Shown piece after piece: positions 1 through 41,682 of a DNA stretch of 41,682 nt (its first letter is position 1; the number at the start of each line of letters is the position of its first letter). Position numbers and translations under genes: made by a program. Source of the DNA: an uncultured Bacilli bacterium (GTDB taxonomy: Bacteria; Bacillota_I; Bacilli_A; RF39; UBA660); contig CANQQK010000002.1 in the NCBI GenBank assembly GCA_947626015.1, positions 1-41,682 of the forward strand, written 5' to 3'. The notes below the pieces were generated by a model. It did not search any database, was not told the DNA's origin, and saw only the letters and a list, made by a program, of their open reading frames with translations.

Positions 1-1499
1 GCCATTTGACTAGCTTCATAAGCATATTTATCATGCATGTAATGAATGACATTCATAGCATTAGAATAAATATAAGCTACCATGCTTAAAACATGTTTAT
101 AAGCTTTCAAAACCTTATCATAATCAAGGACTTCATCCTTGATAGGTTCAAGACCCGGTAAGACCTCTTCTTTGATCATCTCATCAACACCACCATTGAT
201 GGCATATAAAAGTGATTTAGCTAGATTACAACGAGCACCAAAGAATTGCATATCCTTACCAACACGCATTGCTGATACACAACAAGCAATAGCATAATCA
301 CTACCATATATTGGTCGCATTAGATCATCATTTTCATATTGAATAGCATCACTTTGAATGCTCATCTTAGCACAATATTCCTTATAAGGCTTCGGTAACT
401 TCTCACTCCATAAAACGGTCATATTAGGTTCTGGAGAAGTATCCAAATTCGTAAGTGTATTTAAAAGGCGGAAACTCGTCTTTGTAACCAAAGAAGCTTT
501 TTCATCTAACATACCACCCATTGATGAAGTAACCCAAGTTGGATCTCCTGAAAACAATTCATCATATTCCAAGGTACGTAAGTGTCTTACTAAACGTAAT
601 TTGATAACGAATTGATCGATTAGTTCTTGAGCTTCCTCTTCACTGATAAGTTCTTCCTTTAGATCACGATTTAGATAGATATCGATGAAAGCATCGACAC
701 GACCTAAACTCATTGCTGCGCCATTGTTTTCTTTAACAGCAGCAAGGTATCCAAAGTATAGCCATTGAATAGCTTCTTTACCATTCTTAGCTGGTTTTGA
801 GATATCAAAGCCATAGGAAGAAGCCATCTTTTTGATCTCATCTAAAGCACGATATTGCATGCTTAGTTCTTCTCTTTGACGAATAAGTTCTTCCGTCATC
901 GGACCAACAAAGACTTCGTCCCATTCATGCTTTTTTTGTTCCATCAAATAATCGATACCATAAAGCGCAATACGACGATAGTCACCAATAATTCTTCCTC
1001 GTCCATAGGCATCTGGTAATCCCGTTAAAAGTCCCGCATGACGCGCCTTACGAATTTGTTGATCATAAGCATCAAAGACCCCATCATTATGGGTCTTACG
1101 ATACTCTTTAAAGCATTGCATCTTATCCTTATTGAATTCATAATGATAAAGCTCTAATTCCTTATCAACCAAACGCATTCCGCCATAGGGATTAACGATT
1201 CTCTTTAAGGGAGCATCCGTTTGTAAACCAACGATAACCTCATTATCCTTATCGATATAACCAGGTTTAAAGGAATTGATTCCTGAAAAATTTTCACAAT
1301 CGATATCTAAGACATGTTTCTTAAGCTCACTCTTTAATAATTCCTCACAGCGATGCCATACCGTCTTAGTCTTCGTCGTTGGCCCTGCTAAAAAGGATGC
1401 ATTACCTGTATATTCCTCATAATTTAAAGCGATAAAGTTAGCAACATCAATATTTTCACACCATTTACCACTCTTAAAATCACGCCATTCTTCTTTCAT
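1..1499 (-). CDS. pflB: Pyruvate formate-lyase (formate C-acetyltransferase), N-terminal ~500 aa; 3' end runs off the window
   Basis: Absent from the ORF track because no stop lies in the window. Hand translation from ATG at 1499 gives [23 protein letters not shown]...[20 protein letters not shown]...[12 protein letters not shown]...[29 protein letters not shown]. This is the PFL fold with the adjacent catalytic Cys-Cys. SD GGGTGAG lies 4 nt upstream. Confidence 0.93.
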
Positions 1500-1590
1500 T
1501 TTACTCACCCTTTATTCATTCTTTATTTTATCATTAATTCCCTATTTTATGACTTAAGGTGTAATAAAATGACAATCCATTTACATATCA

Positions 1591-3693
1591 TTAATTATCA
1601 AAGGAGAACACAATATTATCTTTATCAAGTTTTAATTTAGCAGCAAACATCTTACCATTCTTCGAAGTAAAGCCTTCGATTTTCGAAGTAACACCATCAT
1701 TTAAAAGAAGGATGGCATTTCTTTTTGATATGACCCGATTACAAATTGTGGTATTGATCTTAAATTTACAATTCTTATAATCACTACATCCATAACTAAA
1801 ACGGGTTTTAATAACATCTTTACCACATAGTGGACATTTACCGATAACATCACCATAGAAACCAGTATCGGTATCGGTTTCTAGAGGTTCCTCTTTAATA
1901 TTAAAGACCTCTTTAATTTCATCCTTTGCTAAGGATACAGCATCATCGATACTCATCTCATCATGATATACTTTCTTCAATGCTTTACCCATTTCACTGG
2001 TCTTATATTTATCCATATTGATCTTCATTTGTTTCATGGATTCGATTAAAAATTCACCATTAGGTAAGATGGTATAAACATCCTTTTTAAGTAAAATATA
2101 TTCACTCTTACGAGCATTATCGATGATGCCCGTACGCGTAGCTTCGGTACCTAATTCCAAACCTTCGAAGATGGCTTTATAATCTTCAGTATCATCTTCA
2201 TATTCACTACCTTCTAATTCCTTTTTATCATCTTTAAAAGGATTTTTAAGATAGTTATTTAAGGTTTCAATCGTATAGTGTTTTGGGGGTGTGGTTTCCT
2301 TTTCTTTAGGTACAAAATGGATATTAACCTTATCCCCTATATTGAGATTAGGTAAGATCTTATCCTTCGTACTAGCTTCACTAAATTTGGTCCATCCTGG
2401 TACTAAGATGATATTACCCTTTAGATTAAATTCTTCTAAGTCCCCGACTTTGATCTTGATCTCGGTCTTTTCAACTTCACATTCTTCACTACAGAATACC
2501 GCTACGAAGCGTTTGATAACGGTTTGATAAACCAAGAACTCCTCTTCCGTTAGCTTAGCTTTATCGGGTATTTTATAGGTTGGTGTTAAAGCTGAGTGGG
2601 ATTCAATCTTGGAATCATCAAAGATGGTTTTCTTATCCTTAAACTTAACGGGATAACCGATCTTGGCAATATTATTGATGATGGTTTTGATCTTATCCTT
2701 TTCGGCGGTTGCTAAGTATTCCGAATTGGTACGAGGATAGGTAAGATATCCACTTTCATAAAGCTTTTGCGCGATATCCAAGGATTTATCCATCGGCATC
2801 TTATATTTCTTTCCTAAATAGTTTTGGAGCTTTGTTAAGGAGAAAAGTTTAGGGGGATTCATGACATCCTTCTTGACCTTTTTATCCGTTACAATAGCTT
2901 CACTAGCATTATATTTTTGACATAGTTCTAAAGCTTTATTTTGCTCCTTTTTGTCAAACTTCTCCTTGCTCGTAAGTTCGATTTCTTCTCCATTGGTCAC
3001 TTCATTGCTCCAAAGGCCATAATAGATATCGGGTTTAAAGTTACGAATCGCCATATCCCGGTCATATATGGCTTTAACGATTGGTACGATAACCCTTCCC
3101 ACCCTTAAAAGGGTGCCGGTCTTAAGAGTCGCATAGCGCGTAAGATTAACCCCATAAAGCCAGTCGATAAAGGTCCTTGCAAACCCTTCATTAGCAAGAT
3201 TATCATAATCACTATCATCTTGCATCGTCTTTAAGCCCTCCCTAATGGTCTCAGGTGTTTGATCTGGAAGCCAAAGTCTTTTAATCGTCTTATCCGTCTT
3301 CAATGCATTTTGAATACATAAACGAATGATAACCTCACCTTCACGGTCAGCATCACCAGCATTAACGATTACTTTTACATCTTCCCTATTACAAAGGCTT
3401 TCAATGATCCCAAATTGTTTTTTAACTCCCGTATCAACCTCTTTAGAAGTACTATCTTTCTTAAGATTAAATTTAAACTTCTCGGGAAAACAAGGAAGAT
3501 TATCCAACTTCCAACGATAATCCGTAACATTCTTCTCATAATCTTCGATATCTGCTAAAGTAAAAAGATGTCCAAAAGCCCAACTTACCAAGTATTCATC
3601 ATTCGAATAGAAGCCATCATTTTTTTTCATATTTCCGATCGCACTAACGATGTTTCGCGCAAGAGATGGTTTCTCGGCAATAATCAAAATCAT
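1591..3693 (-). CDS. topB: DNA topoisomerase III (type IA) with C-terminal zinc-finger
   Basis: 700 aa. Toprim start MILIIAEKPSLARNI and the DADREGE acidic cluster are present, followed by a type IA core. C-terminal CPLCGKDV...CSDYKNCKF forms a zinc ribbon. GGAGG SD precedes the ATG. Confidence 0.9.
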   Translation of the reverse strand: MILIIAEKPSLARNIVSAIGNMKKNDGFYSNDEYLVSWAFGHLFTLADIEDYEKNVTDYRWKLDNLPCFPEKFKFNLKKDSTSKEVDTGVKKQFGIIESLCNREDVKVIVNAGDADREGEVIIRLCIQNALKTDKTIKRLWLPDQTPETIREGLKTMQDDSDYDNLANEGFARTFIDWLYGVNLTRYATLKTGTLLRVGRVIVPIVKAIYDRDMAIRNFKPDIYYGLWSNEVTNGEEIELTSKEKFDKKEQNKALELCQKYNASEAIVTDKKVKKDVMNPPKLFSLTKLQNYLGKKYKMPMDKSLDIAQKLYESGYLTYPRTNSEYLATAEKDKIKTIINNIAKIGYPVKFKDKKTIFDDSKIESHSALTPTYKIPDKAKLTEEEFLVYQTVIKRFVAVFCSEECEVEKTEIKIKVGDLEEFNLKGNIILVPGWTKFSEASTKDKILPNLNIGDKVNIHFVPKEKETTPPKHYTIETLNNYLKNPFKDDKKELEGSEYEDDTEDYKAIFEGLELGTEATRTGIIDNARKSEYILLKKDVYTILPNGEFLIESMKQMKINMDKYKTSEMGKALKKVYHDEMSIDDAVSLAKDEIKEVFNIKEEPLETDTDTGFYGDVIGKCPLCGKDVIKTRFSYGCSDYKNCKFKINTTICNRVISKRNAILLLNDGVTSKIEGFTSKNGKMFAAKLKLDKDNIVFSFDN

Positions 3694-3780
3694 GTTTTAC
3701 CTCCATTCTTTTCCTATCTAAATTATATCATATCTTCCTATAATACTTATACATTATTAACTTTCATTTTACTTCTAAAA

Positions 3781-3811
3781 ATGATAAAAACCATAGGTTT
3801 ACCTATGGTTT
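3781..3811 (-). terminator. Rho-independent terminator after yukD/esaB
   Basis: Stem AACCATAGG (3789-3797) pairs with CCTATGGTT (3802-3810) around a 4-nt loop. A U-run follows on the minus strand. The hairpin overlaps the stop codon. Confidence 0.65.
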
Positions 3812-4070
3812 AATATAATACTAATTTCGTTGAATTTCTTATCGTTGTATCGATTATTAGTTTATTGGGATCATATTCTTCACCAGTTCTTTGATTAACA
3901 AGTAAAGCATTAGGATTGATCTTATAGGAAGCAGCTACGGTTTCTTGAATTGCTTTTTGTAACATGAATGTTACATAAGCAACGGTTTTAGTAGTTGGTA
4001 TATAAACATCTAATACTCTTTCAACATCCGTAAATGTTACAGATATTAAAACCGAATAATCTTTATTCAT
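3810..4070 (-). CDS. esaB: YukD/EsaB-like small ubiquitin-fold T7SS protein
   Basis: 86 aa, with start overlapping the essC stop (TAATG). SD GAGGAGGAAGAG lies inside the essC 3' end. Size, position and the beta-grasp-like C-terminal pattern (LIIDTTIRNSTKLVLY) resemble YukD/EsaB. Assignment rests on context and pattern only. Confidence 0.6.
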   Translation of the reverse strand: MNKDYSVLISVTFTDVERVLDVYIPTTKTVAYVTFMLQKAIQETVAASYKINPNALLVNQRTGEEYDPNKLIIDTTIRNSTKLVLY

Positions 4071-7000
4071 TATAACTCTTCCTCCTCTTCCTTAACATCT
4101 TCAATAACCTTTAATTGTTTACCAATACCACTCTCAACGATATAACCAATATCATCAGGTACACCTTGATTAGGTACTCTAATATCAGTCTTAATAACAT
4201 CTAAGAATGATTGTTCTTGTAAACCATTACCGATCCATAAACCATTTAGATTTTGTCTTAATGGATTGATCCACATCTCACCACCGACTTCTCTAACATT
4301 ATTAAAGGTATCGATCATGATGAACGTAATCGTCTTTAATTGTAAAGCATTTAAGATAGCTTGATAGAATAACTCAGAAGTCTTAGCATCTAATGCGGCA
4401 GCAAATTTGGTAAGTTTCTTAATGAAGATATAGGTATGATCCTTTTGATATGGATCCTCTTTAGGATTAAATTTCTTCATCTCTTCTTCAGTATACACAT
4501 ATAGATTTTGCACTACGGTATCGATATCGCTAGATATATAAGCAATATTTTCATTAGTAAAGTATTCATCATATACTTGATCAGGATCGAAGAAATAGAT
4601 CATTTCATTACTACTTAAAGAGTTAATCATTTGACAGATATTACGCGTTGTATCTTCAATCATATCAGCATTCTTACCCATATAGATGAAAGCCATTTCC
4701 TTTTTGAAGTTAACAAATTCCGTTTTAATAGTAAGCGTACGCATACCAACTGGGAACTTCTCCATTGAAGAAAGCAATGGTTTCATTTGTTCATAGGTTA
4801 CGAACTCTGGAATATATGGTACTGAAGGTACCTTTAACTTATAAGCATCGAATAAGACTTTATTTAAGTTCTTAATCGTATCATTGATTTGATCTTCATT
4901 AACTGGTATTGCTCCTTGGAATTCATAGACGGTTCCATCTAATTCCATAATACCACGGCATTTACCATCAGCTGGTGTTATCTTCGTATTCAAGTAATCA
5001 CGATAGTCTTCATCTTTTTCACAGTTTAGAGCAATCGTATAATTCATACAATCACCTAACTTAAATGGTAACTTAGCTGTATTAGTAATGATTAATGATA
5101 TACCATATTTAACACATTCACGTGCTAGGAATAATAAGGTTTCAAAGTGAACTTCAAAGTTTTCCATGAATGCTTGATAGTTATTAATAATTATTAAAAT
5201 TCTTGGTAATCCTTGACCACTTTGTTTAATATATTGATCATAATTACCACCAAATTCATTGAATAAATCCTTACGAACACGCATGGCATTTAAAACGAAT
5301 TTGAAGATACCATCGATCTTATCAACATCAGAGGTTGATGTATAATTACCAACGATTGGGTTTTGATCAAAGACTTTTAAGGTTTCGGCACCACAATCGA
5401 TGATATAGACATTGATCTCTTGTAAACTATAGGTTGTTGCTAAAGAGTATAGGATGGATTGTAAGAATAATTCCTTACCTGCTCCAACCTTACCATAGAT
5501 AGCAATATTACCTTTAGAAGATATTGGTAATGTATATACATTTTGGGATTGCGTATATGGATTATCGTATTCACCAGCTACAGGTTCAACAAAATAGTTT
5601 TGTTTTTGGAAATTATATTTCTTTTTAATATTATCGATATAGATAATATCTGGGATACGATCTAGCCATAATCTTCTTGGATGAATATTCTTTTTCTTAG
5701 CAAGTTCATCAACATATTTGATGATATTTAATAATTGTTCACCAAGATTTTGTTGATTTTGTTGAGCTGCTAATTGTTCATTGGTCATGAAGGTTGCGGT
5801 ATGGATTTCGGAACCAACATTATTGATGATATGAATATCGGTATCGATTTCCTTTTTAACAACTTCACTTGGAACATATTTATAACCAGCATATGCTGAT
5901 TGACCTAAGCCATAGAATTCATTATTACCTACTTGAAGATAGAAGGCACCTGTATTCTTAAGATATGCGGCATCACTAGTTTGAATCATATCTTTGGAAT
6001 CAGCAGTATCTTGAACACGTAATGCTACTTTGAAACGAGCATTGGACCATATTTGGTCGGTAACAACACCACTTGGTTTTTGGGTTGCCAGAATCAAGTG
6101 AACACCTAAGGAACGTCCGATACGTGCTGTAGAAATCAATTGATCCAAGAACTCTGGTTGTTGACTCTTTAACTCCGCAAACTCATCGGAAATGATGAAT
6201 AAGTGTGATAAAGGTTCTTCAAGCAATCCCTTACGATAGAAGTCTTGATATTTCATAATGTTCATGGAACTATCCTTTAACTTTTCACGAGCTTCATTAA
6301 ACATTCTTTGACGACGTTTTAACTCCGCTTCGATGGAAGCAATACTTCTTCGAATTTCTGATTTATCAAGGTTGGTAATCGTACCAACTAAGTGGGGAAG
6401 ACGAATACCTAACTCGGAGTTTTCAAAGGATCCCGCAAGACCTCCACCTTTATAGTCGATAAGAACGAATTGAACTTCATCAGGATGGAAGTTAACAGCT
6501 AAAGATAGGATATAGGTAATAATCCACTCTGATTTACCAGATCCGGTAGTACCTGCTACTAGTCCATGAGGTCCATAAGCTTTTTCATGGGCATCCATCA
6601 TGAATAAATCACCATTTTGATCGATTCCTACCGGAACGGATAATGAGGTAACGATTGGACTATTCTTCCATCTTTCCAAAGAGTTTAATTGCTCAATCTT
6701 ACCAACATTATACATATCCAAGAAACTGATGGATTTTGGTAATTCAAATTTACCCTTTTCAACTTCGATTGGTATATTAGCAAGTCTTTCAATACAACCA
6801 TTCATATCGATCTTGGTATTAAACTCCGCAGCAAATTGTTTTTGCGTTCTCGTTGATAACGTATTACCAAATAAACCACTAATCTTTTCATCGATATTGA
6901 TGAAGGTTGAAACTTGACTTGGTAAATTCGAAATACGATCATTCTTAAATAATATCGTAAAACCATAATTATTTGGGGTATTTAAAACATGTTTAACGAT

Positions 7001-8701
7001 ATCAACATTACGACATAAAGCTAGATCATCAACGATAATAAGATAATATGGTGTAAACTTTTGGAAAGTTGTATCACGTTTATTTTCTTCACTAGATTGA
7101 TCATTTTTATCTTCTTTACAAGCTTCAATACGATTATTTAAAACACTATCCAAGTAATTAGAAATATATTTAATTTCATCGATGCCACATCCAAAGAAAC
7201 GAATCGTCTTTTGATCATCCCAACAATGGATTGATCCCTTTAAATAATTCCAATTACTACTCTTCTTATCGTTCGTAAATAAGACAACCTTTAGTTCGGT
7301 ATAACTATGAAAAGTAAATAATTGTAATAATAAACTATTGATAAAACTTTGCGTTAACATCGTCGCACCAATAGCAGCTACAAATCGATTATCAGCTAAG
7401 GATAAGTTCAAAGGAACATTTTCCATAACACGATTCTTGTTTACTAAATCACGAACCTTTTCTACTAAGGCATTTTCATCGATACCAAATTCTTTTTCTT
7501 CAAAAGATATCTTGGTTTGGGGTTCAACATTACCAATACCTAAACGAACGGTTAAGAAATCTTCATGACTATTGGTACGTTCCCAAAGATTACGTTTCTT
7601 GGTATAGATAATATTTTGACATTCTTCCAAAGAGGTATTGTTTTCCTTAGCAACTTGAATCTCTTTACCAATCTCTTCATTGATCTCTTTTTCTTTACGA
7701 GCAAGATATTTTTCATATTGTTTAATAGCTTTATATTTAGCTTTCGCAGCTTCTCTTCTTTGATAACGACGCGTTAAGGCTGGCCATAGGAATGATGAAG
7801 TCATCGTTAATGCCGTCGTAATAATACTTGGTAAGGCAGACTTTAAAGTCGCTTGTCCGGTAGCAACGTTATTCAAAGTCGTCATCAACATGACACCACT
7901 GGTAAGCATCATCGTCATTTGGGGACCAATCGTTAAGATAGCTGGTTGCGTTCTTTGCTCACGGGCTTGCGGTGGTGCCGCTAATTTAAACTCCTTAGGT
8001 TCAACAACGGTATTGAATCTTGGTGCTCTTGAGAAATTATCTTCAACTTTATATAGTTTTCTTTCGGTTTCTAATTCATAAACATTATCTGCTAAAACAA
8101 CATTTATTTGTTTCGCAGCAAAGATACTTTGATTTAATTTTAGAGGTATTTTAGGTTGCGTATTGATAATGATCAACTTATCACATATTGGTATAATCTT
8201 TAAACCATGTAAGAAGATGGTATCACCATGTAATAAAACTTTCTTCTTTATTTGGACATCATTAACATAGCAGAATCTATCCATGGCTTCGATAACCCAA
8301 ACATTATTCTTATAGGTTAAGATAGCATGGTTATCCTTTACTAAGTTTGATCCATAACAGATAGCTTGTCCACTACCACTACCAATGGTAATCTCATTTT
8401 TATTAAATGTTAAGATATATTTTGTATCGATATAAGTAGGATAACAATAGACATAATATAATTTATTTTCTTCATCACTGATCGTAAAAAAGGAGCTATC
8501 TTCCAAAGTAGCTGTCGTTGATTCAACACCATTAAAGTTTAGTTTTCTTCCCTTATTAGCTAAGACGTTCCATTGACCATCTTTTTCAAAGATAGTAGCT
8601 AGAACTTCATTACCTTCATCATAAATGCAATAGTTTCCTGATATGTCTTCAGGTAGATACAGTTTACGGCTTTTTACACCATTTAAAATTACCAATATCA
8701 T
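4070..8701 (-). CDS. essC: Type VII secretion ATPase EssC/YukB (FHA N-terminus, 2 TM, three FtsK/SpoIIIE P-loop domains)
   Basis: 1543 aa. The N-terminal ~190 aa are FHA-like repeats, and hydrophobic segments lie around aa 255-310. D1 Walker A is GLVAGTTGSGKSE with the DEFAEL Walker B region. D2 has YGKVGAGKE, and the third domain is degenerate. SD GAGGTGG precedes the start. Confidence 0.93.
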   Translation of the reverse strand: MILVILNGVKSRKLYLPEDISGNYCIYDEGNEVLATIFEKDGQWNVLANKGRKLNFNGVESTTATLEDSSFFTISDEENKLYYVYCYPTYIDTKYILTFNKNEITIGSGSGQAICYGSNLVKDNHAILTYKNNVWVIEAMDRFCYVNDVQIKKKVLLHGDTIFLHGLKIIPICDKLIIINTQPKIPLKLNQSIFAAKQINVVLADNVYELETERKLYKVEDNFSRAPRFNTVVEPKEFKLAAPPQAREQRTQPAILTIGPQMTMMLTSGVMLMTTLNNVATGQATLKSALPSIITTALTMTSSFLWPALTRRYQRREAAKAKYKAIKQYEKYLARKEKEINEEIGKEIQVAKENNTSLEECQNIIYTKKRNLWERTNSHEDFLTVRLGIGNVEPQTKISFEEKEFGIDENALVEKVRDLVNKNRVMENVPLNLSLADNRFVAAIGATMLTQSFINSLLLQLFTFHSYTELKVVLFTNDKKSSNWNYLKGSIHCWDDQKTIRFFGCGIDEIKYISNYLDSVLNNRIEACKEDKNDQSSEENKRDTTFQKFTPYYLIIVDDLALCRNVDIVKHVLNTPNNYGFTILFKNDRISNLPSQVSTFINIDEKISGLFGNTLSTRTQKQFAAEFNTKIDMNGCIERLANIPIEVEKGKFELPKSISFLDMYNVGKIEQLNSLERWKNSPIVTSLSVPVGIDQNGDLFMMDAHEKAYGPHGLVAGTTGSGKSEWIITYILSLAVNFHPDEVQFVLIDYKGGGLAGSFENSELGIRLPHLVGTITNLDKSEIRRSIASIEAELKRRQRMFNEAREKLKDSSMNIMKYQDFYRKGLLEEPLSHLFIISDEFAELKSQQPEFLDQLISTARIGRSLGVHLILATQKPSGVVTDQIWSNARFKVALRVQDTADSKDMIQTSDAAYLKNTGAFYLQVGNNEFYGLGQSAYAGYKYVPSEVVKKEIDTDIHIINNVGSEIHTATFMTNEQLAAQQNQQNLGEQLLNIIKYVDELAKKKNIHPRRLWLDRIPDIIYIDNIKKKYNFQKQNYFVEPVAGEYDNPYTQSQNVYTLPISSKGNIAIYGKVGAGKELFLQSILYSLATTYSLQEINVYIIDCGAETLKVFDQNPIVGNYTSTSDVDKIDGIFKFVLNAMRVRKDLFNEFGGNYDQYIKQSGQGLPRILIIINNYQAFMENFEVHFETLLFLARECVKYGISLIITNTAKLPFKLGDCMNYTIALNCEKDEDYRDYLNTKITPADGKCRGIMELDGTVYEFQGAIPVNEDQINDTIKNLNKVLFDAYKLKVPSVPYIPEFVTYEQMKPLLSSMEKFPVGMRTLTIKTEFVNFKKEMAFIYMGKNADMIEDTTRNICQMINSLSSNEMIYFFDPDQVYDEYFTNENIAYISSDIDTVVQNLYVYTEEEMKKFNPKEDPYQKDHTYIFIKKLTKFAAALDAKTSELFYQAILNALQLKTITFIMIDTFNNVREVGGEMWINPLRQNLNGLWIGNGLQEQSFLDVIKTDIRVPNQGVPDDIGYIVESGIGKQLKVIEDVKEEEEEL

Positions 8702-8828
8702 GTTGCCACCTCTATTATTATCTATTATCTTAATTATACAATACTAATGTATATATTTTCAATAAAAAAGGAGAATTTGTATAAAAGATTATTGATTATG
8801 ATATAATGGTATTAGGAGGTTTATAAGG

Positions 8829-9155
8829 ATGGCTGTAGATGTAAATTCTTTAACTGTCGAAAATATTACGCCAGAAATAATGGCGCAAATGGGACCTAGT
8901 GAAATTGCGGCTTTTAAAGCTAAATTAACACCCGAACAAATACAAAGTTTAGCAGATAAATTTGGAGGATCACAAGTGGCTCCACCTGAGGATGCCGGTG
9001 CTACTCCAGTAAATGCAAATCCAAGCTTTGTCGTATCACCAGCAGAGGTTCAACAAATGGCCGAAGCTAATGCTTCTGCTGCAGCCCAAGCTGCTACGAC
9101 TAATAAGGGAGCACCTAGTGAACAAAAAGGGCCAATCACTTTTGGTAGAAAGTAA
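8829..9155 (+). CDS. Small Ala/Pro/Gln-rich protein of unknown function, divergent from essC
   Basis: 108 aa with AGGAGG SD 9 nt upstream and an extended -10 (TGATATAAT) upstream of that. A perfect hairpin terminator follows the stop directly. The gene is visibly GC-richer than its neighbours. No family recognised. Confidence 0.6.
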   Translation: MAVDVNSLTVENITPEIMAQMGPSEIAAFKAKLTPEQIQSLADKFGGSQVAPPEDAGATPVNANPSFVVSPAEVQQMAEANASAAAQAATTNKGAPSEQKGPITFGRK

Positions 9156-9181
9156 AAACACATCACGTGATGTGTTTTTTA
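9154..9181. terminator. Bidirectional rho-independent terminator
   Basis: AAAAACACATCACGTGATGTGTTTTTT is a perfect palindrome flanked by an A-run and a T-run. It sits between the convergent 8829-9155 (+) and 9179-10564 (-) genes. Confidence 0.8.
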
Positions 9182-23365: not shown

Positions 23366-23614
23366 ATGACCTTGGTGAACACTATGAATGACACTGAGAA
23401 AATATTAGAAGTATTAAATCAATTAAGACCTTACTTAAATAGTGAAGGTGGCGATATAGAATTTATTAAATACGAAGATAATTACGTATATATTAAATTA
23501 TATGGAGCTTGCGCTAATTGTGGATTTAGAGATTATACGATTCAAGATAATATCTATGAAGCTATTAAAGAAGAGGTTAAAGATTGTAAAGGGGTTATTA
23601 ATGTAGAGCTATAA
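23366..23614 (+). CDS. NifU-like (Nfu C-terminal domain) Fe-S cluster protein
   Basis: 82 aa. LRPYLNSEGGDIEFIKYEDNYVYIKLYGACANCG carries the CxxC of the NifU C-terminal domain (B. subtilis YutI-like). Confidence 0.85.
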   Translation: MTLVNTMNDTEKILEVLNQLRPYLNSEGGDIEFIKYEDNYVYIKLYGACANCGFRDYTIQDNIYEAIKEEVKDCKGVINVEL

Positions 23615-23617
23615 GCT

Positions 23618-24487
23618 CTACTTTTTTAACCATTCTATTTGATATATATTATAATCGATATTCATTCTTGAAAGCAATTCTTTCAAGAATTTTTCATATC
23701 TAGGAATTAGATCAATTATTTTTAGTAATTCATTCATATCGATGATATCTTCCATATATTCATCTAAGCGATCGAAATAATAACTAGGATATAAAAGTCT
23801 TGCTATTAAGATATTTACTTCTTCATTAGAATAATTACTCTTTAAGATATAACGATATTCTTTATCAACATTAATATCTTCTTTAAATACTTTATTCTTT
23901 AGATATTCCGAATAATCTCTTATTCGGTAATCAATAATCATTTCTGTAGGATCATAATACTTTAAATAGTTAAAGGGATATTCTACTCTTTTATGAGCTA
24001 ATACTCTTTTTAAATTAACATTATTATTTTTTAAACGATTTGCTATTTGAATAGCATTTTCACTTAAACCACTATAATAATTAAAGACACTTAAAAATAA
24101 TAAATCTTTATTATTTTTACAATGTAATAAATCAGCATAGTAATCGAGTCTTTTGGTCCATATATCAGCAATAGCAATATTATGAAAATCATATTCTAAT
24201 CCTTGAAAATCATACCATTTATCCTTTAGAGAATAATCAATCTTTAATAAAACATAGTTTTTATTTTTATAAGTACTTATAGGTACTCTTTTATGATTTA
24301 AAACAATATTATGATAACGAATATGATAATTATTTAAAATCTTAATATTTTCATCTAAGAGATCTTGTTCAATATCTAATCTTTTAAAGAGATAGAGATC
24401 ATTATTATATCTTAGAATACTTTCATAATCGTTTTCTTTTTCGATATCAAAATAGACATTATAATAGTAATATAATATTTGTTTCAT
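23618..24487 (-). CDS. CotS/YutH-like (kinase-fold) protein with degenerate catalytic loop; tentative
   Basis: 289 aa. VLAHKRVEYPFN...MIIDYRIRDYSEYL resembles the HGDxxxxN...IDFD...D motifs of the CotS/APH fold, but with HKR in place of HGD. Spore-related genes are neighbours. Confidence 0.35.
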   Translation of the reverse strand: MKQILYYYYNVYFDIEKENDYESILRYNNDLYLFKRLDIEQDLLDENIKILNNYHIRYHNIVLNHKRVPISTYKNKNYVLLKIDYSLKDKWYDFQGLEYDFHNIAIADIWTKRLDYYADLLHCKNNKDLLFLSVFNYYSGLSENAIQIANRLKNNNVNLKRVLAHKRVEYPFNYLKYYDPTEMIIDYRIRDYSEYLKNKVFKEDINVDKEYRYILKSNYSNEEVNILIARLLYPSYYFDRLDEYMEDIIDMNELLKIIDLIPRYEKFLKELLSRMNIDYNIYQIEWLKK

Positions 24488-24497
24488 ACTATATAAT

Positions 24498-24525
24498 ATA
24501 AAAAAAGAGCATTTTTATGCTCTTT
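24498..24525 (-). terminator. Terminator after the 527-aa gene
   Basis: AAAGAGCAT (24504-12) pairs with ATGCTCTTT (24517-25). A U-run follows on the minus strand. Confidence 0.7.
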
Positions 24526-26107
24526 AATTGGTTTGATTATTAACTGGTAAAGAACCAGGTCCTAAGACAGTATTAGGATTCGTAGTACCAGCATTATAAT
24601 TATTTGGTAATGTTACAGGAATACCAGAAGGATCACTATTAACATAAGCATTGCTTACACGAGGAGTATCTGGTATTGGTTCCGGAACAGGTATTTCCGG
24701 AACAGTTTGAATAGCATCCAAATTGATTAGATTATTAGCACCAACTTCTGCTGTAGCATTTTCTACAGGAGCTGGAGTTTCTTTAGCTACCATATCATTG
24801 ATAGCATCTACTCCCATATTAATGAAATTATCACTCGTAGGTGTTGCAGCAGCAGGTTGTGGAGCTGCTGGAGTGTTTGCTTCAGGCATAGGCGCTGGTG
24901 TAGTTGGAGCACTTGGTGTTGCTGGCGTTGCTACTGGAGCAGTCGGAGCTTCCGCAACTGGTGCGTTAGTTTCCGGAATTGGTACTGCTGGTGTATCATT
25001 AACTGGAACACTTGGTGCTACTGCTGGAGCTTCGGCAACCGGAGCGCTTACTTCAGGTGTAGGTACAGCTGGAGTTTCAGCAACTGGTGCGCTTACCTCA
25101 GGTGTTGGTACTGCAGGAGTATCAACTACTGGAGTTGGCTCCGGAACCGCTGGAACATCTTGTGCTGGTGTTGGTTCCGGAACTGCTGGAGCATCTGGCT
25201 CTGTTGGAGCAACTGGAGCAGCTGGAGTTTCAACCACAGGTGTACTCATCGTTTCGATATTTTCACTAGCAGGTGTTAGTTCTAGTGGACTTCCATCTTG
25301 CATTATATATTGTTTAATAGTTTCGATTGCTTTTAGAGCATCCTCTTTCGTCACCTTATCACTAGGACTTGCCATAACTTCCGTTATGGGTTCAGGTGTC
25401 GTAGGTGCTGAGGTTGGCTCTGGCGTCAATACTGGAGCGGCTTGCATTACGGATGCGCTAATTGGATCTTGAGCCACCGGAGCACTTGGCGCTACTGCCG
25501 GAGCTTCCGTAACTGGTGCTGCTGGTGTTTCTGGAGCAGCTGGAGCAACCGTTTGTGCCGTTAGATCAGGAACCATTGGATGTTCAAAAATACTTTCACC
25601 ACCTGTCGGAGCAGCTGGTGCAGCAGCTTCTGTTGCTGGAGCACTATCACCTACTACCTCACTATTGAAGAATCCTCCAGCACTTGGAGCATTTTGAATA
25701 GCTGGGGTGTCTGGTGCAGTATCTTGAGCATCATTCAATGTTTCCATATTATATTTATCATTTAATGTTTGAATTAAATCGGCTTTAACAGCTAACTTCT
25801 TGGGAATACCTATATTTAAAGGAATAGAGTTTAAATCAATATATTTGATATCGGGATTAATTTCACCATGGGAAATACCATTTAATGTTGTTTTAATATG
25901 TAACCATTCTTCATCGGTTATCTTATCTAACTCTCCAACATTCGTACCTAATTCACCAACATACATCTTGGTTAAATTATTATCAACGATTTCATTTAAA
26001 GTATATAATACATATTTTTTTCCACTAGAAACAAACTGAATGCATGATATACCTTCAGCAACAATACTATTACCGTTTTTATCTATAACAGTTATATTAT
26101 TATTCAT
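24524..26107 (-). CDS. DUF1292-like N-terminal domain fused to ~400 aa Pro/Ala/Thr/Val-rich repeats
   Basis: The N-terminus ITVIDKNGNSIVAEGISCIQFVSSGKKYVLYTLNEI...ITDEEWLHIKTTL fits the DUF1292/UPF0473 pattern. The remainder is PAxP low complexity with an exact tandem TPAVPTPEVSAPVAE x2 (aa 330-359). Confidence 0.5.
   Translation of the reverse strand: MNNNITVIDKNGNSIVAEGISCIQFVSSGKKYVLYTLNEIVDNNLTKMYVGELGTNVGELDKITDEEWLHIKTTLNGISHGEINPDIKYIDLNSIPLNIGIPKKLAVKADLIQTLNDKYNMETLNDAQDTAPDTPAIQNAPSAGGFFNSEVVGDSAPATEAAAPAAPTGGESIFEHPMVPDLTAQTVAPAAPETPAAPVTEAPAVAPSAPVAQDPISASVMQAAPVLTPEPTSAPTTPEPITEVMASPSDKVTKEDALKAIETIKQYIMQDGSPLELTPASENIETMSTPVVETPAAPVAPTEPDAPAVPEPTPAQDVPAVPEPTPVVDTPAVPTPEVSAPVAETPAVPTPEVSAPVAEAPAVAPSVPVNDTPAVPIPETNAPVAEAPTAPVATPATPSAPTTPAPMPEANTPAAPQPAAATPTSDNFINMGVDAINDMVAKETPAPVENATAEVGANNLINLDAIQTVPEIPVPEPIPDTPRVSNAYVNSDPSGIPVTLPNNYNAGTTNPNTVLGPGSLPVNNQTN
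24950..25120 (-). repeat. Coding tandem repeat (45-nt unit, TPAVPTPEVSAPVAE) with a third degenerate copy
   Basis: Read from the translation, aa 330-386. Confidence 0.7.
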
Positions 26108-26154
26108 ACTTATTCCCCTTTATTCCCATTCTCTTATAAAATTATATCACAATA

Positions 26155-26427
26155 TTACTTCTTTTCAAGCAAGAAATACTTGCAATCATAAGCACAATTT
26201 TCTTTAATATAACGATCTAAATTCTTGATATCATTTAAAGGTTTTACATTCTTGTTATCGCTCTTATAAAAACCTTTAATTCTTACTTTACCATAAGCCC
26301 AATCACCAAATATATAATCATATCCATTAAAGTAATCGGTTACTTTTTCTTTAACGACTTCACTATCAAAGCCGTCTTTATAATTCTTACTTACTTCATA
26401 TTCAATATCATTTAATACTATCTTCAT
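26155..26427 (-). CDS. yutD: YutD-like protein (DUF1027)
   Basis: 90 aa. YEVSKNYKDGFDSEVVKEKVTDYFNGYDYIFGDWAYGKVRIKGFY...CAYDCKYFLLEK matches the YutD family pattern as I recall it. Confidence 0.7.
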   Translation of the reverse strand: MKIVLNDIEYEVSKNYKDGFDSEVVKEKVTDYFNGYDYIFGDWAYGKVRIKGFYKSDNKNVKPLNDIKNLDRYIKENCAYDCKYFLLEKK

Positions 26428-26431
26428 GTCC

Positions 26432-27247
26432 TCACCTTATTATTGATGCTATTACTAAACCAATCATTATTTCTGTAGTTATAATACTTAATAACATTAG
26501 TTTATCAACGAAACCATTACCCGTTGTTAATACAATCTTATCTCTTCTTTTAAATAATGGTTTCTTTTCATAATCATATACTCTATTCTCTTCTTCGATA
26601 ATCTTAGCATTTATTAGGTCAATCTCTTCTGATGATAATAACGCTACCGTTTTAATATCTAAACCACATCTACTATAGCGATTAGGATCCAAGAGATTAG
26701 GATTGATCGCCATAATTCTTAATTGGGTGTTAGTAAGTCCATACTTACTATCTTCCCATTTCTTAATGATCAAACCATCATTGGATTTTACTAAAGCTTT
26801 TAATTGCTTTAATTCCCCTTCTGATGGATTAAATATAGTATCGAATTCTAATATCTCTTCTTCAGTAAAACTCTTTCTCTTAGAACGTTTATCGATCATA
26901 TCGATAATGATTCTTTCTATCTCAGATATTAAACCTGCTACTTTCTCATGTGATTTATACTTACGCATAAAGAGATAATATTGATTTAAATATTTAATAA
27001 AATCTAACATTTCACTCTCTTTTAAATCATACATCAAAAGATTACATTCAAATGCTCTTTCATTATCGATACGATATGGAAGTAAGATTGACTTCTCTCC
27101 ATAGATTATCGTTAATGCCTTAATAACAGACATTTCAAATGTATAACAACGTTCATATTCCCCGTTTTCTTTATAACTCATGTATGACTTAATACCATAC
27201 TCAATAGCTGGATTAATAAAATACTTTTCTACATATCGGTATTCCAT
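26432..27247 (-). CDS. Hypothetical protein with C-terminal TM anchor
   Basis: 271 aa with hydrophobic C-terminus LMLLSIITTEIMIGLVIASII. No family recognised. Confidence 0.45.
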   Translation of the reverse strand: MEYRYVEKYFINPAIEYGIKSYMSYKENGEYERCYTFEMSVIKALTIIYGEKSILLPYRIDNERAFECNLLMYDLKESEMLDFIKYLNQYYLFMRKYKSHEKVAGLISEIERIIIDMIDKRSKRKSFTEEEILEFDTIFNPSEGELKQLKALVKSNDGLIIKKWEDSKYGLTNTQLRIMAINPNLLDPNRYSRCGLDIKTVALLSSEEIDLINAKIIEEENRVYDYEKKPLFKRRDKIVLTTGNGFVDKLMLLSIITTEIMIGLVIASIIR

Positions 27248-27298
27248 ATAGTCACCTACTATAACAATAATAACATAATTAATACAATAATTCTAGTG

Positions 27299-28006
27299 TC
27301 AAGCAATGTCCATAATACTTGACGTATTCTTGTAATTACCATTGTAAATACTAGGTACTTTGCCATTGATAACCTTAGAACCTAAAACCATTCTAAAATC
27401 TCTTTTTAACATTTCTTCCTTATAAGGCATAATAATCTTTTGTTCTAAAGATATCGTTAAAGTAACATTTAATAAAGCATTATTAATACCATAATCGATT
27501 ACTTCGGTTTCAATATTACCTAAAACATGTTCATACATACTTATCATAATCGGTATTCTTGCTCCTAAATAAGAAAATAATACCCCTGGAGCGGCATATC
27601 CAAGGGGTATTAAAAGATATAAATTATTATTATAACTATGTAACTCACGATTATTAGGGGTATTACTTATATTACCATTTTCTAAAGCAAATATATTATC
27701 TTGAATATTATCAATAATACCTTTCATAATGTCATATGCTTCATTATAATTGGTTTCAACATAGATAATCTCTTGATCATCATTTAAATATATATTGATA
27801 AGATCATCGATATCATTCTCTGGTAAGATATTCTTCTTAATAATTAAGGTATTGATTTCTTCCGTTTTAGCAACAGCAATATCGATGATCTTAGGAGATA
27901 TATTCTTATTATAGAAATGTAACATAATAAGCGTTACGATAATAATTAATAATATTATTAAATCTAAATGTTTACCTTTAATACTTTTCGTCTTAAACCT
28001 TTTCAT
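27299..28006 (-). CDS. yunB: Sporulation protein YunB
   Basis: 235 aa with an N-terminal TM segment. IPLGYAAPGVLFSYLGARIPI...YGINNALLNVTLTISLEQKIIMPY...GKVPSIYNG parallels B. subtilis YunB (IPLGQ...LGPKIPV...YGINNALIDI...GEVPQFYNG). Confidence 0.8.
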   Translation of the reverse strand: MKRFKTKSIKGKHLDLIILLIIIVTLIMLHFYNKNISPKIIDIAVAKTEEINTLIIKKNILPENDIDDLINIYLNDDQEIIYVETNYNEAYDIMKGIIDNIQDNIFALENGNISNTPNNRELHSYNNNLYLLIPLGYAAPGVLFSYLGARIPIMISMYEHVLGNIETEVIDYGINNALLNVTLTISLEQKIIMPYKEEMLKRDFRMVLGSKVINGKVPSIYNGNYKNTSSIMDIA

Positions 28007-28030
28007 ATTAAAACTTATTCATTTATTACA

Positions 28031-28056
28031 TAAATAAAACCTTCTTACGAAGGTTT
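28031..28056 (-). terminator. Terminator after 28055-28948 gene
   Basis: AAACCTTC (28037-44) pairs with GAAGGTTT (28049-56). TTTTATTTA follows on the minus strand. Confidence 0.6.
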
Positions 28057-28948
28057 ATTTAACAAATAATCCTAGATCTAAGATACCATCTAATATATAA
28101 ACAGCACCTATTACTAAAGTAATTACTACTAAGAAGATAATAATCTTTAAGATTAATGCTCCCGTATCTTTAGCATCAACATCAGAGAACTCATCATATT
28201 TATTAACATCAATATCTAATTTATTTAAAGTTTCTTCGATATGATCTTCTTCCGCTTTTTCCTTTTCTCTTTGTTCTTCCTTTTGTTCTTTAATAACACT
28301 CTCTTCGATGCCTTCTTCATTAGATGATTCTTCATCTAATGGTTCGATTTTAACATCTTCTTCATTTTCTTTTTCTTCATCATCTTTAAGATCACTTAAT
28401 AAATCTAAAGCTCCGGAAGCTTCTTTAGAAAGATTCTTCTTATTCTTAGTTTCTAATTCCGTAATCGTATTGATTAGATTCATTAGATTATCTTCTTCCT
28501 CTTTCTTAACGGTTGTATTCTTAGCTTCTTCAACCTTTTTAAGTTCGAGATCTAAATTATTAAGAATCTCATATTGAGCATCTCTAATCTTTTTTAAACG
28601 TTCTTTACTATAATCAATGGTTTTACCTTTCTTAGCTTTTTCTAAGACAGCATTAATATCATATTCCTTAGTATCTTGTAGGGGTTCTTCAATGATTGGT
28701 TCATCAAATTCAGGTACTTCAATACTTTTTCTTTTAGGAGCTTCTTCATTATATTTTTCATCTAAAAATTTTCTAATCTTACGAACATCAATGGATGAAG
28801 CATCTTCTTCGATGATCGATACATTAGAATTAACATCAAAATTAGTTAAGTTGGTATTACGTACTTCTTCATAGAGAGATTGGTTCTTTTGCATACGAGA
28901 ACTTACCTTATTTTCGGAAGTATTATACTTTTCCATTCTAGATTGCAT
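28055..28948 (-). CDS. Glu/Lys-rich protein with C-terminal TM anchor; unknown function
   Basis: The likely start is ATG 28948 (MQSRMEKYN) after SD GGGTGAG; the track starts at 29005. It has highly charged coiled-coil-like composition and the C-terminus LILKIIIFLVVITLVIGAVYIL. Confidence 0.5.
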   Translation of the reverse strand: MQSRMEKYNTSENKVSSRMQKNQSLYEEVRNTNLTNFDVNSNVSIIEEDASSIDVRKIRKFLDEKYNEEAPKRKSIEVPEFDEPIIEEPLQDTKEYDINAVLEKAKKGKTIDYSKERLKKIRDAQYEILNNLDLELKKVEEAKNTTVKKEEEDNLMNLINTITELETKNKKNLSKEASGALDLLSDLKDDEEKENEEDVKIEPLDEESSNEEGIEESVIKEQKEEQREKEKAEEDHIEETLNKLDIDVNKYDEFSDVDAKDTGALILKIIIFLVVITLVIGAVYILDGILDLGLFVK

Positions 28949-29060
28949 AGCTCTCACCCTACTCATTAAAATTTTATCATATAAAGTCAATATTTGTATA
29001 TACAAGTTGTTTTTTTTATTGTAAATTTGTATAATTTAATTAGAACGGAGGAAATAATTA

Positions 29061-29267
29061 ATGAGTAAAGTTACTGTTGATAAAAATAAGTGTGTAGGAT
29101 GTGGAGCATGTGTTTCTATAGCTCCTGATAACTTTGATTTTGATAATGAAGGTATTTCTACAGTAATCAATGAAGAGGTTACTGAGGAAGCTAAGGATGC
29201 TGAAGAAGCATGTCCAGTACTTGCTATTGATATAGTAGGTGAAGAAAAGAAGGAAGAGGATGAATAA
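29061..29267 (+). CDS. fer: Ferredoxin (single [4Fe-4S]/[3Fe-4S] type)
   Basis: 68 aa. CVGCGACVSIAPDNFDF...EACPVLAI is present, with SD GGAGGA. Terminator AAGAGGATGA/TCATCCTCTT plus T-run lies at 29254-29287. Confidence 0.85.
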   Translation: MSKVTVDKNKCVGCGACVSIAPDNFDFDNEGISTVINEEVTEEAKDAEEACPVLAIDIVGEEKKEEDE

Positions 29268-29284
29268 TAATCATCCTCTTCTTT

Positions 29285-29806
29285 TTATTCACTATCTTCG
29301 ATGAAGGTTTTACTCTTATGAGGTTCATCAAATAGTAAGTCATTATAGTTTTGTTGTCTTAGTGCTTCATAGACCATTATAGCAACAGTATTAGAAAGAT
29401 TTAATGCTCTTACCTTATCGGTCATTGGCATACGCATACAATGATCTAAATGAGGTTTTAAGAGTTTTGGTGGAATACCAGTAGATTCCTTACCAAACAT
29501 AAAATAAATATTTTCATCACTGTTACTATAATCAAATGAAGTATGAGGTTTATGACCATAACGAGTTAGATAATAAAATGTTCCTTTATTTTTACTATAA
29601 AAATCATCGATATTTTCATAAACCGTATAATCACATTTATCGATATAATTTACTCCACTTCTCTTAATATACTTTTCATCTAAAGAAAAACCTAATGGTT
29701 TAATTAAATGTAATTTAGAATTAGTTGCTACACAAGTACGCATTATATTACCAGTGTTACCTGGTATCTCTGGTTCAAATAATACAATATTAATCAATTT
29801 AAACAC
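29285..29806 (-). CDS. trmL: tRNA (cytidine/uridine-34 2'-O)-methyltransferase TrmL (SpoU/TrmH family)
   Basis: INIVLFEPEIPGNTGNIMRTC...MFGKESTGIP...ALNLSNTVAIMVYEALRQ aligns along its whole length with E. coli TrmL. The true start may be TTG at 29797, which follows GAGGTG, rather than GTG at 29806. Confidence 0.9.
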   Translation of the reverse strand: MFKLINIVLFEPEIPGNTGNIMRTCVATNSKLHLIKPLGFSLDEKYIKRSGVNYIDKCDYTVYENIDDFYSKNKGTFYYLTRYGHKPHTSFDYSNSDENIYFMFGKESTGIPPKLLKPHLDHCMRMPMTDKVRALNLSNTVAIMVYEALRQQNYNDLLFDEPHKSKTFIEDSE

Positions 29807-29816
29807 CTCGAAGGTA

Positions 29817-31673
29817 TTATACCACAGAACGTGGTTTTCTTTTTGTAGTTTTCTCCTTTAGAGATATTTCATATATAAAGAATGATATCAACATTGGTGT
29901 TGATACTGCTATTGGTTGTAGATAACGCATATGACCATTTACTGGTGATACAATACACATCAATAATGTTACATATAATGGGAAACATAATATTAAACTT
30001 TGAATCTTTTTCCTCTTAAGTAATTGGAAACTGATAAATATCAAGATCCATACATATATTGGGCAAGAATATAAAAACCCTATAAGAGGTAGATTACTAA
30101 CAATATTAGCAATTTGATACAAATTATTTCTAGCTTCCTCTGTACCTTCTCTAAAACTTATATGATATTTGTTGTTACGAGATTCGATACCATAGAATCC
30201 TAACTCTTCACCTATATAGTTTTTCTTATCAGAGAAAAAGTAACCATATGTATTCTCTAACGTTGCATCGATATAGATAAATGGATGTTTAAAGAACATA
30301 CTAAACCATGCTTTATAATAATCTTTTAAAATTTCATTACTTGGGTAATCAAATATTTCTTGCTTAATATGATCACTTCTAACGGGATTATATTTATTAG
30401 GCAACTCCATAATATCACATTTGAATAATTTTTGAATCTTATCCTTCTCTTCTTTTGTTATATCATTAGGGTAATACTTAATGTACCTTGCGGTTTGTTG
30501 CAATGGTATTGACATTCTTTCCCTAATAAGAGCTGGCAAAATATCCATCTTTGGCAAGAATATATTTCCATAGATATAATTAGCAGATAATATAGAAATA
30601 ATAATAAGAATTATGCAAGCTTTCTTTTCTTTCATAATAATATTATATATTAATAAAGATATCATACATATTATTCCTACATATAATCCAGTATTTCTTG
30701 TACAGAATAAGAAAAGATACATTATTAATAATATTAGATACCTATGAAAACGCATATCTTTCATAATTCGTATATGATAATACTGATATACAAAGATAAA
30801 TAAGAATATCAAATAATAAATTATATCTTTTATTAAAGTTATAGAATTAATTGTCCAAAAAGGAAGGAAAGCATAGAACATTAAAGTTAGTACCCTAACA
30901 ATAAATGGACTATCAATCTTTTCTTGAATCTTTAAACAATAAGCAAATGTTAAAGCATTTATTATGGCTTGTATCATAACATAAATAAAGACACCAAGAT
31001 TTTCACTACCTAAGTAGCGACCGAAGTCTAACAGCCCACCCATTATAAGGGTTAATATTGCGGGATGATGATCATTAAATGTCCATACTCGATAATAAAG
31101 ATTTAATTGCCATACACCATCATACGAAACAGTCCCAGGATAAAAAAATATTAAATAAAATAAACTCATTGATATGGTTAATATAAATGCGCTAAGAAAG
31201 GGATGCTTATAGAATATAAATTCCCATACTTTATTAACCTTAATTTTGCTATCTTTGTATTTGTTTATTAATAATTCTAAATAATTAATTAGTAAATATA
31301 AGAAAGTAGTCATACTTATTAAAAAAACAACGGTCATTATAATGTTATAAATATTAGCCCATAGAATGGTTATTGTAAATGCTTTTTTAAAGCATTTATA
31401 AATTAATATAAAAACCGAAAATATAAATGCATTAATTGCATTTAATGGTTCAACCTTTTTAACCTCTTTAATCATTTTAGATATTATTATGCATAATAAT
31501 ATAAATATTAATGGATATACATAATTAAAGAAGTTAACATCGGTATTTAATCGACATATATTACGACTTATAAAAGTCATGTTATTACAATTTTCGTATA
31601 ATGATGGTACCCAACTTATAAAAAACACTAATAAAAAAGATAATAATGTAGGTACTATATTAAACTTTTTCAT
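29817..31673 (-). CDS. Polytopic (>=12 TM) membrane protein, paralog of 38299-40125; putative GT-C-like glycopolymer-modifying enzyme
   Basis: 618 aa. It shares HPF, YPGxVxYDxxxQL, HHP/HHS, GxxNxGxF, KD and C-terminal SPVNGxMRY motifs with the second copy. Function is inferred from the teichoic-acid gene context only. Confidence 0.55.
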   Translation of the reverse strand: MKKFNIVPTLLSFLLVFFISWVPSLYENCNNMTFISRNICRLNTDVNFFNYVYPLIFILLCIIISKMIKEVKKVEPLNAINAFIFSVFILIYKCFKKAFTITILWANIYNIIMTVVFLISMTTFLYLLINYLELLINKYKDSKIKVNKVWEFIFYKHPFLSAFILTISMSLFYLIFFYPGTVSYDGVWQLNLYYRVWTFNDHHPAILTLIMGGLLDFGRYLGSENLGVFIYVMIQAIINALTFAYCLKIQEKIDSPFIVRVLTLMFYAFLPFWTINSITLIKDIIYYLIFLFIFVYQYYHIRIMKDMRFHRYLILLIMYLFLFCTRNTGLYVGIICMISLLIYNIIMKEKKACIILIIISILSANYIYGNIFLPKMDILPALIRERMSIPLQQTARYIKYYPNDITKEEKDKIQKLFKCDIMELPNKYNPVRSDHIKQEIFDYPSNEILKDYYKAWFSMFFKHPFIYIDATLENTYGYFFSDKKNYIGEELGFYGIESRNNKYHISFREGTEEARNNLYQIANIVSNLPLIGFLYSCPIYVWILIFISFQLLKRKKIQSLILCFPLYVTLLMCIVSPVNGHMRYLQPIAVSTPMLISFFIYEISLKEKTTKRKPRSVV

Positions 31674-31764
31674 TTAATCTCACTCCATGAAATGTATACT
31701 CAATCATGATACTACAAATATACATTTTTATAAAGATGTTTTATGAAAACAAAAAAGACAAGCA

Positions 31765-32274
31765 TTAGCTTGCCAAATTATACATATCTATAAGTTGTTC
31801 GAAATCATCTGCATTTAATATATGATTATCGGAATCAGCTGTATAAGAAGGTTTACCTTCTTTATAAAATACTACAGCTGGGAATGCACTAATTCTTAAA
31901 TTATCTTCTAATTTTAGAGTATTATTTAAGTCTTCCATAAAGTTATCATCATCTTTTAATTCTGTAATATCTAGATACATTACATTATCTATTAAGTTCT
32001 TTTTCTTTAATACTCTTTTGATATCATTTTCATTTTCATGAACCGTTTTATCTTGTAGATAACTTATTACTAGGAAAGTATCAGCATTAATTTCCACTGT
32101 TGTACTCTTTAAATCATCATATAGTACAACATTAGTTGCTAGAGGTGAAACATTAACTTTAGAGTCTTTATAATATTGATACAAATTATAGCTTGCAAAA
32201 CATGCACATATAATTAGAATGATTAAACCTATTAGAATAATATAATTTTTTCTAGGAATATTTCTCTTTGTCAT
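31765..32274 (-). CDS. Membrane-anchored thioredoxin-fold-like protein without CxxC; unknown function
   Basis: The likely start is ATG 32274 (MTKRNIPRK) after SD GAGGATGGTGA. There is one N-terminal TM segment. The C-terminal ISAFPAVVFYKEGKP resembles the Trx-fold cis-Pro region. Confidence 0.45.
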   Translation of the reverse strand: MTKRNIPRKNYIILIGLIILIICACFASYNLYQYYKDSKVNVSPLATNVVLYDDLKSTTVEINADTFLVISYLQDKTVHENENDIKRVLKKKNLIDNVMYLDITELKDDDNFMEDLNNTLKLEDNLRISAFPAVVFYKEGKPSYTADSDNHILNADDFEQLIDMYNLAS

Positions 32275-32344
32275 ACAATCACCATCCTCATATATATCAT
32301 AACAAATTATATAAATCTTAACAACCAAATATTACTAACTATAC

Positions 32345-32369
32345 ATAAAAAAGGCTAGTTTTTAGCCTT
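32345..32369 (-). terminator. Terminator after tagD
   Basis: AAGGCTA (32351-57) pairs with TAGCCTT (32363-69). TTTTTT follows on the minus strand. Confidence 0.65.
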
Positions 32370-32810
32370 CTTTGTACTGCTTGGTTCAGGTATTTGATCA
32401 ATACCATTAATTGCTTCTTGTAGTCCTAAATCCTTTTTAATTTTAGTTGTTGATATGCCTTCAGTACGATCTAGATATACCACTTCACAATAATCTTTTA
32501 AGTAATCAAACTTATCAGATCCTGCCCAGTCACTACCCATAACAACAATATCGATATGATAATCTTTAACATCAGATATCTTTTGTTCCCAGTTTTCTTC
32601 TGGGATTACTAAATCAACATATCGAATTGCTTCAAGCATTTTCTTTCTTGTTTCATAGTTATGATAAGCTTTCTTACCTTTTACTTCATTAAATTCATCA
32701 GTAGATAACGCTACTACTAAATAATCACCTAAAGCTTTAGCTCTTTGTAAAAGTCTTATATGACCATAGTGTAATAAATCAAATGTTCCATAAGTTAAAA
32801 TTCTTTTCAT
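32355..32810 (-). CDS. tagD: Glycerol-3-phosphate cytidylyltransferase
   Basis: 151 aa. The sequence reads MKRILTYGTFDLLHYGHIRLLQRAKALGDYLVVALSTDEFN...RYVDLVIPE...GISTTKIK. The HxGH and RTEGISTT motifs are present. Confidence 0.92.
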   Translation of the reverse strand: MKRILTYGTFDLLHYGHIRLLQRAKALGDYLVVALSTDEFNEVKGKKAYHNYETRKKMLEAIRYVDLVIPEENWEQKISDVKDYHIDIVVMGSDWAGSDKFDYLKDYCEVVYLDRTEGISTTKIKKDLGLQEAINGIDQIPEPSSTKKAKN

Positions 32811-32812
32811 AG

Positions 32813-33598
32813 TTAAGCCTCCTCTTGAGTACTAACAACACCCATAAACTTTTCGTATTCTGGAATAACTTCATCAGCAGTACCCATCATAACAACTTCA
32901 CCTTTTTCAAGCCATAGTACTTCATCACATAATTCTTTGATTGTACCAAGGCTATGAGATACGATGATAACGGTACGACGCTCATCGGAAATAAGTTCTT
33001 TCATCTTGTTATAACTTTTCTCTTTAAATTTTACGTCTCCAACGGATAACACTTCATCGATGAGCATAATATCCGTTTCAAGTATTGCTGTTATAGCAAA
33101 TGCTAATTTGGAATACATTCCAGAAGAATAAGTTTTAACAGGGCGTTTTATAAAATCGCCAATATCAGCAAAATCAATAATCTCTTTTTCTTTAGCGGCT
33201 ATTTCTTCTTCAGAGAATCCTAGAAGCATTCCTGACAAATAAATGTTTTCTTTTCCAGTAAGTTTTTTATTGAATCCTACTCCAATAGATAGTAAAGAGA
33301 TTGAATGTCCATGAAGATCAATACTTCCTTTATCAGGAGAAAAAATTCCAGCAATTGCTCGAAGCATTGTTGATTTACCAGCACCATTTTGACCAATGAT
33401 GCCCAAAATTTTTCCTTCTTCGATTTCAAAACTAACACCCTTTAAAGCGTCGAAAACCTCTACCTTATCTCCTAGATGTTTCCATGAAGCTCTAATCGAA
33501 GTCTTTTTTAATCCTCTATAACTTATATATAGATCTTTGACAGAAACAGCTATGTTTTTTTTCGACTTCTTAACTTTTTTATTCATTTTTTTTGTCAT
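32813..33598 (-). CDS. tagH: Teichoic-acid/glycopolymer export ABC transporter ATP-binding protein
   Basis: 261 aa. It has Walker A GQNGAGKST, signature YSSGM, and Walker B LIDEVLSVGD. The start overlaps the tagG stop. Confidence 0.9.
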   Translation of the reverse strand: MTKKMNKKVKKSKKNIAVSVKDLYISYRGLKKTSIRASWKHLGDKVEVFDALKGVSFEIEEGKILGIIGQNGAGKSTMLRAIAGIFSPDKGSIDLHGHSISLLSIGVGFNKKLTGKENIYLSGMLLGFSEEEIAAKEKEIIDFADIGDFIKRPVKTYSSGMYSKLAFAITAILETDIMLIDEVLSVGDVKFKEKSYNKMKELISDERRTVIIVSHSLGTIKELCDEVLWLEKGEVVMMGTADEVIPEYEKFMGVVSTQEEA

Positions 33599-34389
33599 TA
33601 TATCACCTTCGCATAACTATTTTCATTTTTATGGATTACATGAATTCCAATTGAACATAGTACTAAACCAATAATTAGCCAAAATATTAAACCCTCAAAG
33701 CTTGGTATTTTATTATATAACATACATTTTCTCAATTCATTCATACAGAAAGCAATAGGATTAGCTCTCAATAGGAAGTAACAAAGTTGCGGATTCTTTG
33801 TACCTAGTCTTTCAGTGATATTATAGAAAATACCAGATAAATAGAAGACCATCCTAAGTCCAATATTAGTTAAATTTCCTAAGTCATTTAAAGTTACACC
33901 GTAGTGCATTAAGATCATACCAGCACCAAAGGATATAATATATAATACCATTAATATAGGTATAAAGAATACTAAATGCCAAGTAATAGGAACACCTTGA
34001 TATATCATTAGCAAGAATGTAATTATTAATGAGATACCCATTTTAAATAGATAGGTAAATGATTTGGCAAGCAACAATATGTATTTAGGAATATATACTT
34101 TGGTTACTAAATCTCTATTATTAATTATTAACTTAACACTACCAGTAATCATTCTATTAAAGAATTCCCAAGCTGTAAGTCCAATGAAAACAAAGGATGC
34201 AAAATATGGAGTATTATTTGGAAATACTACTCCAAAAACAAAAGTATATATAAGCATGAAGCAGAATGGCTCGATAATCCACCATAACCAATTTAAGTAA
34301 GAGTCTGCTACTTCACTCTTTAATTCTGCTTTAGCGCTCCTAATTGCATATTTGAAATATTTTCTTATATTATAGAAAAATTTATTCAT
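33598..34389 (-). CDS. tagG: Teichoic-acid/glycopolymer export ABC-2 permease
   Basis: 263 aa with 6 TM segments and the ABC-2 pattern. It is translationally coupled to tagH. Confidence 0.85.
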   Translation of the reverse strand: MNKFFYNIRKYFKYAIRSAKAELKSEVADSYLNWLWWIIEPFCFMLIYTFVFGVVFPNNTPYFASFVFIGLTAWEFFNRMITGSVKLIINNRDLVTKVYIPKYILLLAKSFTYLFKMGISLIITFLLMIYQGVPITWHLVFFIPILMVLYIISFGAGMILMHYGVTLNDLGNLTNIGLRMVFYLSGIFYNITERLGTKNPQLCYFLLRANPIAFCMNELRKCMLYNKIPSFEGLIFWLIIGLVLCSIGIHVIHKNENSYAKVI

Positions 34390-34471
34390 CTATTATCAGT
34401 CTCCTTCTGAGTTTTATTCTTTATTAATATTTCTATAATCTCTTCTATACTATTATTATAATTCTTATATA

Positions 34472-35512
34472 TTAACTAGTTTTCTCTTTAAAGATTTTTC
34501 TATCTATTTTTGGAATAATGTAACTACATATAGAAGTTAAAATAATTGTAACAACCACAACTATTAGTCCATACCTATATGGATGAATATTATATCCGAT
34601 ATAATTTAAATATATCATAGGTAATCTTTGTAGTATGTATACCCAAAATAAATTGTCTCCAAACCATTTTAAAATTGGATTAGATATATTAAACTTCATA
34701 GTTATTCCAACAACTAATATACAAAAAGCTATAGATAATAGTTCATAATACATAAAACCTTTTATAGCATATTCTTTTAATATAAGAACAGACGTTAAGG
34801 CTAGAAACATTGAAATAAAATATTTCTTATTATCATGTAAAATAACTTTTTCAATTTTATCTTTATAATATGAATATATCATACCAAATGGATAGCACCA
34901 TAAAGTATTGTAACAATAATCTGGTCTATGCATACTTAGACACAAAGTTAGTATAAAAGTTAATAAAAAAGTCATCCTAATTGCGTGCTTATCATTCTTA
35001 TCAAATAACTTAAAGCTCAAATATGTTATAAAGTATAGAAAAATAATCCCAAATATATACCAATTTGAATTACCAATGGCACCCCATGCAACATATGAAA
35101 GAAAAATTGTCTTAATAGGATAATCTTTTTCCACAACAAAAGACATTAGTAAAAATAATGTAACAGCAAAAGCAAAATGTAACCATGTCTTTAAACATCT
35201 ATTTTTTGGAATAGAGTTAACATATTTTTGCTTTTTCTTTTTTATTGATTCATATACTCCATATCCAGAATAAAATAAGAATAATGTAACCATTAATTGT
35301 CCAAGCCATTTAGCACTTTCAATCATTAAGAAGTTTTTTGCATGACTTAATTTTAAGAAAACTTTCATATGTTGAAAAATTACAATAAGTATAAATATGC
35401 CCTTAACGCATGAAGTACTATCTTTAGAAAGATATGACTTATTGAAATCTTTAAAATACACTTTTGATCCCAATATAATTAATGCTACAATTGTTAAAAA
35501 ATATAAGTTCAC
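34472..35512 (-). CDS. Acyltransferase family 3 membrane O-acyltransferase
   Basis: 346 aa with about 10 TM segments. The N-terminal VKGIFILIVIFQHM His motif is typical of Acyl_transf_3. The start is GTG after GGAAGGAAG. Confidence 0.6.
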   Translation of the reverse strand: MNLYFLTIVALIILGSKVYFKDFNKSYLSKDSTSCVKGIFILIVIFQHMKVFLKLSHAKNFLMIESAKWLGQLMVTLFLFYSGYGVYESIKKKKQKYVNSIPKNRCLKTWLHFAFAVTLFLLMSFVVEKDYPIKTIFLSYVAWGAIGNSNWYIFGIIFLYFITYLSFKLFDKNDKHAIRMTFLLTFILTLCLSMHRPDYCYNTLWCYPFGMIYSYYKDKIEKVILHDNKKYFISMFLALTSVLILKEYAIKGFMYYELLSIAFCILVVGITMKFNISNPILKWFGDNLFWVYILQRLPMIYLNYIGYNIHPYRYGLIVVVVTIILTSICSYIIPKIDRKIFKEKTS

Positions 35513-35540
35513 CTTAAACTTCCTTCCTTAATCAATTAAA

Positions 35541-38180
35541 TTATAGTTTCTTAATTTCTTTGTAAACTCTTTCACAATTATTACTATCGTGGAATGCGAA
35601 AAACTTTTCGACTCTTTTTTGATATTTATTTTCCATCTTACAGTCATTTTTTATCATTTCAATTAACTTATTTATGAAAGCATTATATTCTCTACAAATA
35701 GGGCCAAAACCCATCTTGTCAAAGTCAAAGTATCCTTTATCATAGATTTGACCAGCGTAGAATTCCTCTTCATCATCTTGAAAATAAATAATTGGTTTAT
35801 TTAAATAAGCGAAATCAAACGCAATAGAAGAATAATCTGTAATCAACAACTTGTTTTGGCAAAACTCTTTTTGATAATCTACAGTTCCTTCTTCAATTTC
35901 TACAAAGTCATTCTTTTCGAAATCTTCCAATTGGCACATAACATTAGGATGAGGTATGAATCTTATTATATATCCATATTCCTTTAAAACTTTTTGTAAC
36001 TTTTTATCATTCATAACTGAATTTAAAAAATCATAATAATTAGATTCTTTAAATTTGGGATTATAAACTCTCAAACCATTTTTCTTATCATACTTTGTTG
36101 AAAGAGTATTTCTCCACGTCAATGAAAGCATAATTTTATTTACAGTTTTATACTTCTTTTTATTTCGTTGCAAACCATCATATCTAGGTAGCCCCGTTAA
36201 TTTTACTACATCTTTGCCAAATTGATATTTATATTTAAAAAATGAATTATATTCATCAGTGCAAGATGTCACAAACATATCAATTTTTTTAGAATTGACA
36301 TTAAGCCATGAACTTAAATCATTATAAATAACTCCATGTTGTAAGAAAATAAATTTAAAATCATATAAATCCTGTATAAAAATGCCACTTTTTCCTAATG
36401 GATTTATTATATAATTCTCGGCATGTGAAGATAGAACATAGTCAGCACTATGAAATAGTAACTTATATTTAAAACTATTAGGATCAATTACTTTTCCTAT
36501 CTTAGACAATCTTTCAAAATCGGAGCTATCCTTGGTTAAAACAAAATACACATTTTTATCAGGATGATTTTGAAGCATATATTTGAAAAAATGTTCTCCG
36601 TTGTCATCAGCCTTTGCTACTCTATCTGATATAAACCATAACTCTCTTGTTTTAAATAATCTGAAAATTTTAGTTATCAGTCTGGCTAATATTATCTTAT
36701 AGTGCTTCGATTTCAATAAGGATAATTCGTTTCTAGTTTCATAATAAAATGACTTTAAAACATTTCTTTTTTGCTTACATATTAGATAGTTTTTTTTAAC
36801 CATTGTAATATTTTTCCCAATATGATGATAACTGCGAGGTAGATACGATGTTAAAATTGTATTATTAGTAAATCTTGGAATTATGTAATTGTCTCCATAT
36901 CTAAATTCCAAAGCCGTCATATCATCAACGTTAATCTCAAACGATATTCCTTTATAATTATGTAGCATCTTATCATTAAATGTTTTAATATTATTATAAG
37001 TGGCTAATTCATAAGTTTTGAATGGTACCTTTTTATCATCATTAAATATATTTAACTTTTTTTCATTAATTATATCATTATCAAATTTACCATAAATTTT
37101 AATAATATTGTTTTTTACATATGTTTGATCTATGTTAAAAAAGTTTAAAGTCAATTGATGATATTTTTTTTCACCAATAAAAAGGAAATTGCCAGAAAAC
37201 TCAAAAAGATCTTTTTTTCTTTTACCAGTCTTTAGTTGTAATAAGAACAACTTTTGATAAAACGTCAATTTTCTATGATTTAAGATAACGTCATCTGAAG
37301 TTTCCATAATCAAATCTGTTAAAAGTTTAACATATTCTCTTTTTTCTTCTGGAGTCAAGGAATAATTGCTATTCATTGCTATTCTCCAACCCAAATCATA
37401 GCAAAAAACGTATTGTATATATGATAATACTTCTCCATATTTTTCCTTCGACAATTCATATAAATGCCTAAAAGTATCTTTCGGGGTTATTAAATACCAA
37501 TCAACTCTCTTTGTTTGAGTTTGTATAGCAGAAGTTCCAGCTAGTCTTTTTCGATAATGGTATACTGGTTTTTTTAAAACCATCATATATTTAACATCAA
37601 GTAAAATTTCATTTATAAACTTACAATCTTCCCCATACTTTATTTTTTCGTCAAAACTATAATTGTTTAAGATAGAAGTCTTAATAAATGCATTATTAAC
37701 GCTTAATTGTGGATAAGCTTCATCTTCTAAAATGTTAACTACTTTATCTTCCTTAAATTTAAAATTTAAGGGATGTCCACCCTTTCTGGCCTCAAAAAAC
37801 ATCATCTTGCATGAAAAAACGGATACATCTGGGTGTTTTAAATAATTTCGATAAACAATTTCAAAAGTATCTAGTCCCCACTTATCATCACTATCAAAAA
37901 AATTTGTTAATTCTCCAGTAGCATACTCTTTACCTTTATTCCTTGCTGAAGAAACTCCCCCATTTTCTTTCTTTATATAAATGACATTGTCAGGATATAT
38001 ATTTTTATATTTCAAGCATATTTCTTCGGAGTTATCTGGAGATCCGTCGTTTACCAAAATCAGTTGAATATTCTTTTCAAATCCTATGGTTTGATTAACT
38101 ACAGTTTCAATGGTTTCTTCCAAATAATCTTCAACATCATAAATTGGAATTATAATTGAAAACTTAAATTTTTTGTTCAT
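35541..38180 (-). CDS. Bifunctional GT2 glycosyltransferase / CDP-glycerol glycerophosphotransferase (TagF/TarF-like)
   Basis: The likely start is ATG 38180 (MNKKFKFSIIIP) after GGAGG. The N-terminus FSIIIPIYDVEDYLEETIETVVNQT...LILVNDGSPDNS is GT-A/GT2. The C-terminal half carries ADDNGEHFF, TWR, HPN and LITDYSSIAFDFAYLNKPIIYF, a TagF-type fold. Confidence 0.85.
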   Translation of the reverse strand: MNKKFKFSIIIPIYDVEDYLEETIETVVNQTIGFEKNIQLILVNDGSPDNSEEICLKYKNIYPDNVIYIKKENGGVSSARNKGKEYATGELTNFFDSDDKWGLDTFEIVYRNYLKHPDVSVFSCKMMFFEARKGGHPLNFKFKEDKVVNILEDEAYPQLSVNNAFIKTSILNNYSFDEKIKYGEDCKFINEILLDVKYMMVLKKPVYHYRKRLAGTSAIQTQTKRVDWYLITPKDTFRHLYELSKEKYGEVLSYIQYVFCYDLGWRIAMNSNYSLTPEEKREYVKLLTDLIMETSDDVILNHRKLTFYQKLFLLQLKTGKRKKDLFEFSGNFLFIGEKKYHQLTLNFFNIDQTYVKNNIIKIYGKFDNDIINEKKLNIFNDDKKVPFKTYELATYNNIKTFNDKMLHNYKGISFEINVDDMTALEFRYGDNYIIPRFTNNTILTSYLPRSYHHIGKNITMVKKNYLICKQKRNVLKSFYYETRNELSLLKSKHYKIILARLITKIFRLFKTRELWFISDRVAKADDNGEHFFKYMLQNHPDKNVYFVLTKDSSDFERLSKIGKVIDPNSFKYKLLFHSADYVLSSHAENYIINPLGKSGIFIQDLYDFKFIFLQHGVIYNDLSSWLNVNSKKIDMFVTSCTDEYNSFFKYKYQFGKDVVKLTGLPRYDGLQRNKKKYKTVNKIMLSLTWRNTLSTKYDKKNGLRVYNPKFKESNYYDFLNSVMNDKKLQKVLKEYGYIIRFIPHPNVMCQLEDFEKNDFVEIEEGTVDYQKEFCQNKLLITDYSSIAFDFAYLNKPIIYFQDDEEEFYAGQIYDKGYFDFDKMGFGPICREYNAFINKLIEMIKNDCKMENKYQKRVEKFFAFHDSNNCERVYKEIKKL

Positions 38181-38298
38181 AATAATACTGCCTCCAAACG
38201 AATAATAAAAATAATCATAAAGCATTCAAATAAACAAAACTTGTAAAACACTTCATAATATAGTATAAAAGAAAAAAGAGATATTTTCAATAATCTCT

Positions 38299-40125
38299 CT
38301 ATCTTAGTTTAAAATTAAATTGTCTCTTTTTATCTTTTAAAATTAATACATATCCAATTAACATTGGCATAGAAAAAATAATTGGGAAGGCATACCTCAT
38401 TACACCATTTACAGGCGATAATAATAATAATAATAATGCGGTAAAAGAGGGTATTGCTGGTATTATATATTTAGTCTCTTTTTTCAATAAGATAATTGCA
38501 CATATTATTATCAAAAGCCAAGTATAAGTTGGTATTGTATAAAGCAATCCTACTAATGGTAATTTCATTGCTAGTTGATATATATTAAATAATTTTTTTC
38601 TTGCGTTTTCTCTCCACTCCACACGAGAATATGTTATTCTCTTGTCAATATAATTCCATGAATCACTAGCAGCCGGCAAAGGACTTTTTATATTAAATCC
38701 TCCAAAATACTCATAAGTACTATTAACAAAGGCACTTATATAAGTACTAGGAAATTTAAAAAATAATTTTATATATACTAAAATGAACTCTTTCATTTCT
38801 TCTGATGTATATTCTTTATTAAATAAATTCGCTTTAACATAATCAACATTATTTGGCACATAATATTTTTTTATATTTTTATAATCAAGAATTCCTTCTA
38901 TAGCATTTAGTTCCTCAGAAGATAAATCATTTTCATGTGTAATTATTAATCTACTAATTTGTTGTATAGGAATCGCCAATGGTTCTCTCACACTACCTGG
39001 AGTAAAGTATAGCGCTGGATATATAATATCGGATACAACAATATAAAAAATCACTGTTATAATCGTTAAAAATATTTTTCTGCTTTTAATTTTTTTAAAT
39101 AAATAAAGAATACTAGAAACAAGTAATACGATTAAGACTGAGTAGATTGCCTTTTTGTTTAACAAAACCAATATCGAAGAAATTATAATTACTTTTAAAA
39201 TGTCTTTTAAACTAATGTTTTCATCTAAAACAAGTTCCATAAGAGTGATTGTATATAACAACATAAATATGCAATATGGCAAGTCTTTATAAATTGCAGT
39301 AGAAAAAATAGTTAGGTAACCAGTTAATAAATAGAACATCATAATTCCAAGTCTAACTAATAAAGGAATCTTAAACTTTTTTAATATCAATACACAATAA
39401 GACAAACATCCAACAACTAAAGCAACTTGCAATAATACATTTAAAAACAAACCGATATTACTATTGCCAAGCATTATACCAAAATCATTAATTAAGCCTA
39501 TTACATAAGTATGTAATACAGAATGATGCCCATTAATATAGACTTCCGGGTTTAAAAGATTAATATATCTAACGGAAGCGGTAGGTAATCCATAGTATTG
39601 TTTTAATTGATCGAATGCGTCGTAGCAAACATCTCCAGGATAAATTACAAATAATAAAGGGATATAAATAACCGCTAAAGCAATAATTGTAAAAATCAGC
39701 GGATGTTCTTCAAAAAAGAAATTAAGTATTTTGTTTTTATATGTATGGTTTTTCGAAGTTAACATATTCCAAATAGCGGAAACAATATAATAAAACAAAA
39801 TGAAAAAGCCAATAAAAATGATAATAGACTTAAACGCCATGAAAAAATTTGAAAATAAAATATGCAGTCCATTGTATTTAGTGTAAATTAAGGCTAATAA
39901 ATTTGATATGCTAATTAATGATGAAATCAAGAAAATAGTTTTCTTATTTTTTGCCTTTTTATAATTTTTGCTAATTACTAAGCAAATACCTAAAAAAACA
40001 AATAAATATATGTATACATTATATGTGTTAATAGAATTGACAAAACTTCCAGACTCATTTAAATTAAAAGCAAATGCAATGGTTGCTAAAAATCCCATTA
40101 TAAATACATAAACTTTTTTTCTCAT
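38299..40125 (-). CDS. Polytopic membrane protein, paralog of 29817-31673
   Basis: The likely start is ATG 40125 (MRKKVYVF) after GGAGGA, giving 608 aa. It has the same motif set as its paralog (YPGDVCYDAFDQL, HHS, SPVNGVMRY). Confidence 0.55.
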   Translation of the reverse strand: MRKKVYVFIMGFLATIAFAFNLNESGSFVNSINTYNVYIYLFVFLGICLVISKNYKKAKNKKTIFLISSLISISNLLALIYTKYNGLHILFSNFFMAFKSIIIFIGFFILFYYIVSAIWNMLTSKNHTYKNKILNFFFEEHPLIFTIIALAVIYIPLLFVIYPGDVCYDAFDQLKQYYGLPTASVRYINLLNPEVYINGHHSVLHTYVIGLINDFGIMLGNSNIGLFLNVLLQVALVVGCLSYCVLILKKFKIPLLVRLGIMMFYLLTGYLTIFSTAIYKDLPYCIFMLLYTITLMELVLDENISLKDILKVIIISSILVLLNKKAIYSVLIVLLVSSILYLFKKIKSRKIFLTIITVIFYIVVSDIIYPALYFTPGSVREPLAIPIQQISRLIITHENDLSSEELNAIEGILDYKNIKKYYVPNNVDYVKANLFNKEYTSEEMKEFILVYIKLFFKFPSTYISAFVNSTYEYFGGFNIKSPLPAASDSWNYIDKRITYSRVEWRENARKKLFNIYQLAMKLPLVGLLYTIPTYTWLLIIICAIILLKKETKYIIPAIPSFTALLLLLLSPVNGVMRYAFPIIFSMPMLIGYVLILKDKKRQFNFKLR

Positions 40126-40258
40126 GCAAATATCCTCCAGCATCATTATAACTAGTTTGAATTAATAATATCAAGTATTAATAATATTTAATACACTACG
40201 CAAAAATATTATTAATTTAAATATTCATTTATCAAATTTCATAACAAATCTTCTATTT

Positions 40259-41179
40259 TTAAAATTGCTTATTAACGGAGTCATTCCAATCTTGATACTT
40301 AGAATCGTTGCGATGATCTGGCAATTTATAACGGCTTGCCAAGTATTGACCAATGTATGAGCTTACCTTTAATGCTCCATAATAATTCAGATGCTCACTT
40401 CCATCATAACTATCATTCTCCCAGTTAATAGATAGTTCATTTACAACATTCAAGTCAAGATAAGTAGCATTTATTTGTTTAGCTATTTTTTGTATAGTAT
40501 TATGCTTTTCATAATTCATGTTTTTCATGGAAACAGTACTAACAAATATATAATCTATACCTTTACGATTCAACAAATTTACACATTTCTTAATAAAATA
40601 CACGTTACCGCTATCTATGCTAGCATACTTGTTGTTTTTAAACATGTACTTCTTGTTTTTCCCTTTTACCTTCTTTTTTACATCGTAGTATCCCTTTTCA
40701 GGTTCAGTATGAGTATATTCTATTGAATCAGTAAAATCATTATACTTTAAGGTCTTCCATCTATCATGATAATTAAAAAACTCAAAATAGCGTCCTAGTT
40801 CTGAATAAAAAGCATATGAGGCATTAAAATTCAAAAACAAGTTTTCAACTTCAAATACAACAACTTTAGGCTTTTGATACTTCAAAAAGTTACAAAGATA
40901 AGCATAAGTTGAGTATGTTCTTTGAGATGCGGTTCCTAAATTCCATGATGTGAATCCAAAATCTTTATATATTTTAAGAGGCATAAAGTTTGAATAGGTT
41001 AATGAATCACCTATAAATAAAACATCAATAGTATTTTGTGGCTCTGCTAAGTAGGCATTGGCTCTCATATTATGATAACCAGATTCAGCAGTATTATTTT
41101 TAGGAGAAAATATAAAAGAATTAACCATAAGTAATAAAACAAGTATAGAAACAAATAATATTGGCTTTAAATAATTCAT
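40259..41179 (-). CDS. Membrane-anchored SGNH/GDSL-like protein, probable extracytoplasmic partner of the adjacent MBOAT
   Basis: 306 aa with an N-terminal TM segment. It carries VLFIGDSLTYSN (GDS block) and DGSEHLN (Asp/His block). It lies 12 nt downstream of the MBOAT stop. Confidence 0.5.
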   Translation of the reverse strand: MNYLKPILFVSILVLLLMVNSFIFSPKNNTAESGYHNMRANAYLAEPQNTIDVLFIGDSLTYSNFMPLKIYKDFGFTSWNLGTASQRTYSTYAYLCNFLKYQKPKVVVFEVENLFLNFNASYAFYSELGRYFEFFNYHDRWKTLKYNDFTDSIEYTHTEPEKGYYDVKKKVKGKNKKYMFKNNKYASIDSGNVYFIKKCVNLLNRKGIDYIFVSTVSMKNMNYEKHNTIQKIAKQINATYLDLNVVNELSINWENDSYDGSEHLNYYGALKVSSYIGQYLASRYKLPDHRNDSKYQDWNDSVNKQF

Positions 41180-41191
41180 TACAATTACCTC

Positions 41192-41682
41192 CTAAAAACT
41201 TGCATACATAGGATCAACTGGAATGTAACCAATTCCATATGCTCCAAAAGTTAAAAGATAAAATATCATTAAGTAATATAACGGCCATCTAACAAATATT
41301 GGTAGTTTGCCTATCTTTTCTCTTATTGAGATATTATTTTCTTTTAGTAAACTTACAATAAACACTATTATTAAAGTAATTATTATAATTTTAAAATCTT
41401 TTAAATCCAATCCAAGTTTTAAATAAGTTTTATTAGTAAAACTTTCTAAAGTAAATTTACTAAAAATTGATTTAAACATTTCAATTCCTACAGTTAGACT
41501 AGGAGCTCTAAAAAATAATTCTCCAAAGAAAACGATGATAGTAGTTCTTATTGATGCAAAAATATGAATAATAATATTATCTTTATTTATATGTGTAATA
41601 CTATAAAGCTTTAAGAAAAATGGAGCGAAAATATTTCCTAAAAGTATAAAGAAAAAGTGATATAAGCCAAAAAAGATATAAT
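41192..41682 (-). CDS. MBOAT-family membrane O-acyltransferase (DltB/AlgI/PatA-like), C-terminal part; 5' end outside the window
   Basis: The reading frame stays open to the window edge. Hand translation upstream of the track Met gives ...YIFFGLYHFFFILLGNIFAPFFLKLY...ELFFRAPSLTVGIEMFKSIF.... The (W)GLYH motif with its conserved His and the hydrophobic C-terminus are typical of MBOAT. Confidence 0.7.
   Translation of the reverse strand, partial: YIFFGLYHFFFILLGNIFAPFFLKLYSITHINKDNIIIHIFASIRTTIIVFFGELFFRAPSLTVGIEMFKSIFSKFTLESFTNKTYLKLGLDLKDFKIIIITLIIVFIVSLLKENNISIREKIGKLPIFVRWPLYYLMIFYLLTFGAYGIGYIPVDPMYASF

Follow-up and report, generated by a model that had tools for sequence, protein, structure and literature searches.

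[quoted passage not shown] The path that T7SSb substrates take across the membrane and the components that are truly required for it are still open. In a 41,682-nucleotide stretch of DNA from an uncultured gut bacterium of the Bacilli (the window), the first-pass annotation had recognised an essC gene and a small gene behind it, with no further T7SSb membrane component, and had read the pair as a stripped-down T7SSb core. On balance, we judge it fairly probable that the region is the engine of a working T7SS whose subtype is not yet described. The pair and its immediate surroundings are laid out as follows.

4070..8701, minus strand: essC, a 1543-aa membrane ATPase with FHA-like N-terminal domains, 2 transmembrane (TM) segments and three P-loop domains
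3810..4070, minus strand: ubl, an 86-aa ubiquitin-like protein (YukD/EsaB-type, TsxB-like), coupled translationally to essC via TAATG
8733..8762, minus strand: sigma-70-like promoter upstream of essC, TTGAAA-18-TATAAT, 11/12 matches
3788..3811, minus strand: intrinsic-terminator-like hairpin, 10-bp stem with 4 GC pairs and then a T-run, ending the essC-ubl unit
1591..3693, minus strand: topB, downstream neighbour of essC-ubl (TIGR01056, 2e-120)
8829..9155, plus strand: 108-aa Ala/Pro/Gln-rich protein, divergent upstream neighbour of essC, no family match
9154..9179, both strands: palindromic bidirectional terminator-like hairpin, 11-bp stem, separating the 108-aa gene from the end of the upstream operon

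Read from its sequence signals, the essC-ubl pair is a transcription unit of its own. The promoter-like site is followed by a Shine-Dalgarno sequence, AGAGGTGG, before the essC ATG; the essC-ubl junction reads ...TTATAATGAAT..., with one base common to the essC stop TAA and the ubl ATG; and the terminator-like hairpin lies directly 3′ of the ubl stop. The first-pass annotation had described this overlap, essC as the first gene after its own promoter and Shine-Dalgarno sequence, topB as the next gene downstream and a divergent small gene upstream, all of which we find as well. It had also placed a terminator at 3781-3811; a terminator-like hairpin is indeed present, although its measured extent is 3811..3788. 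Homologues of the divergent 108-aa gene, whose dN/dS against the closest relative (locus L002; related loci are given by L numbers) is 0.33, adjoin essC in L002, L003, L004 and L066/L067.

EssC is genuine and, by its domain matches, of T7SSb type. The NCBIfam model TIGR03928 (T7_EssCb_Firm) matches residues 222-1533 with 947.4 bits against a cut-off of 778.4, Pfam finds FtsK_SpoIIIE (3.5e-42) and FHA (7e-6, residues 104-162), and the closest solved structure is B. subtilis YukB (9QKS_G, 6.6e-116), in an alignment that starts from residue 181. These matches bear out the protein of 1543 residues with an FHA region, TM segments and three P-loop domains that had been claimed from the sequence. Residues 254 and 290 each begin a hydrophobic segment, and Walker A motifs are found at 717 (GTTGSGKS) and 1070 (GKVGAGKE), the third P-loop site being degenerate. 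The phosphothreonine-binding residues of FHA2 are degenerate too (GS for GR, KDNHA for SxxH), as has been reported for T7SSb EssC (PMC11217815).

The product of ubl is confidently predicted to be a ubiquitin-like beta-grasp. The AlphaFold2 model has a beta-beta-alpha-beta-beta fold with a pLDDT of 93.7, and a Foldseek search of it against the PDB places ubiquitin, NEDD8 and other UBLs on top at E~5e-6; an initial run on a 10-sequence alignment reached a pLDDT of 59 and was excluded from the fold search. The beta-grasp that the first-pass annotation expected was thus obtained, while its label “YukD-like” is not supported by direct sequence search and rests on structure and transitive homology. 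The window protein itself has no YukD (PF08817) match at E<=0.1 in Pfam, and direct Pfam and NCBIfam scans return noise alone (Bac_DnaA_C and DUF2604 at E~0.09). Profiles A1 and A3 find nothing significant among PDB sequences, the best being the ubiquilin-2 UBL (E=0.67), and hhalign yields an insignificant 3.5% probability when the family is compared with B. subtilis YukD as a single sequence. The family counts 225 representatives at E<=1e-3, and PF08817 is matched by 13 of 90 members at E<=0.01 (best relative 4.2e-5). Like YukD/EsaB (PF08817; PDB 2BPS, 9QKS), the protein combines a beta-grasp fold and a length of about 80 residues with a gene that abuts essC, and its C-terminus (...KLVLY) carries no terminal Gly-Gly; unlike them, it fails to match PF08817, and its family does not align significantly with YukD.

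The remaining T7SSb partners were looked for in the non-nested ORFs of >=80 aa between positions 1 and 29005. For 21 of these 23, Pfam and NCBIfam gave no match at E<=0.1 to YukC/EssB, EssA, EsaA/YueB or WXG100, the ORF at 26155-26427 (YutD-like in Pfam) being covered by Pfam alone and topB by NCBIfam alone; the two ORFs outside the scan (22948-23304 and 23366-23614) are small and far from the island. This agrees with the earlier statement that EssA is not recognisable and that no ORF in the window resembles EssB, EsaA or a WXG100 protein with a central WxG; the EssB, EssA and EsaA models are matched neither in the scanned window ORFs nor in the 12 related loci annotated or scanned. No EsaA-sized ORF (~1000 aa) with several TM segments exists in the island. 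The Pfam families of the T7SSc-j accessory proteins (TsxD, TsxF, TsxJ, TsxI, TsxG, TsgL and TsfV) are found neither in the window ORFs nor among the listed neighbours in relatives, and Rfam detects only tRNAs. A 289-aa ORF at 23618-24487 was considered as an EssB-like pseudokinase and rejected, as it is a homologue of the YutH/CotS-like spore-coat kinases (TIGR02905, 3e-10) in a neighbourhood of yutD-yunB sporulation genes.

The overlapping pair is found again in about 20 loci of Bacilli metagenomes from gut and rumen, and its layout is no peculiarity of a single assembly. EssC is 36-86% identical where compared, and essC and ubl overlap or abut in L002-L012, L013-L015, L019, L048, L049, L055 and L063-L067. 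Against L002, dN/dS is 0.078 for essC and 0.020 for ubl, a conserved pair under strong purifying selection. In 11 related loci the precomputed Pfam matches, which reach ±10 kb or as far as the contig end, include none to the YukC, EssA or EsaA families; a direct scan of the flanking proteins in L005 found none of these three families, and NCBIfam detected no T7SSb component in the scanned unannotated neighbours of relatives. In the synteny comparison, therefore, the pair stands without canonical partners in 12 annotated or scanned loci, flanked by housekeeping genes on contigs of up to 325 kb, and canonical EssB, EssA and EsaA are undetectable both there and in the window locus. A 1039-aa neighbour in L010 was rejected as EsaA, having no EsaA match and one hydrophobic segment. 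In most relatives small helical genes directly follow ubl, which indicates that the isolated two-gene operon of the window is a local rearrangement. Only EssC, Ubl and WXG-like proteins persist throughout the wider clade.

In the window, such small genes are found in the adjacent operon (9179-15460). Its products are, among others, hairpin proteins of a degenerate WXG100-like kind, an effector of cell-wall-hydrolase type and two membrane proteins; a further relevant gene lies beyond the operon.

9179..10564, minus strand: 461-aa zincin-like membrane protein with a ~75-aa N-terminal cytosolic domain, one TM segment and an extracytoplasmic HExxH domain
10617..11003, minus strand: 128-aa protein, found only in the closest relative (54% identical ORF in L002), no family match
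11008..11355, minus strand: 115-aa helical-hairpin protein of WXG100-like layout, NFYD replacing WxG, with a charged C-terminal tail
11437..11763, minus strand: 108-aa helical-hairpin protein with an NFYSP turn, no Pfam match
11789..12217, minus strand: 142-aa protein, probable start at Met7, with a degenerate central turn “EDY” and an extra C-terminal WFG helix
12297..13487, minus strand: 396-aa soluble protein with ~13-residue “AGGDAxPL” repeats, conserved in position, no family match
13549..14325, minus strand: 258-aa putative effector with a C-terminal SleB-like cell-wall hydrolase domain (Hydrolase_2 2.9e-5, TIGR02869 1e-3)
14534..15460, minus strand: 308-aa polytopic DUF5684 protein with an acidic linker and a C-terminal CxxC...CxxC zinc ribbon
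18695..21094, minus strand: 799-aa Gly/Ser/Thr-rich protein, its last ~100 residues 70% identical to the 108-aa hairpin protein

At curated thresholds, none of the small helical proteins of the window matches any WXG100 model, and a PDB search with a profile of the small hairpin proteins brings up nothing but noise from coiled coils and haemagglutinins; WXG100 structures are absent from its matches. Small genes of the relatives give weak, below-cut-off WXG100 matches with a central WxG. An HMM built from these WxG proteins matches both the 142-aa ORF (E=3e-4), with the WxG falling on “EDY”, and the orthologue in L002 (8e-6), and the 142-aa protein is the best candidate for an EsxA/TsxA equivalent. 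The 115-aa protein is paralogous to the 108-aa hairpin ORF, and in alignment A5 its turn is aligned with WFYGP of L003 proteins and VWxG of L005 proteins. Against L002, dN/dS of the small proteins is 0.24-0.33.

Larger proteins share these modules. The domain of the 108-aa hairpin protein recurs as the C-terminus of the 799-aa protein, a probable T7SS substrate whose targeting domain would be in reverse (C-terminal) position; L003 has similar proteins, 723 and 360 aa long. The 258-aa putative effector shares homology at its N-terminus with the C-terminal half of the 142-aa protein, and it has orthologues in L003 and L004. ORFs in the same two loci resemble the N-terminus of the 396-aa protein, for which TRF reports no DNA-level repeat and which may be a T7SS substrate.

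The two membrane proteins are candidate accessory components, as their genes recur with essC. In the 461-aa protein, the TM segment (residues 76-94) ends in a lipobox-like LSGC, and H242, E243, H246 and E276 are invariant in alignment A6, the last a Glu ~30 residues after HExxH; this HExxH motif with its third zinc ligand makes the protein zincin-like. Its Pfam matches are weak (Peptidase_M78 0.012; MPTase-PolyVal 1e-3 in L005), its profile has no match in the PDB, and the search for homologues returned 12 unannotated clusters only. Homologues that possess the N-terminal domain adjoin essC in 14 of 14 informative cases, compared with 0 of ~34 for those lacking it, a count inflated by many near-identical human-gut contigs. 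Its dN/dS is 0.20 against L002. The 308-aa protein matches PF18936 at 5e-8, exceeding the cut-off. DUF5684 genes with a zinc ribbon occur in four essC loci, orthologues of the 308-aa protein being present in L003, L005 and L063; L064 makes a fifth locus, in which the gene immediately upstream of essC encodes a plain DUF5684 protein. DUF5684 was seen in these 5 lineages only, and neither candidate is universal. We found nothing relevant on DUF5684 in the literature, and to our knowledge neither the N-domain zincin nor a DUF5684 protein with a zinc ribbon is known in T7SSb. The first-pass annotation had offered two alternatives, a minimal T7SS or unrecognised proteins of the adjacent operon replacing the missing membrane components. 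The system does not consist of two genes only, and the second alternative gains real support, since this operon encodes, besides hairpin proteins, effectors and the two membrane proteins found repeatedly alongside essC.

Compared with T7SSb (S. aureus Ess; B. subtilis Yuk/Yue), the locus shares an EssC with N-terminal FHA-like domains, 2 TM segments and FtsK-type ATPases, a separate small ubiquitin-like protein without Gly-Gly encoded beside essC, and small helical-hairpin proteins together with larger effectors carrying helical targeting domains. It differs in that no EssB/YukC pseudokinase, EssA or EsaA/YueB is detectable at the window locus or in the annotated or scanned relatives, that no window protein reaches WXG100 thresholds and that its FHA region is not alignable to that of YukB by phmmer. 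T7SSc-j, on the other hand, have only a triad as common core, the TsxC ATPase, TsxB Ubl and TsxA WXG100 (Garrett, Higginson & Palmer 2024, PMC11217815), which is joined by subtype-specific accessory proteins. The locus follows the same logic, with an ATPase, a Ubl and WXG100-like proteins joined by candidate accessory proteins of its own, and it also has effectors with small partner proteins and a “reverse” domain order. Unlike T7SSc-j, it shows no Ser/Thr kinase (TsxD), PPM phosphatase (TsxF), DUF6382-FHA protein (TsxJ), Ig-like giant protein (TsxI), EspG-like chaperone (TsxG), DUF5050 propeller (TsgL) or AAA+/TadZ protein (TsfV) among the Pfam families, and its ATPase has FHA domains, unlike those of T7SSc, g and h. 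T7SSg has been described as “relatively simple”, and the T7SSc-j paper makes no mention of a metallopeptidase or DUF5684 (PMC11217815). That survey searched RefSeq only, whereas the hosts here are uncultured Bacilli; our literature search on T7SS in Erysipelotrich* or on subtypes beyond j found nothing relevant. The system fits the T7SSc-j pattern yet matches none of those subtypes. With an EssC and Ubl that lack the usual membrane partners in a layout common to many relatives, it looks like a further undescribed subtype, and “one more T7SS subtype” of the T7SSc-j kind is a better description than “stripped-down T7SSb”.

How could such a system operate? In B. subtilis, YukD sits between the FHA and DUF domains of YukB with ~30% of its surface buried, and the YukB FHA domains bind the pseudokinase YukC (PMC12637312). 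YukD promotes the association of YukB with YukC, whereas here no YukC is detectable. By analogy with YukB-YukD, Ubl probably acts as a clamp on the FHA and DUF domains of EssC and would stabilise a protomer that oligomerises into the channel. The hairpin proteins of the adjacent operon, WXG100-like but degenerate, are probable substrates, and larger proteins with the same helical modules (the cell-wall hydrolase and the Gly/Ser-rich protein with its C-terminal targeting domain) would travel along. The lineage-specific zincin and the DUF5684 protein may assume the scaffolding or envelope-spanning roles of EssB, EssA and EsaA. A functional analogy, without homology, can be drawn with the mycosin MycP of T7SSa: in both systems the gene of the secretion ATPase is accompanied by one for a protease-like, extracytoplasmic protein tethered to the membrane. 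MycP is a subtilisin anchored at its C-terminus, the window protein an HExxH zincin with an N-terminal cytosolic domain and a TM/lipobox anchor, and its role in secretion is putative. We tentatively propose, as a possibility short of an even chance, that in a large clade of uncultured gut and rumen Bacilli an FHA-bearing EssC, a Ubl clamp and WXG-like substrates form a naturally minimal T7SS that exports with no pseudokinase, EssA or EsaA, and that one subclade has recruited the zincin, in an EssC-docking, mycosin-like role, and the DUF5684/zinc-ribbon protein.

Perhaps EssC, Ubl and the WXG-like proteins are the whole machine throughout this clade, in which case the zincin and the DUF5684 protein could be an effector, processing or immunity factors, or unrelated neighbours. 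This would suit the fact that essC-ubl and small helical genes alone are constant across all loci, the locus L012, where a WXG-like gene, essC and ubl are all that lies between acpP and tilS, the clusters of L008, L009 and L065 without membrane-protein Pfam matches, and the more distant loci L008-L012 and L063-L065, where no zincin was detected. Even so, we hold it unlikely: the perfect adjacency of the zincin N-domain to essC is hard to explain for a mere effector, EssC retains conserved FHA-like domains, which in T7SSb are docking sites for partners, and proteins with TM segments adjoin essC in some distant loci, as in L011.

An ordinary T7SSb with a split locus, its EssB, EssA, EsaA and EsxA encoded on other contigs of fragmentary MAGs, seems to us quite doubtful. 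All sources are metagenome assemblies and the scans were confined to the loci, and EssC scores as the T7SSb equivalog and keeps the FHA domains that bind YukC in B. subtilis. Yet the window FHA region does not align with that of YukB, and characterised T7SSb loci cluster these genes with essC (PMC11217815), whereas the annotated or scanned loci, with housekeeping genes on both sides, hold no such gene within ±10 kb. Missing partner genes and the degenerate third Walker A could also be taken as marks of a decaying remnant, or of an FtsK-like ATPase in non-secretion use such as DNA transfer. That is highly improbable in view of the intact ORFs, the low dN/dS values of essC and ubl, their conserved translational coupling, the co-occurrence of the pair with WXG-like and effector-like genes, and a match to the EssC equivalog and not to the FtsK model (54 bits, cut-off 1566).

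If the favoured reading of a further subtype is true, a widespread natural variant that retains Ubl and an FHA-bearing EssC, without YukC/EssB, EssA and EsaA, would place the primary role of Ubl on EssC itself; the 2025 cryo-EM work, in which no hexamer was obtained, assigned to YukD the coupling of EssC to the pseudokinase YukC. It would also provide 3 to 5 genes as a compact set with which to attempt reconstitution, and add to the T7SSa-j catalogue a further subtype with unprecedented candidate parts. For the organisms themselves, such a variant suggests that abundant, uncultured Bacilli of the gut compete or remodel walls by means of a T7SS.

In this low-GC window (about 25-37% outside a few low-complexity genes), which belongs to the MAG of an uncultured Bacilli bacterium, essC is followed directly by ubl, the gene of an 86-aa ubiquitin-like protein (Ubl), the two sharing a TAATG stop/start overlap. 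The unit has its own promoter-like site and a Shine-Dalgarno sequence, AGAGGTGG, before essC, all as the first-pass annotation had described. Its flanking genes, topB and a divergent small gene, were rightly named as well, and its coordinates were correct, with the terminator off by a few bases. The features concerned are:

3810-4070, minus strand: ubl, 86-aa ORF directly 3' of essC
4070-8701, minus strand: essC, 1543-aa ORF
8762-8733, minus strand: promoter-like site TTGAAA-18-TATAAT upstream of essC
3811-3788, minus strand: terminator-like hairpin (10-bp stem and T-run) 3' of ubl
next gene downstream of the pair: topB
8829-9155, plus strand: divergent 108-aa gene, upstream neighbour of essC
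9154-9179: palindromic terminator ending the preceding minus-strand operon
15460-9179, minus strand: that operon, with products of 308, 258, 396, 142/108/115 (helical), 128 (no family match) and 461 aa
first gene of the operon, minus strand: 308-aa membrane protein with DUF5684 and a zinc ribbon
13549-14325, minus strand: 258-aa protein with a SleB/Hydrolase_2-like cell-wall hydrolase domain
12297-13487, minus strand: 396-aa protein in which a motif of roughly 13 residues, (H/Y)AGGDAxP(L/I)xE, is repeated about ten times
9179-10564, minus strand: 461-aa membrane protein (putative zincin)
18695-21094, minus strand: 799-aa protein of low complexity, rich in Gly, Ser, Thr and Asn; GC reaches 49% locally
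21279-21695, plus strand: 138-aa ORF between two tRNA clusters

The Ala/Pro/Gln-rich product of the divergent gene, without a TM segment or family match, could be a regulator or a substrate; the gene (dN/dS 0.33) is kept immediately upstream of essC in L002-L004 and L066/L067, among the numbered loci from other assemblies compared with the window. The ubl-topB interval differs among near-identical strains, being empty in the window (3693-3810), carrying an ABC transporter and a 339-aa gene in L066 (10493-13349), and two further small genes (112 and 216 aa) in L067 (10349-14274). T7SSb loci show similar variation in the effector/immunity regions that lie downstream of essC.

Judged by its sequence, the 1543-aa protein is EssC. 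It scores 947 bits against the equivalog model TIGR03928 (T7_EssCb_Firm; cut-off 778), and its Pfam matches are FtsK_SpoIIIE (3.5e-42) and, at residues 104-162, an FHA domain. The FHA region and TM segments claimed earlier are upheld, two hydrophobic stretches beginning at residues 254 and 290. Walker A motifs lie at 717 (GTTGSGKS) and 1070 (GKVGAGKE), the third site being degenerate. The best solved relative is B. subtilis YukB (9QKS_G, 6.6e-116), yet this alignment begins only at residue 181, and hence the FHA region has diverged past the reach of phmmer. FHA2 lacks the Arg and Ser that bind phosphothreonine, having GS and KDNHA instead, as is also reported for T7SSb EssC (PMC11217815).

The 86-aa protein is a divergent YukD/EsaB-type ubiquitin-like protein (TsxB-type in the T7SSc-j nomenclature). 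Its earlier description as YukD-like stands for the predicted fold but not for the sequence, as direct scanning gave no YukD match. The initial search returned only 9 close homologues, and a first AlphaFold2 run on a shallow alignment was poor (pLDDT 59). A profile search of 1.84 billion representative proteins gathered 225 family members at E<=1e-3, nearly all of 83-86 aa. PF08817 YukD was matched by 13 of 90 members at E<=0.01, other weak matches being to ubiquitin-like families. With an 80-sequence alignment, AlphaFold2 returned the expected beta-grasp (pLDDT 93.7; order beta-beta-alpha-beta-beta), for which ubiquitin, NEDD8 and other ubiquitin-like proteins were among the top Foldseek matches in the PDB (E about 5e-6, TM 0.63-0.77). 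The identification follows from these matches, the PF08817 relatives and a C-terminus (...LVLY) without Gly-Gly; lack of a ubiquitin-like fold, named earlier as a refuting outcome, was not observed.

The arrangement is not a one-off. An overlapping or abutting essC-ubl pair was recovered from about 20 further loci. EssC of the species-representative genomes L002, L003, L004 and L005 is 86%, 57%, 57% and 42% identical to that of the window, and that of L006-L009 36-40%; looking up Ubl family members yielded L006-L012 and L063-L067, and a metagenome scan yielded L013-L015, L019, L048, L049 and L055. The contigs that carry these loci measure up to 325 kb, and the flanking genes have housekeeping functions (proS, secG-rnr-smpB, murG-murB, acpP and tilS, rplM-rpsI, lon). 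A decaying remnant, which could also account for a reduced gene set, is excluded by purifying selection against L002 (dN/dS 0.078 for essC and 0.020 for ubl). Ubl is far more conserved than EssC (99% vs 86% identity with L002), which fits an intimate structural role.

The absence of recognisable canonical partners was confirmed within the range scanned. Pfam and NCBIfam, the latter including EssB, EssA and EsaA models, found no YukC/EssB, EssA, EsaA/YueB or WXG100 among non-nested ORFs of at least 80 aa at positions 1-29005 (less the small, distant 22948-23304 and 23366-23614). The sole kinase-like ORF (23618-24487) was rejected as EssB: it is homologous to YutH/CotS and sits among the sporulation genes around yutD-yunB. 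Eleven related loci (precomputed Pfam, 10 kb either side or to the contig end), ten flanking proteins of L005 (Pfam) and neighbours of unknown function in four related loci (NCBIfam) yielded no canonical T7SSb membrane component. Genes for EssB, EssA and EsaA in another part of the genome (a split locus) would have escaped searches that covered positions 1-29005 and related loci; we consider a split of this kind unlikely.

A two-gene operon was correctly seen as a unit of its own, but the system is not limited to it. Most relatives carry one to eight genes of roughly 100-160 aa on the same strand 3' of ubl, several of whose products have a central WxG and weak WXG100 matches (PF06013 1.9e-5; TIGR03930 7e-7; all below cut-off). 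In the window, L003/L004 and L002/L066/L067, small helical genes are instead found in a separate neighbouring operon. An HMM built from the relatives' WxG proteins matches the 142-aa protein (E=3e-4; its L002 orthologue 8e-6), with a degenerate turn, EDY, at the WxG position. In alignments with L003 proteins, the 108- and 115-aa paralogues of the window show NFYSP or NFYD opposite WFYGP. Curated models and a PDB profile search gave these hairpin proteins no WXG100 support. Thus the statement that canonical EsxA is missing is literally true, although the operon appears to encode degenerate WXG100-like proteins.

As for candidate replacement components, the putative zincin begins with a cytosolic N-domain, conserved over about 75 aa, after which come basic residues and one TM segment, ending in a lipobox-like L(S/T/V)(G/A)C in the closest subclade. 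In the ectodomain, an invariant HExxH is followed some 30 residues on by a Glu; Pfam support for the assignment is weak. Homologues adjoin essC in L002-L007, and the metagenome scan added 50 more. All N-domain-bearing homologues with enough flank lie beside essC-ubl (14 informative loci besides the window), whereas essC is found with none of about 34 homologues starting directly with a signal/anchor, many of them on near-identical human-gut contigs and so representing fewer lineages than the count. Even so, the association is clean, and its exclusiveness suggests that the N-domain is a T7SS-specific module. A 396-aa zincin-family paralogue without it, starting with a signal/anchor and unlinked to essC, is widespread in human-gut metagenome contigs (L020-L047, e.g. 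L033 9683-10873). DUF5684 with a zinc ribbon recurs in essC loci L003, L005 and L063, and a plain DUF5684 gene lies directly upstream of essC in L064. Neither protein is universal, both being missing from L008-L012 and L065; in L012, essC and ubl are accompanied only by a WXG-like gene.

Two proteins look like cargo with T7SS helical modules. In the 258-aa hydrolase, the N-terminal part shares homology with the C-terminal half of the 142-aa protein, the first helix being missing. This hydrolase could serve either as an antibacterial effector or, like S. aureus EssH, as an aid to secretion. The 799-aa protein, whose gene lies past thrS and a tRNA cluster, shares 70% identity with the 108-aa hairpin protein (11437-11763) over its last ~100 residues, and similar proteins of 723 and 360 aa occur in L003. 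The 799-aa protein looks like a T7SS substrate with a C-terminal targeting domain, in the "reverse" arrangement described for substrates of the TslA type (cited in PMC11217815). The 396-aa protein resembles same-position ORFs of L003 and L004 at its N-terminus; TRF found no DNA-level tandem repeat in its gene.

The 799-aa gene and the 138-aa ORF lie between two tRNA clusters, of 3 and 10 genes, at 18268-18543 and 21946-22855 (minus strand). No rRNA was found in the window, nor did any T-box 5' of thrS (17056-17552) pass the Rfam threshold. A sporulation-type neighbourhood at 23618-28006 (minus strand; YutH/CotS-like kinase, YutD-like, YunB) and teichoic-acid genes at 30-41 kb, assigned by eye from translations, point to a walled, probably spore-forming Bacilli lineage rather than a wall-less Mollicute. 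Within the former, 24524-26107 (minus strand) encodes a 527-aa protein whose small N-terminal domain, a weak PRK13678 match, precedes a long Pro/Ala/Thr-rich region.

T7SSs comprise subtypes a-j, which have in common only the ATPase, the Ubl and a WXG100 protein, each with its own accessory set (Garrett, Higginson and Palmer 2024, PMC11217815). The window system would obey the same rule as T7SSc-j, but has none of their accessory proteins; that RefSeq-confined survey mentions neither a metallopeptidase nor DUF5684. Our literature search found no description of this essC-ubl arrangement, and we regard the system as a T7SS variant not previously described in the literature found.

A template is the core unit of the B. 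subtilis T7SSb, where YukB clamps YukD with its FHA and DUF domains and buries about 30% of the YukD surface (PMC12637312). Most likely, Ubl would similarly lock EssC in an assembly-competent conformation. Retained yet diverged FHA domains would imply some partner; among local proteins, the best candidates are the zincin, through its N-domain, and the DUF5684 protein. EssC would hexamerise and export hairpin-protein dimers together with cargo carrying related helices. Substrate processing or envelope remodelling could fall to the zincin ectodomain, in a role analogous to that of the non-homologous MycP of T7SSa.
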